From an uncultured archaeon (lineage in GTDB: Archaea; Iainarchaeota; Iainarchaeia; Iainarchaeales; CSSED10-239), in assembly GCA_964496765.1 (NCBI GenBank), contig CAZCAP010000003.1, positions 991 through 64,990 on the forward strand: 64,000 nucleotides of DNA, given 5' to 3'. Below, in pieces: positions 1 to 64,000 of the stretch. The stretch's first letter is position 1, and the number at the start of each line of letters is the position of its first letter. The notes beneath the pieces were generated by a model. The model was not told where the DNA came from. It worked only from the letters and a program-made list of their open reading frames with translations, and did not search any database. Made by a program: the position numbers and the translations under genes.

Positions 1-812
1 TATCCTTTAAAGAATATTTATCTTTTATAAATTATAATTTTGATAATATTAATCTATATAATAAAGAGTTATTACAAAAATTCAATGAATATATAATTTC
101 CCAAGGATTCCCTGAATTAATAAGTAAAACAAATAAAGAAATAATAAAAAATTATACTTCAGGAATTATTGAAAAAGTAATATTTAGTGATATTGCAATT
201 CAGTTTAAAGTAAAAAATCCATCGGTTTTAGAATCAATAGTAAACATAATCTCAAATGAACCTGGGCAGATAATAGATAACAATGGTTTAGCAAAAGAAC
301 TTGGAATATCTAGGCAATTAGTCTCAACATATTTAAAATATTTATGTGATTCTTTCTTAGTTTTAAAACTATATAACTTTTCTAAAAACCAAAGAAAATC
401 AGAAAGAAAGCAAAAAAAATATTATCCAATTATTTTATCAAATCAATTAATATTTAGTGATGATTATCTTATTAAAACAAAAGTTTTTGAAAGTATTATT
501 GTTAGTCAATTAGAATCTAATTTTTTTTGGAGAACTCCTCAACAAAATGAAGTGGATGTTATATTAACCAAAGATAATAAAATAATTCCTATAGAAATAA
601 AATATGGCAAAATAGAAACTACAGGGCTTGTTAAGTTTTTAACAACCTTTAATTTAGATAAGGGATACATAATTAGTTATAATGAGGAAAAAATAATAAC
701 GAACAATGTTAAAATTAGAACTAATTCAAGTACCATCAAAGAAGTTCAGAAAACAATTTATGTTATTCCAGCATATAAGTTCTTGCTTCTTAAGGATAAA
801 TATTTATTCTAG
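1..812 (+). CDS. AAA+ ATPase, COG1373/DUF4143 family, C-terminal part (5' end lies outside the window)
   Basis: The frame starting at nt 3 has no stop codon up to 812, so the true ORF is longer than the 552-812 track entry. The translation SFKEYL..GFPEL..GISRQLVSTYLKYL..EVDVIL..IPIEIKYGK matches the complete paralog at 41986-43248 block by block. It has a C-terminal D...ExK (PD-(D/E)xK-like) motif. Confidence 0.75.
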   Translation, partial: SFKEYLSFINYNFDNINLYNKELLQKFNEYIISQGFPELISKTNKEIIKNYTSGIIEKVIFSDIAIQFKVKNPSVLESIVNIISNEPGQIIDNNGLAKELGISRQLVSTYLKYLCDSFLVLKLYNFSKNQRKSERKQKKYYPIILSNQLIFSDDYLIKTKVFESIIVSQLESNFFWRTPQQNEVDVILTKDNKIIPIEIKYGKIETTGLVKFLTTFNLDKGYIISYNEEKIITNNVKIRTNSSTIKEVQKTIYVIPAYKFLLLKDKYLF

Positions 813-3131
813 AGCCGATGCAACATCTTTTGCATCCTTCTTTTCTTCATTAATTCTCTTTACTATTTTTGGAGCAAAGGAATCATGATACCATTTCTTC
901 CAAATGGTTGTTACTTCTAGGTAGTCTATTCTCCCTTTTTCCTCAAGATAAACTTCCTTTAAAAGAAGTAGTTTATTATGTGTTGCAGCTGTGTTCTCTG
1001 CTTCCAATAATTCAATACAATTCATTTCATGTGCAACTTCTACTTGATACTCTTTTTCGGTTGCAAGCATCTTAATATTATCCCAAACCTCTTCTATTCC
1101 CATCCCTGAAAGCCTACATATTTTTGAAAATAATTCTGAGTCCTTGAGTGCATCTTCATTCAGGATTAATGTATCCTTTCCTGCGTCATACTCAAGTAGG
1201 TTAAGTAATCCACCTTCTGCATCAGGATCTTTATTCCAATGCTTTCTAACTTCCGTTATTTGAACTATTCTTCTATGACTCTTGAGAGAGCCCTTAAACC
1301 TAATTGGTTTACCAACCACAACCAGATCTGTTGCCTTAAATGAGGTGGTTGGAACCCCTAGATCGTTAACAACCCTATCCCATACAGCATATGCGGAGTC
1401 AGCGTGTATGGTTCCCATAACCACGTTCCCTGCTGCACCAATCCTCATTGCTTCATATAGCACTTTTGCTTCAACTGATCTAACCTCTCCAACAACCAGT
1501 GCTGAATCACCAAGTCTCAAGGCTGTTCTTAGTGCATCCTCTGGCTTAACCTCTGCACTCTCTTCACTAGCACCAATGGCTGACCTAGTTTTTAATCTTT
1601 GAATATTATATCCTATTTCCTTCATGTACTCAATTGGTAGTTCAAGAGTGTCCTCCTGAACAATAACTCTTGCGTTCTGAAGTATTTCAAGCATAAGTGC
1701 GGTCATGAGTGATGTTTTTCCAGAACCACGTGATCCAGCAACCAGAAGAGTACAATTATTATTTACAAAAAAAGATAACATTCCTGCTGCAAGTGGTGAT
1801 AAAGATTTAACATTAATTAATTGTGGAAGAGTCCATGGTGTTTCCTTGTGCAATCTAAATGCAAATGCTGTTCCATCTGTTGCAAGTGGTTTTCCAATAA
1901 TTGCAATTCTTGTGTTAAGATCAGCTAGATCATAGTCTAGTATGGGATGAGCATCATCAAATGGTCTTCCAGACATTGCTCTTATTTTTCCAACAAAGCT
2001 TTCTGCATCTCTATCAGTGTAGTTTATGTTTGTTTGGCATTGTCCATATTGTGAATGAACCAAATAAATTGGTTTTGCACCAAGTGGCGAATCTAAATAA
2101 ACATCAGTTACTCTCTTATCAGATAACAATAGCTCAAGTATTCCATAGCCAATGGTGTATCTTGTTACAATCTCTGATAGCGCATTAATGTCCTCTGCTG
2201 ATAAGTTTATGCTATATCTTCTTGCAACATCTGCAATCGTGCTTTGATAAATTCTTTCAAAATATTTTTTAGTGGATGTTCCTGTTGTTAGGGTTACTTT
2301 TCCTGGTTGATAGTTAGCAACAGTATCTTTTGTTTTAGTTAAAACAAAGTAATGATCAGGAGATAGAGTGTACTCAGGAGGATTAATAATATATTGATAT
2401 TCAATCTTATCTGGATGTTTGAATATTTGTACATTTGAATTAAGAACAGGATATTCATCCATTAATTGAAGTTTATCCATGTCTTCAAAGCTAATTCTTG
2501 AACCAATGAATGCAGGCTTGATTTCAACCTCAAACAATGCTCTATAAATTTCTGATAAATCAGAAAGGTCTGTTGATTTAATAAGCAATGGTTTTAATGT
2601 TCTTATGAACTTTGTTCTATCATACTCTTCTTTAATTAGGTTTAAATATTTTAAATTAGCTTTAAAGCATTCATTGCAGGGTTTACCCTGGGATTCATCA
2701 GCTCTTGATTTATTACTCTCGACTTCTCTTAATAATGAAAGATAGGAAGCAATTGGATCATAGGATAATAGATCTCTTGCAAACTTTAGTATATTATTAT
2801 GTCTTTCAGGATAGCATTCATCACAATCTATGTCCTTTACTCCAAGATGGGATGAAACCCAAACAGCTTTATTTTCAAAACTAATAAGTAGGTTTACCAT
2901 TTCCTTTAAATAATTAGTTTGTTCTTCTCCATATACTCTCTCATAAACATCAGCAAGAATAACCTCATCAGCATCAACTGTTTCAAGTATCTTCATTACA
3001 TGATATCTACATCTTGGATCATCAGAGATAGACGTGTTATAAACACAATTACGGCAATCAAAAGCAAGCTTCTTTTTATTCCCCTCTGTGGTAACCACAT
3101 AGTTACCAACTGCATATTTTCCAATCTTCAT
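804..3131 (-). CDS. Secretion-superfamily ATPase (FlaI/PilB/VirB11/GspE-like) with a long Cys-rich N-terminal region
   Basis: Walker A GSRGSGKTS and acidic box VIVQEDTLELP are typical of type II/IV secretion and archaeal pilus/archaellum ATPases. The roughly 330-aa N-terminal extension carries Cys pairs (CRNC..C.YH, CDEC, CNEC). The 3' end overlaps the convergent ATPase ORF by 9 nt. Confidence 0.8.
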   Translation of the reverse strand: MKIGKYAVGNYVVTTEGNKKKLAFDCRNCVYNTSISDDPRCRYHVMKILETVDADEVILADVYERVYGEEQTNYLKEMVNLLISFENKAVWVSSHLGVKDIDCDECYPERHNNILKFARDLLSYDPIASYLSLLREVESNKSRADESQGKPCNECFKANLKYLNLIKEEYDRTKFIRTLKPLLIKSTDLSDLSEIYRALFEVEIKPAFIGSRISFEDMDKLQLMDEYPVLNSNVQIFKHPDKIEYQYIINPPEYTLSPDHYFVLTKTKDTVANYQPGKVTLTTGTSTKKYFERIYQSTIADVARRYSINLSAEDINALSEIVTRYTIGYGILELLLSDKRVTDVYLDSPLGAKPIYLVHSQYGQCQTNINYTDRDAESFVGKIRAMSGRPFDDAHPILDYDLADLNTRIAIIGKPLATDGTAFAFRLHKETPWTLPQLINVKSLSPLAAGMLSFFVNNNCTLLVAGSRGSGKTSLMTALMLEILQNARVIVQEDTLELPIEYMKEIGYNIQRLKTRSAIGASEESAEVKPEDALRTALRLGDSALVVGEVRSVEAKVLYEAMRIGAAGNVVMGTIHADSAYAVWDRVVNDLGVPTTSFKATDLVVVGKPIRFKGSLKSHRRIVQITEVRKHWNKDPDAEGGLLNLLEYDAGKDTLILNEDALKDSELFSKICRLSGMGIEEVWDNIKMLATEKEYQVEVAHEMNCIELLEAENTAATHNKLLLLKEVYLEEKGRIDYLEVTTIWKKWYHDSFAPKIVKRINEEKKDAKDVASALE

Positions 3132-3287
3132 GAGTAAATGCCTTTTTTATATAATATATTATTATAATCTCTGTTATTATATATATCTTTAATATTTTTA
3201 TATATTTGTATTATACTTCCTTTTAATAACTTTTCCTTTTAATAATTATATACTACTTTAGATTAAATTTAAATGGGTTGAATAACT

Positions 3288-4616
3288 ATGGTAACAACAT
3301 TAAATGATGCAAATGAAATTTATAATAAAATTAAGCTTGATACTAGTAAGGATGATAGTGAACTATCAATTGAGCTAGAAAAAATAAAAACCAAATATCA
3401 AGGTCTTCTTTCGGATGTTGGAGCAAACATAATGCTTGCTAAGTCTTTAGGAGTTAATCTTGATCTCAAAAGAACAAATGCTTTTCTTAAGATATCTGAA
3501 ATCAATCCTGGTCTTGATGGGGTTTCTCTCTATGCAAGAGTTAAGTCCATTTCACCAGTAAGAACATTTACTGGAAAGGACGGAGGAACAGGAACTGTTC
3601 AATCAGTTTTTCTTTCTGATGAAACAGGATCAATTAAACTAAGTCTATGGCATGATAAAACAAATCTAGTTACTGAACTTGGACTTGATAAAAATACTTT
3701 ACTATTAATTAAGGATGCCTATGTTTCAACCTACAATGATAAAACAGAATTGTCCCTAAGACAGGGTGGAAGCATAACCATAGAATCCAATAGCTCTCTT
3801 GTTCCTAAGATTTCAGAAAACTTTATGTCTTTATCTGACATCTCTTCTGCCTATGAGTTTACAATAGACACAGTTGGAAGAATAACAAACATCTATCCAG
3901 AAAAAGAGTTTATGGATAAGGATGGGAAACCAAGAAAATTAATCTCAATTGAAATATCTGATGGAAAGAGAAGCATTAGATGTACCTCCTTTGATACTCA
4001 TGTCGAGTTTATTAAAACCAATTTTACAAAAGGAGATATAATTAAGCTTTGTGATGTTAGAGTAAAAGATGGACTCTATGATCAGGAAATAAACATTAAT
4101 TGGAACTCAACTATTATTAAAAATCCAAAAACAAAAGAAGTTATTCCTCCATTGAAGGATATGATTTCAAACAAGATTGAAAAAGGAACCATTTCAACAC
4201 TTACAGAAAACAAACCCTATCTTCTTGAAGGGGTTATTGTTTCAATAAATAAAAATAAACTAAGATATTTTAAATGCCCAACCTGTCAAGAAAAAATACA
4301 ATCAATTGAAGGAGAGTTTATTTGCGAGAAATGCAATAAATCAGTTGATCCAATAGTTAATATATTTGGTTCAATTGATATTGATGATGGAACAGGGGTT
4401 ATTAGAATTGTCTTCTTTAATGATATTGCAACAAAATTATATTCTTTAAACCCACAGGATCTTAAGAAAGAACTAACCGAAGAAGAAAGAAATGAAATAT
4501 TTGATACTTTGGAAGCAAACCTAGCTGGAAAGAAAATATCAATTACTGGAAGAGGAAGAATGAATAATTTCTCTGGAAAAGTTGAGTTCCTTTGTGATTC
4601 TTTAGAATTAATTTAA
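3288..4616 (+). CDS. Replication protein A (ssDNA-binding, multi-OB fold with zinc ribbon)
   Basis: Repeated OB-fold-like segments are present (for example VSLYARVKSISPVRTF..GTVQSVFLSDETGSIKLSLW). A C4 zinc ribbon CPTCQEK..CEKCNK sits inside the last OB fold. The gene lies near mcm. Confidence 0.8.
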   Translation: MVTTLNDANEIYNKIKLDTSKDDSELSIELEKIKTKYQGLLSDVGANIMLAKSLGVNLDLKRTNAFLKISEINPGLDGVSLYARVKSISPVRTFTGKDGGTGTVQSVFLSDETGSIKLSLWHDKTNLVTELGLDKNTLLLIKDAYVSTYNDKTELSLRQGGSITIESNSSLVPKISENFMSLSDISSAYEFTIDTVGRITNIYPEKEFMDKDGKPRKLISIEISDGKRSIRCTSFDTHVEFIKTNFTKGDIIKLCDVRVKDGLYDQEININWNSTIIKNPKTKEVIPPLKDMISNKIEKGTISTLTENKPYLLEGVIVSINKNKLRYFKCPTCQEKIQSIEGEFICEKCNKSVDPIVNIFGSIDIDDGTGVIRIVFFNDIATKLYSLNPQDLKKELTEEERNEIFDTLEANLAGKKISITGRGRMNNFSGKVEFLCDSLELI

Positions 4617-4881
4617 TTCTTTAGAAGGGGGTTAGTTTGATTTGCGCCACATTTCAAGAGGGGCTGGTTCATTTTCCAAACTAAATCTTATTATATTTGC
4701 TTTCCTTCTTATTATATATTGAAATTTTCAATCCGCTTTTCTTTTGGGAAACACTTGGTTAATAGTTAAAATGCCTTTTAATAACTAATTAACATCCAAC
4801 AAAACAAAGAACAGGAAGGGGATTTGCTTGGCCAGGTACCCTCCCAAAAAGAATATATCCAATCAATTTTATAATATATGT

Positions 4882-4886
4882 GGTGA
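4882..4886 (+). promoter_or_regulatory. Shine-Dalgarno GGTGA for the Bro-N gene
   Basis: GGTGA lies 6 nt upstream of the ATG at 4893, the same motif and spacing seen at many genes in this window. Confidence 0.6.
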
Positions 4887-4892
4887 CCTCTA

Positions 4893-5741
4893 ATGAATAT
4901 TGATGATAAGAAGAAGTTGATTGTGTTCGAAAATAAAAAGATAAGAAGAATCTGGCATAGTGATGATTGGTTCTTTTCAGTTGTTGATGTGGTTGGTGCA
5001 TTAACTGATAGTGATAATCCTAGAAATTATTGGAATATGCTTAAAATTAGAGAACAAGAGTCTAATGGAATTGAACTGTACACAAATTGTGTACAGTTGA
5101 AATTGGTTGCAGAAGATGGAAAATTAAGAGAAACTGATTGTGCAAACCTAGAAGGAATATTTAGAATTATTCAATCTATTCCATCAAAGAAAGCTGAACC
5201 ATTCAAACTATGGCTAGCAAAAGTTGGAAATGAGAGAATTAATGAGATGCATGATCCAGAGCTTACCATAGATCGAGCAATGAGAGATTATCTAAGAAAA
5301 GGATACTCAAAGGAATGGATTAATCAAAGATTAAAAACAATTGAAGTAAGAAAAGATCTAACTGATGAATGGAATAGGGTTGGAATAGAAAATGATTTGG
5401 ATTATGCGATTCTCACAAATGAGCTTACAAAAGCATGGTCTGGAAAAACAGTTGGAGAGTACAAGAAATTAAAGAATATTAAAAAAGAAAATCTTAGAGA
5501 TAATATGACTAATCTTGAATTAGTCTTAAATATGCTTGCAGAAGCAACCACTACAGAGATTTCAAAAAAGGATGATCCAAAAACATTTACTGAAAGCAAA
5601 CAAATTGCAAACAAGGGTGGAACCATTGCAGGAAATGCAAGAAAGGAGATTGAAACACATCTAGGTAAGTGTGTTGTAACATCAAGAAATGCAAAAAATT
5701 TTCGTTTAGAAAAAAAGGACAAACAAAAATTAATAAAATAA
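4893..5741 (+). CDS. Bro-N domain protein, DinD-like (family common in phages and mobile elements)
   Basis: The N-terminal pattern is FENKKIRRIWHSDDWFFSVVDVVGALT..NYW..DGKLRETD..EGIFRIIQSIPSKKAEPFKLWLA. The C-terminal half resembles DinD-type proteins as I remember them. Confidence 0.7.
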   Translation: MNIDDKKKLIVFENKKIRRIWHSDDWFFSVVDVVGALTDSDNPRNYWNMLKIREQESNGIELYTNCVQLKLVAEDGKLRETDCANLEGIFRIIQSIPSKKAEPFKLWLAKVGNERINEMHDPELTIDRAMRDYLRKGYSKEWINQRLKTIEVRKDLTDEWNRVGIENDLDYAILTNELTKAWSGKTVGEYKKLKNIKKENLRDNMTNLELVLNMLAEATTTEISKKDDPKTFTESKQIANKGGTIAGNARKEIETHLGKCVVTSRNAKNFRLEKKDKQKLIK

Positions 5742-5755
5742 ATTTGTGATTAAAA

Positions 5756-7903
5756 ATGGTTGAAGATTTTGATTTTGAAGATTTTGAAACAACAGAAAAC
5801 ATAACAAGAACAAATGTAACCGTTGATGAATACATAAACACGTTTCTTGAATTCTTTGAAAGTATATGTAAAAGAGATATTGAATTTCTTGCATCTAATT
5901 ATCCCACTGAAAGAAGTCTGATGGTTGATTATAAAAAACTAGAAGATTTTGATTTATCTTTTGCAGAAAAACTTCTTGAAAACCCAAACCTCCTATTGGA
6001 AGCAGCAAACATTGCAATCAAGAAAATGGATGTGGGTATTCTAGATGCAGAAATTGAAATGAAGTTTGAACCAATCGTTAGATTCTTTAATATTCCAAAG
6101 GAATATATGATTGAGATCAGAGATATTGGTGCAGAACAAATTTCTAAATTAATTTCTGTTGAAGGTACCATTAGAATAACAACTGAAAGACTTGAAAAAT
6201 TAACTCTTGCACATTTTGTTTGTAAATCCTGTGGAACAAGCGTGGATATTATTCAAAAAACCCAGATCATGGTTAAACCTTTATTTTGTCCTGATTGTAA
6301 AAAACGTGATTTTGATTTAGATCTTGATCAAAGTAAATTTATAGATTACCAAAAACTAAACATGCAGGAACCTCTTGAAAATCTAAAGGGTAGTGATCAA
6401 GCAAACAATATAGAGGTATTTATTTCTGATGATCTTGTTAATCTTTGTTCCGCTGGTGATAAAATAATTGTTACTGGAATCATGAAGCTAAGACCACCAA
6501 AGGGAGATCAAAATATTTATACAAAATATATTCTTGCAAATCATATTGAACAGATAGATCAGGAATACAGTGAACTTAAAATTTCTCCAGAAGAGGAACA
6601 GGAGATTAGTGAGCTTTCAAAAAAAGGAGATGTTTATGATTTATTATCTGAATCTGTTGCTCCAATGATTTTTGGACATGAGGTTGTTAAGGAAGCAATC
6701 ACCTTACAAATGTTTGGTGGTGTGAAAAAAGAATTTGCTAAGCAATCACTAAGAGGAAACATACACATTCTATTGGTAGGAGATCCATCAACTGGAAAAT
6801 CACAATTATTAAAATATGCAGACATTCTTGCTCCAAAAAGTATTTATGTTGCAGGAAAAACAGCATCTGGTGCTGGTTTAACTGTTTCTGCAGTAAAGGA
6901 TGAGTTTGGAGATGGAGGTTGGACTCTTAAGGCTGGTGCTGTTGTTCTTGCTAGTGGTGGAATGGCGATGATTGATGAATTTGATAAAATGCTACCTGAT
7001 GATCGTTCAGCTCTTCACGAAGCAATGGCCCAGGGAACTGTTTCTGTTTCGAAGGCAGGGCTTTACACAAAATTTAAAGCAGACACATCCATTCTTGCGG
7101 CCGCAAACCCAAAATACAATAGATTTGATAGATATAAAAATCCAATTGAACAAATTGATCTTCCCTTTTCACTAATTTCTAGATTTGATTTGTATTTTAT
7201 TATTCCAGATATCCTAGATAGAGGAATGGATTTAAATATTACTAAACACATTTTAAAAACACACAGACTTGCTCAGCAGTACACAGGTATTGAAAAAAAC
7301 AAATCAATTTCAAAAGAAGAATTACAAATTATTGAAAAAGAAATTTCTCCAAAGATTAGGCCCGATTTATTTAAAAAATATGTTGCCTATGCTAGACAGA
7401 ACATAACTCCTGTTCTTTCTGAAGAAGCATCAAACAAGATACTTAATTATTATGTTGAGTTAAGAGATTTAGGGAGAGGAAAGAAAAGCTTCACAGCCAC
7501 TCCTCGTCAATTGGAAGGGTTAATTAGATTATCAGAAGCAAGTGCAAGAGTTAAACTTAAATCAGTTATTGATCCAAGCGATGCAGATAGAGCAATAAGA
7601 ATATTTAAAACCTCTTTAGAGCAAACTGCAACAGATAAGGAGACTGGAGTAATTGATATTGATATATTAACCACTGGACAATCACAGAGTGAAAGAAACT
7701 TCATGAAAAACATTACAAAATTAATTAGAGATTTGACTGTGGATGGAAACCCAGTTGCTGTGTCCAAGGTTCTTGAAATGGCTGTTAAGGAAAACATGCC
7801 TGAAGAAAGAGTAAGAGAAGCAATCTCTAAGCTTAAGAAGATTGGAGACCTCTATGAACCAAGAGCAGGTCTTTTAAAAGTAACGGAGCCAGATAATATC
7901 TAA
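5756..7903 (+). CDS. mcm: MCM replicative helicase
   Basis: Zinc finger CKSCG..CPDCKK, Walker A GDPSTGKSQ, Walker B MIDEFDKM, arginine-finger region SRFDL, and a C-terminal winged-helix-like tail. No intein is present. Confidence 0.97.
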   Translation: MVEDFDFEDFETTENITRTNVTVDEYINTFLEFFESICKRDIEFLASNYPTERSLMVDYKKLEDFDLSFAEKLLENPNLLLEAANIAIKKMDVGILDAEIEMKFEPIVRFFNIPKEYMIEIRDIGAEQISKLISVEGTIRITTERLEKLTLAHFVCKSCGTSVDIIQKTQIMVKPLFCPDCKKRDFDLDLDQSKFIDYQKLNMQEPLENLKGSDQANNIEVFISDDLVNLCSAGDKIIVTGIMKLRPPKGDQNIYTKYILANHIEQIDQEYSELKISPEEEQEISELSKKGDVYDLLSESVAPMIFGHEVVKEAITLQMFGGVKKEFAKQSLRGNIHILLVGDPSTGKSQLLKYADILAPKSIYVAGKTASGAGLTVSAVKDEFGDGGWTLKAGAVVLASGGMAMIDEFDKMLPDDRSALHEAMAQGTVSVSKAGLYTKFKADTSILAAANPKYNRFDRYKNPIEQIDLPFSLISRFDLYFIIPDILDRGMDLNITKHILKTHRLAQQYTGIEKNKSISKEELQIIEKEISPKIRPDLFKKYVAYARQNITPVLSEEASNKILNYYVELRDLGRGKKSFTATPRQLEGLIRLSEASARVKLKSVIDPSDADRAIRIFKTSLEQTATDKETGVIDIDILTTGQSQSERNFMKNITKLIRDLTVDGNPVAVSKVLEMAVKENMPEERVREAISKLKKIGDLYEPRAGLLKVTEPDNI

Positions 7904-7926
7904 TAAATAAATAAGATTGATTAGGA

Positions 7927-8832
7927 ATGAAATTAAAAACCAAGAATAAAACTAGTGTTAGAAAATCAAAACAGAAAAAACTAGAGAAACTAAAAAGTAA
8001 TTCCTATTTGATTTATCTTATTCTTATTTTTCTTTGTGTTCAAATAATTGGATTGGTTGTTGCTTCCTACTATTCAACTGCAGGAGTAATCAAAGGGGTA
8101 TTAACGGATGATCCAAACGATATTATTAATGCTCTTTTTATAATTGGAGAAATACTTGTTTTTACTGGTATTATTCTTTTGTTAAAAAGATTTTTTAAAA
8201 GTAGTAATTATCTTTATGTTTTTGAATTTCTTGCATTGTTTGTGGGAATGGTTGTTGTTTTTGATGTTTTTTTATCCTACTTTCTTGCAATAATTATTTC
8301 ATTTATTCTTTTATTTATAAAAAGATATTTGAAGGATAAACTAAAACTTAAGAAACTACTAATGTGGTATAATAATATTTTACTTGGGCTTGCAATTGCT
8401 GGAGCAGGAGCAATTATTGGTTTGTCTCTTGGGTTAATCCCAATCATTGTTTTTCTGGTTCTTCTTTCAATCTATGATATCATAGCTGTTTTTTATACTA
8501 AACACATGGTAACTCTTGCAAAAATGTTTATTAAAAAAAAGATTGCATTGACTTTCTCAATACCATCCAAGAAAAAGGTTTTTCAGCTAGGAGGAGGAGA
8601 CATTGTTATCCCTCTAACGCTTTCAGCAAGTTATTTTTTCATATTAATCAAAAGTTTTTCTTTCTACATTTCAATTATCCCAATCATTTTTATTTGGGTT
8701 GCTTCTCTTCTTGGACTTATTTGGACTTTCTGGATTTTAAAAACAGGAAAAGCAAAGGTTATGCCTGCTCTTCCAGCTCAAACCCTTCTTATGCTGATTG
8801 TTGTGATAATTAGTTATATTCTTCTTTTTTGA
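7927..8832 (+). CDS. Presenilin/signal-peptide-peptidase-like intramembrane aspartyl protease (A22 family)
   Basis: A polytopic membrane protein with the three signature motifs in order: YD (LSIYDIIAVF), GxGD (LGGGDIVIPL) and PAL (MPALPAQ). Confidence 0.8.
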   Translation: MKLKTKNKTSVRKSKQKKLEKLKSNSYLIYLILIFLCVQIIGLVVASYYSTAGVIKGVLTDDPNDIINALFIIGEILVFTGIILLLKRFFKSSNYLYVFEFLALFVGMVVVFDVFLSYFLAIIISFILLFIKRYLKDKLKLKKLLMWYNNILLGLAIAGAGAIIGLSLGLIPIIVFLVLLSIYDIIAVFYTKHMVTLAKMFIKKKIALTFSIPSKKKVFQLGGGDIVIPLTLSASYFFILIKSFSFYISIIPIIFIWVASLLGLIWTFWILKTGKAKVMPALPAQTLLMLIVVIISYILLF

Positions 8833-8898
8833 TTAATTTCCTTTCATTTTTAAATAGTTCCTACAATATATTATATAAGAACAAGCAAATGTGATAGA

Positions 8899-9351
8899 AT
8901 GAGTGAAGTAAAAACTAAACCAAAAACAGAACCAAAGGAATTAGATTTAAATTATAAGGAACTTCTTTCAAGAATTTATATGGCTCTTCCAGAAAGAACC
9001 ACAGGAGATTCTCGTTTTGAGCTCCCTCAAATTGAATCAATTATACAGGGTAAACAAACTATTTGGAAAAACTTTAGTAAGTGCGCAAAGGATCTTAAAA
9101 GAGATCAGAATCAATTGTATAAGTTCGTTATGAAAGAAATATCCACCTCTTCAGCAATTACAAATCAAACTCTTGTTTTAAATGGAATTTTTAATAACTA
9201 TAAACTTAATCAAATATTAACTAAATATATTAATAATTTTGTTTTGTGTTCCGAATGTAAGAAACCAGACACAGAAATTGTTTCACAAGCAGGAATCAAA
9301 GTTCTTAAGTGTTCTGCCTGTGGTGCAATAACACCATTACAAAAATTATGA
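8899..9351 (+). CDS. eif2b: Translation initiation factor aIF-2 beta subunit
   Basis: Contains the eIF2-beta/eIF5 core and a C-terminal zinc ribbon, CSECKKPDTEIV..LKCSACGA. Confidence 0.9.
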   Translation: MSEVKTKPKTEPKELDLNYKELLSRIYMALPERTTGDSRFELPQIESIIQGKQTIWKNFSKCAKDLKRDQNQLYKFVMKEISTSSAITNQTLVLNGIFNNYKLNQILTKYINNFVLCSECKKPDTEIVSQAGIKVLKCSACGAITPLQKL

Positions 9352-9372
9352 ATTTAAATTAGGATTAGAAAA

Positions 9373-9663
9373 ATGATTGGCAAAAAACACAATATAGGTG
9401 GCAAAAGTATATTTGCGGCCTGCGATAGAGAATTACTAAACAAAAAGATAGAATATGAAGATGTAATTATTGATATTAATGAATCTTTCTTTGGAAATAC
9501 AGAAGTTACTAAAGAAGAAATCGTTAAAGCAATTAGAGATTGTGATAGTGCTAATGTTTTTGGTACCAAAGTTTGTAACATTCTAATCACAAACAAATTA
9601 ATATTAAAGGAAAATTTAATTTATATTGGTGATGTGCCTCACACACAAATATATAAATTATAA
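9373..9663 (+). CDS. DUF424 family protein
   Basis: The pattern is AACDRELLNKK..INESFFGN..VFG..IGDVPHTQIY. Its position next to aIF2-beta matches the usual archaeal neighbourhood. Confidence 0.6.
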   Translation: MIGKKHNIGGKSIFAACDRELLNKKIEYEDVIIDINESFFGNTEVTKEEIVKAIRDCDSANVFGTKVCNILITNKLILKENLIYIGDVPHTQIYKL

Positions 9664-9671
9664 AAATTAAA

Positions 9672-9676
9672 GGTGA
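9672..9676 (+). promoter_or_regulatory. Shine-Dalgarno GGTGA for aIF-1A
   Basis: GGTGA lies 6 nt upstream of the TTG start at 9683. Confidence 0.6.
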
Positions 9677-9682
9677 ATAAAT

Positions 9683-10123
9683 TTGGAAAAGAAAAGTACA
9701 GGAACTGGTTTTGTTGTTAGAAGACAAAGAGTCCCAAACACTCAAAATCTAGAGATGTTTGGTAAGGTTATGCAACTTATGGGTGTTAATAATATTCAAA
9801 TCATTTGTGAGGATGGAAAGGAAAGAATTTGTAGAATACCTGGTAAGATGTTTAAACATATTTGGCTAAAGCCAGGCGATATTGTGATTATTAAACTATG
9901 GGACTTTCAACCAACCAAAGGGGATGTTGTTTGGAGATACATTGGATTTCAAACCACTCAGCTAGAGAAGAGAGGTTTACTAAATGAACTATATAAACAT
10001 ACCCATGATACAATCCACCAGGATAATTATAGAAGTAATTATGGTGCACAAAAGGAATCACTTTCTGAAGAAGAGATTGAACTTGTGACTGATGATGAAT
10101 CAGCTGATGAGTCTACCGAATAA
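9683..10123 (+). CDS. eif1a: Translation initiation factor aIF-1A
   Basis: S1-like OB core (MFGKVMQLMG..IICEDGKERICRIPGKM..IWLKPGDIVII..WD) with an acidic C-terminal tail. The start codon is TTG. Confidence 0.9.
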   Translation: MEKKSTGTGFVVRRQRVPNTQNLEMFGKVMQLMGVNNIQIICEDGKERICRIPGKMFKHIWLKPGDIVIIKLWDFQPTKGDVVWRYIGFQTTQLEKRGLLNELYKHTHDTIHQDNYRSNYGAQKESLSEEEIELVTDDESADESTE

Positions 10124-10138
10124 CTATAAATTAAATGT

Positions 10139-10891
10139 TTGATTATGTTAAAAAAATTTGAAATTGATAGTAAGATCCAGGGCTATGTTTTTGATGAAAA
10201 CACAAAGGCAGCCCTCTTCAAGCTTGCAAGTAATAATATAATTGATTCCATTGATTCTCCCATTGCTTCAGGAAAGGAAGCAATCACTTTTCTAGGCCAT
10301 CTTGAAAAAAATCCAATTGTTGCAAAGATATACAAGATTGAAACAAGTAATTTCAAGAACATGAGTAAATACATTAAAGGAGATTATAGATTTCGGGCAG
10401 TTTCAAAAGACAAACGTGATTTGTTTTTACTTTGGGCAAACAAAGAATACAAAAACCTAACCCTTGCAATCAGGAATGAGGTGGCGGTTCCAATCGTAAT
10501 CGCCAAGGAAAAAAACATTTTGATCATGTCTTTTATTGGAGATGGGGAAATACCCTATCCACAACTAACTAAAGTTAAATTTGACTATGATGTGGTTTAT
10601 CCACAAATTATTGAAAACTATGCACGTCTGCTCTATGGTGCGAAAATTGTTCACGCAGATTTTTCTGCATATAACATTTTAATTAATCCAAGAACCCAGA
10701 AGATAACACTAATTGATATGGGCCAAGCAGTTGTTTATTCTCATCCAAAATCAAAAGAGTTTTTAAAAAGAGATATAATTAATATTACTGATTTCTTAAA
10801 TAAAAAGTTTAAAAAACTTAATCTAACCTATGAAACTGTGCTTGATGATTTGAAAAAGAAAAAAGAAGAAATTTATGGAAGAAGTAATTAG
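10139..10891 (+). CDS. rio1: RIO-type serine protein kinase
   Basis: GKEAITF nucleotide-binding segment, catalytic VHADFSAYNIL and metal-binding IDMGQAV. An alternative ATG start lies at 10145. Confidence 0.88.
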   Translation: MIMLKKFEIDSKIQGYVFDENTKAALFKLASNNIIDSIDSPIASGKEAITFLGHLEKNPIVAKIYKIETSNFKNMSKYIKGDYRFRAVSKDKRDLFLLWANKEYKNLTLAIRNEVAVPIVIAKEKNILIMSFIGDGEIPYPQLTKVKFDYDVVYPQIIENYARLLYGAKIVHADFSAYNILINPRTQKITLIDMGQAVVYSHPKSKEFLKRDIINITDFLNKKFKKLNLTYETVLDDLKKKKEEIYGRSN

Positions 10892-11456
10892 AGTTGGAAA
10901 GCAAAGGATCCCTGTGATTATTGGAATCAATGGTGAAACCAAGAGAGAAATTGAACAAAAAACAAAAATTAGTCTTGAAATTAATAGCTCTACTGGTGAT
11001 GTGAATATTATTTCTGATCTTTCCTACTATGAAATTCACCAGGCAAAGAACATAATCTCTGCAATTGCAAGAGGATTTAGTCCTGAACACGCCTATAAAT
11101 TACTTGAAGACAATTATTCTTTTGATGTTATTAATCTAACTGATTATGTATCAGATTCAAGAGGAAGACATGAACAGGTAAAGGGAAGAGTAATAGGAAG
11201 AGAAGGTAAAGTTAAGCAGATGATAGAAAAAAGAAATAATTGTTTCTTGTCAGTTTATGGTAAAACCATTGGAATAATTGCACCCGTTGATAAGATTGAA
11301 GAAACAAGAGAAATTATTGAGAAAATCCTATCGGGAGCTAAACACACAACCATTTTTAAAATGATTAAAAGAAATAGTTTTGAAGAAAAAGAAGAAGGTT
11401 CAAAACAAAATTCAAGTGAAATTGATAATATTAATTTTGACGAAGAAGAAAATTAA
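10875..11456 (+). CDS. KH-domain RNA-binding protein (Dim2/Pno1-like)
   Basis: Two KH-like modules (IIGINGETKREIEQKT and VIGREGKVKQMIEKRN). It occupies the conserved archaeal position after aIF1A and rio, and overlaps the rio 3' end. Confidence 0.75.
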   Translation: MEEVIRVGKQRIPVIIGINGETKREIEQKTKISLEINSSTGDVNIISDLSYYEIHQAKNIISAIARGFSPEHAYKLLEDNYSFDVINLTDYVSDSRGRHEQVKGRVIGREGKVKQMIEKRNNCFLSVYGKTIGIIAPVDKIEETREIIEKILSGAKHTTIFKMIKRNSFEEKEEGSKQNSSEIDNINFDEEEN

Positions 11457-11470
11457 AATAGGTGGAAAAT

Positions 11471-11923
11471 ATGAAGAAAGCAAAAAAAGCTGAAGGAACA
11501 GCAATAATAATCACGAGAGTTTATTCTGTTTTGAATTGGATTGGAGCAATCGCAAGTTTGTTTCTTGCAATTATTCTAATTGTATTCAGTTCTAATCTCT
11601 CAAACATGTTGCCAGCCATTGGAATGGAATTTGGATCTGCAATATTTATTTTTATTGGGATTATTCTATTTGTTATTGGCCTTTTAGGAATCGCGGTTGC
11701 ATGGGGTTTGTGGAAATATAAGAACTGGGCACGAATATTAACTTTAATATTTGTTGGATTTTCTCTTATTTCAACAATTATTGGGTTGATTAAAGGATTT
11801 GATAGTGTGCAAATAATTTGGTTAATTCTTGATGCACTAATAATCTATTTGTTTGGATTCTATAAACCAATTGTTCATTTATTTTATAATCCATTCCTTG
11901 CAAAGAAAACAAAAAGAAAATAA
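11471..11923 (+). CDS. Small integral membrane protein (4 predicted TM helices), function unknown
   Basis: Hydrophobic segments run throughout. The track start (GTG at 11462) lies inside the GGTGG RBS at 11461-11465, so the ATG at 11471, 5 nt downstream, is preferred. Confidence 0.6.
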   Translation: MKKAKKAEGTAIIITRVYSVLNWIGAIASLFLAIILIVFSSNLSNMLPAIGMEFGSAIFIFIGIILFVIGLLGIAVAWGLWKYKNWARILTLIFVGFSLISTIIGLIKGFDSVQIIWLILDALIIYLFGFYKPIVHLFYNPFLAKKTKRK

Positions 11924-11951
11924 GTTTATTTATTTTCTTTCTTTTTTATTT

Positions 11952-14144
11952 TTATTTATCAATAAGTTCTGCTTTTTTTATTGTTATGTATCCAGTGAAC
12001 TCATTTTTAAGTACCCTACTATAGTCTTTAATTACTATTTTTTTCTTAAAGGTGGGCCCCGAAAGAACAAGGGTCTCATATTCCCCACCTTCTCCAGCAA
12101 TATTAAATCCATAGTGCTTTGAATTAATATATCCTCTCCCAAGCCCGCTCTTTAGTTTATTATTTAATCTAATTAAATCCTTTACTTCTTTTTCTTCAAT
12201 TCTTTTATTTAACCATTTTTCTGATAGTCCATAGCCAGCAATCTTGCACATCACAAATTCAAATTTATTATCCACAAGCTCAAACAATTCCTGGTCCTGT
12301 TTTTTGTGCCAAAGAGGAGAAAACATACGAAGATTTAATTGATTACAAATTTTTTGAATTCTCTCTCTTTGATAATTACTATATAGCGCTCCAGAAATAA
12401 CTCCCTGAATTCCGTATTTTTTCTTAGCATCCTCAAGTGCAATTTTAAGATCCTTTAGCTCAAGCTCTTTTTCTCCTTTTGTTTTTCTAGTAATTAGTGG
12501 AATCTCCAGAGCCTCTGCCTGCAATTTTAAAAAATTAAGATTTGGTTGTTGGAACATGTATGAATCTGGGTTAGTTGGAATTATTGAAACCAGACAGGAT
12601 ATCTCATAGTTTTGTCTTTGCATAATATAAAGAGCGAGATTAGAATCTTTTCCTCCTGAATAGAGGCAAGCAAGTTTCATGTTCTTTTCTTTAGCAAAGG
12701 TTGCTAGATAGTCTGCCTTTCCTTTATATCTTGCTTCCTTTGCAAGCTTTTCAATGCCCTTATCAAAATTACTACCATACTGAGCAGCGGTTTTTTTTCG
12801 TTCATAAATTTCTTTTGATTGCCCAAGATTTTTGGCTACATCTCTCAAAACTAATTTATTGTCTTCTGTTTTTAAATTTATCTTGTAATCATCAATCAAT
12901 CCTAAAGCAAATCTAATCAAGCTAACATCTAAATATGGAAGTCTTAATTCAATTTCATTATCCATTGTGAGCACATCATCTCTATAAATATCATTTTCGT
13001 GCATTTGTTGTAAAAGATTTAAACTATCGAGCTGCACGTTATTTGATTCATTAAACCTAGAATACCCTGCAAATATTTCATCAGCTCCAAGACCAGAAAA
13101 TAAAACTTTTATGCCATCCTCCTTTGCCCTGGTTGATGCAAGATAAATGGGAAGTGAAACCCCAACTTTGATTGGATTGCTAGATTCAATTAGTGGTATT
13201 ATTTTTTCAAGTAGTTTTGGAATTTCGTTGTAATTAATGAAAATAATTTTTAAATCTAAGTCCATCTCTTTTGCAATTTTCTTTGCAAACTCTAAATCCT
13301 TTGGCTCTCCAAAACCATCACAATATGCAAAATAGCAGCTGAAGTTTATTTTTTCTTTTTTTAATATATTTGCTAATATTACTGAATCAATTCCACCACT
13401 AAACAGTAGTCCTAACTTTTTTTCTGGAATTCTTTTTTTAATGGAATCAATCAATAGCTTTTCTAATTTTGTGCTTGCTTCTTCAAAAGTTATTTTTTTA
13501 CTTGTTTTGGAAGGAGTAATGAATTTTCTATCAACAAACGCAAGTTTTTTTGTTTTAATATCATACCTAATTATTTTACTTGGAGATAATAATTCTATAT
13601 TTTCAAAACCTAATTTTTTAAGTGATTTCTTTTCAGATGAAAAACCAAAACTTCCATCATTTTCATTATAAAAGAACCAAATTGGTTTTTCTCCAATAAT
13701 GTCTCTTGAAAGAACAACATTATCATTTGAAACATAGCAAAAGGCCCAAACCCCATCCAATTCATCAAGTATCTTTATATTCTCTTTAATTGTATTGTTT
13801 TCTAGTAAAGCAAATAGTGTTTCTGCATCATTTTTTGTTGAATAATTATATTTCTTGTTTATTTTCTTCCAGTTATATATTTCACAATTTGCAACTAAGT
13901 AATTTTGCTTGTTTGCGAGAGGTTGATGGGTTAATGAAACAATTGAATGAAGAACATGCCCCATTGCACACCTGGTTTCTTTTATTTCACCTAGGTCTAT
14001 GTTTTTTGGGTTTTCAAAATATAGTACTTTTTCTAAATTACATATCCCACAGAAATCCATTCCCCTATTCCTAATAGTAATAAGTGATTTTTTTGTTAAA
14101 TCATTTGCATTATCAATATTAAAAAATCCAGTTATACCGCACAT
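11952..14144 (-). CDS. Fusion protein: class II glutamine amidotransferase + asparagine-synthetase-type PP-loop domain + Dph6/MJ0570-like (diphthine-ammonia ligase family) PP-loop domain
   Basis: The N-terminus is MCGI (Cys2 nucleophile). The first PP-loop is SGGIDS. From Met489 (nt 12680) there is a second PP-loop, SGGKDS, plus the EGGEYETLVL signature of the Dph6/DUF71 family. It is a single uninterrupted ORF. Confidence 0.8.
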   Translation of the reverse strand: MCGITGFFNIDNANDLTKKSLITIRNRGMDFCGICNLEKVLYFENPKNIDLGEIKETRCAMGHVLHSIVSLTHQPLANKQNYLVANCEIYNWKKINKKYNYSTKNDAETLFALLENNTIKENIKILDELDGVWAFCYVSNDNVVLSRDIIGEKPIWFFYNENDGSFGFSSEKKSLKKLGFENIELLSPSKIIRYDIKTKKLAFVDRKFITPSKTSKKITFEEASTKLEKLLIDSIKKRIPEKKLGLLFSGGIDSVILANILKKEKINFSCYFAYCDGFGEPKDLEFAKKIAKEMDLDLKIIFINYNEIPKLLEKIIPLIESSNPIKVGVSLPIYLASTRAKEDGIKVLFSGLGADEIFAGYSRFNESNNVQLDSLNLLQQMHENDIYRDDVLTMDNEIELRLPYLDVSLIRFALGLIDDYKINLKTEDNKLVLRDVAKNLGQSKEIYERKKTAAQYGSNFDKGIEKLAKEARYKGKADYLATFAKEKNMKLACLYSGGKDSNLALYIMQRQNYEISCLVSIIPTNPDSYMFQQPNLNFLKLQAEALEIPLITRKTKGEKELELKDLKIALEDAKKKYGIQGVISGALYSNYQRERIQKICNQLNLRMFSPLWHKKQDQELFELVDNKFEFVMCKIAGYGLSEKWLNKRIEEKEVKDLIRLNNKLKSGLGRGYINSKHYGFNIAGEGGEYETLVLSGPTFKKKIVIKDYSRVLKNEFTGYITIKKAELIDK

Positions 14145-14320
14145 AGATATAATTTAGTTTAAATGTTTTTTAAATAGTATGTAATTATTTAATTTATTGA
14201 TTAACTAACCATAACCTAGTATTTTTAAACATTATCTTTCTTCATATTATGTGATTATCATAAAACATACATTTTTTGTAAAATTTATATATTTTATTTA
14301 TGATTAGGAGGTTTTTATAA

Positions 14321-16510
14321 ATGAACTTTAAAATTACTACGTATTTATTTGTTATTCTTGGATTGATTATGTTATTTTCTTCAATTTATGCTGAAGGAGA
14401 ATGTAATCCCCAAACAGGACCTGCTGACGCAACCTGGTTAGAAGATAATGCAACCTGTATTTGTGTTCAAACAGTATCAATGAACGGAAATGGTGTTCAA
14501 AGCACATCCTACATTGCAAGTTGTTCAGATCCTATACCAATTTCCACATCTGGTGGGAATTCGACTCAATCATCTGATGCTAATTCGACTCAATCATCTG
14601 ATGCAAACTCAACTCAATCACCAACCACAGCAACTACTTCATCAAATGAGGACACTACTCAGTCTTCTGAGGAAATAGATGTTCAAGTAAATTCTGCATC
14701 TACAAACTCATCAACAGGTGTTGGTCAATCCACAACTGAATGTCAAATCCAAATAAAAGAGTATAATAAAAAAATTAAAGATCTTTATTCATCACATTCA
14801 TCTTTCATAAAAGAAAAACAAACAAACATAAAGAATGCTAGAGATGAAATAAATAGATTATTAAAAGAATATAATAATTGTAAACCAAATAAACAACAGG
14901 GTAGATTAGATGAAATTAATAAAAAACCCACAATAACAGGAAATTTTATTTTAGGTAATTCAGTTTCCATAGAAAATGTGATTGGTTCAGATCAGGTAAT
15001 GGCAATAACCATTGCTGAAGCACCAACAGTTTCTGGAACCATCAATAATGATGACGAGCAATTTATCGCATCTGAGGATCTTGTGGCTGCAATTGATAAT
15101 GAAAATAATTCATTTCTAACTTCTGTAGATGTTAGACTTAATACAACAGAGGGTGATGAAAATCTATCTACTGATTGTGTAGCAATTAAAGAAAAAATAA
15201 AAAAACAAATGGAAATTATTAAAAAAAATCTATTAGAACTTCACGATTTTAAAGATCAAAATAAAGAACTAGTGGATAAGGTAAAAGAACTAATCAGAAA
15301 CAGAAATCAACTAATCAAAAATTGTATGGGTGTTCAAACAACCATAGAATGTAAAGTTCCTGAAGAATTATTAAATAAATTAAGAGAACTAGAAATAAAG
15401 ATGTCTACTGTTAAAGGAGAAATAATTAGTGATACTGACGCTTCTCAAGATAATTATTCAGAATATACTAGTATCAAAGAAGAATACCTTGCAATTACAA
15501 ATAAAATAAAAGTAATAAAGGATGATTGCCAAATCAGAGGTAAGGTGGCTAGTGGGCAAGATAGAATTTGTCAAGAAAAAGCAGATATAATCAGAAACAT
15601 GGATGAAATTAAAAATGCACTTGAACAAACTACAAATGACGAAGAAGCCTATCAATTAAAAACAAAACTAGAATATTTACAACAAAAGTTCAGTGGGGTT
15701 ATTTGTGCAGACCCTAATTTTGTAGGTTCTAAAGATGAAGTAGCAATTAGTTCAATAAAAATTTCTGCAAATGCGAAAAACAATCTTAGAGAGTGTATAA
15801 CTAGTCTTGTTGACAAAGCAGCTGTTGATGAAGAAATTGCAACTAATGCTTGTGCACAAAAGTATTCCCAAGAAGGCCAAGGATATAAGGAAAGAATCAT
15901 GGCTCTTGAACAAAAGATTGGAGAACAACAGGACATTATTACAAATCTAAAAGCTAAGATGTTAGGCATCCAACAAAAAATAAATAATGCAACATCTGAA
16001 ACTAAAACCCAGTTTATTGAAGAAAATGCAAGTGATCTGAAAACAGACACCATTGCAAAAATAGATAGAAAAATAGAATCATTAAAGAAATTAATTGAAA
16101 ACATAGATTCTTCTGATCTTGATGACACCAAAAAAGAAGAAATGATTGATTCAATTAATAATAACATAGCAAGTTTAAATAGGCAAAAAGAAAATATACA
16201 AAATTCAGAAACAACAGATGAATTAAAAACTTATCTAACAGAAGCAAGAAATGCTGATGGGCTTGCAAACAGGGGTGCAATCATTTCTGGAATAAAAACC
16301 CAAACTATGGAGCTTGAAAGAATTATGAATAAATATTTCTTAACTAATCAGGATTATCAAAGTTTGAAACTAGAACTTGATGCATTAAAAGCAAAGATAG
16401 CTAGTATTTCTCAAAATTCATCAGATACTGAAATTAATAGTCTAAAAGAGCAATACAAAGCACTAAGAGATAAGATCATCTCATCTTCACAGGAGGTTGA
16501 AACACAATGA
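14321..16510 (+). CDS. Secreted or surface-anchored coiled-coil protein with Ser/Thr-rich repeats
   Basis: N-terminal signal-like segment YLFVILGLIMLFSSIYA, a Cys-containing head and NSTQSSDA repeats, followed by a long Lys/Glu/Asn-rich heptad-like region. An AGGAGG RBS lies at 14306-14311. Confidence 0.7.
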   Translation: MNFKITTYLFVILGLIMLFSSIYAEGECNPQTGPADATWLEDNATCICVQTVSMNGNGVQSTSYIASCSDPIPISTSGGNSTQSSDANSTQSSDANSTQSPTTATTSSNEDTTQSSEEIDVQVNSASTNSSTGVGQSTTECQIQIKEYNKKIKDLYSSHSSFIKEKQTNIKNARDEINRLLKEYNNCKPNKQQGRLDEINKKPTITGNFILGNSVSIENVIGSDQVMAITIAEAPTVSGTINNDDEQFIASEDLVAAIDNENNSFLTSVDVRLNTTEGDENLSTDCVAIKEKIKKQMEIIKKNLLELHDFKDQNKELVDKVKELIRNRNQLIKNCMGVQTTIECKVPEELLNKLRELEIKMSTVKGEIISDTDASQDNYSEYTSIKEEYLAITNKIKVIKDDCQIRGKVASGQDRICQEKADIIRNMDEIKNALEQTTNDEEAYQLKTKLEYLQQKFSGVICADPNFVGSKDEVAISSIKISANAKNNLRECITSLVDKAAVDEEIATNACAQKYSQEGQGYKERIMALEQKIGEQQDIITNLKAKMLGIQQKINNATSETKTQFIEENASDLKTDTIAKIDRKIESLKKLIENIDSSDLDDTKKEEMIDSINNNIASLNRQKENIQNSETTDELKTYLTEARNADGLANRGAIISGIKTQTMELERIMNKYFLTNQDYQSLKLELDALKAKIASISQNSSDTEINSLKEQYKALRDKIISSSQEVETQ
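14558..14620 (+). repeat. 24-nt coding tandem repeat (about 2.6 copies) encoding NSTQSSDA
   Basis: aattcgactcaatcatctgatgct is followed by aattcgactcaatcatctgatgca and then a partial aactcaactcaatca. Confidence 0.9.
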
Positions 16511-16719
16511 ATAGAAAACTAATACTTGGAACTATTATTGTACTTGTAATCCTAATTGTTATAATTATAGCACTTTTGATTGCGGGTCCAAAAACGGATG
16601 TTCCTACTGATAATCCCACTCAAACAGATGAACTAGCAACTGATTTACAAAATTTAGCTTCTGGGGATACAATCCTTGATCAAAATTTAGCTTCAGATAT
16701 TGTTGACATTGGAGAGTAG
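16507..16719 (+). CDS. Small single-pass membrane protein, translationally coupled to the upstream surface protein
   Basis: An ATGA stop/start overlap lies at 16507-16510. There is one TM helix (GTIIVLVILIVIIIALLIAG) followed by an acidic tail. Confidence 0.55.
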   Translation: MNRKLILGTIIVLVILIVIIIALLIAGPKTDVPTDNPTQTDELATDLQNLASGDTILDQNLASDIVDIGE

Positions 16720-16722
16720 TAT

Positions 16723-17310
16723 CTACTTTCCTTTTTCTAATTTTTCTATTTGTCTTTCAACATCAAGCCAGGATCTTGCAATGATTATATTTTTGTCTTT
16801 GTACTCATTTTTTTTAACAGTAAGATATTGAGTGAACCAAATTCCTCCGGTTCCTACTTCCCTGCAGTCCATTAGGTTTGTAAGTGAATCATCTATCATT
16901 AGATCAATCCCATGTTTTGTGCAAATGATTGATTTTTTAACAGGTTCATCTTTGTGGGATCTATTAACTAGGTGTATGTCTTTAAAAAAATTAGGAAAAT
17001 ATTTGTTAATCCACATCATTGTTGGATTCATAAGATGAGCTGATCTTGCGGATATTAAATATAGTTCGTGTTTTTTAGATAGGCGTTCAAGAACATTTAT
17101 TGAATCAGTTAGCGGAATCATGTTATTATGTTTTTCCGTGTTACAAAAATCATCCCATGCCCCAAAAAATTCGTCCTTTGACATTCCAAGCTGATCAATT
17201 TCATCATTATATAATTTATCAAGATTTTTATTATGTTTCTCATTAAGGTATTTTCTAAACCAGATTATAGATGGCGCTAGAACATCATCAAAATCAATTC
17301 CAATTCTCAT
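16723..17310 (-). CDS. HAD-superfamily 5'(3')-deoxyribonucleotidase-like hydrolase (NT5C family)
   Basis: HAD motif I lies at the N-terminus (MRIGIDFDDVLAP). The size and later Asp-rich motif (MIDDS) fit the NT5C-type nucleotidases. Confidence 0.55.
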   Translation of the reverse strand: MRIGIDFDDVLAPSIIWFRKYLNEKHNKNLDKLYNDEIDQLGMSKDEFFGAWDDFCNTEKHNNMIPLTDSINVLERLSKKHELYLISARSAHLMNPTMMWINKYFPNFFKDIHLVNRSHKDEPVKKSIICTKHGIDLMIDDSLTNLMDCREVGTGGIWFTQYLTVKKNEYKDKNIIIARSWLDVERQIEKLEKGK

Positions 17311-17344
17311 ATAATCATCAATTTAAATTTATTCAAAATATTTA

Positions 17345-17417
17345 TAGCCCGAAGGAGATTCGAACTCCTGTCATGAGATTCAGAGTCTCATATGCTTGGC
17401 CACTACACTATCGGGCT
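17345..17417 (-). tRNA. tRNA-Gln (anticodon CUG)
   Basis: The reverse complement folds as a 73-nt cloverleaf: acceptor AGCCCGA/TCGGGCT, anticodon stem TGAGA/TCTCA with loop CTCTGAA, and T arm AGGAG-TTCGAAT-CTCCT. No CCA is encoded and there is no intron. Confidence 0.93.
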
Positions 17418-17424
17418 TTTTGTT

Positions 17425-17685
17425 TTATTTTTTGTATTTAATCCAAATCTTTTTAATTGGATTAAGAGTGAGAGTAGACAAAACAAATGCTAATGATGGA
17501 ATAATTGCATTAAGAAAGGGACTTGGGAGCCCAATAACAATAAACACAATTACTACAACAATATATGTTAATAGAAGGATAACCACTTTTCTAGTTAAAC
17601 TTGTTTCCCATGCCTTGTCAAGCTCAACTCTTATATTTCTTTTCTTAATATTTAAAATTTCGTTTTCAATTTTTTTTGTTTGCAT
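17425..17685 (-). CDS. Small membrane protein (2 TM), function unknown
   Basis: The start codon directly abuts the trpS stop with a 0-nt gap. The hydrophobic core is VVILLLTYIVVVIVFIVIGL..AFVLSTL. Confidence 0.5.
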   Translation of the reverse strand: MQTKKIENEILNIKKRNIRVELDKAWETSLTRKVVILLLTYIVVVIVFIVIGLPSPFLNAIIPSLAFVLSTLTLNPIKKIWIKYKK

Positions 17686-18840
17686 CTATTTGTTCCACAT
17701 TTCTTTTGCTAGAGCACCAGTGTACATGTATTTTTCAATAAGTGGTTTGTTTTTAATCTTATTTTTTCTATGATTCTCAAGAAATAAATTTAGTTTTTCA
17801 ATTAAATAAATTTTAATTTCTCCACTTGTTATTTTTCCTGCCTTATAGTCTCTATATATTTCTTTAATCTTACTATCATCTTCTTCAAACAATACTTCTA
17901 ACCAATTATAAACCACACAGATTTCTGGAATTCCTCCAAGCTTTCTGTGTTCCTCAAGAGTTGGTCTCCCTCCAGTGAAGGTGTATTTTTTAATCTTGTT
18001 TTCAATGGTTTTTGTATCATCCGTTAAATATATTGCTGAATTGTTATCTGATGATGACATTTTACCTTCCATTCCCTGAAGTGGAGATAATAGTTTATTG
18101 TGAACAGCACATGTTTTTTTGTATCCAAGTGATTCTGCTCTATCTCTCTGAACCCTCCAATAGGGATCTTGATCAATTCCTGCAGGAATTAAACAAAATT
18201 TATTTTTTTCAAAAGTAGTTGCTGCAATTTGAACAAATGGATAAAATGTATGTCCTAGGTTTGTTTCTCCAACAAACCCAAAAACAGCTTTTCCTGTTGA
18301 GAGTGTTGTTTTTTTTGCAAACTCCAGTGCCACAGGATACATTTGTTTTATGTATTCTAGATTTTTAAAAATGAATGTTTTATCTGGATTAAATCCAAGA
18401 GCTGCAATTTCTTCAATATCCTTGTCAGCCTGTGTTTTTACTTCCTCAATTGTTAAATCTTTTTTAACAACGAACTTTTCATCATCTGAAAGCATGATAT
18501 AAACATTACAATCAAATTCATCCTGGAACCATTTGGTTGTAATAAATGAAATTAAATGGCCAATGTGCATATTACCTGAAGGGCCTCGTCCAGTGTAAAC
18601 ATAAAAATTATTTTTATCTATGTTTGGTAAAATCTTATCCAGATCTCTATGGGAATAAATAAACTCACGTCTAAAGAATTGATGTAATTTTTTAGACTTT
18701 GTTTTTAATCTAAGTCTTTCCCTAAGGTCATCTGTAAGCTCATTTGTTCCAAAGTCTTTAATTAATTTATTATAATCAATGGAACCAGTAACCTCCCATG
18801 GATTAACATTAAATTCATTTGAATCTTTATCTTCGCTCAT
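17686..18840 (-). CDS. trpS: Tryptophanyl-tRNA synthetase (archaeal/eukaryotic type)
   Basis: HIGH-type GNMHIGHL, KMSKS-type GKMSSS, and the N-terminal PWEVTGSIDYNKLIKDFG segment characteristic of this TrpRS type. Confidence 0.9.
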   Translation of the reverse strand: MSEDKDSNEFNVNPWEVTGSIDYNKLIKDFGTNELTDDLRERLRLKTKSKKLHQFFRREFIYSHRDLDKILPNIDKNNFYVYTGRGPSGNMHIGHLISFITTKWFQDEFDCNVYIMLSDDEKFVVKKDLTIEEVKTQADKDIEEIAALGFNPDKTFIFKNLEYIKQMYPVALEFAKKTTLSTGKAVFGFVGETNLGHTFYPFVQIAATTFEKNKFCLIPAGIDQDPYWRVQRDRAESLGYKKTCAVHNKLLSPLQGMEGKMSSSDNNSAIYLTDDTKTIENKIKKYTFTGGRPTLEEHRKLGGIPEICVVYNWLEVLFEEDDSKIKEIYRDYKAGKITSGEIKIYLIEKLNLFLENHRKNKIKNKPLIEKYMYTGALAKEMWNK

Positions 18841-18916
18841 AATAATATATTATATGTAAAAGCATTATAAACCTTTTGAACCATATATATTAAGAAAAAA
18901 TAAGGTGTAAATTATA

Positions 18917-20140
18917 ATGGACTTTAAAAAATTAAGATTAGATTTTCCTGTTTTAAATAATAAAAAAGAAAAAATAATTTATTTGGATAATGCAGCATCT
19001 TCTCTAAAGCCAAGGCAAGTAATAGATGCAATGGATTCCTATTACAATGAATGTCCAGTTAATATTCATAGGGGAATACATAGGCTATCAATGAGAGCAT
19101 CAGTTATTTATGAAGAAACAATAGATACTACTGCAAAATTTTTCAATTGTAAACGAGAAGAAGTAATATTTACAAATAATTCCACTGATTCAATTAACAT
19201 GATTTCCCAATCTCTACTTTTATCTAATTATTTTAAGAAGGGTGATGAGATTCTTCTTACAGTTATGGAACATCATGCAAACCTAGTTCCTTGGCAAATT
19301 GTTTCTCAAAGATTAGGGCTTAAGCTTAAATTTATTGAAATTAAAAAAGACTTTACTCTTGACTATGATGATTTTAAAAAAAAGTTATCTAAAAAAACTA
19401 AATTAGTTGCAGTAGCTCATATTTCAAACACAATTGCAACCAAAAACAATATAAATTTAATAATTAAGGAAGCACACAAATTTGGTGCTTTTGTTCTAGT
19501 GGATGGTTCTCAGAGTGCACCCCATGAAAAAACAGACTTTAGAAAGATAAATGCTGATTTCTTTGTGTGCACCATGCATAAAATGCTAGGCCCAACAGGA
19601 ATTGGCATTTTGCTTGCTAAAGAGCAACTTCTTAGGAAGTTATCACCTAGCAGATTTGGAGGAGACATGGTTTCAAAGGTAACCTTTCAAAAAAGTGAAT
19701 GGAATACCCTTCCCTATAAGTTCATGTCAGGAACCCCAAATATCTCTGGAATTTTTGGAACAAAAGCAGCTTTTGAGTATCTAACAAGAGTAGGAATGGA
19801 TAATATTGAAAAACATGATAAAGAGCTTCTTTCCTATGCTCTAAAAAGAATAAAGGAAATAGATAATCTAACTTTATATAACCCAGGGAACCCAGATAAC
19901 CAGGGATCAATTCTTTTATTTTCTCTTAAAGGAATAGCCTGCACTGATCTTTCAGCTCTCCTAGACGATATGTCAGGGATTGCAACAAGAGCAGGAATGC
20001 ATTGTGCTGAACCAATTGTATCTAGATTTAGTAAAGAAGGGTTAACAAGAGCTTCTTTCTATTTTTATAATACAAAAGAAGAGGTAGATAAGTTTATTGA
20101 TTCACTAAAGAAGATAGATAAGATAGTTAATAAGCACTAA
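18917..20140 (+). CDS. sufS: Cysteine desulfurase, SufS/CsdA-like (class V aminotransferase)
   Basis: HHANLVPWQ, the PLP-lysine segment HKMLGPTGIG and the catalytic Cys loop RAGMHCAEP. Confidence 0.85.
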   Translation: MDFKKLRLDFPVLNNKKEKIIYLDNAASSLKPRQVIDAMDSYYNECPVNIHRGIHRLSMRASVIYEETIDTTAKFFNCKREEVIFTNNSTDSINMISQSLLLSNYFKKGDEILLTVMEHHANLVPWQIVSQRLGLKLKFIEIKKDFTLDYDDFKKKLSKKTKLVAVAHISNTIATKNNINLIIKEAHKFGAFVLVDGSQSAPHEKTDFRKINADFFVCTMHKMLGPTGIGILLAKEQLLRKLSPSRFGGDMVSKVTFQKSEWNTLPYKFMSGTPNISGIFGTKAAFEYLTRVGMDNIEKHDKELLSYALKRIKEIDNLTLYNPGNPDNQGSILLFSLKGIACTDLSALLDDMSGIATRAGMHCAEPIVSRFSKEGLTRASFYFYNTKEEVDKFIDSLKKIDKIVNKH

Positions 20141-20284
20141 TTCTTTGTGTTTTTATGTATTTTTCTTTAGTTTCATAGGTTGTATTTATCCTTAAATATA
20201 TTTATAAATATATTTAAGTATATATCTATATATAATATATATAGAAGACAACTAAATATTTCTATTTATAAAACGTGATTATAC

Positions 20285-22039
20285 ATGGTTGAACAGGATA
20301 AAAAAGAAGAAACTAAGGTTAAAAATAATAATAAAGTTGGAATTGATGCAGATGTTCTTTTTACAGAATTTAAAGAACATTCGGTTGCTGATTTTTTTAA
20401 AAAAAATAGACAAATGCTTGGACTTTATGGTAAGCAGAGAACATTAACAACAATAGTTCATGAGCTTGTTACAAACTCTCTTGATGCCTGTGAAGAAGCT
20501 GGTATTCTTCCAGATATTGAAGTTAAGATATCAGCGATAGGAGATGAGTACTATGAAATTGGTGTTATTGATAATGGTCCAGGAATACCTGAAGAAAAAA
20601 TAGGTTCTGCGCTAGGTAAATTATTAGCAGGAACAAAGTTTCATAGGCTTGTTCAAACAAGAGGTCAACAGGGAATTGGAGTTTCTGGAATAATTTTATT
20701 TTCACAAATAACAACTGGTAAACCTAGTAAAGTAATTTCTGGAACCAATACAGGTAGAACCATTTCTCTTGAGATTTCAATTGATTCAAAAACAAATTCT
20801 CCAAAAATAACTGATAAGCATTATTTAGAAAAAAAATTTAGAGGACTTGCAATCAGATCTAAATTTAAAGAAATACAATATAAGAAAGGACAAAATTCTG
20901 TTGATGAATATTTAAGAAGAACAGCAATTTCAAACCCCCATGCAACAATTAAGTTTGAAGATCCATTCCAAGAAGTTACCGAGTATGTGAGAACAGTAAA
21001 GGTATTACCAAAGATACCAACTCAGGTTAAGCCTCACCCAAGAGGAGTCACTGTTGATGAAATGGTGTCTCTTGCAAGATATACACAGGCAAGAAAAATA
21101 TCATCCTATCTTATGCAAACATTTGATAGGTTTGGACAAACAGCAGTTGATCATATTGAAAAACTAGTACACTTTGATTTAAATAAGGATCCAAAAAAAT
21201 TAACCTGGGAAGAAGCAGAAGAAATTGTTCATGCAATTAAGGAAACTAAGTTTATTGCACCAAATACAGATAACCTAGTTCCAATTGGTGAATCATTTAT
21301 TGAAAAATCTTTAAAATCAATTGTTAATCCTGAATTTTGTTTTGTTTACACAAGAAAGCCATCTGTTTATAAGGGTGGATATGCATTCCAGGTGGAAGTT
21401 GGTTTAGCCTATGGAGGAAATGCAGGAAGATTAATTTCTGTAGAGGTTCCTGAAAAAGTAAAAAATAAAAAACCAAAAAAAGATAAAAATGGAAAAATAA
21501 TAATTGAGGAAGAAGAAAAACCAAGAGAAATTAGATCCTCAGAAGTTATTAGGTATGCTAATAAGGCTCCTCTTTTATTTGATGCTGGAGGATGTGCAAT
21601 CACAAAAACCGTTGCAGCAATAGATTGGAGAAGATACGGGATTCAAAATTTTGATAACAGTCCAGTAACTGTTTTTGTTAATCTAATTTCTGTTCACATT
21701 CCCTATACCTCAGCTGGTAAATCTGCAATTGCAGATGAAGACGAAATATTAACAGAAACAAAGCTTGCTCTCCAGGATGTTGCAAGAAGATTAGGAACAT
21801 ACATTATTCAAAAGAAGAGAGAGGAAGATAAAAAAGAAAAAAGAAAAGTATTTGCAAAGTATGCTCCAGAGGTTGTGAAGGCATTGGTTCACACAACAGG
21901 TGCAGATGCGAAAACACTTCAAAAAAATTTAGATAGAATGGTTCTAGAAAAATTAAAGATGGATGATGAAGCTGAAGCTAGAGGAGACAAAATCCAAGAT
22001 GATTACAGTGAGGATACTTCCGCAAGTGATGATGAATAA
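20285..22039 (+). CDS. top6B: DNA topoisomerase VI subunit B
   Basis: Bergerat/GHKL motifs ELVTNSLDA, DNGPGI and GQQGIG, with an acidic C-terminal tail. Confidence 0.95.
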   Translation: MVEQDKKEETKVKNNNKVGIDADVLFTEFKEHSVADFFKKNRQMLGLYGKQRTLTTIVHELVTNSLDACEEAGILPDIEVKISAIGDEYYEIGVIDNGPGIPEEKIGSALGKLLAGTKFHRLVQTRGQQGIGVSGIILFSQITTGKPSKVISGTNTGRTISLEISIDSKTNSPKITDKHYLEKKFRGLAIRSKFKEIQYKKGQNSVDEYLRRTAISNPHATIKFEDPFQEVTEYVRTVKVLPKIPTQVKPHPRGVTVDEMVSLARYTQARKISSYLMQTFDRFGQTAVDHIEKLVHFDLNKDPKKLTWEEAEEIVHAIKETKFIAPNTDNLVPIGESFIEKSLKSIVNPEFCFVYTRKPSVYKGGYAFQVEVGLAYGGNAGRLISVEVPEKVKNKKPKKDKNGKIIIEEEEKPREIRSSEVIRYANKAPLLFDAGGCAITKTVAAIDWRRYGIQNFDNSPVTVFVNLISVHIPYTSAGKSAIADEDEILTETKLALQDVARRLGTYIIQKKREEDKKEKRKVFAKYAPEVVKALVHTTGADAKTLQKNLDRMVLEKLKMDDEAEARGDKIQDDYSEDTSASDDE

Positions 22040-22059
22040 ATAATTATTGGTTGATTAAT

Positions 22060-23223
22060 ATGGTTGATAAAAAAGAAAAAAAAAGCGAAGCAAAGACTTC
22101 AAAGCAGAAACTTGAACAGTATGAGGTTGAAACAAGCAAAGATATTGCTGATCGTTTGTATAACATAGCAACAAACATTGTTCACCAAATAGAACACAAC
22201 CACTCTCCTACTTTTTCAACAAGAGTTAGAGGTTTATCAAATGTTTATTTTGATGAAAAGGAAGGATACATCCAACTTGGTGATAAAACAGTAACTCGTC
22301 CATTCCTTAATCTTGGTGCTGCTAGAAAGTTCATGCAAACAATGATTGTTAATGATAAGTGCTGTGAATACCTTAAACATGATAAAACTGCATCCATAAG
22401 AGAAATTTATTATGAATTAAAACACACTGTTGAAAACACAAAAGAAAATACATTTGATGCACAGGAAGAATCAAACGATGTTATTGTTGATTTAGAACAT
22501 TCAGTTTCCACAATCAGAGAAAAATTAGGACTTCATGCTGAACCTCGTGGATCACTCTATGGGGACATAACTTTAAGAGATTTAAAACATAACAACGATG
22601 TTTTTAATTGTAATTCACTTGGACGTGGTGGATGGTCAATCATGTCAAGAATAGAACCTGAAGAGATTGAGATTGTAGATGTTAATGCAGAAATGGTTTT
22701 AGTGATTGAGACTGCTGCAATGTACAATAGATTAATTGAAGAAAGATATGCTCATAAGCACAAAGCAATTCTTGTTGGAACAAGCGGTCAAGCAGCAAGA
22801 GGAACAAGAAGATTAGTGCATAGACTTCATTATGAGTATAAGTTACCGGTTGTTGTTTTCACTGATGGAGATCCCTATGGATGGTACATCTATTCAGTTC
22901 TTAAGAGTGGATCAATGGCTCTTGCAGCTCATTCTAAGTACCTAGCTGTTCCTGATGCAAAATATGTTGGAATGACTCTGACAGATGTTGAAACCTATGG
23001 CCTTCAGAACGTAACTGAAAGAATGAAGGATGGGGATGTTAAGAGAGCAAAAGAGATGCTTGAATATCAATGGTTTAAATCTAAAGAATGGCAGGAACAA
23101 TTAAAAATTGCAATTGATAAAAAAATAAGAATAGAACAACAGGCGCTTGCAAACAAATCACTTGATTTTGTTGCAAAGAAGTATCTTCCTGAAAAAATAG
23201 AAAATGAGATATTCTTAGATTAA
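22060..23223 (+). CDS. top6A: DNA topoisomerase VI subunit A (Spo11 family)
   Basis: Catalytic Tyr region SIREIYYEL, Toprim Glu (LVIETAAM) and DxD (VFTDGDPYG). The ATG at 22060 is preferred over the TTG at 22051. Confidence 0.95.
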   Translation: MVDKKEKKSEAKTSKQKLEQYEVETSKDIADRLYNIATNIVHQIEHNHSPTFSTRVRGLSNVYFDEKEGYIQLGDKTVTRPFLNLGAARKFMQTMIVNDKCCEYLKHDKTASIREIYYELKHTVENTKENTFDAQEESNDVIVDLEHSVSTIREKLGLHAEPRGSLYGDITLRDLKHNNDVFNCNSLGRGGWSIMSRIEPEEIEIVDVNAEMVLVIETAAMYNRLIEERYAHKHKAILVGTSGQAARGTRRLVHRLHYEYKLPVVVFTDGDPYGWYIYSVLKSGSMALAAHSKYLAVPDAKYVGMTLTDVETYGLQNVTERMKDGDVKRAKEMLEYQWFKSKEWQEQLKIAIDKKIRIEQQALANKSLDFVAKKYLPEKIENEIFLD

Positions 23224-23240
23224 AACACTAGGAATATATT

Positions 23241-23801
23241 TCATTTAAAATAATCATTTCTATCTGCTTGTCTTGATTTCGCTTTTAGTATTTCTTGTTT
23301 TACTGCTTCAAGATATTTAACCATAAATTGTAGATTGTGTGTGCTTTTTTTTGCAAGATTATTTAATACGTTATCTATGACAGTTATCATATTAGTTGTA
23401 TATTCTTTTTCTATCTTTTGAAAATAGGATGCATTGTGTACTTTTGCATCAATTATTAAATAATTTATTTCTTTATTAAGTTGTTTAATTTGTTTAATGT
23501 GAGTCCCTTTAAATCTATAATCATTAATTTTAGCCCCCAGTTCATCTATTAGTCTTTTTATAATTTCTTCCTTTTTTCCAAGATTTGGTTTCACAATTTC
23601 TCTTGCAAGCACATAGCGAGTTTTGATATCTTCTAAATGTTTTCTTACTCCAATTTTTCCAGTAATTTTACTTCGCAAATCATTTTTTATATTACGTTTT
23701 GCTATGTTTGATGATTTTTTAAAATTTGCATGTTCTGCTTGTAATCTATCAAGTAATGGTTTTTTTGGTTTATATATTGGTTTTCCAGGCATAATTTTCA
23801 T
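23241..23801 (-). CDS. Hypothetical Lys-rich helical protein
   Basis: A 186-aa ORF downstream of and co-oriented with 23856-24839. I recognised no motif. Confidence 0.5.
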   Translation of the reverse strand: MKIMPGKPIYKPKKPLLDRLQAEHANFKKSSNIAKRNIKNDLRSKITGKIGVRKHLEDIKTRYVLAREIVKPNLGKKEEIIKRLIDELGAKINDYRFKGTHIKQIKQLNKEINYLIIDAKVHNASYFQKIEKEYTTNMITVIDNVLNNLAKKSTHNLQFMVKYLEAVKQEILKAKSRQADRNDYFK

Positions 23802-23855
23802 CTCCTATCTTAAATGTAATAAATATATTACAATTAATTAAGCTTATAAAGCTAA

Positions 23856-24839
23856 TTATTTTAATCTTGAATACAATCTTTCTATTTTATATTTTGCTTT
23901 TTTTGGTTCCATTTTTTGATTGATTTTAATATATGCTTTTCTTAATTGTTTTATTTGCTTGCTTTTTTCAGGATTGGATAAATTACTATCCTTTATTTTT
24001 CGTTCAGATCTTTTAAGAACCGCTCTATTTTCTGTTGTACTATTCTGTTGATTTGCTTTTTCTTTGTAGTTTTTAAATAATCTATTGGGTTCTGCTTTGG
24101 TTTTTTCTAACTTATTATATAGTTTGTCATTTGCAATTGATTGTAGAGCTACATCCTTACAACCAATATATTTTACGATATAATCTATATTGTTTTTGTC
24201 AGCTCCAAAAATATTTGTATTATACTTTTTTATTAAATTATATTTTCTATTGAATGTTTTGTTGAAATCATCTGTTGATAACTCCATTAAATCCAGTGTG
24301 TGCATTGCCCCAAACAAAACAATCAAGTTATCTTGTGTTTTAAGATTATTAACTATGTTTTTTGCAATAGATTCATTTCTGAAGTTTGATAGTATAAATG
24401 TTTCTTTTTCTTGTTTGTATTTTTTAATTAAATTGAAATCTTTTTTTTGTTGGGCATCATATATCTTTTTATCTATGTTTATTACTTTCATTTGATAGTA
24501 GTTTGTATCTAATGGACGTATACTAAGACCTCTTTCTCTACAAATGGCTAATAATTGCAGTGCTTCTATTTGACCAGTAGTATATCCTAAACTCTCTGGA
24601 TATTTTATATCAAAATCTTCCATGAATTTTATTGTTTCTGATTTTGCTTCTGGTTTTTTTTTATTGTACACAACCCTATCTGTATATCTATCAAGATACT
24701 CTATAACTATTGGAGCAAATTCAATTCCAACGGGTGTTCCTTTTTTAAGAGTTTTAAGGTAATCCATTGCTTGTGAATGAGCTCTAAACAGGTTACTATG
24801 TATCCAAGGTATAAACTCTACTGTCTTATCAGATCCCAT
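23856..24839 (-). CDS. Hypothetical protein with a possible TraB/PrgY/Tiki/ChaN-like fold and a Lys-rich C-terminal tail
   Basis: The motif order resembles the TraB/Tiki superfamily: IPWIH(14)S, VGIE(40)F, SIRPLD, FRNESIAKNI and LIVLFGAMHTLDL. This is motif reading only. Confidence 0.35.
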   Translation of the reverse strand: MGSDKTVEFIPWIHSNLFRAHSQAMDYLKTLKKGTPVGIEFAPIVIEYLDRYTDRVVYNKKKPEAKSETIKFMEDFDIKYPESLGYTTGQIEALQLLAICRERGLSIRPLDTNYYQMKVINIDKKIYDAQQKKDFNLIKKYKQEKETFILSNFRNESIAKNIVNNLKTQDNLIVLFGAMHTLDLMELSTDDFNKTFNRKYNLIKKYNTNIFGADKNNIDYIVKYIGCKDVALQSIANDKLYNKLEKTKAEPNRLFKNYKEKANQQNSTTENRAVLKRSERKIKDSNLSNPEKSKQIKQLRKAYIKINQKMEPKKAKYKIERLYSRLK

Positions 24840-25026
24840 GTGTAATCAACAAGTATCTTCTTTATGGATACCTTTTTAAATATTTTGACTCAAATAATAT
24901 ATCTTAGACATCTTGATTTACAACAATTTATTTATTTTGTTGTTTTTATTAATTCTATTTTTAAATCTTTAGTACTATTATTATATAATTAAATTAATTA
25001 GCCTGCGGAGTTTTAAGTGATTAACT

Positions 25027-25632
25027 ATGGTTCCTGAATTATTATCTTTATTTGTTTTGTTTTTTGTAATCATAGATCCTCTGCAAAGCTTTGCTTTCTT
25101 CTTTGTTAGAACTAATGGATTAACAAAAAAAGAAAGAATTAATATTGCTCTTTTAGCTACTGGAATAGCAATAGTTATATTGTACGCTTTTCTTTTCTTT
25201 GGAAAAGGTGTGCTTGATTTATTTAATACAAGTATAAATAGTTTTAGGATTGCAGGTGGTGTATTGCTTGTTCTTCTAGGAATTACAATGTGTGGTTATC
25301 TGAAAAGCCATGATGACCCGGATCCTAAGAATGCAAGAGATGCACACACATCAATAGCAACTGTTATTGCAACTCCACTTCTTTCTGGTCCTGCAGCAAT
25401 TACTACCACAATTATATCAGTTGTTGACCATGGAAGAGTATTAACTGGGCTTGCAATTGGCTTTGTATTAATATTGACCTTTGGATTATTACTTTTGTCA
25501 GTTATGTTTAATAAAATACTTAATAAAAGTAAGGTTGCAATTAAAGTAGTAACAACAATTTTAGGATTAATTACTCTTGCCTGGGGAGTGGATTTTATTC
25601 TTGTGGGTTTGAAAGTAATGGGCGCTGCATAA
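25027..25632 (+). CDS. MarC family (UPF0056) integral membrane protein
   Basis: N-terminal FVLFFVIIDPLQSFAFF and a six-TM profile of about 200 aa, typical of MarC. Confidence 0.75.
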   Translation: MVPELLSLFVLFFVIIDPLQSFAFFFVRTNGLTKKERINIALLATGIAIVILYAFLFFGKGVLDLFNTSINSFRIAGGVLLVLLGITMCGYLKSHDDPDPKNARDAHTSIATVIATPLLSGPAAITTTIISVVDHGRVLTGLAIGFVLILTFGLLLLSVMFNKILNKSKVAIKVVTTILGLITLAWGVDFILVGLKVMGAA

Positions 25633-25640
25633 AGTTCCCA

Positions 25641-26573
25641 TTAACTAATTTTTTCTTTGAGAAGTAGTTCTTTCCATTCTCTATCAACGTGTTCTTGTAT
25701 TTTTTTAATTTCTGCTTTATTCTTAAGAACTGCATTAAACTTTGTTTGTGTTTTTAGAAATTCTTCAACACTTTTTCTTTTTTCTGGTTTGTAATTTATT
25801 TTATATTTTCCATCTTCATATTCATACAATGGATATGAATTTGTTTCAATTGCAAGTTTGCTAATGGAAATTGTTTCATTAGTTGGTGCTTTCATGTTTG
25901 TTGGGCAAGCAGCAAATGCAATAAGAACACTTGGTCCTTTCTTTTCAAAAGCTTTTTTGACCTTTTCAAACATATCCCCAAGATCTGCTGGATTAATTGT
26001 TGCCACATATGGTATGTTATGAGCAATTGCTATTTTTGCTAGATCCTTTTGGAATTCTTTTTTGCCATCAACAATTTTCCCTGATGGGGTTGTGGTTGTT
26101 GATGCTCCCATTGGTGTTGCAGATGACCTTTGATTTCCAGTGTTCATATAACCTTCGTTATCATAACAAATATAAACAAAATTATGCCCTCTCTCTAACG
26201 CTCCAGATAAAGATTGCAATCCAATATCAAATGTTCCACCATCTCCACCAAAGGCCATGAATTTTATATTTTCTTTTATCTTTCCTTTTTTCTTTTGAGC
26301 AAGATAAGCTGTTTCTACTCCTGATATGGTTGCTGCTGCATTAGCAAATAAAGAATGTATCCATGGTGTATTCCAGGAAGTGTATGGATAAATAGTTGTT
26401 GTTACTTCTGCACAGGATGTTGCACTTGCAACAACAACTGGATCATCAGTTGCAGCAAGAGCGGTTCTTAGAATAACAGTAATTGGACAACCAGGACAGG
26501 TTCTGTGACCAGAAACAACCTTTTTCTTTTCATGTATTTTAAAAGCTAATTCTTTTGCATTCATAATTATCAT
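25641..26573 (-). CDS. porB: 2-oxoacid (probably pyruvate):ferredoxin oxidoreductase, beta subunit (TPP-binding)
   Basis: CPGCP cluster ligands and the TPP motif GGDGGTFDIG. It is the last gene of the gamma-delta-(HD)-alpha-beta string. Confidence 0.9.
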   Translation of the reverse strand: MIIMNAKELAFKIHEKKKVVSGHRTCPGCPITVILRTALAATDDPVVVASATSCAEVTTTIYPYTSWNTPWIHSLFANAAATISGVETAYLAQKKKGKIKENIKFMAFGGDGGTFDIGLQSLSGALERGHNFVYICYDNEGYMNTGNQRSSATPMGASTTTTPSGKIVDGKKEFQKDLAKIAIAHNIPYVATINPADLGDMFEKVKKAFEKKGPSVLIAFAACPTNMKAPTNETISISKLAIETNSYPLYEYEDGKYKINYKPEKRKSVEEFLKTQTKFNAVLKNKAEIKKIQEHVDREWKELLLKEKIS

Positions 26574-26577
26574 TCTC

Positions 26578-27732
26578 TTATTTTAATCCAATATATCTAT
26601 TCTTGGGTGCTTTATTGTTCATAACATCTACTATTAATTTTTCAATTTCTTTTTCATAAATGTCTCTTCCACCAAGTCCAAACACATAACTATAAACATT
26701 TGCATTTATTTTATTTCTTGCAAGAGCAATCATTACATCCTTATACACAGGAGGGAAAGAACCAGGTCCTTCACTTCTTTCAAGAATAATTATCTTCTTT
26801 GCTTTTTTTAGGCAACTAGCATAATCATCATAGAGGAAAGGTCTATAGAGAATAGGTCTAAGCAATCCAACGTTCTTTTTGTCTTTTCTTAATTTATCAA
26901 TAACATCCTTTGTGCTTTCAGCAGTTGATGATAAAACAATAATAATTGTTTCTGAATTACTTGCAAAATAATCTTCATAAATATTAATTTTTTTATTAAA
27001 TTTTTTTTTAAATTCAGTTGCTATTTTAATATAATTTTCTCTAACCTTAGAAAAAGCATCAAACATATCCACTCTTATCTCAAAATACGAATCCGGAAGA
27101 GCAAGAGAACCAATAGAAATTGGTTTCTTTGTATTTAAAAGATTATATGCTGGCTTATATTCTCCAATAAATGATTTAACTTTTTTATTTTCAAATACTT
27201 CTACTCCTGTTACATTATGACTTGTTATAAATCCATCCTGGCAAACCATTATTGGAAGATTAACAGATTCAGCTAGTCTTAAAGAAAACAAAGTCATTTC
27301 ATAGGCTTCCTGTGCATTTTCACAATAAACCTGCATCCATCCTTGATCAAGGCAAGACATAGAATCAGAATGATCACAATGAATATTAATTGGAGCAGAT
27401 ATTGCTCTATTAACAATTGGCATAAGAATAGGTAATCTAAATCCTGATGTAACACTTAAAACTTCATACATGTAAAGTAATCCCTGAGAAGAGGTTGCAG
27501 TAATTGCTCTTACTCCAGAAGCTTGTGCTCCAACAACAGCAGAAAGAGCAGAGTGCTCTGATTCAACTCTAATTATTTCTGTATCAACTTCTCCATTTGC
27601 TTCGTATCTAGCAAAAGTTTCAATGATGGGGGTTTGAGGAGTAATTGGATACATTGAAACCACATCAGGATTAATTTGTTTTAAAGCATAGGCAACAGCC
27701 TCCCCGCCAGATAATGCAAATTTTTTATTCAT
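26578..27732 (-). CDS. porA: 2-oxoacid:ferredoxin oxidoreductase, alpha subunit
   Basis: The N-terminus LSGGEAVAYALKQINPDVVSMYPITPQT is typical of POR/VOR alpha. Operon context supports the call. Confidence 0.9.
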   Translation of the reverse strand: MNKKFALSGGEAVAYALKQINPDVVSMYPITPQTPIIETFARYEANGEVDTEIIRVESEHSALSAVVGAQASGVRAITATSSQGLLYMYEVLSVTSGFRLPILMPIVNRAISAPINIHCDHSDSMSCLDQGWMQVYCENAQEAYEMTLFSLRLAESVNLPIMVCQDGFITSHNVTGVEVFENKKVKSFIGEYKPAYNLLNTKKPISIGSLALPDSYFEIRVDMFDAFSKVRENYIKIATEFKKKFNKKINIYEDYFASNSETIIIVLSSTAESTKDVIDKLRKDKKNVGLLRPILYRPFLYDDYASCLKKAKKIIILERSEGPGSFPPVYKDVMIALARNKINANVYSYVFGLGGRDIYEKEIEKLIVDVMNNKAPKNRYIGLK

Positions 27733-28307
27733 AATTTTTCATTTTCTATATTTTCTTTTTTTAAATAATCTTCTTTTTTTAAATATTCAATTAATTCATT
27801 GAAGAATGAATGGATTTCTGGAATTGATTCTAAATATTTTTCTTTATGATCTCTTAACATTTTTTCTGTCCAGTTCTCTTTTTTCCAATTCTCTTTATAA
27901 TCCATCATGTGGAGAACTGACTCTAATTTATCTATCGCTTTTGCAAATTTTGCTTCAATTGTTTTTTCTGCTTCGAATTCTATAAACAAATTATAATACT
28001 CATCTTTTATTGCATCAGGAAGTTTTGTTTTTAATATCTTTGCTCCTTCTGCTTCAGGAATTTTTCTGTTATCTCTTTCTAATATATGTATATCTCCAGA
28101 TATTATTTCAACCATATCGTGATATGCAAGCAACTTCAAAACTTGTAGCTCATTTATTTCTAATTTTGTCTTCTTTAAAAAATATTCAGCTAATAGAATG
28201 CAACTCCACGAATGTTCTGCAGAACTTTCGTTCCTATTTCCAACTTGAGAAAATCTATTAACTTCTTTTAATTTTAATATAAATCTTATTTTATCCAGTT
28301 CTTGCAT
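27729..28307 (-). CDS. HD-domain phosphohydrolase (YfbR/HDDC2-like 5'-nucleotidase family)
   Basis: H..HD..D pattern: SSAEHSWSCILLAEYF..LLAYHDMVEIISGDI. It starts 3 nt after the porD stop, and its stop overlaps the porA start (ATGA at 27729-27732). Confidence 0.75.
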   Translation of the reverse strand: MQELDKIRFILKLKEVNRFSQVGNRNESSAEHSWSCILLAEYFLKKTKLEINELQVLKLLAYHDMVEIISGDIHILERDNRKIPEAEGAKILKTKLPDAIKDEYYNLFIEFEAEKTIEAKFAKAIDKLESVLHMMDYKENWKKENWTEKMLRDHKEKYLESIPEIHSFFNELIEYLKKEDYLKKENIENEKL

Positions 28308-28310
28308 ATT

Positions 28311-28598
28311 CTATTCCTCAACCATTTTTATGCACTTAACAGGACACACCTGTGCACAAATTCCACAACCCTTACAATAATCTAGATCTGTTTTTGTTCT
28401 TTTAATTTGTCCTTTCTTAACCTCTGCGAGAATACAGTTTTCTGGGCAAGAATTATAGCACATCATGCATTGAATACATTTCTTGGAATCCCATTCTGGT
28501 TTCTTGTATCTCCAGTTCCCTGTTTTATTGTTTATGGATGTTCCTCCAGGAAGAACTCCACCAAGCATGTGCTTATCTATTTTAATATTTTTTTTCAT
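28311..28598 (-). CDS. porD: 2-oxoacid:ferredoxin oxidoreductase, delta subunit (2x[4Fe-4S] ferredoxin)
   Basis: Two CxxCxxCxxxCP motifs are present: CIQCMMCYNSCP and CKGCGICAQVCP. Confidence 0.9.
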   Translation of the reverse strand: MKKNIKIDKHMLGGVLPGGTSINNKTGNWRYKKPEWDSKKCIQCMMCYNSCPENCILAEVKKGQIKRTKTDLDYCKGCGICAQVCPVKCIKMVEE

Positions 28599-28604
28599 AT
28601 GTTA

Positions 28605-29153
28605 TCATTTCTTGAAATATTTGTGTCCCAATTTAAGGCATTCAATATTTGGTTTAACAAGATGTTCTTTTCCTTTTTTTCTAAATTCATCTTCTATTGT
28701 TTTAATAACTATACTTAATTTAATATCAAACAATTTGCAAAGAACTCCCAAAAGAACAATGTTAGGATTATTTCCTTTTGTTTTTTCAAGAGCTATTTTT
28801 GTTCCTGGAATAAAATATGTTTTCTTATTCTTTATTTTTTTCTTTATCTCTGGTTTATCTGTGTTTATAATATAAATTGAGTTATAATCTTTGGTTCCTG
28901 CAAGAGTATCTAAAAGGTTAGCATCAATAACAATAACACAATCTGGATTAGTAATTGGTTCATGAATTCTTATCTTTCCTTTGGATATTCTAACAAACGC
29001 CTTAACAGGTGCCCCCCTTCTTTCTGGCCCATATTCTGGAAAAGCAAGAACATTATATCCTGCAATTAACAAAGATTCTCCTAGAATTTGAGTAAAAGTT
29101 TTTGCACCAAGTCCACCACGACCAAAAATAATTACGTCCAGATTATCTTTCAT
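28605..29153 (-). CDS. porG: 2-oxoacid:ferredoxin oxidoreductase, gamma subunit
   Basis: FGRGGLGAKT..PEYGPERRGAP is typical of POR gamma. It is the first gene of the operon. Confidence 0.88.
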   Translation of the reverse strand: MKDNLDVIIFGRGGLGAKTFTQILGESLLIAGYNVLAFPEYGPERRGAPVKAFVRISKGKIRIHEPITNPDCVIVIDANLLDTLAGTKDYNSIYIINTDKPEIKKKIKNKKTYFIPGTKIALEKTKGNNPNIVLLGVLCKLFDIKLSIVIKTIEDEFRKKGKEHLVKPNIECLKLGHKYFKK

Positions 29154-29216
29154 AAATTATCCCTACATATATAGTATATAGGAATGTAAATAGATGTTTT
29201 TTTATAACTATTTATT

Positions 29217-29954
29217 TCAAAGATGTTTTTTAATTAAATGAGGACTTCTTCGTGGCCAAGAGTGCCCCCCTTCAACTAAATGTACCTTTGGATTTTTAAG
29301 ATTACTTTTGTATTTTTGTAAATAATCATCAGGAAATAGTCTGTCATGTGTGCCCCAAATTATCTTTGTTTTACACCCTACCTTCTGTAAGTCCTTACTT
29401 TGGTCAATTCTATTTAATTTAAAAAATTGTTTCCAAAAATCAATATTTAGTATATTTCTTTCAATATTTTTCTTAATGATTAGCTTTTCTATTTTACTTC
29501 TTGGCTCGTGCTTTGCTATTGATTTTGATTTCGAATATGCATTTTTAAATAATTTTAATAAAATATTTAATTCAGAATAATATTTAATTCCTGCTGGATT
29601 AAGCAATATAAGTTCTTTTATGTTTGTATTTGTTGCAGCATATTTCACAGCAAGAATTGCACCTGCTGAATGTCCTATAATTGTTGGATGGTCTATGTTT
29701 TTAATTTTAATAAATTCATCTAAAACTGTTGAAATATTTGTTTTGCTTGTTAGTTTGCTTGATAATCCATGTCCTGGTAAATCAAATGCATATACCCTGT
29801 AACTCTCAGCAAGTTCACTAATTAGTTTTTTATATCCTCTTATATCTGTAAATATTCCGTGAACCAGAACCAAGGGAGGGGATTTAATTTTACCTCTTGC
29901 AATATAGTTAATCTTTTGATTATTAATATATATTTCACTCATATGCTTATTCAA
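29217..29954 (-). CDS. Alpha/beta-fold hydrolase
   Basis: Oxyanion-hole HG (LVLVHGIF), nucleophile elbow GHSAGA and a C-terminal His (GGHSWP). Confidence 0.75.
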   Translation of the reverse strand: MNKHMSEIYINNQKINYIARGKIKSPPLVLVHGIFTDIRGYKKLISELAESYRVYAFDLPGHGLSSKLTSKTNISTVLDEFIKIKNIDHPTIIGHSAGAILAVKYAATNTNIKELILLNPAGIKYYSELNILLKLFKNAYSKSKSIAKHEPRSKIEKLIIKKNIERNILNIDFWKQFFKLNRIDQSKDLQKVGCKTKIIWGTHDRLFPDDYLQKYKSNLKNPKVHLVEGGHSWPRRSPHLIKKHL

Positions 29955-30010
29955 CTCTTGATTATATATAAACTAGAAGGATTTATATTACTTTTTCTGT
30001 ATATATACTT

Positions 30011-31357
30011 ATGGTTCAGCTAAATAAGATATTCAATCCAAAATCAATTGCACTAATTGGAGCATCAGATAAGCCAGAATCTGTTGGAAGAACTTTATCT
30101 GAGAACCTATCCACCTACACAGGAAACGTGTATCTAATTAATCCTCGTCTTTCTGGGTGTAAACTATTTAGAAGAGATATTTATAAATCTATTTTAGCGC
30201 TTCCAGAAGTAGTTGATCTCTGTATAATTGCAGTTCCAACAAAAGTAATCATTTCTGTGGTTCATGATGTTGTTAAAAGTAAATGTAAAAACATAATTAT
30301 GGTAACCTCTGGATTTAATGAGGTTGGAAAAGATAAATTAACAAAAGAACTTATTGATATTATTGAAAAAAACAATATTAATTTAATTGGACCAAATTGT
30401 CTAGGATTATTAAACCAAGATAATGATTTAAATGCAACCTTTAATTCTAAGCATAAGCTTGTTCTTCCTGCAAAAGGAAACGTTTCAATTATTTCTCAAT
30501 CAGGAGCACTTGGTATTGCTTTGCTTGATCTTGCAGGCTATGAAGATCTAAAAATTAATAAGTTTGTTTCCTATGGTAATGCATTAAACATAGATGAATC
30601 TGATTTGCTTGATTTTTTAGAAACTGATAAGGAAACTGATGTTATACTAGCCTACATTGAAGGAATTAAAAACGGAAAAAAGTTCATACAGTCTTTAAAT
30701 AGAGTTTCAAGCAAGAAAAAAGTAATAATATTAAAAGGTGGAATTAGTGATATTGGGAATCAGGCAGCAATGAGTCATACTGCAGCAATTGCAGGAACAA
30801 AGGAGGTGTTTGATACAGTTGTTTCTGAATCAGGAGCATACATGGTAAGATCAATCACTGAAATGTTTAATTTAGCTAAGATACTTGCAGCTAATAAAAA
30901 TAAAACTATTAAAAATGTACAAGTTATCACAAATGGTGGTGGACTTGGTGTTCTTGTTTCTGATCAACTTGATTTAAACCATATTCCATTGGCTGTGATA
31001 TCTAAAGAATCTACTTTTAAGCTTAAGAAAATGGTTCCAGAGTATGCAGTAATTAGAAACCCAATTGATTTGACAGGGGATGCAACAACAGATAGATTTA
31101 TTGAAACCATAAAAGTTTGCTTAAATGATAAGGGGGTTGATTCAATAGTTTTATTATTTTTATTCCAACTTCCATCCCTAACAATAGATATAATTAAAAA
31201 ATTAGAAATTGTGAAAAACACAACATCAAAACCTATTTTTGTGGTTTCAGTTGGGGGAAGCTTAACTAAAGAATTTTTAGTGGAACTTGAAAATATAGGA
31301 ATTATTTGTTTTAGAGATCCAAAAGATTTTTCAGAGAATTTAAAATATTTATTATAA
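30011..31357 (+). CDS. ADP-forming acetyl-CoA synthetase (acetate--CoA ligase), alpha-type subunit only
   Basis: CoA-binding N-terminus SIALIGASDKPESVG and the phosphohistidine loop AAMSHTAAIAG, as in ACD/succinyl-CoA synthetase alpha. No ATP-grasp (beta) domain is fused or adjacent. Confidence 0.8.
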   Translation: MVQLNKIFNPKSIALIGASDKPESVGRTLSENLSTYTGNVYLINPRLSGCKLFRRDIYKSILALPEVVDLCIIAVPTKVIISVVHDVVKSKCKNIIMVTSGFNEVGKDKLTKELIDIIEKNNINLIGPNCLGLLNQDNDLNATFNSKHKLVLPAKGNVSIISQSGALGIALLDLAGYEDLKINKFVSYGNALNIDESDLLDFLETDKETDVILAYIEGIKNGKKFIQSLNRVSSKKKVIILKGGISDIGNQAAMSHTAAIAGTKEVFDTVVSESGAYMVRSITEMFNLAKILAANKNKTIKNVQVITNGGGLGVLVSDQLDLNHIPLAVISKESTFKLKKMVPEYAVIRNPIDLTGDATTDRFIETIKVCLNDKGVDSIVLLFLFQLPSLTIDIIKKLEIVKNTTSKPIFVVSVGGSLTKEFLVELENIGIICFRDPKDFSENLKYLL

Positions 31358-31483
31358 GTTCACTAATTCAGGTTAGTTCTTTGCTCTAGAAATCAAGGTT
31401 TTTAAAGGTTTTCTATATAATTACATAATAGTTTAAACTTGTTTTAAAATAAATTATCAATTAAATTAAACGGAGGAAATAAT

Positions 31484-31837
31484 ATGGCAAAAGCAAAAAA
31501 AGGAGCGGAAAAGGTAGGTGCTTGGGCATTTATCATAGGTGTAATACTTGCAATACTTGCTGGTTTATTTTTTGGAGCTGGTGCAATTGTAACAAGCATT
31601 TTAATTATTCTTGGTATAATTGTTGGTTTCTTGAATATAACAGATAAGGAAACAGGTGCATATCTACTTGCAGCAGTTTCACTTGTAATTGTAACCTCAT
31701 TTGGAGGATCAGTTCTTGGGCACGTTGCAGTAATAGGAATGTATCTACAAAGCATATTAGGTGCAATAATGACCTTTGTAATCCCAGCAGTTATTATTGT
31801 TGCTCTAAAGGCAATCTATTCATTAGCAAATAATTAG
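31484..31837 (+). CDS. Small integral membrane protein, function unknown
   Basis: A 117-aa ORF with 3-4 Gly/Ala/Ile-rich TM helices and an AGGAAA RBS-like signal upstream. Confidence 0.6.
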   Translation: MAKAKKGAEKVGAWAFIIGVILAILAGLFFGAGAIVTSILIILGIIVGFLNITDKETGAYLLAAVSLVIVTSFGGSVLGHVAVIGMYLQSILGAIMTFVIPAVIIVALKAIYSLANN

Positions 31838-31972
31838 AGGAATTAACTTCCTTTAATTTTCTTTTTCTTTTTTAATTAGTTTTTCAAAGTAATTATATTT
31901 ATAAATCCTATATCTTACTATATAAGTAGATGCCTATAAAAGCAATTAATGTGAAAAGAGAGTGATGGATAT

Positions 31973-32272
31973 ATGAATACCCCAATGTATAGAACTATTC
32001 AAAAGAAAGAATTTTCAAGAGAAGAACCTTTTTCAATGTCAAGGGTTTATTTAAATGTTAAGACCTTGCAAAAGCTGGTGGGAACAAATCTTTCTGTATT
32101 AAGTAAGGATAGATTAAGACAATTAAAAGAAGATATTATTCATTTAGATAAATCAATAGATGCTGATCTTGTAAATCATCGAGTTCCTGATCACGTAATG
32201 GATGCTTATGAAGATGTATCTCAGGAGATTCAACCAAAACTACTAGAAATAGATAAATGGATACTTAAATAG
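31973..32272 (+). CDS. Hypothetical protein
   Basis: A 99-aa ORF with no recognised motif. Confidence 0.4.
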   Translation: MNTPMYRTIQKKEFSREEPFSMSRVYLNVKTLQKLVGTNLSVLSKDRLRQLKEDIIHLDKSIDADLVNHRVPDHVMDAYEDVSQEIQPKLLEIDKWILK

Positions 32273-32284
32273 ATCCATTTTCTT

Positions 32285-32575
32285 TTATTTCTTTTTCTTT
32301 ATTGTTTTTTTCTTGGTTCTTGTTTTTGCTTTTTCTGCAACTTTCTTTTTATAAACCGGAACTCTTTTTCCAACAGGCTTATTTAATTCATTGATTATTG
32401 AATCAACATCTATTCCATACCATCCACCTATTTTTTCAAGTGTTAATGTATTCATTTCCATTTTTGCCATTGGACAGGTTACGCAGGGAACGTTGTATTT
32501 TGATAATACTTTTTCAGATCCTTTTATTTTTAGGACATCACCATATTTTGATTTTCTTGTAATCATTCTTTTCAT
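32285..32575 (-). CDS. DUF1858-like (hybrid-cluster-protein-associated redox disulfide domain) protein with a Lys-rich tail
   Basis: The segment VLSKYNVPCVTCPMAKMEMNTLTLEKIGGWYGIDVDSIINELN resembles the DUF1858 CxxC domain. Confidence 0.5.
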   Translation of the reverse strand: MKRMITRKSKYGDVLKIKGSEKVLSKYNVPCVTCPMAKMEMNTLTLEKIGGWYGIDVDSIINELNKPVGKRVPVYKKKVAEKAKTRTKKKTIKKKK

Positions 32576-32586
32576 CCTCCTTTTTA

Positions 32587-33051
32587 TTATTTACAACATC
32601 TATAGCATGCTTCTTTTTTAATTGTTTTTATTTTTTTACCATCTTTAGTTTTTGTTTTCTTTGAAAGATAATCCTTAATTGCTTCATGTAGGGTATCAGC
32701 AGCCATGTTTGAGCAATGCATCTTTATTGGTGGAAGTCCTCTAAGACTATCAGCAACATTTTTGTTTGTTATCTTCATTGCTTCTTCTAGTGTTTTACCT
32801 TTTGCAAGATCGGTTATCATTGATGATGTTGATATTGCTGCCGCACAACCCATCGTCTGAAATTTAATATCTTTGATTATTTCTTCTCCCTTCTTATTTT
32901 TTGAAACTTTGATATATAACCAAAAAACGTCTCCACAGACTGAGTTTCCTAGTTTACCAACCCCATCTGCATTTTTTATTTCGCCCATATTGTGTGGGTT
33001 TAGGAAATGCTTTTTAACCTCGTTCGTGTATGTTGTATTCTTTGCATCCAT
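32587..33051 (-). CDS. iscU: IscU/NifU-like Fe-S cluster scaffold with a Cys-containing C-terminal tail
   Basis: Three scaffold Cys are present (GNSVCGD, TMGCAAA, KMHCSN), and the tail ends ACYRCCK. The ATG at 33051 follows the upstream stop by 2 nt and is preferred over the track start at 33081. Confidence 0.85.
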   Translation of the reverse strand: MDAKNTTYTNEVKKHFLNPHNMGEIKNADGVGKLGNSVCGDVFWLYIKVSKNKKGEEIIKDIKFQTMGCAAAISTSSMITDLAKGKTLEEAMKITNKNVADSLRGLPPIKMHCSNMAADTLHEAIKDYLSKKTKTKDGKKIKTIKKEACYRCCK

Positions 33052-33053
33052 AA

Positions 33054-34163
33054 TTAATCTTTCCCATCTACATATTTGCAAACAATATATCCATCTTTAT
33101 TCACAAAACAATCATTTGGTAGTTTGTATTTTTTATCAATCTTTTTAAGATCTTTTTCTTTATAACTTGATCTAATTATTTGAACATTCTTTTTTTTATT
33201 TATAAAGTCACAATCAATATATGGTTCTGCTTTCCCGATAGGTAATATTATAATATATGCTGGATTTGCTCTTCCCGAAAGGTTCCCTGCTCTAAACCAC
33301 CTTTTTATTTCAATTCCTTTTTGTATACTTGTTCTAAAACATTCTGTTCCAAGTGTGTTTGCACAATGATAAAGATAATGATTATCAATTCCTATTTCTC
33401 TTAATTTACTGAATAAGTTATATAGATCTTGTTTTTTATCATTTATTCCTTTTAGCAATACTGATTGATTGTATATTTTAATCCCTGAGTTAATCAGTTT
33501 TTTACAAGCATTTATTGTTTCTGTACTTAGTTCATCAACATGGTTGAATTGGCAAGACATTTCAACTTGTTTATTTGTTTTTTTCAAAATAGCTAACAAT
33601 TTTGTATTTATTTTCCCTGGGTCATACATTATACTCCTAGTCCCTATTCTAATTACTTTCACTGTATCCATTTTGTTTAATTTTTGTATAATGTAATCTA
33701 ATTTATTGATATCCATTAGTGGATCTCCACCAGTTATCAAAACCTCTTTTATCTCTGTATTTTTTGATATATAATTAATTGCTTTATTAATATCTTGGTA
33801 ACTCATGGCTTTGTCTGATTTTGAAATATAATCTTTTCTTATGCAATGTCTGCAGTATGCTGGACACTGTTTTATTGGTAGCAATATACACCTATCTTTA
33901 TACATTCTTTCTAGCCCATATATCCCTGTGTTTATTTGCCCAACCCATGGTCTAGTTATTCCTGTGTTGTTTAATTCTCTTACATCAGGAAAAAATTGTT
34001 TTTTAATATTATCTGATTTTTTAATGAGTTTTATTAAATGAGGTGTTAATTTAACAGGATATCTATCTATTACTTTTTGTAATTTGTTTTTTTCAGCAGG
34101 ACTAATTTTTGTATCTGTGATTTTAGCAAATTCATTTATGTTTTTTATATCCATAATTATCAC
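33054..34163 (-). CDS. KamA-family radical SAM protein (lysine 2,3-aminomutase/EpmB-like)
   Basis: The cluster motif CPAYCRHCIRKD is preceded by GLERMYKDRCILL, as in KamA-family enzymes. Confidence 0.75.
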   Translation of the reverse strand: MIIMDIKNINEFAKITDTKISPAEKNKLQKVIDRYPVKLTPHLIKLIKKSDNIKKQFFPDVRELNNTGITRPWVGQINTGIYGLERMYKDRCILLPIKQCPAYCRHCIRKDYISKSDKAMSYQDINKAINYISKNTEIKEVLITGGDPLMDINKLDYIIQKLNKMDTVKVIRIGTRSIMYDPGKINTKLLAILKKTNKQVEMSCQFNHVDELSTETINACKKLINSGIKIYNQSVLLKGINDKKQDLYNLFSKLREIGIDNHYLYHCANTLGTECFRTSIQKGIEIKRWFRAGNLSGRANPAYIIILPIGKAEPYIDCDFINKKKNVQIIRSSYKEKDLKKIDKKYKLPNDCFVNKDGYIVCKYVDGKD

Positions 34164-34168
34164 TTTTA

Positions 34169-35326
34169 TTATTTTCTCTTTTTTGCAAGAGGGGACATTC
34201 TTGTTAATTTCTCAACAATTGGTTTTATTTCAGAAAGAACATATTTAATATCCTCTTCAGTTGTTTCTATTCCTATCGTCATCCTAAGTGCACCATTAGC
34301 GATCTCTGGGTCCACACCTATTGCTTTGATTACGTGGTTTTGCGATAGATTGTGAGAAGAACAGGCTGACCCTGTTGAAACATAAATTCCTTTGAAATCA
34401 AGATGCAAAAGAATGGATTCTCCTTCAATATATTTGAAAATAATATTAATATTATTACATAATCTTTTATTTCCTGTTGGTCCATTTAATGAACAGTTAG
34501 GTATTTTTAGAAGTCCATCAATAAATATATCTCTTAATTTTTCCATTTTTCTAACATCTTTATCTTTAATAACATCAATAGCTTCTGAAAAACCAATTAT
34601 TCCAGGAACATTAAGTGTTCCACTCCTTAAATTGTTTTCATGCCCCCCACCATGCAATAGAGGAGTAATAGTTAGTCCTTTCTTAATAAGTAAAGCTCCC
34701 ACTCCTTTTGGACCATATATTTTGTGTGCATTAACTGTAATCAAATCAATATTATCATTTTCTAAATCAATTGGAACCTTTGTAAAACTTTGACAAGCAT
34801 CTGTATGAAGTACAGTTCCCTTTTCATGGCAAACCTGTCCTATTTCTCTTATGTTTTGAATAGTTCCTATTTCATTGTTTCCATGAATTATGGAAACCAA
34901 AATTGTATCTTTTCTTATTTTCTTTCTTAAATCATTAATATCAATAAAGCCTTCTTTGTTTACGTTAAGATATGTAACTTCGTATCCTTGTTCCTCTAAC
35001 CATTTAGCAGAATTAAGAATACAATCATGTTCTATCTTTGTTGTGATTATATGTTTTCCTTTACTTTTGTTTGCAAACGCAATTCCTTTTAATGCAAGAT
35101 TATTGCTTTCTGTTCCTCCAGATGTGAAGATTAGGTTGTAATTGTTTGCATTTAATTTTTGTTTAATTTTCTTTCTTGCAGTTTCAATATCCTCGTGTAC
35201 GTTTGTTCCAAAAGAGTGCATGCTAGATTCATTTCCATACTTTTCAGAAAAGTATGGTTTCATTTTAACAAAAATCTCTTTTGCAAGAGGTGTTGTTGCT
35301 GCATAATCTAAATATATTTGCTTCAT
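34169..35326 (-). CDS. iscS: Cysteine desulfurase, NifS/IscS type
   Basis: PLP-lysine segment NAHKIYGPKGVG, active-site loop STGSACSS and N-terminal IYLDYAATTP. Confidence 0.9.
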   Translation of the reverse strand: MKQIYLDYAATTPLAKEIFVKMKPYFSEKYGNESSMHSFGTNVHEDIETARKKIKQKLNANNYNLIFTSGGTESNNLALKGIAFANKSKGKHIITTKIEHDCILNSAKWLEEQGYEVTYLNVNKEGFIDINDLRKKIRKDTILVSIIHGNNEIGTIQNIREIGQVCHEKGTVLHTDACQSFTKVPIDLENDNIDLITVNAHKIYGPKGVGALLIKKGLTITPLLHGGGHENNLRSGTLNVPGIIGFSEAIDVIKDKDVRKMEKLRDIFIDGLLKIPNCSLNGPTGNKRLCNNINIIFKYIEGESILLHLDFKGIYVSTGSACSSHNLSQNHVIKAIGVDPEIANGALRMTIGIETTEEDIKYVLSEIKPIVEKLTRMSPLAKKRK

Positions 35327-35339
35327 AGGTTATCATTAT

Positions 35340-35642
35340 TTACTTTTTACATAGTTTGCAGTTTCCTCTACAGAAATTATCCTGATGTGTTTCTAGTATT
35401 CTAAGAATTGGTTTAATTGTTTTTGTATTTAATGAATAAATGATTTGCTTACCATCCCTTCTCTTAAAAACAATATTACAATCAGAAAGAACCTTGAGAG
35501 AATGACTAATCTTTGATTGTTCAATCTTTGTTATTGAAGATATATCATTAACACAGAGACTCTTAGAATAGAGTGCACTAATTATTACCCATCTTGTGTT
35601 GTTTGAAATAACTTTAAAAAAATGATATGAATTTGCGTTCAT
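35340..35642 (-). CDS. ArsR/SmtB-family winged-helix regulator with a C-terminal CX3CX2C motif
   Basis: HTH core LCVNDISSITKIEQSKISHSLKVL. The C-terminus is FCRGNCKLCKK. Confidence 0.75.
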   Translation of the reverse strand: MNANSYHFFKVISNNTRWVIISALYSKSLCVNDISSITKIEQSKISHSLKVLSDCNIVFKRRDGKQIIYSLNTKTIKPILRILETHQDNFCRGNCKLCKK

Positions 35643-35676
35643 ATGTATACATACACATATATATATTTAAATGTGT

Positions 35677-36861
35677 TTATTTATTAAGAATGAGTGCTTT
35701 TGCTTTTTCTAGATCTCCCTTTTCTAAGAGTTCATAAAGAGTTTGGTAATCAAAATCTGGAGATAGCTTTGTTTGCCTTATTTGTTCAATAAATATCTCC
35801 TTTGTTATCTCTTCAATGTTTCCTCTATTTTTTTCAAGTTCCTTTAGTTTATCTATACTATCTTTTAAAATCTTTTCTTCAATATGGTTTGCAAAAGATA
35901 GATAAAATGTTGGATAAACTATTTCAAACTTCTTTAAATCAATATCCTTTGAAAAAAAACCACTTTCCAAATCTCCCTTTATTCTAATTCTTACAAAAGG
36001 ATCTTTCTTATGTTCTTTTAGCTTTATTTTTTCAAGCTCCTCATTTACTTTTGCTTCAATATCTTTTGGATTTGATTTTTTAAAAGAAAGATCAATATAT
36101 ATGACTGGTCTTGTTTCTTTAAGTTCACTAAATCTTAGTTCTTTTGTTTCTGTGTCAAGGATGTAGAATCCCTTTGGAGTATCTGATTCTAGCTTTTTAT
36201 TTTGAGTAGCAATGGTTGAACCTGGCATAATAAAGGTTCCACCCTGTTCAAGCTTTTCAAGAGCTTTCCAATGAAGGTGGCCATTAACTATTAAATCAAA
36301 TCCACTAGGGAGATTAGCAAGTGTTAAAATGTTATCATCATCAAATGGAAGAAATTCTTTAAATGATTGATGAATAAGAAGAATATTATAATTGTTAGGT
36401 GTAGGTGTTGGGTTCCATTTCTTTAAAACCTCTAAAGCATATTTATCTGGAATTCCAGACAACCCAAACACACTTATATTATTAATTGTAAATAAATCTC
36501 CATGTAGGTACTTAATAAAGCCCATTACCTCTAGGAGTTCAATTGTGCTCTTATATTCCTTTCCTCTGTATTCATGATTTCCAGGAATACCTATCATTGG
36601 TATCTTTAGGATTTGATCTCCAATCTTGAGATTTAGTTTATTTTCTATTTTTACTTTATTTAATAAATTAATTGCTTCAAAAAAAACTTCGGGGGTAGGT
36701 GTTTGCTTATCAAATAAATCTCCAGAAACTAAAATCAAATCAATCTTTTCTTCTTTCATTATTGTGAATGCTTCCGATAGATGAGTAAATGAATCAATTT
36801 CTAGTTTTGGATCTCCCCAAAGGTATCCAAGATGCCAATCAGATGTTATTGCTATCTTCAT
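35677..36861 (-). CDS. mre11: Mre11-type DNA repair nuclease (metallophosphoesterase)
   Basis: Phosphoesterase motifs DWHLG, GDLFD, GNHE and GHLH occur in the canonical order. Confidence 0.85.
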   Translation of the reverse strand: MKIAITSDWHLGYLWGDPKLEIDSFTHLSEAFTIMKEEKIDLILVSGDLFDKQTPTPEVFFEAINLLNKVKIENKLNLKIGDQILKIPMIGIPGNHEYRGKEYKSTIELLEVMGFIKYLHGDLFTINNISVFGLSGIPDKYALEVLKKWNPTPTPNNYNILLIHQSFKEFLPFDDDNILTLANLPSGFDLIVNGHLHWKALEKLEQGGTFIMPGSTIATQNKKLESDTPKGFYILDTETKELRFSELKETRPVIYIDLSFKKSNPKDIEAKVNEELEKIKLKEHKKDPFVRIRIKGDLESGFFSKDIDLKKFEIVYPTFYLSFANHIEEKILKDSIDKLKELEKNRGNIEEITKEIFIEQIRQTKLSPDFDYQTLYELLEKGDLEKAKALILNK

Positions 36862-36948
36862 AAAATCTCTTTTTTTGTTTTAAAGGGTAACAAATATAAA
36901 TACGTCTATAATTAAATATATATAGTAGTAACTTAATATAATAGTTAT

Positions 36949-37019
36949 GCCTCGGTGGCAGATAGGCTATGCATCCGCCTGCAGAGCGGAAGAGTGGGGT
37001 TCGATTCCCTACCGAGGCT
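36949..37019 (+). tRNA. tRNA-Cys (anticodon GCA)
   Basis: A 71-nt cloverleaf: acceptor GCCTCGG/CCGAGGC, anticodon stem TCCGC/GCGGA with loop CTGCAGA, T arm TGGGG-TTCGATT-CCCTA, and discriminator U73, the tRNA-Cys identity base. Confidence 0.93.
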
Positions 37020-37047
37020 TTTAATTTAAAACAATGAAGTTTCAATA

Positions 37048-39210
37048 TTAAATTGAAAGCAAGTTCTTTAATATTTCTTTTTCTTGTTTGTGTATTATTT
37101 CTTTGTATCTTATTTGATCTTTATTCACAAGAACAGCATTTATTTTTAATTCAACCAGATTTTTAATTACTTCTTCTGTGTAATCATTTTTAATGTCAAA
37201 GATTCTTTGTATCTTGCTATTTTTACACATACTAATTACTGCTCTTAGTTTATCGAAGTAATCTATCTCTGGAACATCAAACACAATAAAATCAGAGCCT
37301 GCCTCAAGATACTGTTTTAATATGTGTGGTTTATTTAAATCATTTATTGATACTCCTGTTTGACATTCAGTTTCTTTTTTAACAGAATTAAATTCCTCAG
37401 TTGATTTTATATTTTCTATAATTATGTTTATATTTTTGTGTTTCTTATTAATATCAATCAATGCTTCTATTTCTAAATGTGATAGGTTTTCATCAACCAA
37501 ATTATCTTGGTGTAGATTTAATAAATAATAGATGGTTTTATCTGGTAATGCCATCATTAATGTTTTTATTTTTTTACTAAGGTTAGGAATTACCTGTTCT
37601 TTGTTAGTTAGCATTGTATATATTTCATCACTAGTAAACAATGATTTGAAATTAATTAGAAGACCATTAACATCTGCGAAATTAACTTCACTTAATTCTG
37701 TTGGTTTTCTTAATTTAAAAATTATTTTTGTAATTGTTTCTGGATATTCTGGTTCTCTTTCTTGTATTTCTCCAATTATTGTTGAAATATCTTTCTCTTC
37801 TTGTATTTCTTTATATGCTGCATTTACACTTCCTACTGGCTTTAGTCCAGTAAGAGCATAAACTGCACCAGTTGTTCCATTAATTTGGATATAATCCCCA
37901 TTCTTCAAAGTAGTGGTTGCTTTTCTAGTGTTAACAATACAGGGTAATGAATATTTTTCAGCAACAAGAGCGGCATGGCAAATAGCAGATCCAACATCAG
38001 TAATTATTCCACAGCCATCCTTAATAATATCAGTCATGAATCCATTAGTCATTTTTGTTACAATTATTGTTTTTTCATTTATGTCCTTCAGATCTGTTTT
38101 AACATCTTTGATAATTTTAACATATCCGTTTGTAACCCCTGAGAATACAGGAACTCCTTCAAGAACAAGATCTTTCTTAAAAGCATCTATTTTTTCTTGA
38201 AAATATACTTTTTTCTTTTTCTTTGCTTCTTTGATTTTACAATCTAGTGGATCTGCAGAAATAATGAAAATTTCTGCTTTTTCAAAAGCCCAATCAATAC
38301 AAAATGCACATTTAAATTGGGATTCTAGTTTTTTCGCTAATGATGTTAACTCTTTTAGGTATGCTGTTTCTAATTTTTGTTTATCCTGGTCTTTCTTTTC
38401 AATATTCTCTTTAACTGTTTTTCCAAGAACTCTTTTCAGTTGCCATTCTTGAGGTGCTTTGTTTTTTTTAATAACATCTAAATTTTTTTTTGACATTTCA
38501 TAATGATCTGGTGTTATTTCCTTAACAATTGTTGATCCACCAATTCCCCAAACAGCTTCAATAATTGTGTTCTTTTCTCCAACTTCTTTACTTGTGATCA
38601 TTATTCCAGATATTTTTGCATTTACCATTTTTTGTATAATAATGCACACTCCGATTTTCGTAAAGTCTAATTTTCTTTCATGTAGATACTCTAAAACTTC
38701 TGGAGAAAACATTGTAAAATAACATTCTTTAATGTGTTGGATTACGTTATCAAATCCCTTTATATTTAAATATCCACATTGTTTTTCTAAATAATCTAAA
38801 TCAGTTTGTGAAACCTCTTCAGAAGTAAGTGATACTCTCACAGCAACGAAATCATCTATTTTACTGTTAAGCCAACCAACTTTTGTTTCCCCAACCTTGT
38901 TATACATTTTTTCAAGATCAGATCTTAAATCATCTGTTTCTTTATTTTTAAAAAATAGTTTTCTAATTTCATTAGATTTTAATTGAATATCATTTCTGCT
39001 TTTGTAATCAATTGTTCTTATAATTTCTGTGATTCTTTCCTTAAGATTATTTTGTTGAAGATAACTATAGTATACTTTTGAACTAATTGCAAATGCTCGC
39101 GGAATTGCATATTTTTCTCTTGTTAGTTCAGCAAGGTGTGTTGCCTTATAACCTAAAGTGTATACATCATTGTCATTGATTTCTTTTAGCCATTTGATTA
39201 GTTCTTCCAT
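37048..39210 (-). CDS. PEP synthase/pyruvate phosphate dikinase family protein (PpsA-like) with a divergent C-terminal domain
   Basis: N-terminal PPDK_N-type ATP-grasp (LGYKATHLAEL..IPRAFAIS) and a central phosphohistidine swivel (TDVGSAICHAALVAEKYSLPCIV). The C-terminal roughly 250 aa align only loosely with the PEP-binding barrel. Confidence 0.65.
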   Translation of the reverse strand: MEELIKWLKEINDNDVYTLGYKATHLAELTREKYAIPRAFAISSKVYYSYLQQNNLKERITEIIRTIDYKSRNDIQLKSNEIRKLFFKNKETDDLRSDLEKMYNKVGETKVGWLNSKIDDFVAVRVSLTSEEVSQTDLDYLEKQCGYLNIKGFDNVIQHIKECYFTMFSPEVLEYLHERKLDFTKIGVCIIIQKMVNAKISGIMITSKEVGEKNTIIEAVWGIGGSTIVKEITPDHYEMSKKNLDVIKKNKAPQEWQLKRVLGKTVKENIEKKDQDKQKLETAYLKELTSLAKKLESQFKCAFCIDWAFEKAEIFIISADPLDCKIKEAKKKKKVYFQEKIDAFKKDLVLEGVPVFSGVTNGYVKIIKDVKTDLKDINEKTIIVTKMTNGFMTDIIKDGCGIITDVGSAICHAALVAEKYSLPCIVNTRKATTTLKNGDYIQINGTTGAVYALTGLKPVGSVNAAYKEIQEEKDISTIIGEIQEREPEYPETITKIIFKLRKPTELSEVNFADVNGLLINFKSLFTSDEIYTMLTNKEQVIPNLSKKIKTLMMALPDKTIYYLLNLHQDNLVDENLSHLEIEALIDINKKHKNINIIIENIKSTEEFNSVKKETECQTGVSINDLNKPHILKQYLEAGSDFIVFDVPEIDYFDKLRAVISMCKNSKIQRIFDIKNDYTEEVIKNLVELKINAVLVNKDQIRYKEIIHKQEKEILKNLLSI

Positions 39211-39422
39211 ATTTTATCAATTTATTTCACAAGTTTTTAAAGCAGAAAAATATAAATATATTGTTTTTCACTATTATAATATATAGAAACCTATTTATAC
39301 TTTATTGGTTCGGTTAATGTGTAAAAATTCCAAAAGACCAACCTAAACCTCAAAAAGAGTTAGGTTTAAAAGAGCTATCCACCGAATATATCTGGAAAAG
39401 TATACTTAATTAACGTGCTGCT

Positions 39423-40583
39423 ATGCTGAAATATAAAAAAAATGAAAATAATTTGCAAATCTATATCATTATTGGTTTATTAGCTATTATTGCGCTTTTG
39501 ATTTTTTCCATTAATTCACGAATAAATAAATATGATGAATTATCCTATGATTATTATACATTAGAACTAGATAACAATAAAAATATTCAACTAAATAGCG
39601 ATTATAATAGTTTACTAATTAATGAAATTAATAAGTTTATTGATTTGCACTCTAAGTATCTTGTTTTAGAATATGATAATTTTGTAAATATAGAAAAAAT
39701 AAAAAATTTAACAAAAGACAAAAACACACTTACTGCTGACTATAATACACTTAGTAATGAATATACTTCATTAATGACAGAAATTAATACATTTAAAACA
39801 CAAATAACCCAATCAATGGATTGGTTTAAAGCTAACTCAACAATAGATGATATTAGTGATTCTGATAGATTAAAATCACACCTACGTACCTGTGTTAGTT
39901 GTAATGAAGAAACATGTATAATCAAAACAGCGTGCATTGATTGGTTTGTAAATGAAAGAAAGTTCAATTTAAAGTACGCAGATGATAATACAATTTCGAA
40001 TAAGGAAGACAAACTTCAATCTCTAGATTCTTTTTTATTGAATGAAGCAGGAGATTGTGAAGATTATTCTTTATTATTCACTGCTGAAATAAAATATTTG
40101 GTGGATTATATAATTGTGGAAAGGCAAAGAACACCAGTGATAGAAGCAATGATTAAAACAAACACAACAGTTGATTATAAAATTGTTGGAGATTGGTATT
40201 ATAATGAAGGTATAGAAGCCTATCCTTTAGATAAAGATTATATTTATCCAACAGTTGCCTGTGGTGATTTATTTGACCCCCAAACTAATGAATATAATGG
40301 TCATTGTGTGATAATGATTACAAATAAAGATATTGATTCTGTTTCTGATTTATCTAAATTAAATAAAATTTATTTAATTGAACCTCAATTTGGGGATTTT
40401 ATTGGTTTTGCTAAGTATGATGGAGTAATAAAAACAGATGATAATTCAAGAATTGATTTACTTATTACTAAAAAAGATCTTTATATGCACGAATCAAGAT
40501 TTTATGTTAATTCAAATTATACTAATGCTAATTGGTATGGCTATGAGACCTTTTTAAATGAGATAAATAGTATCCAAAAATAA
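39423..40583 (+). CDS. Membrane-anchored extracellular protein with a possible transglutaminase-like cysteine protease core
   Basis: N-terminal TM helix (IYIIIGLLAIIALLIFSI). GDCEDYSLLF resembles the G-x-C-x-D-[FY] catalytic Cys motif, with a later NGHCVIMI His. Confidence 0.4.
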   Translation: MLKYKKNENNLQIYIIIGLLAIIALLIFSINSRINKYDELSYDYYTLELDNNKNIQLNSDYNSLLINEINKFIDLHSKYLVLEYDNFVNIEKIKNLTKDKNTLTADYNTLSNEYTSLMTEINTFKTQITQSMDWFKANSTIDDISDSDRLKSHLRTCVSCNEETCIIKTACIDWFVNERKFNLKYADDNTISNKEDKLQSLDSFLLNEAGDCEDYSLLFTAEIKYLVDYIIVERQRTPVIEAMIKTNTTVDYKIVGDWYYNEGIEAYPLDKDYIYPTVACGDLFDPQTNEYNGHCVIMITNKDIDSVSDLSKLNKIYLIEPQFGDFIGFAKYDGVIKTDDNSRIDLLITKKDLYMHESRFYVNSNYTNANWYGYETFLNEINSIQK

Positions 40584-40746
40584 CCTAATTTTGCTTGGAC
40601 ACGCACCCCCCCGAAAAGGATATATAAACTAACATTGTATATATTTATGATAGAAACCAGAAGTTAACCTAACTTCTTGGAAACTGAATTGTGAGGCGAG
40701 AAACACAAGAAATAAAACGCAAAATATAAAGAAAATATAGGAAAAA

Positions 40747-40751
40747 GGTGA
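40747..40751 (+). promoter_or_regulatory. Shine-Dalgarno GGTGA for radA
   Basis: GGTGA lies 6 nt upstream of the ATG at 40758, which supports the long N-terminally extended form of RadA. Confidence 0.6.
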
Positions 40752-40757
40752 ATATAC

Positions 40758-41840
40758 ATGAGTAGAGTAAATAAAAAACAAGACGAAGAGTATGTAGAAA
40801 CTTCTGAAGACATTAAAGAAGTAGAAGATACAGATACAAATGAAGATGATTTTTCTGAAAAAAAGAAAAAATTAAAGATAGATGATGATATTATTGATAA
40901 AATTAAACCAAAAGACATATCTGATCTTCCTGGAATCGGAGCTACTTCTGCAGAGAAACTAAGAGCAGCAGGATATGATACCTATGAAGCAATTGCTGTT
41001 GCCTCACCAATGGAACTTGTTGCTGTTGCAGGTCTAGGAGATGGAACTGCAATTAAAGCAATTAAGGCAGCTCGTGATTCTCTTGAAATGGGTTTCGAAT
41101 CTGCTGAAAAGATATTAGAAAAAAGAAAAACAATCTCAAGAGTATCAACTGGTTCTGAAAACATTGATGAACTTCTTGGTGGAGGAATTGAATCCCAATC
41201 AATCACAGAGGTTTATGGTAAGTTTGCTTCTGGTAAATCACAATGGTGTTTCCAACTATGTGTAATGGCTCAAATGCCTGTTGATAAGGGTGGGCTTGGT
41301 GGAAATGTATTGTATATAGATACAGAAAACTCATTTAGACCAGAAAGAGTACAGGACATTGCAAGATATAGAGGAATGGATCCTGAAGAGGTTGTTAAGA
41401 ATGTATTTGTTGCAAGAGCATACAATAGTAATCACCAAATGCTTCTTGCTGAAAAAGCAGCTGAGCTTATTAAAGAAAAAAATGTTAAATTATTAATTGT
41501 TGATTCTTTGATGGGGCAGTTCAGGTCAGAGTTTACTGGAAGAGGAACGTTATCCGACAGGCAACAGAAGATTAACACACACATGCGCCTTCTTCAGAAG
41601 TTATCTGAATTATATAATATTGTAATCTTTGTAACTAATCAGGTTATGTCAAGGCCAGATGTATTATTCGGAGATCCAACTGATGCAGTTGGTGGTAATG
41701 TTGTAAAGCATGCTTCAAAAACAAGAATTTATTTAAGAAAGGGAACAGGAACAAAGAGAATTGCAAAGCTTGTTGATTCCCCAGGGCTCCCTGATGGAGA
41801 AACAGTATATAACATCACAGAAGATGGTGTACTAGATTAA
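40758..41840 (+). CDS. radA: RadA recombinase with an acidic N-terminal extension of about 50 aa
   Basis: HhH domain (LPGIGATSAEKLRAAGY), Walker A GKFASGKSQ and Walker B LLIVDS. Confidence 0.95.
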   Translation: MSRVNKKQDEEYVETSEDIKEVEDTDTNEDDFSEKKKKLKIDDDIIDKIKPKDISDLPGIGATSAEKLRAAGYDTYEAIAVASPMELVAVAGLGDGTAIKAIKAARDSLEMGFESAEKILEKRKTISRVSTGSENIDELLGGGIESQSITEVYGKFASGKSQWCFQLCVMAQMPVDKGGLGGNVLYIDTENSFRPERVQDIARYRGMDPEEVVKNVFVARAYNSNHQMLLAEKAAELIKEKNVKLLIVDSLMGQFRSEFTGRGTLSDRQQKINTHMRLLQKLSELYNIVIFVTNQVMSRPDVLFGDPTDAVGGNVVKHASKTRIYLRKGTGTKRIAKLVDSPGLPDGETVYNITEDGVLD

Positions 41841-41889
41841 AGGTGAAGGATAAACTTCCTTCTTCTTTTCTTCCTTTTTATATGCCGTA

Positions 41890-41914
41890 AGAGGTTCAAA
41901 TCCCCTCTGGAGCT
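41890..41914 (+). other. tRNA-like T-arm plus acceptor 3' fragment (not a complete tRNA)
   Basis: AGAGG-TTCAAATCC-CCTCT followed by GGAGCT contains the T-loop consensus GTTCAAATC. No D arm or anticodon arm lies upstream. Confidence 0.3.
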
Positions 41915-41985
41915 GACTGCACAAAACCCCCTAATTTGTGCACTCGAAACACACATTTAAAAATATATTTATTCATATATATAAT

Positions 41986-43248
41986 ATGGATAAACAATAT
42001 TTAGAACAAATAGTTTTAGATCAAAAGGAAAGATTGTCTAAACTGAAAGATGGGTACCCAAGAAACAAACTTGCGGATTTATCTGATTTAATAAAACATA
42101 AAATAAACATAGTTGTGACGGGTCATAGAAGAAGTGGTAAATCCACATTTTTATTACAATGGATGAATAAATATTATAATTCTGATTTTTATTATTTAGA
42201 TTTTTCTGATGAAAGGTTAGTGGATTTCAAAACAACTGATTTCCAATTATTATATGAAATATTTTTAGAACACTTTGGAGAAAAAAATATTTTTTATTTT
42301 GATGAATTACAAGGAAAGAAATATGATTGGAATAAATTTGTAAATAGACTCTACTCCGAAGGGAAAAGATTTTTTATAACTGGTTCTAATGCCGATTTAT
42401 TAAGTAAAGAAATATCCACTTATTTAACTGGTAGGCATTTTGATATAACGATATACCCTTTTTCTTTTAAAGAATACTTAGGGTATAATAATTTTAATAA
42501 AAATTATAAATCAACATCTGGTAAAGTAGAAGTTATAAAATATTTTAATAATTATATAAAACAAGGTGGTTTTCCAGAAGTTATTGTTTATAAAACTACA
42601 GATATATTAGATAATATATACCAAGATGTAATAAATACAGATATTTTGAATAGGTATGATATAAAAGAGGATACTGAATTTAAAAAAATGACTTTGTTTT
42701 TAATATCTAATTTTGGGAGAGAATTTTCATATACTTCTTTAAAGAACAATTTTAATTTAGGCAGTACTCATACAGCTATAAAATATGTGTCTTATTTAAC
42801 AAATACCTATTTGTTATTTGAATTAACCAAATATGATTATTCTTTAAAAAAGCAGGATACTTATTCTAAAAAGATATACTGTATAGACACTGGTTTGGTA
42901 AATAAGATTTCTTTTAATTTTTCAGAAAATATAGGTAGATTATATGAAAATTTAGTATTTATAGAATTAAAAAGAAGAAATAAGAATATTTATTTTTGGA
43001 AAGATAAATTGGATTTAGAAGTTGATTTTTTAATTGTGGAAAAAAATAAGGTAGCTTCTCTAATACAAGTAACTTATGATATAAGTAATCTTAAAACTAA
43101 AGAAAGAGAAATAAAAGGTTTGCTTTCTGGATTAAATGAATTTAAGCTTAAAGAAGGAATAATAATAACAAAAGATTTAGAAAAGGAAGAGAAAATAGAT
43201 AATAAGATAATTAAGTATATTCCCATATGGAAGTGGTTATTGGAATAA
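41986..43248 (+). CDS. AAA+ ATPase, COG1373/DUF4143 family (complete paralog)
   Basis: Walker A GHRRSGKST, Walker B-like IFYFDELQ, a DUF4143-type middle region and C-terminal EVDFLI..LIQVT (degenerate D..ExK). The ATG at 41986, preceded by an AT-rich TATA-like tract, is preferred over the GTG at 41938. Confidence 0.8.
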   Translation: MDKQYLEQIVLDQKERLSKLKDGYPRNKLADLSDLIKHKINIVVTGHRRSGKSTFLLQWMNKYYNSDFYYLDFSDERLVDFKTTDFQLLYEIFLEHFGEKNIFYFDELQGKKYDWNKFVNRLYSEGKRFFITGSNADLLSKEISTYLTGRHFDITIYPFSFKEYLGYNNFNKNYKSTSGKVEVIKYFNNYIKQGGFPEVIVYKTTDILDNIYQDVINTDILNRYDIKEDTEFKKMTLFLISNFGREFSYTSLKNNFNLGSTHTAIKYVSYLTNTYLLFELTKYDYSLKKQDTYSKKIYCIDTGLVNKISFNFSENIGRLYENLVFIELKRRNKNIYFWKDKLDLEVDFLIVEKNKVASLIQVTYDISNLKTKEREIKGLLSGLNEFKLKEGIIITKDLEKEEKIDNKIIKYIPIWKWLLE

Positions 43249-43577
43249 TCTTCTTGAATTAGAACCACTAAGATATATTTAAATATATGTTATGCCATAA
43301 TATTTGCACTAACCTCCCTGTCATTGTCGCGAACAAGGGTAGGTGTACTAACCTATTTTTATGACGTGGATAATTTCATATTATTTATGGTTAGGGTAAC
43401 AATTAAAATCAGCTTTGTTACCCCAACAACTTTGTATTACTCAAATATGATTAATATTGCCGATATTTGTTAGTTGTGAGTAATACATAATAAATTAGAG
43501 TTTTTTATAGGGCAAAACCAGGAGCTTTTTCACTTTAGGGTAGAAGCTCCTCTGGAGCTAGTAATTTTCAAAATAAG
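43249..43577. other. Unusually long hairpin-rich noncoding spacer (candidate small RNA, terminator cluster or element relic)
   Basis: A 329-nt gap between convergent genes. It contains a 16-nt palindrome ATATATTTAAATATAT (43273-43288) and four stem-loops at 43312-43344, 43394-43423 (9 bp perfect), 43433-43487 (11 bp perfect) and 43518-43555, plus T-runs at 43356-43360 and 43501-43506. Confidence 0.35.
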
Positions 43578-44459
43578 TTAACTTTTTTTTCGTTTTAGAT
43601 CTAGTCTTTTGCTATATTTGTATTCCCCTTTGTGAATACCCATTTTTGTTTTCTTTTGATTATCTCTATATTTTATTACTCTATCTTCTCTGTATTGTTG
43701 TAAATCATTGGAAATAACTCCTGGTCCACCTATGCACCCACCCTTGCAAAAAAGAATGTCTATGAACTTGATTTTTTTGTTTTTTTCCATTTCTTTTACT
43801 GCCCATGCAATGTTTTTTGGACCATCTACAATTAACACTTCATCAGGAGATAAGATATTTCTCACATGCATTGTTTCAGCAACTGCTCCAGATAATGGGT
43901 AAATTTTTGTATAGTCATTATACACTTTATCAAAATCTATATCTTTTGTTTTAATATTTGATTTTTTAAATAATTTGTTTTTTTTAAAATAGTTTATAAT
44001 TTCAACAAGTTCTGAAAAGGTAATTGCAAAATCTATATCTTTTTTGTTGTTGATTGCTTCTTGTTTTTTTGCTAAACAAGGGCCAACAAAGATTCTTTTT
44101 TGGTTTGGAAGCTCTTTTTTTAAATATCTGCCCATTATAACCATTGGTGATGCAATCTCAATAAGTTTGTTTTTGTGATGTGGATATTTGTTCTCAATTA
44201 CTGTTATAATTGTTGGGCAGTTCGAACAAATAAATTGTTTTTTATCTTTTTTTTTAATGCTTTCCTTAATTATCTCGTGATATTTTCTATTAATAAGCTT
44301 TGCTGCAAAGGTTAGTTCTACAATCTTATCAAAACCAATCCCCTTGAGGTCAAAAAGAATGTCAGGATATTTAAAATCAACAGGAAAAGAAGGAGCAAGA
44401 AGGCAAACACACTTCTCAGTTTGTAATGTGTTAACAATATCTAATAAATCTTTATTCAT
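43578..44459 (-). CDS. [FeFe]-hydrogenase H-cluster-domain homolog, ultra-short form (no F-cluster domains)
   Basis: The full length resembles Fe_hyd_lg_C: LLAPSFPV, GFDKIVELTFAA, FICSNCPT (L1), VGPCLAKKQEA (L2), DIDFAITFSEL and FCKGGCIGGPG (L3). Confidence 0.75.
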   Translation of the reverse strand: MNKDLLDIVNTLQTEKCVCLLAPSFPVDFKYPDILFDLKGIGFDKIVELTFAAKLINRKYHEIIKESIKKKDKKQFICSNCPTIITVIENKYPHHKNKLIEIASPMVIMGRYLKKELPNQKRIFVGPCLAKKQEAINNKKDIDFAITFSELVEIINYFKKNKLFKKSNIKTKDIDFDKVYNDYTKIYPLSGAVAETMHVRNILSPDEVLIVDGPKNIAWAVKEMEKNKKIKFIDILFCKGGCIGGPGVISNDLQQYREDRVIKYRDNQKKTKMGIHKGEYKYSKRLDLKRKKS

Positions 44460-44466
44460 AGTTTAT

Positions 44467-45432
44467 CTATTTTATAAATTTATTATATTTACTCTTCTTA
44501 TTTTTTAATAACACAATTCTTGATTGTGGCACATCATCAATAATTTTAAAAAGCTTGGATTCTTTTTCAAGAAGATGTGCATAGTTAGATACATCAGTAA
44601 AACTTGGCATATTATCTATTTTTAAATTATTTCTTGATTCTCCAAGAAACATGTATGATTTTACTTCAAGAAAATCTGCATTACTTTTCTCAAATAGTTT
44701 AATGTATTTTTTAACATATACAGGATTATCATTAAGTCCTTTAATTAAAGTAAACCTAATTACTCTTCTTGTTTTTAATTTTGAAACAATGGTCATGGTT
44801 TTAAGTAATCTTTCCCAGGCATTCTTTATTTTTGGTCTATTTATTTTTTTGTGGGTTTCTTTGTCTGGTGCAGAAACAGAAATATATAATTGAGTAGGAA
44901 GTGCTTTTTCCTTTTCTAGTTTTTTAAACATCTTTGGTTCTTGCCCATTTGATACAAGGAATATACTTTTTATTTCTTTTTTGGTTTTAAGATATTTAAT
45001 CATTTCTGGTAAATGAGGATAGATTGTAGGTTCCCCAGCAAGAGATATTGCAACATGACTTGGAATAACTGATTCCTCAAGTAATCTTTTGTTGGAACCA
45101 TGATATCCAAAAAATCCAGAAAGCAGTTTTTCACGTTCTTTAAATAAACCATCAATTATTTCTTTTGGGTCATCAAGTTTTTCTTTTATTTCTGGATGTT
45201 TCATATTTTCTGCTGGTCTCCAACAAAAAACACAATTTTGATGACACCAGAGTACTGCTGGGGTTATTTGAGCACATCTATGACAATCAACGTTATAGAA
45301 TCTTTGTTTATAGCATACTCCTTCGTTTCTTAGTGCTTTTTTGTTCCATTCACATATTTCTACAGCAGAATGAGATCCAAAAATACCATAGTGTTTGTGT
45401 TTTAAATCTTTAAAAACTTCCTCTTTATTCAT
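44467..45432 (-). CDS. taw1: tRNA 4-demethylwyosine synthase Taw1/Tyw1 (radical SAM)
   Basis: HSAVEICEWNKKALRNEGVCYKQRFYNVDCHRCAQITP..WCHQNCVFCWRP matches the archaeal Taw1 N-terminal Cys pattern and the CX3CX2C cluster. The ATG at 45432 is preferred over the track start at 45519. Confidence 0.88.
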   Translation of the reverse strand: MNKEEVFKDLKHKHYGIFGSHSAVEICEWNKKALRNEGVCYKQRFYNVDCHRCAQITPAVLWCHQNCVFCWRPAENMKHPEIKEKLDDPKEIIDGLFKEREKLLSGFFGYHGSNKRLLEESVIPSHVAISLAGEPTIYPHLPEMIKYLKTKKEIKSIFLVSNGQEPKMFKKLEKEKALPTQLYISVSAPDKETHKKINRPKIKNAWERLLKTMTIVSKLKTRRVIRFTLIKGLNDNPVYVKKYIKLFEKSNADFLEVKSYMFLGESRNNLKIDNMPSFTDVSNYAHLLEKESKLFKIIDDVPQSRIVLLKNKKSKYNKFIK

Positions 45433-45567
45433 ATTTGTTTTCCTAGAGTAAATTAAAATAGTATTACTATATATAATATGATAGAAATTATTTAAAATAG
45501 GGTATGTTTTTAAATACATTTGTGTATTTATATATTATTTTATGGTGATAAATAAAGTGGTGATATT

Positions 45568-47088
45568 TTGAAAAAGAAAATTACAAAAACAAAGATTAAA
45601 AGACCTATTGCAAAAGTGGCTAGGAAGAGTTCAAAAAAAGTAATCCCACACAAATCTATCAAAAAGCATGTTTTAGTAAAGCCTGTTGAACATATTCCAT
45701 TGAAACCAAAACTTGAAAAATTGCACGTTAAGCATAGAGGACTTACAAAAACGCAAAAATGGTTATTTTCTGGGGTAGTGTTTCTTGTGATCATTATTAT
45801 ACTTCTTGCGTTTCTAATACCACCAACTACTTTTGTAAATCCAGTAATTGATGAAAATATAACCACTGATTCAATAGACACTAATTTTTCACCAATAGAT
45901 TCCAATCAGGTAATGAGTATTGAGCAATTTCAAAATATTTCTTTAGATCTTCAACAGAGGGTTTATGGTGAAATAAAATCAGAGCAACAAAAGATTATTG
46001 CATCACACTATCAGGAGCTTGGCCTTAATTCAGAACAAATAAATTCTTGTGTTTATTTAAATGATTTCACAAGATCTGATGTTAATGTTGAAAATTCAAA
46101 AATATTATTGAAGATCCAAAAGGACACATATATTGCTCCAATCCTTGGAATATCAGAAGCACCAGGTATGTTTGTTAATGGTTATTATTTATCAGGAGAA
46201 CCAACCTATGCTCAACTTAAGGAAAAAATTGATTTTGCATTAGCTGATAGCCCTATTTCTTGGAACTATGATAATAATAATTATGTATCTAATACAATAG
46301 CAAGTCCAACAATCACTATTATCTACAATGAAGACCATGAATTAATTAAAAATAAAACACTAGATTTTATTAATTACCTAAAAATATCTGAATCATTAAC
46401 ACCAGAGCTTAGATCTTTCTTTACTGATTTGTTTAAAGAAATTCCAGTTAATTATTATTCATACACATCAACAAAGGGAATTAATCTAATTGAGGCACTT
46501 GATATTCAGGTAATTCCTGTTATTTATATTGAAGGAGATATAAGTCAACTTCAGGTTATTTCGAATGTAAATAATAATGAATTGTTTTCATATCTTTTCC
46601 TAAAAACAGATGCTGGTGGATATATATTAAACCAGAAAATTGCCTATGATATACTTGTAACATCAAAAATTGATTCAGTACATCAGATTATAGATTACTC
46701 ATTAATTGCAGATAAGGATGATTATATAATTGGAAATAAAGATGCAAAGGTTACACTTTATTTATTCTCCAATTATGATTGTCAGGCCTGTGCTGATTTT
46801 GAAAACACAAATTTAAATAAATTAATGACTGACTATGTTAACACAAATAAAATAAAATTTGTTAAAAAGGACTTTATTGTTCGTGAGATGGCTTCTCTCT
46901 ATCCAACTATATTTGTGAGATGTGCACAGGAGCAAAATAAATATCTTGAAACAAATAAATTGTTATTTGATTTGAGTGCTGAACTTGGAACTGATGGATT
47001 TGTTAAAACTGTTATGGATAGACACCAATCAGAGATAGATTATCTTACAACTGAGTATCAAAAGATAATTGATGCCCAAAAGAAATGA
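45568..47088 (+). CDS. Membrane-anchored DsbA-like thioredoxin-fold protein
   Basis: A basic N-terminal tail, one TM helix (FSGVVFLVIIIILLAFLI) and a C-terminal thioredoxin-like CxxC (LFSNYDCQACADFE). The TTG start lies 4 nt after GGTGA (45559-45563). Confidence 0.6.
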   Translation: MKKKITKTKIKRPIAKVARKSSKKVIPHKSIKKHVLVKPVEHIPLKPKLEKLHVKHRGLTKTQKWLFSGVVFLVIIIILLAFLIPPTTFVNPVIDENITTDSIDTNFSPIDSNQVMSIEQFQNISLDLQQRVYGEIKSEQQKIIASHYQELGLNSEQINSCVYLNDFTRSDVNVENSKILLKIQKDTYIAPILGISEAPGMFVNGYYLSGEPTYAQLKEKIDFALADSPISWNYDNNNYVSNTIASPTITIIYNEDHELIKNKTLDFINYLKISESLTPELRSFFTDLFKEIPVNYYSYTSTKGINLIEALDIQVIPVIYIEGDISQLQVISNVNNNELFSYLFLKTDAGGYILNQKIAYDILVTSKIDSVHQIIDYSLIADKDDYIIGNKDAKVTLYLFSNYDCQACADFENTNLNKLMTDYVNTNKIKFVKKDFIVREMASLYPTIFVRCAQEQNKYLETNKLLFDLSAELGTDGFVKTVMDRHQSEIDYLTTEYQKIIDAQKK

Positions 47089-47163
47089 ATTAATTTCATT
47101 TCTTTTTAATTTTTTAATAAGAAATACCTCTTTTTAAAGTTTCTTATTCTTATATTATATAGT

Positions 47164-47236
47164 GGGCCCGTAGCCTAGTGGATAGGGCAACAGCCTTCTA
47201 AGCTGTAGGTCGTGGGTTCGAATCCCACCGGGCTCG
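47164..47236 (+). tRNA. tRNA-Arg (anticodon UCU)
   Basis: A 73-nt cloverleaf: acceptor GGGCCCG/CGGGCTC (one G-U pair), anticodon stem ACAGC/GCTGT with loop CTTCTAA, and T arm GTGGG-TTCGAAT-CCCAC. Confidence 0.93.
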
Positions 47237-47279
47237 CTTTTAATTTCGTTTTAATTAAATAAGGGAATAATGTGGAAAA

Positions 47280-48992
47280 ATGATTGATTACAAGTTAGAG
47301 TTTGCAAAGCTTCTAGAAAAAGCAATTTTAAAAGATGAATTTGATTCCTTTAGATTAATTGCATTAATTGAAAGACCACCAGAAAAAGCAATGGGTGATT
47401 TTTCTTTCCCAACATTTACTTTAGCTAAAGTTTTTAAAAAAACACCTATACTAATATCTGAAGAATTTGTAAATAAATTAAAAGAAGATGAAGGTACGTT
47501 TATTTTTTCTTCTGTTGCTGGTTATATAAATGCGAAAATAAAATCAGAACTTTTATTCTCAGAAATAATAACAGAAGTAATTTCTAAGGGTAAAGATTAT
47601 GGAAAACAAGAGCTTGATAGTAATCAATATGTTATTGATACATTTAATGCTAATCCTCTAAAGGTATTACACATCGGGCATCTTAGAAATATAGTTACTG
47701 GTGATGCAATCTATAGATTATTAAAGTTTGTGGGTGCTGATCCAATTCCAGTATCCTATGGAGGAGATATAGGTACTCACATAGCTAAATGGTATTGGTA
47801 TTATCAAAAACTAACTCCCGAAGAAAAGAATATTCCAAAAAAGAACGTTTCTAAATGGTTTGGAAATATATACATCAAAGCTGGACTTCTTTTAGAAACA
47901 AATGAAGAGGTTTACAAGAAAGAAATAGATGATCTTCAGGTTAGGATTATGAATGATGAAGCTCTTCAAAATGAAATAAAAATACTAGTTAAAGAAAGTC
48001 ATGATGCATATATGGAAGTTGGTTGTGAACTTGGAGTTTATTTAGCAAATAGCTTCTTTGAATCAACTGCAGAAAAGGAATTCATGGAAATGAAGGATTT
48101 TTTATATAATAACTATAAGGATTTATTTATTGAGAGTGAAGGTGCAATTGTTGCGGATCTAAAGGACCCAGAGCTTGGTAAATTCATATTAATTAAACAG
48201 AATGGAGCACCTCTCTATGGTGCAAAAGATATTGGGCTGGTTAAATTAAAGATGAAGGCATACCCTAATTGCCATGATTTTCTATATATCATTGCATCTG
48301 AACAGGATTTTTATCTAAAGCAATTATTTGCATTATTTAAATTAATTTATCCAAATACAAATCATCAACACATTAGTCATGGGCTTATAAATAGTTTAGA
48401 AGGTAAAATGAAATCAAGAGAAGGCAGTATAATTCTCTATGAGGATTTTAGAGATGAACTTTTTTCTCGTGTCAAGGATGTGTTAGTGGAAAATGGTCTT
48501 GATATTGATGAAGAAATTGTTAAGGATATTTCCTTTGGAGTAATTAAATTTGAGATGTTGAAAATAGGTGTTAATAAAAACATAGTATTTGATATTGATT
48601 CTGCTCTTGATTTGCAAGGAGATTCTGCACCCTATATACAATATAGTGGAGTGAGAGCGAAAAGCATACTTAAAAAAACAGGAAATACAACAATTAAGAT
48701 ATCTAAGAATGTTGGACAAATTGATTTTAAACAAGAAGAAAGAGATCTTCTATCTGAAATCAGTTTGTTTAGGGAAAAGGTTGAAGAGGCCCATAGGGAA
48801 TACAAACCAAATGTGATTGCTACCTATTGTCTATCTTTATCAAGAAACTTTAATAAATTCTATGCAGCTTGTCAGGTTTTAGATGAGGATGAGCTAATTA
48901 AAAATAATAGGTTATTATTAACAAAGACCTTTTTAATTACCCTAACAAATGCTCTAGCAATACTTGGAATAAACATTCCTGATAGGATGTAA
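47280..48992 (+). CDS. argS: Arginyl-tRNA synthetase
   Basis: HIGH motif NPLKVLHIGHLRN, a C-terminal DALR-type anticodon-binding region, and a protein that ends in Met as is typical of ArgRS. Confidence 0.9.
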   Translation: MIDYKLEFAKLLEKAILKDEFDSFRLIALIERPPEKAMGDFSFPTFTLAKVFKKTPILISEEFVNKLKEDEGTFIFSSVAGYINAKIKSELLFSEIITEVISKGKDYGKQELDSNQYVIDTFNANPLKVLHIGHLRNIVTGDAIYRLLKFVGADPIPVSYGGDIGTHIAKWYWYYQKLTPEEKNIPKKNVSKWFGNIYIKAGLLLETNEEVYKKEIDDLQVRIMNDEALQNEIKILVKESHDAYMEVGCELGVYLANSFFESTAEKEFMEMKDFLYNNYKDLFIESEGAIVADLKDPELGKFILIKQNGAPLYGAKDIGLVKLKMKAYPNCHDFLYIIASEQDFYLKQLFALFKLIYPNTNHQHISHGLINSLEGKMKSREGSIILYEDFRDELFSRVKDVLVENGLDIDEEIVKDISFGVIKFEMLKIGVNKNIVFDIDSALDLQGDSAPYIQYSGVRAKSILKKTGNTTIKISKNVGQIDFKQEERDLLSEISLFREKVEEAHREYKPNVIATYCLSLSRNFNKFYAACQVLDEDELIKNNRLLLTKTFLITLTNALAILGINIPDRM

Positions 48993-49009
48993 TTTTGGTG
49001 TGATTTATT

Positions 49010-49642
49010 TTGAAAATGAAAACTGAATTTACTGATTTTATATTTGAGGAAATCATAGATAAAGAACCAATTGACAATCTAGTTAATACATTAACTTCTT
49101 TATCAATTAAAACTGTTTATGTGATGAGAGAAATTAAAAATAAATCTGATTTAGCTTTAGAATACATGCTTCCTCCATCTACCACTATTAATTTCAAAAA
49201 AGCATACTTATTCTATGATATTTCTTTAATTCCATTTTTCAAAACTAGGAATGAGGATGGAAATAAACCATTAATACTTGCCTATGGTGGAGATGTTAAA
49301 AAAAACTCAATAATTCTTGAAAAAGAAAGAGGGATAAATATATTACTTAATCCACTTTCAGAAAAATTATCCTTTGATACTGCATCAACTAATCTTGCAA
49401 AAGTAAATAAAATAATTATTGGGTTTAATCTTAATTTGTTTAGAGATAAACCCTATTCTTCAATTAAACAAGCAAGATTTATAATTTCTTTACTTATAAA
49501 AAATAAGATAGATATGAGATTTTGTTCCTGTGCTAGAAGATTGATTGATCTGGTGGATCCACAAATCACTGAATCCCTATTATTAAATTTCAAATTAGAA
49601 AAGGAAACAAGTAAAAGATTCCTTATGGGTGGGGGATATTAG
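49010..49642 (+). CDS. rnp3: RNase P protein component 3 (Rpp30 family)
   Basis: The segment GINILLNPLS..IIIGFNLNLF..ARFIISLLIKNKIDMRFCSCAR parallels archaeal Rpp30 as I remember it. It occupies the conserved position at the head of the exosome superoperon. Confidence 0.6.
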   Translation: MKMKTEFTDFIFEEIIDKEPIDNLVNTLTSLSIKTVYVMREIKNKSDLALEYMLPPSTTINFKKAYLFYDISLIPFFKTRNEDGNKPLILAYGGDVKKNSIILEKERGINILLNPLSEKLSFDTASTNLAKVNKIIIGFNLNLFRDKPYSSIKQARFIISLLIKNKIDMRFCSCARRLIDLVDPQITESLLLNFKLEKETSKRFLMGGGY

Positions 49643-49647
49643 ATAAT

Positions 49648-49989
49648 ATGAACTCAAAGAAAAAGAAGTTGAATGTAATTCCTCCAACATTGAGAGATAA
49701 AAAAAGGTATGTTTCATTTAATGTTTCAAGAATAGGACCTGAGATTCAAAATGAAAATGATGTTTTCAGAATAATTATTAAGAACTTTGAAAAAGTTCAT
49801 GGATTATTTAAATCAGTTTCTGCAAATATAACAATAATCTCATTTAATAAACAAGAAAAAGAAATACTTCTAAGAGTTAATAAGGATAATCTTGATGATT
49901 TATTAACTAGCATGTTCTTCCTAAAGGACCAGTTCTCGTTAATTAGCATAAAAACCATTAGCCAAACAATAAAAAAGAGCAAAAAATAA
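49648..49989 (+). CDS. rnp2: RNase P protein component 2 (Pop5 family)
   Basis: LRDKKRYVSFNV at the N-terminus, a size of about 113 aa, and a conserved position between Rpp30 and psmA. Confidence 0.6.
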   Translation: MNSKKKKLNVIPPTLRDKKRYVSFNVSRIGPEIQNENDVFRIIIKNFEKVHGLFKSVSANITIISFNKQEKEILLRVNKDNLDDLLTSMFFLKDQFSLISIKTISQTIKKSKK

Positions 49990-50134
49990 TCATTTCTAAG
50001 AATTAATTCAATTCTTCTCTTTGTTACACAAAAATCTAATTTAGGTAAGCTTTTTAATGATTATCTCCCATATTATATATTATATAAAGACTATTTTGGT
50101 TATTTTAACTAATTTAATTAATTTAAGGAAAAAA

Positions 50135-50139
50135 GGTGA
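50135..50139 (+). promoter_or_regulatory. Shine-Dalgarno GGTGA for psmA
   Basis: The GTG start in the track (50136) lies inside this GGTGA. An in-frame TTG lies 5 nt downstream at 50145. Confidence 0.55.
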
Positions 50140-50144
50140 ATAAT

Positions 50145-50870
50145 TTGTTTTCAGTTTCTCAAAATAATAACATGGCACAGGCATATGATAGGTCGATCAC
50201 AGTTTTTAGTCCTGAAGGACACTTGTATCAGGTTGACTATGCGTCAAAGATTATTGAAAAGGGGTCTCCAGTAGTAGCAATTTCATATAAGGATGGAATT
50301 ATTATTGTTGCAGACAAGAAAATATTTTCTTCTCTTATAATTCCTGAATCTGTTGAAAAAGTATTTAAGATAGATCAACATGTTTGGGTTGCATGTTCAG
50401 GATTAATTGGAGATGGAAGAAGGCTTGTTGATTTTGCAAGACAAATTGCACAGGAGAACAAGACCTACTATGATGATCCCATTGAGATTGAAACACTTGT
50501 TAAAAAAGTTGCTTCCATTGTTCAATATTATACACAATATGGAGGAGCAAGACCGTTTGGAGTTTCGATAATTACTGCGGGAATTGATACTCTTGGCAAG
50601 CATATCTATGAAACAGAACCAAGTGGAGCAACAACTGCATATAAGGCTGTTGCAATTGGTCAAAACAAACAAAAATTAATGGCACATCTTGAAAAAAATT
50701 ATAAAGTAAACATGTCATTTGATGATGCACTTAAGCTTGCAATTAAAACTCTTACTTTAAATTTAGAGCCAAAGCAAAAGCTTGAAGCAAATAATATAGA
50801 AGTAATAAATATTACAGAAGATGAAAGAAAAGCAATAGTTTCACAGGATAAATATTCTAAGTTGATTTAA
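50145..50870 (+). CDS. psmA: Proteasome alpha subunit
   Basis: Alpha-subunit signature YDRSITVFSPEGHLYQVDYA. The start is uncertain: TTG at 50145 by RBS spacing, or ATG at 50172. Confidence 0.93.
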   Translation: MFSVSQNNNMAQAYDRSITVFSPEGHLYQVDYASKIIEKGSPVVAISYKDGIIIVADKKIFSSLIIPESVEKVFKIDQHVWVACSGLIGDGRRLVDFARQIAQENKTYYDDPIEIETLVKKVASIVQYYTQYGGARPFGVSIITAGIDTLGKHIYETEPSGATTAYKAVAIGQNKQKLMAHLEKNYKVNMSFDDALKLAIKTLTLNLEPKQKLEANNIEVINITEDERKAIVSQDKYSKLI

Positions 50871-50893
50871 ACATAAATATGAGATGATGTATT

Positions 50894-51382
50894 ATGCCAG
50901 GACCAAAACCAGCAACTAGACCAAAATATAGATTAAAAGAAAATTCAAATTTTTTATTAACAAAGAATTTAGTGAAATCAAGTTCAAAAGTTATTAAAAA
51001 AATGAAGGATGTACAAATGAAAACTCCAGAGGGAAGAATTCGTTTGAACAAAACTATTGAGCAATCATCACATGCAAAAGCAACTTTGAGAGATTTTATT
51101 TTAAGAGATTATCTAAAAGAAAGACTTAAAAAAGCAAATAAATTATATGTGGAAAAAGTATTTCATGAAATAAATCAAATTCATTTAATTAAAGAAAAAT
51201 TTATAACTAAAAATAAAGCTAAAGCATATAATGATGTTATAAAAAAAACATTTAAGGATTTAAGAGGATTCGAGAGTGGTTCAGGGAAAAGTGGTAAATT
51301 AATTAGAAAGGAACCAATTGCGGATAATAAAATTTGTGAGTATCTTAGAGAAAGAAGAATAATATTAGAACATACAAATTAG
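50894..51382 (+). CDS. Hypothetical basic protein inserted between psmA and SBDS
   Basis: A 162-aa Lys-rich ORF beginning MPGPKPATRPKY. It is not part of the conserved superoperon set that I know. Confidence 0.5.
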   Translation: MPGPKPATRPKYRLKENSNFLLTKNLVKSSSKVIKKMKDVQMKTPEGRIRLNKTIEQSSHAKATLRDFILRDYLKERLKKANKLYVEKVFHEINQIHLIKEKFITKNKAKAYNDVIKKTFKDLRGFESGSGKSGKLIRKEPIADNKICEYLRERRIILEHTN

Positions 51383-51401
51383 TGAACTAAAAATTTTAAT
51401 G

Positions 51402-51406
51402 GGTGA
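51402..51406 (+). promoter_or_regulatory. Shine-Dalgarno GGTGA for the SBDS gene
   Basis: The track GTG start (51403) lies inside the motif. An in-frame ATG lies 5 nt downstream at 51412. Confidence 0.55.
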
Positions 51407-51411
51407 TGATT

Positions 51412-52137
51412 ATGTTTTATAAGGGTGAAAAAAATAATGGAAATCTAGAAAACACAGTTGTTGCTAAATTTAAGAAAGATGGTCACAATTTTGAAATTTT
51501 AGTTTATCCTTTTATTGCATGGGATTATAGGCACAATCATCCTGGAGTCACCATTGAACAAGTTATTGCCTATGATGAAGTATATTCAGATGTTCAAAAA
51601 GCAAACACTGCTTCAAAGGAACTATTAATGGAGTGTTTTAATACAGCTGATATTAATAAAATCGCAGAAAAAATAATTAGAGATGGAGAGGTTCAATTAA
51701 CAACCGCTCAAAAACAACAATTAACAGAAAAAAAAGAAAAAGAAATAATTGATTACATTGCAAAGAATGCACATGATCCAAAAGCAAAAACTCCAATCCC
51801 TCCACAGAGATTAATTAATGCTTTTGCTGAATTAAAAATAAAAATAAATCTTAATACTCCAAAAGAAAAAGAAATACAGGAAATACTTGATAAGTTAAAA
51901 AGGATTATGCCAATTTCTGTTGAAAAAATAATTGTTGAGGTTGAAGTTCCTGCTCTATATACAGGAAAGGCATCTGCTGTTATTTTCAAATATGAGGTTG
52001 CTGAACAAACCTGGTTAGCATCTGGAGATTTGTTTTGTAAAATAAAAATACCAGCAGGAACTAAGCAACAGTTGGTGTCTGATCTAAATAACGTAACCCA
52101 TGGTAACATCGTTATTAGGGTTGAAGGTGCTCAGTAA
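51412..52137 (+). CDS. SBDS (Shwachman-Bodian-Diamond) family ribosome maturation protein
   Basis: The N-terminal FYSH-domain pattern VVAKFKKDGHNFEILVYP..VIAYDEVYSD, three-domain length and superoperon position all fit. Confidence 0.85.
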   Translation: MFYKGEKNNGNLENTVVAKFKKDGHNFEILVYPFIAWDYRHNHPGVTIEQVIAYDEVYSDVQKANTASKELLMECFNTADINKIAEKIIRDGEVQLTTAQKQQLTEKKEKEIIDYIAKNAHDPKAKTPIPPQRLINAFAELKIKINLNTPKEKEIQEILDKLKRIMPISVEKIIVEVEVPALYTGKASAVIFKYEVAEQTWLASGDLFCKIKIPAGTKQQLVSDLNNVTHGNIVIRVEGAQ

Positions 52138-52168
52138 ATATTTAAAAAAAATAAGAAGGTTATAATTT

Positions 52169-52783
52169 ATGGACAAAAAAATAGTAGTACCAGGAGATTT
52201 ACTTACTCTTGAAAAAAAAAAGTTAGGACAAAATACCTTTCTTGAGAATGATAAGGTTTATAGTTCAGTTATTGGATTAGTTACTGAAAATACAGAATAC
52301 ATTTCAGTCATTGCATTAAATGGGCCATATCTACCTGTTGTTGGAGATGCAATACTTGGAATTGTTAAATCTGAAATAGTTAATGGATATTTCTTGGATT
52401 ATCATTCTCCTGGAGAAATATATTTGCCAAAATCCACGCTATCAAAGGAACTAAAGATTGGTTCAGTAATTTTTGCAAAAATTAGAAATATAACTGAATC
52501 AGATTCAATTGAACTTGAAAACGTAAATGTACTCCCACAGGGATATATTTTTAATACATCTCCAGTTAAAGTTCCAAGACTAATAGGTAAGAATGATTCT
52601 ATGTTAAACTTGTTTAAGCAGTATACAGAATCTAGTATTGTTATTGGCAAGAATGGATGGGTTTGGTTTGTTTCGAAAAAACCACAACTACTTGAAAAAG
52701 CAATGAGTTTAGTTGTTAATAATTCACAAAAATCAAATCTTACAAATACAATAAAGGAATATCTAGAAAAAAACACAAAATAA
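52169..52783 (+). CDS. rrp4: Exosome RNA-binding subunit Rrp4 (S1 + KH)
   Basis: N-terminal VVPGDLL, an S1-like GDAILGIVKSEIVNGYFLD and a KH-like LIGKNDSMLNL..IVIGKNGWVW. Confidence 0.85.
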   Translation: MDKKIVVPGDLLTLEKKKLGQNTFLENDKVYSSVIGLVTENTEYISVIALNGPYLPVVGDAILGIVKSEIVNGYFLDYHSPGEIYLPKSTLSKELKIGSVIFAKIRNITESDSIELENVNVLPQGYIFNTSPVKVPRLIGKNDSMLNLFKQYTESSIVIGKNGWVWFVSKKPQLLEKAMSLVVNNSQKSNLTNTIKEYLEKNTK

Positions 52784-52827
52784 AATTATTATAATAAAAC
52801 TAATAAAATAAAAAAAAGTGATAAAAT

Positions 52828-53532
52828 ATGAATGAAAGAATTGATGGTAGAAAGAATGATGAACTTCGCCCAATTAAAATAAAGCTTGGTGTTGTTAAAT
52901 CAGCAGATGGTTCATGCTATCTTGAATGGGGGAAAAATATTGTTGTTGCAACAGTACATGGTCCAAGACCAATTTTTCCAAAGCACCTAGCAGATGCTGA
53001 AAGATCAGTTATTGATTACAGATATAGAATGGCACCTTTTTCTGTAACTGATAGAAAATCACCAGTCCCTGCAAAAAGAGATAAGGAAATATCTCTAGTT
53101 TCTGGTAATGCTTTAGAATCAGTAATCCTAATTGAAAAATTTCCAAATACAGTAATTAATATTGATGCAATGATCTTGTCGGCTGATGCTGGTACTAGAG
53201 TTGCTGCACTTACTGCTGCAACCCTAGCCTGTGCTGATGCAGGACTTCCAATGAGAGGACTTGTTTCTGCAGTGTCTGCTGGTAGAGCAAATGGAAATCA
53301 TATATTAGATTTAACAAAGGAGGAGGAAGATGCAGAAGATGCTGTAGATACTGCTGTTGCTGTTCTAATGCCTCAAAAAGAAATTGTTCTTCTTCAAATG
53401 GATGGATTTGTTGAAAAGGAAGAATGGAAAAAAATAATAAATATGGGAATTGTTGGCTCAGAGAAGATTTATGATCTTCAAAAGAAAGCACTTCTTGAAA
53501 AATACCCTATAGATGGTGATATTAATGAGTGA
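52828..53532 (+). CDS. rrp41: Exosome catalytic subunit Rrp41 (RNase PH fold)
   Basis: RIDGRKNDELRPIKIKLGVVKSADGSCYLEWGKNIVVATVHGP. Confidence 0.93.
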   Translation: MNERIDGRKNDELRPIKIKLGVVKSADGSCYLEWGKNIVVATVHGPRPIFPKHLADAERSVIDYRYRMAPFSVTDRKSPVPAKRDKEISLVSGNALESVILIEKFPNTVINIDAMILSADAGTRVAALTAATLACADAGLPMRGLVSAVSAGRANGNHILDLTKEEEDAEDAVDTAVAVLMPQKEIVLLQMDGFVEKEEWKKIINMGIVGSEKIYDLQKKALLEKYPIDGDINE

Positions 53533-54319
53533 AACTTTAAAAATTGTAAATTCAGAAAACATACTTTCAAAGATGAAGGAAGGACAAAGACTTGATGGAA
53601 GAGGGCTTAATGACTATAGAGATATTGAAATAAAAGTTAATAATATTAAGTCTGCTGATGGTTCATCATGGGTAAGGATTGGGAACACAGAGGTTGTTTG
53701 TGGAATTAAGTTTATAATTGGAACTCCCTATCCAGATTCTCCTGATGAGGGTAACATGAGTTTTAATCTTGAGCTAACTGGACTTTCATCACCAGAGTTT
53801 AGTACAGGGCCTCCACAGATTGATGCACTAGAGTATGGAAGAGTTGCTGATAGAGCAATAAGACATGCTAATGCTATTGATTTTAAAGAACTTGCGATTA
53901 TTCCTGGAGAAAAAGTATTTACTATGTTTATTGATTGCTATGCAATTAATGCTGATGGAAACCTAATTGATGCAACAGAAATTGCTGCTCTTGCTGCAAT
54001 AATGAACGCACACATCCCTAAGCTTGATGAAAAGAATGTAATAATCTATGGTGAGAAGGATAGAAAAATTAATTTGAAAACATTCCCTTTGTCTTTTACT
54101 TTTGAGAAGATTGGAGATAAAATTGTTCTTGATGCAACTGAAATTGAAGAGTTTACATCATCAACTAGATTTTCACTAGGGATATACAAAAATACAATCC
54201 TTTCTTGCCATAAAAGCAAAGGTGGGGTATTTACATCTGATGAAATTAATTATATGATTGATGTTGCTACATCAAAATATAATGAACTTGAGAAAAAAAT
54301 AAAAGATGCAATAAAATAA
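53513..54319 (+). CDS. rrp42: Exosome subunit Rrp42 (RNase PH fold, non-catalytic)
   Basis: QRLDGRGLNDYRDIEIKVNNIKSADGSSWVRIGNTEVVCGIK. It overlaps the rrp41 3' end. An alternative ATG start lies at 53525. Confidence 0.9.
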   Translation: MVILMSETLKIVNSENILSKMKEGQRLDGRGLNDYRDIEIKVNNIKSADGSSWVRIGNTEVVCGIKFIIGTPYPDSPDEGNMSFNLELTGLSSPEFSTGPPQIDALEYGRVADRAIRHANAIDFKELAIIPGEKVFTMFIDCYAINADGNLIDATEIAALAAIMNAHIPKLDEKNVIIYGEKDRKINLKTFPLSFTFEKIGDKIVLDATEIEEFTSSTRFSLGIYKNTILSCHKSKGGVFTSDEINYMIDVATSKYNELEKKIKDAIK

Positions 54320-54352
54320 TATGATTATTGGAGTTTAAAAAAGTGATTGTTT

Positions 54353-54574
54353 ATGACCACAAAAAAAGTTAAGGTTACTGGTAAGCATGGAGTAAGAGCA
54401 GGAGTAGGAATTAGAAAAAAATTTCTTCTTGCTACTACAACTGATAAATCAAAATATGTTTGTCCAAAGTGTGGATTCTTAGGAAAGATATCAAGAACAG
54501 CAAAGGGAATCTTTAAATGTTCTAAATGTAAAACAATGATATCTGGTGGAGCCTACAAGCTTAAAACCAATTAA
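54353..54574 (+). CDS. rpl37ae: Ribosomal protein eL43 (L37Ae)
   Basis: TKKVKVTGKHGVRAGVGIRKK plus the zinc ribbon CPKCGF..CSKCK..GGAY. The ATG at 54353, 6 nt after AGTGA, is preferred over the TTG at 54347. Confidence 0.9.
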   Translation: MTTKKVKVTGKHGVRAGVGIRKKFLLATTTDKSKYVCPKCGFLGKISRTAKGIFKCSKCKTMISGGAYKLKTN

Positions 54575-54601
54575 AAGATAATAAATTAATTAAAAAGTAA
54601 A

Positions 54602-54606
54602 GGTGA
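54602..54606 (+). promoter_or_regulatory. Shine-Dalgarno GGTGA for rpoP
   Basis: GGTGA lies 7 nt upstream of the ATG at 54614. Confidence 0.6.
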
Positions 54607-54613
54607 AAAATAA

Positions 54614-54742
54614 ATGTATACCTGTGCAAGATGTAAAGAAAATTATGAAGAACTTCCGGAAAATAATAAGTGTAGATCCTGTGGGTCTAGGATATTTTAT
54701 AAGAAGAGAGAACCAATTTTAAAGAAAGTAAAAGCCTACTAG
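54614..54742 (+). CDS. rpoP: RNA polymerase subunit P (Rpo12/RPABC4), 42 aa; not in the ORF track
   Basis: My own translation is MYTCARCKENYEELPENNKCRSCGSRIFYKKREPILKKVKAY. It has a C4 zinc ribbon and the conserved position after eL43. Confidence 0.85.
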   Translation: MYTCARCKENYEELPENNKCRSCGSRIFYKKREPILKKVKAY

Positions 54743-54752
54743 GTAGTTAGAA

Positions 54753-55250
54753 ATGTATGTAACAGTATCCAGAAAAGCAGATAATTCTGTTAAAAAATTC
54801 TCTAAATATTTATCTCTTTTCATAGATGATATAAAATACATTCCACGAGGGAAGACTGCACTTAGTAAGATTTTCGAGTCTGCTATATTTCTTGGACACA
54901 ATTACTTCCTAATCTCCAGAAAACAAGAAAAAGATCAGATTTCACTTTTAGTTTATAAAATAAATTACAAGGAAAAAGCATTTTCCCCAGATAAAGAAAT
55001 TATTTTTAGAATTCTGGATCTGAATTCAATTCTATCCAAAAAAGAATTAGATAAATTAAAGAAAGAAAATGATTTCACAGATGGAAATAAATTGTTTTAT
55101 TTTCTAACTAGTAAAAAGAAAGGAGACTATGGTGTTTTCGTTGATGATAAAAAAGAAAGAAGATATTCATTTAAGATGAATGCAAAAGATCTTGGTTTCT
55201 TTTTGATTCACATTGAAACAAAAAAATTCAAGGAGATGAAACTTGCTTGA
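54753..55250 (+). CDS. Brix-domain (Imp4-like) ribosome biogenesis protein
   Basis: N-terminal MYVTVSRKADNSVKKFSKYLS, matching size, and the conserved superoperon position after rpoP. Confidence 0.6.
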   Translation: MYVTVSRKADNSVKKFSKYLSLFIDDIKYIPRGKTALSKIFESAIFLGHNYFLISRKQEKDQISLLVYKINYKEKAFSPDKEIIFRILDLNSILSKKELDKLKKENDFTDGNKLFYFLTSKKKGDYGVFVDDKKERRYSFKMNAKDLGFFLIHIETKKFKEMKLA

Positions 55251-55492
55251 TTGGTCAAATCATATCTAATGTAATTCTAATTAAAACAAATGATCCCAAT
55301 AATCTAAAGAAGCTTCTTGATCTTGAATTTGAAAGGAAGAAATATAATAGATCAGAATCAAAAATCACAATCACAAAAGAAGGACTAAAAATAGAAATAA
55401 AAGCAAAAGATATTATTGCATTCAAAGCAACTGTTAATAATTATATTAATATTTTAGAACTAATAAAGAAAACTTATGAGGTGGATTTATGA
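55247..55492 (+). CDS. pcc1: KEOPS subunit Pcc1-like protein
   Basis: An 81-aa ORF. KAKDIIAFKATVNNYINILELI resembles the Pcc1 C-terminal helix pattern. It holds the conserved position before prefoldin beta, and its TTG start overlaps the upstream stop. Confidence 0.5.
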   Translation: MIGQIISNVILIKTNDPNNLKKLLDLEFERKKYNRSESKITITKEGLKIEIKAKDIIAFKATVNNYINILELIKKTYEVDL

Positions 55493-55854
55493 ATAAAGAT
55501 AAAAATGTAAAAGATAATTCAGGGGCAGTAAATGCCTATAGACAACAATTAATGTACATAACCAATCAAAAACAACAGATGCAGTTTCAATCAAATATTT
55601 TAGATTCCACAATAAAGGAACTTGAGACCACTAAAGAAAAAAAGGTTTACAAGGGAACTGGTAACATCTTTATCTCAAAGAATGTGGAAGATGTTTTGAA
55701 AGAAACAAAAGAAACAAAAGAAACAATTGGATTAAGAATTAAAAATATTGAAAAACAAGAAACTGATCTTGTAAAAAAATTAAATGAGATTACAAGAAAG
55801 GATGATAAAGATAATACAAAAGAAATTGATGATAATGTGGAAGGAATTGCTTAA
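55489..55854 (+). CDS. pfdB: Prefoldin beta subunit
   Basis: A two-coiled-coil profile flanks a beta-hairpin segment (KKVYKGTGNIFI). Superoperon position supports the call. Confidence 0.65.
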   Translation: MNKDKNVKDNSGAVNAYRQQLMYITNQKQQMQFQSNILDSTIKELETTKEKKVYKGTGNIFISKNVEDVLKETKETKETIGLRIKNIEKQETDLVKKLNEITRKDDKDNTKEIDDNVEGIA

Positions 55855-55868
55855 AATATAAGCAATAT

Positions 55869-56306
55869 CTATTTCAAATAAATTATCTTATTTCCATCTT
55901 TTATTTTCTTCTTCTTTGATTTCTTAATTAAATAGTGAATAGTTGATTTTGGGACCCCCAATTTATCTGCAAGATCTCTATAGGAAAAGTCCTTGTGCAT
56001 TTCAACTATCTTTTGCATTTTATCGATTGGAATATCAATGGGTCTCCCCTGCTCTGTTTTAATATAAAAGTTAATTCCCTTATTCTTTATTAGCTTCTTT
56101 GTTCCTTCAGAAATTCTATCTTTTGTTGATTTGGATACTGTCATAGTTTTTATCTTTTTACAAGATAAAAGAATTTTTTGCATGTTCTTTTTAGAAACAG
56201 CAACTGTTAAATGTAATTCATCACAATCCTTGTTAATTGATTTGATTCTATGTATTGAGTTTAAACATTCTTTCATATTTTTCTTCACACCTTTATTTTT
56301 GTCCAA
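55869..56306 (-). CDS. Small HTH-domain protein (C-terminal resolvase-type helix-turn-helix)
   Basis: SYRDLADKLGVPKSTIHYLIKKS lies near the C-terminus. I did not recognise the N-terminal domain. Confidence 0.45.
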   Translation of the reverse strand: MDKNKGVKKNMKECLNSIHRIKSINKDCDELHLTVAVSKKNMQKILLSCKKIKTMTVSKSTKDRISEGTKKLIKNKGINFYIKTEQGRPIDIPIDKMQKIVEMHKDFSYRDLADKLGVPKSTIHYLIKKSKKKKIKDGNKIIYLK

Positions 56307-56408
56307 GAAATATATCTACTTAATTATTACTTATTATCTAACTACAATATATTTATAAATTATATTGTTTTCTATAATACTGTAATATGTATTAGGTATG
56401 AGTAAAAT

Positions 56409-58130
56409 ATGGAAGCTGCATTTTCGTCCTTTTTAATTTATTTTTCAATAATTGTTTTGTCTGCGACAGTTATGACCTACATATTTAATAGATTACGTCA
56501 ACCATCAATTTTAGCTTTTATCCTAACCGGAATATTGATTGGGCCAATAGCGTTAGGGGTTGTACCCCACACTCCAGAAATCCTAATGCTATCAAAGATT
56601 GGAATAGCTTTTCTTCTATTTTCTGTTGGGCTAGGAACTGATCTCAACACCTTAAAGAAGCTAAACCTAACTGTTTTTATTCTTCCCATAATAAATATTC
56701 TAATTATATTTATTTGCATAACCCTATTAAAAAACGTTATTGGTCTAAATCTAATACAATCTCTTTATTTATCTTTGATAATCTCATTTTCTTCAACCAT
56801 GCTGGTTGCAAAGATCTTAATTGATAACTTTGAAATGGGGTCATTAAATGCTCAAATATGTGTTGGTATTCTGTTAGTTGAGGACCTGATTGCAATCCTA
56901 GCAATCCCTATTCTTGCTGATTTTTTAACAATTTCCGCATCCCTTGTGTTAATCGTAATCTTTAAGGTTATACTCTTAATTATTTTTGCATATCTTATCA
57001 ATAAATGGGTATATCCAAGATTAATTAAACACACCTTCAAATCCACTCAGGGTTTTTTTCTTTTAACAATTGCAAGTTGTTTCCTATTTATTCTAATATC
57101 TCAGTTATTAAAGTTTGATATTGCGGTTGGTGCATTTATTGGTGGACTTGCGATATCCATCTTTCCTTATAATCTTGAGATTTCTAATAATATATCCGGA
57201 ATTAGAAATCTCTTATCAATGATATTTTTTGTATCTTTAGGTATGCAACTAACTTTCAATTTTGCTAGTGGATATTTATTATTAATTGTTCTTTTTATAT
57301 TTGTGTTTGTTTTAAAACCATTGATTCATTTTATTATTTTAGTTTTTTCTGGTTATGGAAGACGGTTATCAGTTACCAGTTCTCTTTATTTAGCTCAAAT
57401 ATCTGAATTTTCTCTAATTCTTGCAATGCAGGGATTACTATTAAATCATTTAACTAGCGATCAATATTCTGCGATTGTTATTGCTACCTCTGTTTCTATG
57501 TTGTTAACTCCATATATAACTGAACATTATGATTCTCTATATAAGTTTGTTAGGCCTTTACTAGGTTATTTTAAAAGAAAAGCATACTATTCAAGAAAAA
57601 TAGATAAGCTAACTAATCTTTCTGAAAAAATGGAAAATCATTTTATTTTAGTTGGGTCTGATGTTGTTGGAGATGCTATTTTAAAGGTTCTATCAAGGGA
57701 TAAGCACATTCCAATATTAATAATAGATCAAAATCCAGAAAAGATTGCTCCATTAATTAGAAAAAAAATAAACTGTGTTTGTGGGGATGTGAATAATGAC
57801 GAAATTATACATTCCATTGGTTTAGATAAGGCAAGATTAATTGTATCAACTGTTCCTAGATTCGATGTAACCATGAGATTCCTAACTAAGGTTAAGTCTA
57901 TTAATCCAAATCTTAGATTTTATGCAATTGCACACACAAATGAGCAGGCACTTAAGTTATATGAAGAGGGTGCTGATCTTGTTATTTTGCCAAAGGTACT
58001 TGAATCAAATTTCCTTTTAGAAAAAATAAATATATTTAACGATAAATTAGAAAATACATCTTTTATCAAGGGAGCATATGTTAGTTATTTGAAAGGGGAA
58101 GTTGAACAACCAAAGAAAAAGAAAAAATAA
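56409..58130 (+). CDS. Kef-type cation:proton antiporter (CPA2) with a C-terminal TrkA-N/RCK domain
   Basis: About 12 TM helices of the Na+/H+-exchanger type, followed by the Rossmann-like FILVGSDVVGDAI..LIIDQNPE. Confidence 0.85.
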   Translation: MEAAFSSFLIYFSIIVLSATVMTYIFNRLRQPSILAFILTGILIGPIALGVVPHTPEILMLSKIGIAFLLFSVGLGTDLNTLKKLNLTVFILPIINILIIFICITLLKNVIGLNLIQSLYLSLIISFSSTMLVAKILIDNFEMGSLNAQICVGILLVEDLIAILAIPILADFLTISASLVLIVIFKVILLIIFAYLINKWVYPRLIKHTFKSTQGFFLLTIASCFLFILISQLLKFDIAVGAFIGGLAISIFPYNLEISNNISGIRNLLSMIFFVSLGMQLTFNFASGYLLLIVLFIFVFVLKPLIHFIILVFSGYGRRLSVTSSLYLAQISEFSLILAMQGLLLNHLTSDQYSAIVIATSVSMLLTPYITEHYDSLYKFVRPLLGYFKRKAYYSRKIDKLTNLSEKMENHFILVGSDVVGDAILKVLSRDKHIPILIIDQNPEKIAPLIRKKINCVCGDVNNDEIIHSIGLDKARLIVSTVPRFDVTMRFLTKVKSINPNLRFYAIAHTNEQALKLYEEGADLVILPKVLESNFLLEKINIFNDKLENTSFIKGAYVSYLKGEVEQPKKKKK

Positions 58131-58216
58131 TTTAAACTTTGCGAATTAACTAGCAAGGTATATATTTGTATTGGTTCAGAAAATATTTATAATTAATTAA
58201 AAGAGAGGAGAATACA

Positions 58217-59296
58217 ATGGCAAAAAAACTAAATTTTAAAGATAAACAATCATTAATAAATTGGATTGTGAGCCACCCCAAAACAGTTGGCACTGTTGTT
58301 GGTGCTGGTCTTTCACTTCTTGTTGCAGGAAAACAATTATCTGCTCAAGAACTTGTGGGGATAAGAGATTTATCAATTACTCCTCTTATGGAACCAACAG
58401 GTCACTCAATTCATACAAATACTTTCTTCTTAGATAATCTAGATGGTAAAACAAAAGACTTTCTTCAGCAATCTCTTGAATATAGATATGGTGGGGAATT
58501 TAAGGGTAGAAAATTAGAAGGAAATTATAATGTTGGAGTAGAAGTTGGATCAAACAATTTTATGATTAATAATAAACTAGTTTCTGATAAACTTTATGAA
58601 CAAATTCATTTAGTTTTTGGTTTATCAAAAATATTTAATACTCCAATACAAATTAATTTAGGTTATTCTCCAAAGTTTGGAGCAAAGGGTGGAGAGTATT
58701 ATTTAGATGGAATGCAGTTTGCTGGTAACGTGAAGGTTAAAAGATCAGGAACTGGTGGAGTAATAAATATAAAGGATGGTAAAATTGCTTCCTATGAAGG
58801 AATACAGGAAGTAACCTTTGGTAAGAAATTTACTGGAGCATTAAGATTCTATAATGAAGCTGGTAAAAGCATGAAGGATGCATACTATAATGTTTATGGA
58901 ATTGTAGATATGAGTTCAAAGGAGCATATTTTTATACCATACCTCTCAGCAGCAGCAACCAGAGAAAACTTGAAGAAAGGTCTTGTTGACTATGGACTCG
59001 GTATTTTCTTTAAACCATTAACTGGTAAAAAGAAAGGAAGATTCTATGCCTATGCAGAAGTTGGAGTAAATAAAAACAATAAATGGAGTTTTTTTACTAG
59101 GTTAAACTATAGAATAACAACACCCGCTGCAAAAGCCGTAAAAGCTGCAAAAGATGTATTATTAAAAGATGCATATGAAAAAAGTGTGAAAGCAAAAGAA
59201 AAAGCGGTTAGAGAGAAAACGATTGGTCAAAAGAAAGTAACTGAAAGGAAAAGTATATTCAAACCAAGAAACAACCTGAGACCAAGAGCAAGATAA
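58217..59296 (+). CDS. Hypothetical beta-strand-rich protein with an N-terminal hydrophobic segment and a Lys-rich C-terminal tail
   Basis: TVGTVVGAGLSLLVAG is followed by repeated alternating-polarity strands (YNVGVEVGS, FYAYAEVGV, WSFFTRLNYRI). A GAGGAG RBS lies upstream. Confidence 0.55.
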   Translation: MAKKLNFKDKQSLINWIVSHPKTVGTVVGAGLSLLVAGKQLSAQELVGIRDLSITPLMEPTGHSIHTNTFFLDNLDGKTKDFLQQSLEYRYGGEFKGRKLEGNYNVGVEVGSNNFMINNKLVSDKLYEQIHLVFGLSKIFNTPIQINLGYSPKFGAKGGEYYLDGMQFAGNVKVKRSGTGGVINIKDGKIASYEGIQEVTFGKKFTGALRFYNEAGKSMKDAYYNVYGIVDMSSKEHIFIPYLSAAATRENLKKGLVDYGLGIFFKPLTGKKKGRFYAYAEVGVNKNNKWSFFTRLNYRITTPAAKAVKAAKDVLLKDAYEKSVKAKEKAVREKTIGQKKVTERKSIFKPRNNLRPRAR

Positions 59297-59373
59297 GTTC
59301 AATCTTATCTTCTTTTTATTTCTTTTTAACTCTTATTTTTAAACCTTTTGTAAACTAATTTATTTTGATATTT

Positions 59374-59943
59374 ATGCAGATATTAATTTGTGGGTTTTCT
59401 GGTTCTGGTAAGAGCTATCTTGCTGAAAACCTTGGAAAAAAAATAAAATACAAGGTTATTCATTCATCAGCAATCTTTAAACAACTTCAAGCTAAACAAA
59501 AAGTAGATTTTTCCAAAACAAATATGAACAAAGGCTGGTATGAACTATCTAATTTTGACAATGTAAGAAAAAAAGATGAATCTCTTGATAAATGCCTTGA
59601 TAAACATCTTCTTGAACTTATAAAAAAAGAAAAAAATATTATAATTGATTCATGGACTCTTCCATATCTAACAAAGAAAGGAATTAGAATTTGGTTAATA
59701 GCAGGAAAGGAAGAGAGAGCAAAAAGGTTATCATTGAGAGATAAGATCTCCTACAAAGAAGCAATTGATGTTGTTAAAAAGAAGGATGCCTTTTCCATTA
59801 AGCAATATAAGAAACTTTATGGATTTAAGTTTGGAACCAATCTAAGAACCACTTTCGATTACAGAATAAACACAAATAGGCTAACAATTCCAGGCGTTTG
59901 TGATGAAGCCTATAGATTAATAAAAGAGAGATTAAAGAAATAA
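59374..59943 (+). CDS. P-loop nucleoside-monophosphate kinase, archaeal cytidylate-kinase-like
   Basis: P-loop ICGFSGSGKS. The later IRIWLIAGKEERAKRLSLRD and KKLYGF segments resemble archaeal Cmk (COG1102). The ATG at 59374 is preferred over the TTG at 59365. Confidence 0.55.
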   Translation: MQILICGFSGSGKSYLAENLGKKIKYKVIHSSAIFKQLQAKQKVDFSKTNMNKGWYELSNFDNVRKKDESLDKCLDKHLLELIKKEKNIIIDSWTLPYLTKKGIRIWLIAGKEERAKRLSLRDKISYKEAIDVVKKKDAFSIKQYKKLYGFKFGTNLRTTFDYRINTNRLTIPGVCDEAYRLIKERLKK

Positions 59944-59949
59944 GTTAAT

Positions 59950-60798
59950 TTATTCTCTTTTTCTTTCTAGTTCTCTTACTATCTCTTCACTAGATTTTGC
60001 TTTTCCTAGAATACAATCTTTGTGAACACTAGTTCCATGAAAATCTGAACCCGCTGTTTCCACTAAATCTAGATCTTTACAAACAACTCTTATTCTATCT
60101 ATTAATTCGTGGCTTTCTTCTCTGAGATCCTCAGGAATTGAACCTTTTGTTTCTACACCAACAAGACCATACTTTGAAAGCTTAACAATAAAATTCTCAA
60201 TACTTTCCTTTTGATCAGCTCTTAATAACCATGGATGAGGAAGAACAGAAACCCCACCAGCAATCTTGATTGTCTCAATAACCTTCTTTGCTTTTAGGGG
60301 TTCAGTATCTAATCTAACTTTGATCTTTTTAAGATATTTATTATAAATGTCATGAACGCTTGTTCCATATCCTCTTTCTATTAAAACTGCTGCAAGATGA
60401 GGAAGCATTGTTTGATGGCAATGCATTTTTTTCGCGTAGTCATCAACCTCATGGAAATCAACATCAACATTTAGGTCTGCTAACCCTTCAATCTTTCTCT
60501 TTAGATGCTCAAGCTTGTTTTTTTGATTAACCTCAAGCAATGCATTTAACTCTGGTGATGCGATATCAATAAAGTATCCAAGTATCTCTACCCCATACCC
60601 CTGAATCTCAACTCCAGGAATTAATTCCATTCCAATTTTCTTAGCATATTTGATACCCTCTGGTAATCCAAAAATAGAATCATGATCAGTAATAGATATT
60701 CCTGCTAGTCCCAACTCTTTTGCAAGATCTAAAAGCTCTTTTGGAGAATGAACCCCATCAGAATAGGTTGAATGGGTGTGCAAATCAAAATATTTCAT
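59950..60798 (-). CDS. PHP-domain metal-dependent phosphoesterase
   Basis: N-terminal FDLHTHSTYSDG, followed by ITDHD and later His/Asp motifs (LPHPW, GSDFHG). Confidence 0.85.
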   Translation of the reverse strand: MKYFDLHTHSTYSDGVHSPKELLDLAKELGLAGISITDHDSIFGLPEGIKYAKKIGMELIPGVEIQGYGVEILGYFIDIASPELNALLEVNQKNKLEHLKRKIEGLADLNVDVDFHEVDDYAKKMHCHQTMLPHLAAVLIERGYGTSVHDIYNKYLKKIKVRLDTEPLKAKKVIETIKIAGGVSVLPHPWLLRADQKESIENFIVKLSKYGLVGVETKGSIPEDLREESHELIDRIRVVCKDLDLVETAGSDFHGTSVHKDCILGKAKSSEEIVRELERKRE

Positions 60799-60822
60799 TT
60801 TCTGTTCCTTCTAAATGTGGAT

Positions 60823-61032
60823 TTATTGCATTGTCTTGGTAGCAAGCTTAATGTCTTCACCAGTAACCGTTTTTCTTTTAGCATGAAGAGCAAGCTCAAT
60901 TGCTTGTTTTGAAATATCCTGTGCAACCTCTCCTAGTATTTTTGATAATTCTTCAGCAGCATCCTCTGAAACCCTTTCAGCACCTGCTTTTCTAATAAGT
61001 CTGTCAACAGCAGCAATTGGTAATTCACTCAT
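60823..61032 (-). CDS. Archaeal histone (HMf family)
   Basis: A 69-aa ORF: ELPIAAVDRLIRKAGAERVSEDA..LHAKRKTVTGEDIKLA. Confidence 0.93.
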   Translation of the reverse strand: MSELPIAAVDRLIRKAGAERVSEDAAEELSKILGEVAQDISKQAIELALHAKRKTVTGEDIKLATKTMQ

Positions 61033-61217
61033 AAATCTCCCTCCGATTTAAAAATTAGCTTAATATATATCTTATTTACCAGAAATCCTTTTAAATTAAT
61101 CTTTTTTAAAAAATAAAGCGTTTTTAACGATTTTCTCTATTTTTATTAAAATGTTAATAAATATATATATTTCTATATACTAATTCTATATGGTTTAATT
61201 AACCAGAGAGTGATTAA

Positions 61218-62114
61218 ATGGTACTTCAAGATTCTATTCTTCTACAAATAAGTCAAAAGCAAACTAACTATAATGATCTACTACTTAGAATGACCCCTAA
61301 TTATAAATCCAGTGATTCAGCAAAGGCTGCGCTTTCCCGTGCTCTAAAGAACCTAATTTCCTTTGGAGAGATTGAAAAAAAAGAAGACTTATATATTTTA
61401 ACAGAGAAGGGTAGGCATACCGTTGATTCAAAATTAAAAAATAAGATATTAATAGTTATTAATGATTTATTATCCAAATCCAAAAAAACAAATTCACTTC
61501 AATACATAGACGATATTATAAAAAACATACATGTATTTATAGAAAAATCAAAAACTGATCCTTCATTAATTAAAGTTGCAAAAACAAGTTCAACTTTTTA
61601 TATATCTGATCTTCACTATTTAAAAGAAGATATTGAAAAAAAAGTAACCCATTATCATCATCTTCTTGAGATCCTTGAGAAGCAAGTAAACATATTACAG
61701 GATGAAAACTTTGAAGACTTTTATTCAATTAATCTTGATGAAAAAGCATTTGCACATGTTGTAAACTTTTGTAAACTAACTAATCTAACTGATATTACAA
61801 TTGATTGTGATAAGGATAGTCCAGAAACCATTCTTTTATTTGTTAAAAATAATAAGTTTACTAGAAAATCAGAGTGTGTTTTTTCAACACCACTAACCAA
61901 TATGCCTGAACTTAAAAAAATACTTTTATCTAATTTTGAAAACACAATTCAAGCTAAATTTAAAATTTATTTAAATGATATATTAATTAAAACAAATTTT
62001 GGTAAGCTTTATTTCTTTGGACCCTTTAATCTTATTTCAAAGATAAAAGAAGAAATTAATAAAAAAGAAAAAAAACCAAAAATTGTTAAAAAGAAACTAG
62101 AAAAAAAGAAGTGA
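61218..62114 (+). CDS. Hypothetical protein with a possible N-terminal winged-helix domain
   Basis: NYNDLLLRM..ALSRALKNLISFGEIEKKEDLYILTEKG resembles a wHTH. The rest is unrecognised and the C-terminus is Lys-rich. Confidence 0.45.
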   Translation: MVLQDSILLQISQKQTNYNDLLLRMTPNYKSSDSAKAALSRALKNLISFGEIEKKEDLYILTEKGRHTVDSKLKNKILIVINDLLSKSKKTNSLQYIDDIIKNIHVFIEKSKTDPSLIKVAKTSSTFYISDLHYLKEDIEKKVTHYHHLLEILEKQVNILQDENFEDFYSINLDEKAFAHVVNFCKLTNLTDITIDCDKDSPETILLFVKNNKFTRKSECVFSTPLTNMPELKKILLSNFENTIQAKFKIYLNDILIKTNFGKLYFFGPFNLISKIKEEINKKEKKPKIVKKKLEKKK

Positions 62115-62124
62115 GGTAATTTAT

Positions 62125-62787
62125 ATGTTTATTAAATATCTAGGGCATTCCTGTTTTGCTATAAATGATGAAAAAGTAAATTTACTTCTTGATCCATTTA
62201 TTTCTGGAAATGCTTTATCCCTGGTTAGTCCTTTTGATTTAGCTCCTGATCTAATCCTTGTTTCCCATGATCATGGTGATCATCTAGGAGACACAGTTGC
62301 AATTGCAAAGAAGAGCAATTGTGATGTTTTATGTGTTGCTGACTTAGGTAATGAACTAGCAATGCAGGGTTTATCTGTGATTGCAGGAAATCTAGGTGGA
62401 ACAATTGATTACAAGCACATAAAAATAACCTATGTGAAGGCAGAGCACACCTCTAAGTTTGGAACGCCTGTTGGCTTTGTTATTAAACTTTCAAATCACG
62501 TGATTTATTTTGCTGGGGACACTAATATATTTTCTGATATGCAATTAATTAAAGAACTTTATAATCCAGATATAGTTCTACTTCCAATTGATGGGCACTA
62601 TAATATGGGTCCCTATGAAGCAAGTCACGCAGTTAGATTACTTGATCCAAAGATAGTTATTCCAATGCACTATGGAACTTTTCCTCTACTCGGAGGCACT
62701 CCAGAACAATTTGTGCAAGAACTTAAAAAACAAAATCTAGATACTAAGGTGATTATTTTTAAAATAAATGAAGAAAAAGAGTTTTAG
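62125..62787 (+). CDS. UPF0173-type metallo-beta-lactamase-fold hydrolase
   Basis: MFIKYLGHSCFAI..DPF..LVSHDHGDHLGD..AGDT..PMHYGTFP. Confidence 0.8.
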   Translation: MFIKYLGHSCFAINDEKVNLLLDPFISGNALSLVSPFDLAPDLILVSHDHGDHLGDTVAIAKKSNCDVLCVADLGNELAMQGLSVIAGNLGGTIDYKHIKITYVKAEHTSKFGTPVGFVIKLSNHVIYFAGDTNIFSDMQLIKELYNPDIVLLPIDGHYNMGPYEASHAVRLLDPKIVIPMHYGTFPLLGGTPEQFVQELKKQNLDTKVIIFKINEEKEF

Positions 62788-63559
62788 AAAGGGAAATCCT
62801 ATGCAAATACCAACTCCAATAATAAACGTTCCAACCAAAGAACAAGAAAAGATGTTACAGCAAACGTTTGTTAATAACTATTCTTTTGCAAGAAATGTTT
62901 TTGCAATAATGCCATTTGAACTATCTTTTGAGGACAAAATAAGATCCATTAAAGAAAATCTAATATTCAAAAAAAAAAATTCTCTTCAATTTTCTCAATT
63001 TCAACAAAAAGGACATTCTGTTTTGATGAGTAAAGATAGAAGAGATGATGAATCCCCTATGCAATATGAGATTAAAAATCCAAAAGGAGAAAGAATTGCT
63101 GTATTTAATTTCTTTTTAGTGTCTGAAAAAGACAATCTGTCCGTTAGAATAAATAATCATAGAGGCCTTTCAGGAAAAAAATATTTAATTCAACTAAACA
63201 ATTTGAATAAAAAGATTGGTGAAGATTGGAGAGCACTTTTACTTAAAACCATAAAAAATTATTTTGAAAAAAGAAATATTAAAACAATTGCTGAAATGCC
63301 CAGAAGATTCACATCCACTTCTGCTGAATATCTAAGATACAGCAAATATTATTTTAATACAGCAGTTAATGCTGGTATTTCTTTAGAAAATATTGATTTT
63401 AGGTATGTTCCTGATAAAAATTTAAAAAATCTATTTATTGCAAAAAAGAATATTATCCATGAAGCAAACCTCAAACTAGACAAAAAAAGATTAAAGGAAG
63501 CAAAAACAAAGCACAATGAACTTAAGAAAGTGAGTGCGTTTTTAAAACGTAGACTTTGA
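62768..63559 (+). CDS. Hypothetical protein
   Basis: A 263-aa ORF that overlaps the upstream gene by 20 nt (an alternative ATG start lies at 62801). It ends 4 nt before the tRNA-Arg gene. No motif was recognised. Confidence 0.5.
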   Translation: MKKKSFRKGNPMQIPTPIINVPTKEQEKMLQQTFVNNYSFARNVFAIMPFELSFEDKIRSIKENLIFKKKNSLQFSQFQQKGHSVLMSKDRRDDESPMQYEIKNPKGERIAVFNFFLVSEKDNLSVRINNHRGLSGKKYLIQLNNLNKKIGEDWRALLLKTIKNYFEKRNIKTIAEMPRRFTSTSAEYLRYSKYYFNTAVNAGISLENIDFRYVPDKNLKNLFIAKKNIIHEANLKLDKKRLKEAKTKHNELKKVSAFLKRRL

Positions 63560-63563
63560 GGAA

Positions 63564-63638
63564 AGGGTTTGGTGGGATTTGAACCCACGACCTATTGGTC
63601 CGAAGCCAATTGCACTATCCAGGCTATGCTACAAACCC
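63564..63638 (-). tRNA. tRNA-Arg (anticodon UCG)
   Basis: The reverse complement folds as a 75-nt cloverleaf: acceptor GGGTTTG/CAAACCC, anticodon stem ATTGG/CCAAT with loop CTTCGGA, and T arm GTGGG-TTCAAAT-CCCAC. Confidence 0.92.
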
Positions 63639-63783
63639 ATGGAACTATTTTAACTTAGAAAACTTAAGCTTTTTAATAGGATTGTTTCCTATATATATAA
63701 TAGATTTGTTGTATTTTATTAGTATCTATTTAACAAATTAAATGAAAATTTATACTTGAATTTAAAACTAGAGGTGTACCATC

Positions 63784-63939
63784 ATGGAATCATGTACCAG
63801 TTGTAATAGAGAAGTCAGAGAGGACTATACCACATTAAAATGTCCTGCCTGCGGTAAAGCAAAAATACTAAGATGTGATAGATGTAAGTCTATTTCTAAG
63901 TTATATAAATGTCCAGAATGTGGTTTTGTTGGACCTTAG
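63784..63939 (+). CDS. Small double zinc-ribbon protein (COG2888/DUF1610-like), 51 aa; not in the ORF track
   Basis: My own translation is MESCTSCNREVREDYTTLKCPACGKAKILRCDRCKSISKLYKCPECGFVGP. A GAGGTG RBS lies at 63771-63776. Confidence 0.7.
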   Translation: MESCTSCNREVREDYTTLKCPACGKAKILRCDRCKSISKLYKCPECGFVGP

Positions 63940-64000
63940 ATAAAAAATCTATTTTATATATTTATTTATGGGAGTTGTTTAAATTATGGGTTATATAATG

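Follow-up and report, generated by a model that had tools for sequence, protein, structure and literature searches.

An archaeal Dph6 fused in frame to an AsnB-like amidotransferase module with a non-canonical acceptor pocket

EF-2 carries diphthamide, a modification conserved in archaea and eukaryotes. Where the ammonia for the final step comes from physiologically has been under discussion since 2012, when a fusion of AsnB with DUF71 was described and glutamine was proposed as the source of NH3 (de Crecy-Lagard et al., Biol Direct 7:32, PMC3541065), and both the architecture and the glutamine-ammonia hypothesis have been known since then. The fusions of Methanohalophilus mahii, Methanosalsum zhilinae and 'Ca. 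Nanosalinarum' have the same three modules in the same order as the protein described here; few examples were known at that time, and the middle domain was taken as an asparagine synthetase (PMC3541065). In contrast to that account, we find that the fusion predominates in DPANN archaea and that its middle domain is without the residues specific to asparagine synthetases. Stand-alone archaeal Dph6 proteins (PF0828, PDB 3RJZ/3RK0/3RK1; PH1257, PDB 2D13) have no amidotransferase partner, and yeast Dph6 carries two C-terminal RidA-like domains in place of an amidotransferase (PMC3541065). NCBI names relatives of the fusion "diphthine--ammonia ligase", and our literature search found no biochemical characterisation of any member. 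In the original prediction the architecture was not known to be characterised; the fusion had, however, already been described (PMC3541065) and named.

The window (the whole 64-kb stretch of DNA that was analysed, from an uncultured, probably DPANN archaeon with a GC content of 30%) encodes the fusion as one ORF (Table 1), whose Met1-Cys2 start is unambiguous because an in-frame stop lies three codons 5' of the ATG. Pfam matched GATase_7 at residues 72-176 (1e-16), with GATase_6 also matched, Asn_synthase from residue 226 (2.3e-39), and Diphthami_syn_2 at residues 489-726, over profile positions 1-218 of 219 (5.2e-60). These matches bear out the triple-domain parse of the original prediction, and its coordinates and motif positions (MCGI, SGGIDS, Met489, SGGKDS and EGGEYETLVL, the last beginning at residue 685, nt 12092 downward) were correct. 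Where it had called for scrutiny of the junction and a survey of archaeal genomes, we found neither a stop codon nor a frameshift, and the same in-frame fusion was present in 72 of 80 GTDB species-representative loci. The identical 730-aa protein was called on 8 contigs read, with three occurrences shown (JGI 3300028298, ENA ERZ27248920 and Logan SRR8437287), and all of the best 120 relatives listed, to which residue counts out of 120 refer throughout, are full-length fusions. The complete genome of the cultured Methanolobus sp. WCC1 encodes one as well, and Methanolobus members share 44-47% identity with the window protein from end to end. The fused form is frequent among DPANN archaea, and a few halophilic Methanosarcinaceae have it too. 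An assembly or sequencing artefact, in which two neighbouring genes were joined by an error at the junction, is refuted by the unbroken frame, the 8 contigs, with occurrences shown from JGI, ENA and Logan samples, the 72 of 80 species and the WCC1 genome; we give it virtually no probability and found nothing to support it, though a few loci have the AsnB-like gene alone. An AF2 model of the protein (pLDDT 91.9, pTM 0.88) predicts a rigid three-module particle, and the region around the linker (residues 461-490) has pLDDT block means of 87-96, with a helix at 476-481.

Table 1. Positions in the window of the fusion ORF, its modules and its motifs (fractions are among the best 120 relatives listed).
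Feature	Positions	Strand	Residues and remarks
Whole ORF	11952-14144	(-)	730 codons + stop, uninterrupted; start Met1-Cys2 (MCGI)
Class-II (Ntn) glutaminase module	13530-14144	(-)	1-205; Pfam GATase_7, GATase_6
AsnB-type PP-loop (adenylating) domain	12699-13502	(-)	215-482; Pfam Asn_synthase; acceptor pocket non-canonical
PP-loop 1 SGGIDS	13383-13400	(-)	249-254
IKVG	13161-13172	(-)	325-328; in place of TTIR of asparagine synthetase
SGLGADE	13077-13097	(-)	350-356; Leu352 at catalytic Glu348 (E. coli)/Glu364 (human) position
Arg388-Asp389-Asp390	12975-12983	(-)	R388 = Arg387/Arg403 equivalent; D389 = new pocket acid
RKKTAAQYGS	12771-12800	(-)	449-458; Lys451 = essential Lys449/Lys466 equivalent
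Linker, short and ordered	12681-12734	(-)	471-488; free-standing relatives stop here (…YLxSL)
Dph6 (diphthine--ammonia ligase, DUF71/MJ0570) domain	11955-12680	(-)	489-730; Met489 starts nt 12680
PP-loop 2 SGGKDS	12642-12659	(-)	496-501; S, G, K, D, S 120/120
EGGEYE	12075-12092	(-)	685-690; PF0828 E183, E186, E188 equivalents, all 120/120

At the C-terminus lies a bona fide Dph6 domain, all of whose catalytic residues are intact. As the original prediction had supposed, it matches Dph6-family models, scoring 245.8 bits against TIGR03679 (Dph6_archaeal), above the equivalog cutoff of 197.3 (NCBIfam). In sequence it matches PH1257 (4.5e-48) and PF0828 (1.1e-44), whose folds it also matches with a TMt (TM-score normalised to the target; Foldseek on the AF2 model) of 0.94-0.96 and an rmsd of 1.2-1.6 Å; SGGKDS and EGGE(F/Y)E are common to the stand-alone proteins and the C-terminal 242 residues of the window protein. 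In PF0828, residues S44, Y45, E78, Y103, Q104, A149, E183, E186 and E188 were predicted to face EF-2 (PMC3541065). The window protein conserves S528, Y529, E562, Y591, Q592, E685, E688 and E690 among these predicted EF-2-facing positions; the equivalent of A149 is Gly in the window protein and Ala in 93 of 120 relatives. The fused protein is very probably the organism's Dph6, and M. mahii and M. zhilinae each list a single DUF71 homolog, which we take to be the fused one.

The surroundings of the gene reflect lineage synteny only. No dph2, dph5 or EF-2 gene was found in the 64-kb window when ∼50 ORFs were scanned with Pfam, small ones included to allow for a split Dph2, nor were these genes recurrent when the neighbourhoods of 80 loci were clustered, and no link to dph or asn genes emerged. 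The recurrent neighbours were a DRG-like GTPase gene upstream, a cytidylyltransferase-like gene downstream, and prefoldin. RNA scans of the window found only four tRNAs, none of which bears on the fusion. Elsewhere, dph1/2 genes, sometimes split, are reported in DPANN genomes (PMC6143161) and Dph5 from cultivated nanohaloarchaea (PMC10266531), which belong to DPANN and whose loci in our survey carry the fusion.

The two N-terminal modules appear, judging from their residues, to form a complete AsnB-like amidotransferase, with a Cys nucleophile, an oxyanion Asn, a hydrophobic tunnel, a Lys153-Asp390 gate and a PP-loop, together with the essential Lys and the ligands for Mg and PPi. The glutaminase module contains Cys2, Arg27, Asn86-Cys87-Glu88 and Asp106. 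Its nucleophile, directly after Met, is Cys in 118 of 120 relatives, and the oxyanion residue N86 (Asn74 equivalent) is Asn in 119; within the glutamine-binding network, E88 (Glu76 equivalent) is kept in 118 and D106 (Asp98 equivalent) in all 120. Leu65-His66, however, stands in place of the glutamine-binding Arg-Leu: where AsnB has Arg49 (human Arg48), which binds the alpha-carboxylate of glutamine, all 120 relatives have Leu, with His beside it in 115, and this loss casts doubt on the identity of the amide donor. In the AsnB-like domain, the S, G, D and S of PP-loop 1 are invariant in 120 of 120 fused proteins and in 14 of 14 GATase-less relatives, Lys451 is Lys in all 120, and little or no variation is seen at S249, G251, D253, S254, D355, E356 and K451. 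Mapped to human ASNS with residue identities checked, D367, E368, D400, R403 and K466 are retained, and R48, T336, T337, R339 and E364 are replaced. By alignment, the tunnel, gate and interface positions are conserved as well (tunnel residues from PMC11615228, mutagenesis anchors from PMC6748925).

Because the family includes variants without a glutaminase, it provides an internal control. D390, which by residue mapping pairs in a salt bridge with the tunnel gate Lys153, is retained in 78 of 88 proteins with the GATase module versus 3 of 14 without it; this gate-partner Asp and an interface Glu relax only when the module is absent. The PP-loop, R387, K449 and D389 remain fixed in the GATase-less proteins (D389 in 13 of 14), and because it is conserved after loss of the glutaminase, the AsnB-like ATP site is probably catalytically alive and works on its own. 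Fused variants without any glutaminase arose repeatedly, and in a few other proteins the nucleophile is dead; diphthamide synthesis in those lineages therefore cannot depend on glutamine.

The original prediction described the middle domain as AsnB-type, which is true of its fold (TMt 0.75-0.78 to human ASNS, 6GQ3, and E. coli AsnB, 1CT9) but not of its residues. Glu348 is replaced by Leu in 110 of 120 relatives, and no Glu occurs at this position among the 150 nearest representatives; T321 is V or I, T322 is K in 112 and R324 is G in 112, giving the family form (V/I)KVG. The conserved replacements fall on the positions that specify the glutamine carboxylate and the aspartate in asparagine synthetase. 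The acidic amine-binding cluster is retained, while the alpha-carboxylate side now has hydrophobic residues or Lys. The score against TIGR01536 (asparagine synthase, NCBIfam) is 245.6 bits, below the cutoff of 267.1. Free copies of the module, which carry the same residue signature as the fused ones and which we call L-type, score 245-265 bits. Because it is without Arg49, Glu348, Thr321/322 and Arg324, we conclude that the AsnB-like module is probably not a genuine asparagine synthetase.

The 2012 paper and the annotations of DPANN genomes imply instead a bifunctional protein, a genuine glutamine-dependent asparagine synthetase joined to Dph6, and residues 1-488 do match ASNS and AsnB best in both sequence and fold, fall only 22 bits short of the TIGR01536 cutoff, keep the PP-loop, Lys449, Asp351/Glu352, Asp384 and Arg387, and offer in Asp389 a new acid that might stand in for Glu348 and in principle rescue asparagine synthesis. 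We nevertheless regard this as improbable, since the Glu348-to-Leu change has a human counterpart in E364A and E364Q, both inactive, and the Thr321-to-Val/Ile change in T336I, which nearly abolishes activity (PMC6748925); replacement of Arg324 by Gly and of Arg49 by Leu is conserved across the clade; and the gene persists where most amino-acid synthesis has been lost, as in cultivated nanohaloarchaea, which cannot synthesise most amino acids yet retain an annotated 'AsnB' (PMC10266531). We lean, by a small balance of probability, toward a fused archaeal diphthamide synthetase of DPANN form that is coupled to a glutamine-dependent amidoligase. In such an enzyme the amide donor, probably glutamine, would be hydrolysed at Cys2, NH3 would pass through the conserved AsnB tunnel to an AsnB-like ATP site packed rigidly against the Dph6 domain, and the latter would adenylate the diphthine carboxylate on aEF-2 and use NH3 to form diphthamide; the acceptor of the AsnB-like site itself would be something other than aspartate. 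That NH3 from the AsnB-like module serves diphthamide formation has, in our estimate, slightly less than an even chance. The glutamine-derived ammonia of the original prediction remains plausible, given conserved nucleophile, oxyanion Asn, tunnel and gate residues and a model pTM of 0.88, but feeding Dph6 by the glutaminase is not the whole reason for the fusion, because glutaminase-less fused variants keep the AsnB-like PP-loop. Against the fused synthetase we also count the presence of two ATP-PPase sites, both intact, where only a single carboxylate is known, the eight loci with free L-type modules, in none of which the available flank contains a dph6, and the absence of dph2, dph5 and EF-2 from the window and the recurrent neighbourhoods.

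Several of these same observations are what would be expected if the polypeptide carried two independent amidoligases, with Dph6 using free ammonia, the AsnB-like module amidating in a glutamine-dependent manner some other amine-bearing, non-aspartate acceptor, and the fusion serving common regulation or placement instead of a transfer of ammonia. The conservation of the PP-loop site after GATase loss, the identical acceptor pocket of fused and free forms, the amine-binding cluster kept beside a hydrophobic or Lys alpha-carboxylate side, and free L-type modules without a nearby dph6 all favour it, and yeast Dph6 works with ammonium alone. The acceptor could, speculatively, be a carboxylate, aspartyl or another, whose second carboxylate is blocked, e.g., Asp-tRNA(Asn), but gene neighbourhoods support no candidate, and the very wide conservation of the fusion together with the predicted rigid packing of its domains argues for direct functional coupling, so we consider two independent amidoligases unlikely. 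More tentatively than the fused synthetase itself, we propose that the N-terminal two-thirds may be the founding member of a glutamine-dependent, L-type AsnB-like amidoligase family whose function is tied to diphthamide on aEF-2, with SGLG...RDD and Leu-His for Arg-Leu as its signature and a cation-bearing carboxylate other than aspartate as its possible acceptor. The L-type module would then either cooperate with Dph6 and make diphthamide synthesis glutamine-dependent or perform a second, putative translation-related amidation.

Because the fusion is not new, its value lies in being a well-defined target for biochemistry, with orthologues in cultured Methanolobus and Methanohalophilus. In DPANN archaea Dph6 usually takes this fused form, which constitutes a natural experiment on the source of ammonia for the last diphthamide step. 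To the 2012 description we add residue evidence against an asparagine synthetase, a signature common to free copies, and glutaminase-less variants that keep the PP-loop site. The label 'asparagine synthase', under which such proteins are counted as amino-acid biosynthesis, is probably wrong, and 'diphthine--ammonia ligase' is incomplete; if the L-type proposal is true, the 'AsnB' that is credited to DPANN genomes as a remnant of amino-acid biosynthesis has been misassigned.

Among enzymes of known structure, E. coli AsnB (1CT9) and human ASNS (6GQ3, 8SUE) have a two-domain fold like that of the window protein. AsnB and the window protein have in common the Cys1 nucleophile, Asn74, Glu76, Asp98, the tunnel residues and the PP-loop, as well as Ser346/Gly347, Asp351/Glu352, Asp384, Arg387 and Lys449; they differ at Arg49 (Leu in the window protein), Gly75 (Cys), Thr321 (Val/Ile), Thr322 (Lys), Arg324 (Gly), Glu348 (Leu) and Ala388 (Asp), and where AsnB has a C-terminal tail the window protein has its Dph6 domain. 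Beta-lactam synthetase and carbapenam synthetase, which share the AsnB fold with the window protein (TMt ∼0.7), provide a precedent for an AsnB-like PP-loop domain that activates a carboxylate other than that of aspartate, and in them, too, the residue at the position of Glu348 differs. Their N-terminal domain is dead and has no Cys nucleophile, and they form lactams; in most members here, by contrast, the nucleophile and tunnel residues are conserved.

The 730-codon gene is a single open reading frame with an in-frame stop three codons 5′ of its ATG, and the N-terminus of the product is therefore Met-Cys-Gly-Ile. In Pfam, GATase_7/GATase_6 covers residues 54-176, Asn_synthase begins at residue 226 and Diphthami_syn_2 spans 489-726 (5.2e-60, near-entire profile aligned). 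At 245.8 bits the C-terminal domain clears the curated NCBIfam equivalog cutoff of 197.3 bits for TIGR03679 (archaeal diphthine--ammonia ligase), and at 245.6 bits the N-terminal part falls slightly short of the 267.1 bits set for TIGR01536 (asparagine synthase). The matches among solved structures are PH1257 (4.5e-48) and PF0828 (1.1e-44) for residues 491-727, and human ASNS and E. coli AsnB for residues ~57-455. Translation, Pfam and NCBIfam thus bear out the three-module frame of the original prediction, the profile scores uphold its Dph6 assignment, and each motif that it quoted was located where it had been placed.

Coordinates of the features discussed (window, or locus named by its handle)
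Feature	Location	Coordinates	Strand
GATase/AsnB-like/Dph6 fusion gene	window	11952-14144	-
Asn-Cys-Glu, glutaminase site	window	13881-13889	
Leu-His, glutaminase site	window	13947-13952	
Divergent 729-aa ORF	window	14321-16510	+
Bro-N domain protein	window	4893-5741	+
MCM helicase gene	window	5756-7903	
DRG/Obg-type GTPase	L017	7904-9079	
Cytidylyltransferase-like gene	L007	11834-12292	
Free L-type gene	L056 (CP060218.1)	9977-11470	
Split AsnB-like gene	L028	9962-10507 + 10532-11491	
GATase-less fusion	L086 (Logan SRR23823812_44674)	3769-5253	

A missed stop or frameshift at the junction, for which the original prediction had allowed, is rejected: the identical protein was called on 8 contigs read (the three places shown being JGI, ENA and Logan samples), and a scan of GTDB with one genome per species, using a profile built from unfused relatives only so as not to favour the fusion, found 375 relatives; at 72 of the best 80 loci, a single frame spans both the AsnB-like and the Dph6 part. 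The best 120 database matches listed (E to about 1e-194) were all full-length, at 671-742 aa, with the identical three-domain make-up. The fusion occurs in Woesearchaeota, Nanoarchaeota, Nanohaloarchaea (7 of 7 loci classified), Iainarchaeum/Diapherotrites and Altiarchaeota, and also in Methanolobus isolates and MAGs, e.g., on the 3.2-Mb chromosome of Methanolobus sp. WCC1 (WP_407282110.1). One MAG locus labelled Acidobacteriota (L035) and about 20 labelled “uncultured Methanosarcinales” (e.g., L009, L020 and L080), the latter with GC of 0.21 to 0.51, carry fusion genes most like DPANN versions, and their taxonomic labels or binning look unreliable. One fused cluster representative (P0157, 1005 aa) has an additional N-terminal extension of about 360 residues before the AsnB-like module, which would bury the Cys nucleophile, barring processing or a mis-called start.

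The Dph6 domain is canonical. Its PP-loop S, G, K, D and S are invariant in 120 fused relatives, as are the equivalents of PF0828 S44, E78, Y103, Q104, E183, E186 and E188, predicted to face EF-2 (De Crecy-Lagard et al. 2012, PMC3541065), and the target-normalised TM-scores of the modelled domain against PF0828 and PH1257 are 0.94-0.96. The gene is very probably the organism's Dph6 in fused form. An AF2 model of all 730 residues from the 120-sequence alignment (mean pLDDT 91.9) has an ordered linker and a sole poorly predicted stretch, a lineage-specific insert at residues 669-676; its pTM of 0.88 is so high that it implies a confidently fixed arrangement of the three modules. Dph6 replaces AsnB's C-terminal tail, starting about 38 residues C-terminal of active-site Lys451.

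The family was aligned to the actual E. coli AsnB sequence and to a human ASNS fragment, with residue identities verified. On the glutaminase side Cys1, Arg30, Asn74, Glu76 and Asp98 (E. coli numbering) are kept. At the tunnel positions of human ASNS (PMC11615228), V119 and L255 are retained, M344 is F/I, V401 is L and L415 is L; gate Arg142 is Lys153 of the window protein (118/120), its partner Asp405 is Asp390 (119/120) and interface Glu414 is Glu399 (119/120). The synthetase side keeps the PP-loop, Ser346/Gly347, Glu352, Asp384, Arg387 and Lys449, with Asp or Glu at Asp351. Replaced, in each case by residues that are themselves conserved, are Arg49 by Leu (120/120), Gly75 by Cys (118/120), Thr321 by Val/Ile, Thr322 by Lys (112/120), Arg324 by Gly (112/120), Glu348 by Leu (110/120) and Ala388 by Asp (119/120). 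Taken together, these kept and replaced residues suggest a functional glutamine-type amidotransferase with a re-specified acceptor pocket. In the glutaminase site itself, Asn-Cys-Glu stands where Asn-Gly-Glu is usual, and Leu-His replaces the glutamine-carboxylate-binding Arg-Leu; these oddities may indicate a different amide donor. In human ASNS, Arg-48 is an N-terminal-domain residue placed for glutamine contact, E364A and E364Q are inactive, and T336I nearly abolishes activity (PMC6748925).

Exhaustive HMMER searching also found free-standing “L-type” proteins of 440-500 aa with the window module's signature (SGLG/RDD), which end exactly where the fusion's linker starts. Such genes occur at L056 (a complete Woesearchaeota genome), L021, L040, L044 and L073, none with dph6 within 10 kb; in one MAG (L028), an AsnB-like gene without a Dph6 part runs across two frames and may be a pseudogene or sequencing error. 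The same search found fused proteins lacking any glutaminase module (L086 and the cluster representatives P0266, P0214, P0252 and P0187). The two checked, P0211 and P0266, are both contig-internal, P0211 starting 7 bp past an upstream peptidase gene and P0266 having no space for a GATase module. Each GATase-less fusion is nearest to a different full-length fusion, and the glutaminase was therefore lost several times. A few full-length fusions (P0166, P0206 and P0225) lack the Cys nucleophile. Proteins without GATase served as an internal control.

Residues retained in proteins with and without the glutaminase module
Residue	With GATase (n=88)	Without GATase (n=14)
Gate-partner Asp (window D390)	78	3
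Interface Glu (window E399)	82	8
PP-loop S, D, S	83, 86, 88	14, 14, 14
Arg387 equivalent	81	14
Lys449 equivalent	77	14
New pocket Asp (window D389)	79	13

This pattern of retention indicates that glutaminase-to-tunnel coupling is selected for in full-length proteins, the window's included, and that the AsnB-like ATP site has a glutaminase-independent function; the site is thus not a mere conduit or fossil.

The most economical account is a three-step supply of NH3 to diphthine amidation, in which an amide donor would be hydrolysed at Cys2, the conserved tunnel would carry NH3 to the AsnB-like ATP pocket, and the adjacent Dph6 site would use it to amidate diphthine. The hand-over from pocket to Dph6 site is put forward tentatively; the independent conservation of the AsnB-like ATP site and the existence of glutaminase-less variants argue against its simple form. 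The main rival, that the AsnB-like site amidates an acceptor of its own, appears rather unlikely. In the pocket, the acidic cluster binding a cationic group is kept and enlarged, and residues on the alpha-carboxylate side are lost. Such a pocket would suit a carboxylate that sits beside a cation, with no other free carboxylate present; speculative candidates are diphthine and an esterified aspartyl group. The module is probably no asparagine synthetase: in the 150 nearest cluster representatives from the exhaustive search, Glu never occupies the Glu348 position, nor Arg the Arg324 position. A genuine synthetase with a relocated catalytic acid is unlikely.

No dph2, dph5 or EF-2 gene lies within the 64-kb window, and none recurs near the fusion gene in the 80 loci or occurs near it in Methanolobus, in agreement with the 2012 remark that these genes seldom cluster (PMC3541065). 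Cultivated nanohaloarchaeal genomes, unable to make most amino acids, list “asparagine synthase AsnB” among their few amino-acid-biosynthesis genes, alongside Dph5 (2023, PMC10266531). The window (29.8% GC) holds archaeal housekeeping genes (MCM, aIF-2beta, aIF-1A, Rio1, TopoVI, RadA, exosome subunits and proteasome alpha), as would suit an archaeon of DPANN type. Directly 5′ of the MCM gene is a Bro-N protein, a domain chiefly known in viruses and mobile elements. The divergent neighbour of the fusion gene, a candidate secreted or surface protein with no Pfam match, is hydrophobic at its N-terminus and contains a Ser/Thr/Asn-rich repeat region (…NSTQSSDANSTQSSDA…) as well as a long charged-residue-rich region with heptad-like repeats. 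In a Woesearchaeota-like subset, the fusion gene has a same-strand DRG/Obg-type GTPase upstream (15/80 loci) and a small cytidylyltransferase-like gene downstream (12-13/80), probably reflecting lineage synteny, not a functional link.

The original prediction knew of no characterisation of the architecture. This stands insofar as our literature search turned up no subsequent work on the fusion, and no solved structure was found to extend beyond a single part (best query-normalised TM-score 0.56); Narrowe et al. (2018) described dph1/2 in DPANN genomes, at times split into two genes, with the fusion unmentioned. However, the AsnB-DUF71 fusion had already been reported in Methanohalophilus mahii, Methanosalsum zhilinae and “Ca. 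Nanosalinarum”, its AsnB part divided into GAT-II and PP-loop domains, with the proposal that NH3 from glutamine hydrolysis feeds the DUF71 and/or AsnB sites (PMC3541065), and NCBI names relatives of the window protein “diphthine--ammonia ligase”. The observation is correct, and its novelty is low because literature and annotation pipelines already hold the feature. The supplementary table of the 2012 paper gives M. mahii and M. zhilinae a single DUF71 homolog each, which we infer to be the fused protein; the fusion would therefore be the sole Dph6 candidate there. What remains of interest is a reviewer's question, left without an answer in that paper, as to where, of the two PP-loops, the ammonia is consumed and which reaction the AsnB-like one performs (PMC3541065), now sharpened by the residue and domain-loss evidence.

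Follow-up and report, generated by a model that had tools for sequence, protein, structure and literature searches.

A hairpin-rich gap between convergent genes of an Iainarchaeales archaeon as the probable tail of an accessory cassette bounded by tRNA-Thr fragments

In integrons, gene cassettes are accompanied by attC sites, and integrons have been reported in Archaea as well. A different kind of arrangement is represented by the BIMEs of enterobacteria, which are intergenic mosaics of REP palindromes. Type III toxin-antitoxin systems such as ToxIN, CptIN and TenpIN consist of a promoter, a structured RNA, a leaky terminator and an RNase gene, and they are mobile and patchy in their distribution. 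Genomic islands with scars at tRNA genes are formed by archaeal integrative elements that target tRNA. Another example is provided by the tycheposon islands of Prochlorococcus, which have grown by serial integration at tRNA genes and carry partial-tRNA scars (bioRxiv 10.1101/2020.12.28.424599). NYN/LabA-like proteins, which are predicted RNases, form a family in which no member had been studied for nuclease function according to a survey of the PIN superfamily in 2017 (PMC5499597). A full-text search of the literature at hand found no description of tRNA-fragment-bounded cassettes in DPANN archaea, nor any of an RNA motif upstream of NYN genes.

Here, we describe a 329-nt gap between two convergent genes of an archaeon with a very small genome. 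The gap contains four hairpins, which have homologues in quite different contexts in related genomes, and it is probably the non-coding tail of an accessory cassette. One of the hairpins belongs to a promoter and leader unit of NYN genes with strong covariation.

The gap and its sequence elements

The window, by which we mean the whole stretch of 64,000 nt analysed (G000:C3:991-64990), comes from an assembly of 738 kb in 26 contigs that is 86% complete and has a G+C content of about 30%. RadA, Taw1 and archaeal-type tRNAs are encoded in it. The nearest named relatives of the accessory genes are Candidatus Iainarchaeum/Diapherotrites genome bins, so that the organism belongs to the DPANN archaea. 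In the following, G000 denotes the source assembly, G001 a sister genome of the same genus and L157-L163 metagenomic loci; 61 related genomes were searched for the whole gap and 22 genomes of the family for module 1. The earlier note, made from the letters of the window, had drawn attention to an oversized gap in a tightly packed stretch. This is borne out: by a crude ORF-based gene call, which gives a median gap of 31 nt in the window, the 329-nt gap ranks fourth by size among 61 gaps and is the largest between convergent genes. The palindromes, repeats and T-runs that had been described in it were all found again at their places on re-inspection. The gap and its neighbours are as follows.

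41987..43248, plus strand: AAA_14/DUF4143 ATPase gene, left neighbour of the gap
43273-43288: perfect palindrome ATATATTTAAATATAT
43308-43315 and 43347-43354: direct repeat ACTAACCT
43312-43319 and 43336-43344: hairpin 1, arm ACCTCCCT pairing with arm AGGGTAGGT in the register first described
43356-43360: T5 run
43394-43423: hairpin 2, arms GGGTAACAA/TTGTTACCC
43433-43443 and 43477-43487: hairpin 3, arms TGTATTACTCA/TGAGTAATACA
43501-43506: T6 run
43518-43555: hairpin 4, arms CCAGGAGC/GCTCC(TC)TGG
ending at 43578, minus strand: Fe_hyd_lg_C-domain (hydrogenase-like) gene of 293 aa, right neighbour of the gap, with the Taw1 gene next to it

The earlier note had proposed to compare the folding energy with that of dinucleotide-shuffled controls, to search Rfam and to look for homologues with covariation. 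The whole gap folds better than its shuffled versions on both strands (z -3.58 on the plus strand and -3.95 on the minus strand), none of 100 shuffles being as good. Taken singly, two of the hairpins stand out thermodynamically, number 2 with a z of -3.5 and number 3 with -5.5; the z of hairpin 1 is -1.0 and that of hairpin 4 is -1.1, both unexceptional. Hairpin 1 is present as had been claimed, but in a slightly different register, the better-supported pairing being CCUGUC-A-UUGU-CGCGA-ACAA-G-GGUAGG (43317-43343). The Rfam search gave no such support: no family of Rfam 15 matched the gap at the gathering score, and at E up to 10 the best sub-threshold match reached 19.6 bits against a cut-off of 85 bits. 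A weak snoRNA-like Rfam match on the minus strand is unstructured, and C, D and ACA boxes cannot be read in the sequence, so that a C/D-box or H/ACA small RNA was dropped as a candidate. A 49-aa ORF (43324-43473) was also dropped, since it spans modules that are found separately in other genomes and thus lacks conservation as a whole.

The gap is a mosaic. Different parts of it match different loci among the 61 relatives, and also on contig C14 of the source assembly itself, and it was therefore treated as four modules. The modules, their homologues and the contexts in which these lie were observed directly. They are listed here together with the features at the other end of the proposed cassette.

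41889..41916, plus strand: left boundary, tRNA-Thr(GGU) 3′-end fragment AGGTTCAAATCCCCTCTGGAGCTGA, identical in 25/25 nt over 41892-41916
41918..41986, plus strand: hp0, hairpin TGCACAAA-N9-TTTGTGCA with a TATA-like box, upstream of the ATPase gene
43268..43363, plus strand: module 1, orphan NYN-type promoter and hairpin RNA unit, matched by covariance models R1 and R2
43278-43285, plus strand: TATA box TTTAAATA of module 1
about 43308, plus strand: predicted transcript start of module 1, followed by the hairpin (43317-43343), the T5 run (43356-43360) and an ATG (43361)
43361..43399, plus strand: 12-codon frame, MTWIISYYLWLG and stop, at the position where the NYN gene starts in relatives
43390..43428, unstranded: module 2, palindrome GTTAGGGTAACA-N14-TGTTACCCCAAC (core GGGTAACA-N14-TGTTACCC), operator-like, of one Fic promoter type
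43431..43510, plus strand: module 3, decayed promoter/operator of a second Fic type, aligned with the Fic 5′ regions of G018, G005 and G011
43511..43559, plus strand: module 4, tRNA-Thr-derived dispersed repeat GGAGCTTTTTCACTTTAGGGTAGAAGCTCCTCTGGAGCT, right boundary of the insertion
43560..43577, unstranded: 18-nt junction from the cassette end to the stop codon of the hydrogenase-like gene, by comparison with the empty site of G001 (L063)

The NYN-type promoter and hairpin unit and its orphan copy

Module 1 has a characteristic shape: a TATA box is followed by the predicted RNA, which begins with a short single-stranded stretch and continues with a hairpin of 6+4 bp, interrupted by a 1x1 internal loop, and then a U-tract. 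A covariance model found at least 13 copies in 10 of the 22 family genomes, up to three per genome, and immediately downstream of most of them lies a gene whose product starts with M..RVMIFIDGSNFYY and contains an NYN domain (PF01936, 1.5e-27). A second covariance model detected the module in other families of the order, and of 79 NYN loci taken from GTDB genomes about two dozen have it in front, among them loci of Iainarchaeota, Nanoarchaeota, Micrarchaeota and Methanophagales. Its consensus is AUUAUCUC-CCUGCC-A-UUGC-UUCG-GCAA-C-GGCAGG-U-rich. The outer stem occurs as CCUGCC/GGCAGG, CCUACC/GGUAGG, CCCAGC/GCUGGG, CCCAUC/GAUGGG and CACGUC/GGCGUG. In the family alignment of the hairpin, 99.2% of the cells are paired, double (compensatory) changes occur at 4 of the 9 pairs, and none of 500 shuffles reaches the observed score. 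For this hairpin, the homologues and covariation that the earlier note had proposed to look for were thus found. Judging from this covariation, hairpin 1 is maintained in the family, even though the window copy is thermodynamically unexceptional. The U.G wobbles of the hairpin are valid on the sense strand only, so that the form in which the structure is read is RNA or else the single-stranded DNA of this strand. The hairpin would form in RNA, and the window copy may still give rise to a short orphan transcript of about 50 nt that stops at the T5 run. Canonical copies of the NYN leader from eight other loci had no match in Rfam 15.

The window copy of module 1 scores 101.7 bits with model R1 and 80.3 bits (E 2.8e-10) with model R2. 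Its TATA box lies 22 nt ahead of ACTAA, and the spacing in the homologues is 22-23 nt, so that an archaeal TATA box stands at a conserved distance; four close homologues have in common the TATA box TTTAAATA, a spacer of 22-23 nt, ACUAAYCUC, the hairpin and a U-tract. The window copy departs from the others in its apical loop, CGCGA versus the common UUCG, and in two wobble pairs.

What is missing in the window is the gene: module 1 is not upstream of a co-oriented NYN gene there and is in this sense an orphan. Local alignment with the 5′ ends of eight NYN genes demonstrated no NYN coding remnant past the ATG at 43361; these alignments were not convincingly better than those with shuffles (p 0.08-0.29 for seven, and 0.017, uncorrected, for one), and a remnant at this place was dropped from consideration. 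No NYN orthologue was found in the 86%-complete assembly, only a paralogue with 27% identity. The orphan state is not peculiar to the window. Copies of module 1 that have no gene and all break off at the start codon are present in G000, G001 and G015, another copy, in G011, is truncated after about 20 codons, and tandem partial copies are found in G021 and G019. The metagenomic relative L163 has the same leader subtype as the window with an intact NYN gene downstream.

Fic-type palindromes, tRNA-Thr-derived boundaries and the insertion

Modules 2 and 3 resemble the 5′ regions of two types of Fic genes. The general form of module 2 is GTTRGGGTAACA-N14-TGTTACCCYAA. Of its three copies in the genome, the other two are arranged in tandem (C14:19056-19131) directly upstream of a Fic gene of 322 aa, the proximal palindrome ending 6 nt ahead of the ATG; there, the arms of the GGGGTAACA palindrome bracket TTTTATAAAC, which is at a TATA-like position 22 nt before the Fic ATG. 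Homologues of module 2 are found in G001:C42, G003:C90, L157, L158, L161 and L163. In G003:C90 and L158, such a pair stands ahead of a Fic gene, which for L158 was confirmed by Pfam, and in L157 the pair comes after module 4. The intact type of module 3, as seen in G018, G005 and G011, consists of two direct copies of TGTATTACTCA, a TATA box CTTTTTAAATG, an inverted TGAGTAATACA and, about 20 nt later, the ATG of a gene that is Fic by Pfam (2.1e-19). In the window, the arms TGTATTACTCA (43433-43443) and TGAGTAATACA (43477-43487) are intact, but decay has affected the inner repeat, which is the second direct operator copy, as well as the TATA box and the ATG; the T6 run lies at 43501-43506. The same gene-less module 3 followed by module 4 is present in L161 and L163, which makes it an inherited unit rather than a recent deletion in the window and weakens the reading of modules 3 and 4 as a gutted Fic cassette. 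At the intact Fic loci, inverted repeats bracket the TATA box just 5′ of the start codon, as repressor operators do. We infer that hairpins 2 and 3 are candidate DNA binding sites for repressors, a role proposed purely on account of this position around the TATA box and start codon.

Module 4 is derived from tRNA-Thr. Its core CCTCTGGAGCT at 43549-43559 is identical to the last 11 nt (11/11) of the tRNA-Thr(GGU) found on C5 and C14 (G000:C5:1-72 and the end of C14). The left fragment, which is identical to the same tRNA, contains this core at 41905-41915. Identity to a tRNA 3′ end of the same genome was thus observed on both flanks, as in attachment-site scars. Beside this, module 4 has a conserved non-tRNA part of its own, TTTTTCACTTTAGGG. 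It is 91% identical to G000:C14:18049-18102 and 93% to G001:C102; C14 carries, in this order, tRNA-Thr, two palindromes, Fic and module 4. An exact-match scan of metagenomes gave 12 loci, with at least eight copies on one contig of 977 kb, where module 4 lies just upstream of Fic, methyltransferase and AAA_14 genes. A viral origin of the repeat was dropped as a candidate, with no exact match in IMG/VR. In G016 and G003, related fragments with a closer likeness to a tRNA T-arm are found in the spaces between genes and NYN units. Since the sequence of module 4 is conserved among the copies and its 5′ arm is not (it is TTGCGC in L160 and L161, for example), hairpin 4 in the window is probably incidental.

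The only surviving cargo of the cassette is the AAA_14/DUF4143 ATPase gene, which is intact (PF13173 4e-31, PF13635 5.8e-25) and probably starts with the ATG at 41987, the ORF listing giving a GTG at 41938. The hp0 hairpin preceding it is also found upstream of a 90%-identical paralogue on G000:C13 and of an AAA_14 gene on G001:C32, and it sits between modules 2 and 3 in L161, L163 and G001:C42. The homology of the C13 paralogue, 90% identical in DNA, spans only 41910-43252 and ends 4 nt past the stop codon. The 329-nt tail is thus separable from the ATPase gene, and the gap was not duplicated as part of it.

The empty site was observed directly in relatives. Only roughly 20-95 nt separate radA from the convergent hydrogenase-like gene in G001, G016, G014, G006 and G020; in G001 it is about 50 nt, without any of the hairpins. 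Because the two genes nearly abut in relatives, the segment 41881-43577 of the window, made up of the tRNA fragment, hp0 with its promoter, the ATPase gene and the tail, is an insertion. In other genomes of the family, the same gap between radA and the hydrogenase-like gene is occupied by MazEF-like or RelE-like cassettes. The segment framed by the direct repeats is one that relatives lack at this site, as would be expected of a scar. No target-site duplication is visible at the insertion. Nor was an integrase found in or near the cassette: the sole tyrosine recombinase (PF00589) in the 86%-complete assembly lies unlinked on another contig (C2), and an element-borne integrase was dropped accordingly as an explanation. 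The comparison with relatives suggests that the cassette has been inserted between the convergent radA and hydrogenase-like genes and is bounded on both sides by copies of the tRNA-Thr(GGU) 3′ end.

A second context of the cassette was directly observed in L161, where the order is TlyA-like methyltransferase gene, module 4, AAA_14, module 1, the same linker, module 2, hp0, module 3, module 4, 4b and a convergent 840-aa gene; the hp0 segment, of 61 nt, has no counterpart in the window tail. Identity of L161 to the window rises in the ATPase gene from 65% in the 5′ part to 90% at the 3′ end; in the tail it amounts to 94-100% for 43249-43389, falls to 82% for module 2 and is 94% for module 4. Of the four proteins flanking the L161 cassette, one has a detectable homologue in G000, with 74% identity. 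Such mosaic identity is compatible with segments having been exchanged recently between different species. For the very high identity of modules 1 and 2 to a distant genome, both selection and recent transfer are conceivable causes. In L163 the order is different again: AbiEi-AbiEii, 2, hp0, 3, 4, 4b, 1 and NYN. The permuted orders suggest that the modules are common junction elements of accessory cassettes (NYN, Fic, AbiE, AAA_14 and DUF4411).

Explanations of the gap and comparison with known systems

What are the hairpins for? The simplest idea, that they are terminators or RNA-stabilising 3′ structures of two convergent genes, would suit a gap between convergent genes with T5 and T6 runs and, on the minus strand, a hairpin followed by TTTT. 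It is nevertheless scarcely credible. G001 and four other genomes manage without these hairpins in their gaps of roughly 20-95 nt between the same convergent genes, ten relatives lack them in the orthologous gap, the ATPase paralogue on C13 has no such tail at 90% DNA identity, and every one of the hairpins has homologues 5′ of other genes. The earlier note had already argued that two convergent terminators do not explain the hairpins, and the sister genome bears it out. Another idea makes the hairpins the recombination sites of a cassette system, integron-like or based on single-strand hairpins, in which folded DNA would be recognised by a recombinase and the tail would be a junction for the capture and shuffling of cassettes. 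It draws on the occurrence of the modules at cassette junctions in permuted orders (1-2-3-4 in the window, 1-2-0-3-4-4b in L161 and 2-0-3-4-4b-1 in L163), on the multi-copy module 4 that bounds cassettes, on the mosaic identity along the cassette and on the breaking of assembly contigs at tRNA-Thr. Homologous recombination between repeats explains the permutations equally well, however, and no integron integrase or other dedicated recombinase, that is, no second tyrosine recombinase, was found in the assembly. Sites of the attC type have extrahelical bases and an R/L box layout, both of which are missing from the perfect stems of the palindromes. Moreover, each of modules 1-3 is tied to a particular partner gene and keeps a constant position relative to the TATA box and start codon, which suits expression signals better. 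We regard this idea as very unlikely.

It is also conceivable that module 1 is a working small-RNA gene, an orphan NYN-partner RNA that was kept after loss of the nuclease, for example as an antidote or decoy against incoming NYN cassettes like an orphan antitoxin, with the rest of the tail kept as promoters of this RNA or of neighbouring genes. The TATA box and its distance to the transcript start are conserved, the hairpin is intact with the T5 tract 12 nt past it, and most homologues have a U-rich tract behind the hairpin, so that promoter, hairpin and oligo(U) succeed one another; the gene-less copies in three genomes that end at the start codon, the truncated copy in G011 and the tandem partial copies in G021 and G019 can be counted for it as well. 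However, no NYN orthologue was found in this genome as a target, the window copy has two wobble pairs and a z of -1.0, and its 94% identity to L161 is matched by 96-100% in adjacent sequence without recognisable function, so that recent transfer rather than selection is indicated. On balance, a working small RNA is unlikely. The suggestion of small structured RNAs in the earlier note therefore holds in part: it stands for the TATA palindrome, hairpin 1 and T5, which have homologues and covariation, and fails for several RNA genes. A cluster of these is contradicted by hairpins 2 and 3, which bracket TATA-like boxes at Fic starts, by the unconserved stem of hairpin 4 and by the lack of an Rfam match. 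For these three hairpins, its other suggestion, a cluster of protein-binding sites or a decayed mobile-element end, is the fitting one.

The explanation that we prefer, and consider probable, is that the gap is the non-coding tail of an accessory cassette of about 1.7 kb (about 41881-43577), made up of regulatory and attachment-site debris of shuffled cassettes. Cassettes would accumulate via the tRNA-like repeat, either by serial integration at tRNA-Thr or by exchange between repeats, and would be reshuffled by recombination between repeated modules. Coding regions would later be lost or swapped, leaving promoters, operators and leaders behind, and the 329-nt tail as a whole would have no function for the two flanking core genes. 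A bolder version can be formulated, in which the tRNA-Thr-derived repeat of about 45 nt (module 4) is the recombination site of an integrase-less cassette system that moves promoter-bearing genes (NYN, Fic, AbiE and AAA_14) among tRNA-Thr, module-4 copies and convergent-gene gaps, the tail being a functional junction that includes an orphan hairpin RNA kept as an antidote against NYN cassettes; it seems to us quite unlikely.

For the gap itself, debris of shuffled cassettes is a deflating answer, as there would be no nest of new small RNA genes. It would mean that in very small DPANN genomes (about 0.74 Mb assembled here) one-gene units with tRNA-derived repeats enter convergent-gene gaps and leave promoters and operators in them. 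For the NYN/LabA-like leader hairpin, the locus adds an orphan case, together with a broad archaeal survey and strong covariation, and the hairpin becomes a concrete candidate for a ligand or substrate of NYN/LabA-like ribonucleases. Candidate operator sequences for archaeal Fic genes are obtained in addition.

How does the locus compare with the known systems? Like integrons, it is associated with single-gene cassettes, often of toxin-antitoxin or defence type, that are parted by imperfect palindromic sites and occur in permuted arrays. Unlike in integrons, no IntI-type integrase was found, the cassettes have their own promoters, and the tRNA-derived boundary repeat lacks attC architecture, as judged from the stems. 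With BIMEs it shares short palindromic modules in variable orders, often after gene 3′ ends and between convergent genes; it differs from them in the low copy number (1-8 per genome), in the specific gene partners and promoter positions and in that no RAYT-type transposase is evident. The NYN units resemble type III toxin-antitoxin systems in having a similar layout, in being mobile patchy cassettes and in leaving orphan RNA parts. The NYN-leader RNA, however, is a single hairpin in all copies seen, with no tandem array, and NYN is not of the ToxN/AbiQ fold. Compared with the NYN promoter-hairpin unit itself (PF01936, COG1432), the window copy matches the covariance model and differs in having no NYN gene, in the loop CGCGA in place of UUCG and in the two wobbles.

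The closest parallel is with islands at tRNA genes. There are differences: the cassette units are tiny (1-2 kb, one gene) and no integrase was found, the window copy is far from any tRNA gene, in a convergent-gene gap, and the boundary repeat has its own non-tRNA part, TTTTTCACTTTAGGG, and reaches at least eight copies on one contig. As in such islands, however, tRNA 3′-end copies flank the insert, decayed partial tRNAs lie between cargo genes, the units consist of cargo only, without integrase, and the empty site is preserved in a close relative.

The promoter-hairpin unit of NYN genes

The promoter-hairpin unit (a TATA box, a hairpin RNA and a U-tract), of which an orphan copy lies at 43268-43363 in the window, is common upstream of NYN (PF01936) genes across DPANN and in some other archaea (L073-L133, NYN loci of GTDB genomes). 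The unit, for which Rfam 15 has no family, shows strong covariation (alignment A9). Many copies have a direct repeat of 6-9 nt bracketing the hairpin, and the sequence of this repeat varies by lineage:

window copy: ACTAACCT
loci L085, L090 and L092: TATTATCTC
locus L079: TCTAATAA

A second hairpin (GGGATTG...CAATCCC) is present 5' of the start codon in three Iainarchaeum copies (L085, L090 and L092).

Loss and apparent replacement of NYN cassettes

Two loci in related genomes carry tandem pairs of the unit, 174 nt apart: L036 (G021:C16), 1328-1600, and L040 (G019:C4), 1327-1601. The first member of each pair consists of the full promoter-hairpin unit followed by about 25 NYN codons, and the second of a unit with another apical loop and a complete NYN gene. 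It looks as if one NYN cassette had been swapped for another via recombination in the conserved 5' region.

A NUDIX-NYN-SMC neighborhood is conserved in G004 and G017 (genus g4). In this neighborhood of another related genome, G011 (L069, G011:C4, about 1400-1600), what is retained is the promoter with its hairpin and 22 codons (MSDSLKRVMIFIDGSNFFKHYI*), and the remainder of NYN has been deleted ahead of the SMC-like gene. Here too the leader was spared, in an independent loss.

The ATPase gene and its apparent landing site

The source assembly (G000) has a second copy of the AAA_14/DUF4143 ATPase gene, 92% identical to the window copy in protein and 90% in DNA:

window 41910-43252: stretch with the ATPase gene
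G000:C13:20181-21516, minus strand: stretch with the second copy

The upstream hairpin TGCACAAA...TTTGTGCA is shared by both copies, and on C13 the hairpin and gene are preceded by a decayed tRNA-like stretch (GGTTAAAACATATTTAGAGCTAAC). The 3' flank of the C13 copy, which includes the palindrome GTTAACAGTTAACTGTTAAAC, is unlike that in the window.

The gap between the convergent radA and hydrogenase-like genes, where the window has its ATPase cassette, holds other small cassettes in five loci from other genomes of the family (L051, L052, L056, L061 and L062, from G004, G017, G007, G011 and G019, respectively). Judged by reading translations, the contents include a pair of AbrB/MazE-like and MazF-like genes (550-700 nt) and a gene for a RelE-like toxin next to a small convergent gene; there is also a decayed remnant. 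Cassettes of one or two genes seem to have landed in this gap repeatedly.

tRNA-Thr(GGU) and the boundary repeat

The dispersed boundary repeat (module 4) ends in the 3' end of tRNA-Thr(GGU), which in the source assembly stands at the ends of two contigs:

G000:C5:1-72: tRNA-Thr(GGU)
G000:C14:19148-19201: tRNA-Thr(GGU)

Here the two contigs share an overlap of about 55 nt, and the first base of C5 is exactly the tRNA 3' end; thus, the assembly graph branches there. The acceptor stem in G000 and G015 (L031) contains one mismatch (U6.U67) and one wobble pair (U4.G69), with 5' GCTTCTG and 3' CTGGAGC. CAGAAGC, found in tRNA-like fragments of G003 and G016, would pair perfectly, suggesting that the tRNA 3' end has been replaced by an element-borne copy.

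TATA-like GATTTTTAAA(A/T) occurs 2-4 nt after module 4 (L157, L158 and L162) and after the tRNA-Thr 3' end on C14. On this basis, the boundary repeat may supply a promoter for the next cassette gene.

A region of about 16 kb (L158, Ga0074198_1000002:324789-339594, and L156) contains four module-4 copies, three Fic-promoter palindromes (module 2), the hairpin found upstream of the ATPase gene (hp0) and putative operator arms of the second Fic promoter type (module 3). Genes for Fic, an AGOG-like protein, a methyltransferase, a radical-SAM protein, AAA_14/DUF4143 and queuosine salvage alternate with these elements. The locus would serve well as a reference for deducing the cassette rules.

Follow-up and report, generated by a model that had tools for sequence, protein, structure and literature searches.

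What an [FeFe] hydrogenase reduced to its H-domain does directly behind the gene of a radical-SAM enzyme of wyosine synthesis is the question raised by a two-gene locus in the window, the whole stretch of 64,000 nucleotides from an uncultured archaeon of the Iainarchaeota that was analysed here. The original prediction, based on the hydrogenase-like gene (here called hyd) and on its neighbour taw1, left two readings: either the protein is a minimal H2-evolving enzyme that re-oxidises ferredoxin, or it is a Nar1-like Fe-S protein or dedicated electron donor for Taw1. The locus is comprised of the following features:

41938-43248, plus strand: AAA_14/DUF4143 gene, convergent with hyd
43249..43577, no strand assigned: 329-nt non-coding region 3' of hyd
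43578..44459, minus strand: hyd, encoding a 293-aa [FeFe] hydrogenase of group E ('ultraminimal'), H-domain only
44460..44466, minus strand: 7-nt spacer between the taw1 stop and the hyd start (TAG-ataaact-ATG)
44467..45432, minus strand: taw1, radical-SAM 4-demethylwyosine synthase (TYW1/Taw1), first gene of the operon
45433..45567, no strand assigned: A+T-rich intergenic region between the divergent taw1 and thioredoxin-like (DsbA-like) genes
45568-47088, plus strand: thioredoxin-like (DsbA-like) gene

The hydrogenase and its family

The hyd product parallels the H-domain over its whole length, as had been proposed: it matches Pfam Fe_hyd_lg_C (E=4e-42, 145 bits, cut-off 22.1) across profile positions 3-245 of 245, and its translation contains all five segments on which the proposal was built (GFDKIVELTFAA, FICSNCPT, VGPCLAKKQEA, DIDFAITFSEL and FCKGGCIGGPG). 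This is the sole Pfam domain of the protein (residues 17-246), and neither accessory Fe-S domains nor a small-subunit domain accompany it; in agreement with the anticipated lack of N-terminal ferredoxin-like domains, Pfam detected no N-terminal Fer4, PAS or HisKA/HATPase domain, and no N-terminal Cys cluster precedes the H-domain, which begins at residue 17. When an AlphaFold2 model of the protein (pLDDT 89.4, pTM 0.89) was searched with Foldseek, the top matches were all solved [FeFe]-hydrogenase H-domains (E~1e-15, query-normalised TM 0.72-0.79), so that the structural comparison that had been suggested bears out the assignment.

Alignment with CpI of Clostridium pasteurianum places C81, C128, C238 and C242 of hyd at C300, C355, C499 and C503, confirming the presence of all four H-cluster Cys, and K131 and E134 at K358 and E361. 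Other CpI residues are replaced (T297 by C78, C299 by N80, M353 by G126 and M497 by L236), among them the proton-relay Cys and the Met of the MPC motif, which had been correctly read as Asn (CSNCP, not TSCCP) and Gly. In the proton pathway E282 is retained, and E279, R286 and S319 have become K, S and I. The supposition that these active-site substitutions are peculiar to hyd did not hold: in an alignment of 44 homologous sequences Asn80 and the four cluster Cys are invariant, as are the predicted [2Fe]-pocket residues A22-P23-S24, S104-P105, K131 and E134, and the proton-relay Cys is absent throughout the family.

The closest characterised protein is that of Candidatus Forterrea multitransposorum (P0016, CP045477.1; hereafter Fm), with which hyd shares 54% identity over 291 aa (E=8e-116) and groups in a neighbour-joining tree, and which has the same Asn at the proton-relay position while being biochemically active. 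Since the odd residues are family-wide and common to Fm, they are no evidence of inactivity, and since Asn80 is invariant and present in the active enzyme, it is no argument for a Nar1-like, non-catalytic protein. The Fm enzyme binds an H-cluster and makes H2, and is one of the group E hydrogenases (Greening et al. 2024, Cell; PMC11216029), in line with the earlier suggestion that minimal [FeFe] hydrogenases had been described in DPANN archaea. It has an Fe content of 4.2 per protein, displays H-cluster states in FTIR, takes up the [2Fe]adt mimic to give a working hydrogenase, and after semisynthetic maturation catalyses H+/H2 conversion in both directions, with a bias to H+ reduction in electrochemistry (PMC11216029). 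Judged by sequence, hyd is an orthologue of this characterised enzyme and almost certainly a member of the published group E ultraminimal hydrogenases; its identity to Fm and the invariant pocket suggest that it binds a [2Fe] subcluster and interconverts H+ and H2.

Similar to Fm, hyd is a single-domain protein (293 aa, 286 aa in Fm) with the motifs ICxNCP, GPCxxKKxEA and FCxGGCxGGPG, and its gene follows taw1, whereas the window comes from another lineage of the Iainarchaeota-type clade. With group A enzymes (CpI, Chlamydomonas reinhardtii HydA1) hyd shares the H-domain fold at the TM values given above, the four cluster Cys and the equivalents of K358/E361 and S323-P324; it differs from them by its low identity (~20%), the lack of F-cluster domains, shortened loops and the lack of HydEFG nearby. 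The NCBIfam group A model TIGR02512 scored 79.5 bits on hyd and did not reach its cut-off of 405.95, and the best NCBIfam match, the group B1 model (134.9 bits), stayed far under its cut-off of 450. The nearest multidomain relatives in profile searches are not CpI but histidine-kinase-linked sensory hydrogenases of the group C type, and group E has been reported as sister to group C (Greening et al., PMC11216029). Group C sensory proteins such as Thermotoga maritima HydS also lack the canonical proton-relay Cys; unlike hyd, they carry N-terminal Fer4, C-terminal 'FeS' PF04060, and HisKA/HATPase or PAS output domains.

The taw1-hyd operon

The gene upstream of hyd was confirmed as 4-demethylwyosine synthase: its product scores 360.8 bits against TIGR03972 (cut-off 317.95), carries the Pfam domains Radical_SAM (PF04055) and Wyosine_form (PF08608), and contains the motif CHQNCVFC. 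The longest ORF reaches position 45519, and the N-termini of homologues favour the ATG at 45432. The 7-nt distance noted earlier was read directly from the sequence, and being so short it leaves no space for a separate hyd promoter; the proposed co-transcription of hyd with taw1 is very probable. The promoter region of the operon is presumed to be 45433..45567, and the operon likely ends within 43249..43577, where two hairpins (AGCTCC-aga-GGAGCT and GGGTAACAA...TTGTTACCC) are found and no Rfam family was detected, Rfam yielding only four tRNAs on the whole window.

A comparison with relatives, which had been recommended as a check, showed that the adjacency is kept. Among relatives with sufficient flanking sequence, 19 genome loci, that of Fm among them, have taw1 directly upstream of hyd and in the same orientation, with spacers ranging from -17 to +45 nt; conversely, when metagenome relatives of Taw1 (at least 63% identity, with room downstream) were taken as the starting point, hyd was found downstream in 19/19 loci. 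The samples ERZ27248937 and SRR8437247 contain the very hyd gene of the window. The pair is preserved despite a different upstream block in three loci (L008, L012 and L013), where the downstream genes vary, and in relatives with small ORFs inserted between both genes, for which Pfam gave no match even at E<=10. A conserved two-gene taw1-hyd operon is therefore present in Iainarchaeota-type DPANN archaea. The literature yielded no report of a taw1-hyd link, and no paper in which wyosine, Taw1 or radical SAM is connected with hydrogenases of group E.

The operon belongs to a larger syntenic block of the Iainarchaeota, which contains the genes for an RNase P subunit, ArgRS, the DsbA-like protein, Taw1 and the hydrogenase, with RadA and IscS/IscU further on; the divergent layout of the DsbA-like gene and taw1 is kept in most relatives. 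Because such a block is maintained, the adjacency of taw1 and hyd could partly be inherited gene order.

Radical-SAM neighbours and a possible redox role

Close homologues of hyd (47-53% identity) occur in Absconditabacteria/Gracilibacteria, which read UGA as Gly and for which we found no mention of group E hydrogenases in the literature. Their hyd gene is immediately beside a MiaB/RimO-family and/or HemW-like radical-SAM gene in 26 of 36 loci, has these genes within a distance of two genes in 29, and is located between both in 11. This adjacency was upheld by independent gene calls and Pfam matches, the bacterial RimO-family neighbour exceeding the MiaB/RimO subfamily cut-off, and the linkage is kept although gene order varies by clade (rimO-hyd-hemW versus hyd-rimO). 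Counted by motif, CxxxCxxC is present in 53/144 ORFs adjoining hyd versus 7/740 ORFs at a distance of at least three genes. Not all of the family shows the linkage: other neighbours are found in the Nanoarchaeota, where hyd comes after RNase Z with gaps of 120-330 nt, and in a more distant Patescibacteria clade, where it is beside POR and ADP-forming acetyl-CoA synthetase genes or beside a recurrent small membrane protein without a Pfam match even at E<=10.

The taw1 operon and the bacterial radical-SAM neighbours give hints of a role beyond fermentation, and the most likely role of hyd appears to be that of a redox partner of low potential that is expressed together with radical-SAM enzymes. 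Its one H-domain would hold a [4Fe-4S] cubane on C81, C128, C238 and C242, the last of which would bridge, by homology, to a [2Fe] subsite lined by A22-P23-S24, S104-P105 and K131/E134. Lacking accessory clusters, such a protein would have to exchange electrons with its partner protein straight from the exposed cubane. It may supply the electron for reductive SAM cleavage, or equilibrate this electron with H2/H+, either directly or through a ferredoxin pool fed by the 2-oxoacid:ferredoxin oxidoreductase (OFOR). There is a partial precedent in eukaryotic Tyw1, to which, unlike archaeal Taw1, a flavodoxin domain is fused: in both cases the radical-SAM enzyme of wyosine synthesis has a genetic tie to a dedicated low-potential redox module, here via an operon, but hyd is a separate Fe-S/H-cluster polypeptide without FMN and a putative reductant.

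Several observations count against this redox role, the restriction of the linkage to part of the family and the wider synteny in Iainarchaeota among them. On thermodynamic grounds, environmental H2 would be too weakly reducing to drive the reduction of radical-SAM clusters efficiently, and the bias of the Fm enzyme to H+ reduction speaks against an electron donor. No fusion of an H-domain with a radical-SAM domain was found among the best 150 representatives of the hyd family (50% clustering), the long proteins among them being either sensory ones of the Fer4/HisKA type or ordinary hydrogenases, and this weakens the case for a radical-SAM link. A further point is the lack of maturases: as predicted, motif screens and NCBIfam revealed neither a radical-SAM ORF resembling HydE/G nor a GTPase resembling HydF in the 64-kb window, and HydEFG are also absent from the closed Fm genome (PMC11216029), so that the [2Fe] subsite may be unfilled in vivo.

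On balance, we put the prospect of a real functional link between hyd and radical-SAM enzymes at close to even, and that of the group E orthologue in the taw1-hyd operon acting as a radical-SAM redox module, and not only as a fermentative H2 valve, at slightly below even. As a hypothesis, the partnership with Taw1 has been considerably strengthened by the adjacency in all relatives tested and by the bacterial parallel. A wider proposal is more tentative: the subfamily may be composed of dedicated radical-SAM accessory factors (H2/H+-coupled reductases or Nar1-like [4Fe-4S] donors) and not primarily of H2 valves. Their partner would be Taw1 in Iainarchaeota, whereas those of Absconditabacteria/Gracilibacteria would assist RimO/MiaB-family and HemW-like enzymes, the gene having moved between domains, a transfer that the neighbour-joining tree suggests, and each time come to lie beside a radical-SAM gene.

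Alternative roles and implications

According to the published view, group E hydrogenases re-oxidise ferredoxin in fermentation and the H2 is vented (PMC11216029). Applied here, hyd would be a purely fermentative enzyme re-oxidising OFOR-reduced ferredoxin, and its position behind taw1 would reflect inherited synteny or the co-expression of two oxygen-sensitive Fe-S proteins, without a biochemical link. That Fm evolves H2, with its bias to H+ reduction (PMC11216029), fits this well, as does the four-subunit OFOR of the window, which was located as predicted ~15 kb from hyd (25641-29153) and has a ferredoxin-like delta subunit. The broad synteny around hyd in Iainarchaeota, the Nanoarchaeota genes without a radical-SAM neighbour, and a distant single-domain homologue in a hyd-POR-POR-acetyl-CoA synthetase cluster point in the same direction. 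Within the subfamily, however, not one of 80 genome loci has an OFOR core (alpha/beta) gene within 10 kb of hyd, the single exception of any kind being a gamma-subunit homologue at ~10 kb in locus L025; OFOR adjacency was therefore discarded as support for ferredoxin re-oxidation, being found in the distant clade only. Further, hyd has radical-SAM genes of three families at its sides, in archaea as well as in bacteria and far above background by the motif counts given above, and the taw1-hyd pair survives rearrangement of both flanks. The fermentative part of the original prediction thus agrees with the published view and with the context in the distant bacterial clade, but gains no support from the neighbourhoods of the subfamily, and we consider a purely fermentative role possible, though somewhat doubtful.

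Alternatively, hyd might carry the cubane only in vivo, there being no maturases, and help radical-SAM enzymes by carrying or inserting clusters, or act for them as a simple carrier akin to ferredoxin. Like Nar1/NARFL (CIAO3), the hydrogenase-like CIA factor of eukaryotes, which is functionally associated with Fe-S enzymes including TYW1- and MiaB-family radical-SAM proteins, it has the H-domain with its four Cys but not the proton-relay Cys, which is missing family-wide. The absence of HydEFG from the window, as from the closed genome of Fm (PMC11216029), would be expected of such a protein. A function in cluster transfer has been proposed for Nar1, and the neighbours of hyd are the prokaryotic counterparts of TYW1 and the MiaB-family CDKAL1, eukaryotic cytosolic radical-SAM Fe-S enzymes that are listed alongside the CIA pathway (PMC13255074). 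Fe-S assembly genes are also found in the surroundings: IscS/IscU lie 6-10 kb from hyd in many relatives and in the window, and in the Forterrea subclade the 3' end of hyd borders on a SufC-SufB-SufD-NifU_N operon. These SUF genes are convergent with hyd and not co-transcribed with it, and they are confined to that one subclade; in the window the AAA_14/DUF4143 gene takes their place. Nar1 itself is eukaryotic, is without hydrogenase activity, and is defined by an extra N-terminal 4-Cys cluster that hyd does not have. On the other side, the Fm protein provided with the [2Fe]adt mimic is a working hydrogenase, and the [2Fe]-pocket residues K131, E134, S104-P105 and A22-P23-S24 are invariant. 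A role confined to the cubane is accordingly regarded as unlikely.

HydE and HydG are themselves radical-SAM enzymes, usually encoded near hydA, and the recurrence of radical-SAM genes beside hyd would be in keeping with neighbours or paralogues that replace them and build the [2Fe] subcluster. Greening et al. indeed postulate an unknown alternative maturation route for group E (PMC11216029). Such stand-ins are nevertheless highly improbable, given that the neighbours are three unrelated housekeeping families, with Taw1 passing the TYW1 equivalog cut-off, that three different chemistries converging on one task is an unlikely event, and that no HydF-like scaffold was found in the window. The neighbours were rejected as disguised HydE/HydG maturases, as no HydE/HydG model matched Taw1 (E<=0.01) or the bacterial RimO-family and HemW-like proteins (E<=1e-5). 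Besides Taw1, the only CxxxCxxC ORF of at least 200 aa in the window encodes a KamA-family protein, and this second radical-SAM ORF had no HydE/HydG model match either.

That this family exists and is active as a hydrogenase in vitro was known already, and the gene is an ordinary one for a DPANN archaeon. What is new is the constant operon with taw1, which includes the gene of the characterised Fm enzyme, and the position of the bacterial homologues beside other radical-SAM enzymes. Together, the taw1 operon and the independent bacterial linkage to two other radical-SAM families lead to the testable hypothesis that radical-SAM enzymes are the partners of these hydrogenases. If it is false, the window contains one more group E hydrogenase. 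If it is true, a reductant or cluster loader would have been identified for the radical-SAM enzymes that ultra-small archaea and CPR bacteria possess, and a subfamily of the 'archaeal' group E would be common to bacteria that read UGA as Gly. For the archaea themselves, hyd would then fill the vacant place of a physiological reductant or maturation partner beside Taw1 and correspond, among prokaryotes, to the flavodoxin domain of eukaryotic Tyw1 or to Nar1.

A minimal H-domain of the group E hydrogenases

The window encodes the following protein.

43578-44459, minus strand: hyd, 293 aa, [FeFe]-hydrogenase H-domain

Its translation contains all five motif segments quoted in the original prediction, and its sole Pfam match, Fe_hyd_lg_C, is significant over nearly the whole profile (E=4e-42, positions 3-245 of 245), in agreement with the predicted lack of accessory domains. 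Scores against the NCBIfam hydrogenase models are all far under the cut-offs (group B1, the top model, 134.9 bits versus 450; group A, 79.5 versus 406). In phmmer alignments with PDB sequences of the Clostridium pasteurianum enzyme CpI and its relatives (E from about 1e-11 to 1e-13), C81, C128, C238 and C242 of hyd correspond to CpI C300, C355, C499 and C503, which accounts for all four predicted H-cluster ligands, and the counterparts of K358 and E361 are K131 and E134. Asn80 stands in place of the proton-relay cysteine C299 and Gly126 in place of M353, the methionine of MPC, both as first read, and Leu236 replaces M497; E282 is the sole proton-pathway residue kept. An AlphaFold2 model built from 44 homologues is confident (pLDDT 89.4, pTM 0.89), and the solved structures that it matches best are without exception H-domains of [FeFe] hydrogenases (E about 1e-15, query-normalised TM 0.72-0.79).

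The minimal hydrogenases of DPANN archaea that the original prediction mentioned are the group E enzymes defined by Greening et al. (2024, Cell; PMC11216029), which retain the H-cluster cysteines and differ in the proton-transferring residues. The characterised member Fm, purified from Ca. Forterrea multitransposorum with 4.2 Fe per protein, displayed H-cluster states by FTIR once supplied with the synthetic [2Fe]adt cofactor, and its catalysis after loading was bidirectional and biased to H+ reduction; ferredoxin-dependent, fermentative H2 production was the role proposed for the group, and the closed Forterrea genome itself lacks the maturases HydEFG (PMC11216029). In our scan with one genome per species, the Forterrea chromosome is locus L003, whose 286-aa protein (P0016) is 54% identical to hyd over 291 residues and has the motifs ICxNCP, GPCxxKKQEA and FCxGGCxGGPG in common with it. 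Invariant across a 44-sequence alignment are I77, N80, C81, P82, S104-P105-M106, P127-C128, K131, E134, C238 and C242, as well as an N-terminal L-L-A-P-S-F. Because N80 and these other residues are invariant and the motifs recur in Fm, the active-site substitutions, originally regarded as an unexplained oddity, are by this alignment traits of the subfamily, and in Fm they are compatible with catalysis. The nearest longer relatives in profile searches are histidine-kinase-linked, Fer4-containing sensory-type hydrogenases, in agreement with the published sister relation of groups E and C (PMC11216029). Family membership, ligand set and fold are thus shown, and hyd is a further member of an already described hydrogenase family.

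Among the family representatives, a 4122-aa gene model (P0129) combines seven repeats of Fe_hyd_lg_C plus Fe_hyd_SSU with three flavodoxin domains and one FAD-binding domain; it has no relation to the window and probably reflects either a tandem array from a eukaryote or a merged gene model.

A conserved taw1-hyd operon and its bacterial parallel

The ORF upstream of hyd (44467-45432, minus strand) scores 360.8 bits on TIGR03972 (cut-off 318) and carries Radical_SAM and Wyosine_form domains, a profile that identifies it as a bona fide Taw1, the radical-SAM tRNA enzyme 4-demethylwyosine synthase. The hyd ATG lies 7 nt past the taw1 stop (ataaact), as predicted, and Pfam, the CpI mapping, the AlphaFold2 model, the Taw1 identity and this spacer together confirm every particular of what was first observed on the gene pair. 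By tblastn with the window Taw1, 19 of 80 genome loci have taw1 as the gene next upstream of hyd, in the same orientation, and these are all the Iainarchaeota/Diapherotrites-type loci in the set, Forterrea included; public gene calls and Pfam matches independently support this order, with spacers of -17 to +45 nt by our own ORF calls. Conversely, among metagenome contigs with a Taw1 at least 63% identical and room downstream, hyd follows taw1 in 19/19 relatives, while one 51%-identical metagenome Taw1 has no hyd downstream. The adjacency argument is weakened by an upstream block (RNase P subunit, unknown gene, ArgRS, thioredoxin-like protein) that is also widely kept; taw1-hyd is nevertheless retained where this block has been replaced (L008, L012, L013), while downstream genes change freely, and even with one or two small unknown ORFs in between. 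The link, for which a conservation check had been proposed, is real and conserved. Greening et al. make no reference to wyosine, to Taw1/TYW1 or to radical SAM (PMC11216029), and we found no later paper linking group E hydrogenases to any of these; the conserved operon, which includes the characterised Fm gene, is apparently previously unreported.

The surroundings of the gene pair vary. The closest relatives, with Taw1 85-92% identical, have about 775 nt between taw1 and hyd, unlike the 7 nt of the window, and the two tightly packed ORFs in this insert have no Pfam match. In the Forterrea subclade, an opposite-strand SUF operon ends at most 3 nt from the hyd stop codon, at the place where the window has an ATPase gene. 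The non-coding stretch beside the latter matches no Rfam family; its repeats are AGCTCC-aga-GGAGCT and GGGTAACAA...TTGTTACCC.

L085 1018-1792; L086 4963-5737; L087 3331-4108; L055 3149-3923: insert with 147- and 86-aa ORFs
L095/L106 4957-5535: single 192-aa ORF between taw1 and hyd in another lineage
L003 / L123 6865-10383, minus strand (also L001, L002, L007): SufC-SufB-SufD-NifU_N
Window 41938-43248: AAA_14/DUF4143 ATPase gene
Window 43249-43577: non-coding, 329 nt, downstream of hyd, two clear inverted repeats

Many top homologues of hyd (47-53% identity) belong to the candidate division SR1/Absconditabacteria and to Gracilibacteria.

L010-L058, L079 (e.g. L079 10001-10870; L049 = CP006913.1): bacterial hyd homologues

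In-frame TGA codons of these genes fall at columns with Gly in other sequences in 166 of 232 cases, a pattern that is the signature of genetic code 25 and accounts for odd Trp residues in the database translations. Public records label one of the proteins 'NtrC family signal transduction histidine kinase'. Two archaeal clades are interspersed among these bacterial clades in an NJ tree; as a lead, this suggests transfer between domains and speaks against a purely archaeal group E.

After code-25 re-translation, ORF calling and neighbour clustering, the usual bacterial order is uvrB, a MiaB/RimO-family radical-SAM methylthiotransferase (287 bits on TIGR00089, cut-off 251; RimO as top equivalog, under its cut-off), hyd, a HemW-like radical-SAM protein (146 bits on TIGR00539, under its cut-off) and nusA. 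Other clades, the closed RAAC1_SR1_1 genome among them, have uvrB-x-hyd-rimO, and independent annotation bears out both orders. A RimO/MiaB-family or HemW-like gene lies directly beside hyd in 26 of the 36 code-25 loci and at most two genes away in 29; hyd stands between both in 11, and in five of the seven exceptions the sequence stops within two genes of hyd. The CxxxCxxC motif occurs in 53/144 hyd-adjacent ORFs versus 7/740 ORFs at least three genes away, a crude background, and neither these nor the adjacency counts are phylogenetically independent. Conservatively, two to three independent associations can be counted (Taw1, RimO-family, HemW-like), and linkage of hyd to radical-SAM genes exists in two domains of life.

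Contexts outside the radical-SAM pattern

Nanoarchaeota, Woesearchaeota and Pacearchaeota keep the order listed first below, with 120-330 nt before hyd, and the neighbours there are tRNA-related, not radical-SAM genes. In a small clade labelled Saccharibacteria, hyd adjoins HPF-like genes or rubrerythrin. A second large set comprises single-domain homologues of 258-270 aa in many Patescibacteria, in which the C299 position is variable. Among four neighbourhoods sampled from this set, one has a 261-aa homologue followed by POR genes and an acetyl-CoA synthetase gene, a classic fermentation module unlike the context of the window subfamily; in the other three, the hyd start is overlapped by the gene of a 170-183-aa multi-pass membrane protein. 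Proteins of this kind (170-190 aa; PQWLxGTxVN...FPSLGxLAxGxxFG...YFxPFIW; nothing in Pfam with the threshold relaxed to E<=10) recur beside minimal H-domain genes in Patescibacteria, Nanoarchaeia and some Iainarchaeota, frequently with an overlap at the hyd start, adjoining hyd in two Nanoarchaeia loci and downstream of it in two Iainarchaeota contigs; the window has no homologue. They may be related to the 'hyd6TM' named for group A by Greening et al. (PMC11216029).

L059, L062-L065, L068-L071, L073, L074, L076: lsm, RNase Z, hyd, glyS (glycyl-tRNA synthetase)
L119 4001-8786, one strand: hyd, POR (gamma/alpha), POR beta, ADP-forming acetyl-CoA synthetase
L120 3496-4008; L121 3487-4008; L122 3487-4038: membrane protein
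L053 8405-8947; L048 9359-9937 (minus strand); L095/L106 6427-6957: membrane protein

Candidate roles of hyd

H-cluster binding and H+/H2 catalysis by hyd would be expected by homology to the artificially matured Fm. Because hyd has no relay clusters, its cubane would exchange electrons directly with a partner, and the partners suggested by gene order would share a [4Fe-4S] cluster that needs reduction and loading for SAM cleavage. On these two grounds, the most economical reading is that the subfamily would serve as a redox module of low potential that is expressed together with radical-SAM enzymes and exchanges electrons with them directly or via a ferredoxin pool fed by the 2-oxoacid:ferredoxin oxidoreductase (OFOR) of the window. 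Such a genuine functional link is the reading that we tentatively favour, at somewhat less than an even chance. Eukaryotic Tyw1 solves the same reduction problem with a fused flavodoxin domain; no H-domain/radical-SAM fusion was found among the top 150 representatives. On thermodynamic grounds, the H+/H2 couple at nanomolar H2 is too positive for efficient reduction of radical-SAM clusters; reduction driven by H2 would require either a high local H2 level or coupling through ferredoxin.

25641-29153, minus strand: OFOR, four subunits (gamma 28605-29153, delta 28311-28598, alpha 26578-27732, beta 25641-26573)
32587-35642, minus strand: ArsR-type regulator, IscS-like cysteine desulfurase, KamA-family radical-SAM protein, NifU_N/IscU, in a row

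The OFOR delta subunit is ferredoxin-like and is split from alpha by an HD-domain gene (YfbR-like 5'-deoxynucleotidase, 27729-28307). The KamA-family gene (191.6 bits on TIGR00238, cut-off 199.2) separates iscS from iscU, which are directly adjacent in some relatives, e.g. L006.

The main rival, a real possibility to which we give rather less weight, is the published view of a fermentative H2 valve, with the neighbourhood as inherited synteny. None of the 80 loci of the window subfamily has an OFOR core gene (alpha/beta) at 10 kb or less from hyd, and L025 alone has a gamma-subunit homologue, at about 10 kb. We consider it unlikely that hyd is a Nar1-like cluster carrier, a reading in line with the Nar1-like Fe-S protein of the original prediction. 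In its favour, HydEFG maturases are missing from the window and from the closed Forterrea genome, the proton-relay cysteine is missing, a SUF operon abuts hyd in the Forterrea subclade, and in eukaryotes TYW1 and CDKAL1 (MiaB family) are Fe-S enzymes of the radical-SAM type in the cytosol, with Nar1, which resembles hydrogenases, proposed as a factor for cluster transfer (PMC13255074). Against it, Fm is active and the [2Fe]-pocket residues are invariant. That the neighbouring radical-SAM enzymes act as substitute maturases is very improbable, since they belong to three unrelated housekeeping families and give no HydE/G signal.

The taw1-hyd operon and its code-25 bacterial parallel make the questions of group E physiology and maturation open to direct experiment.
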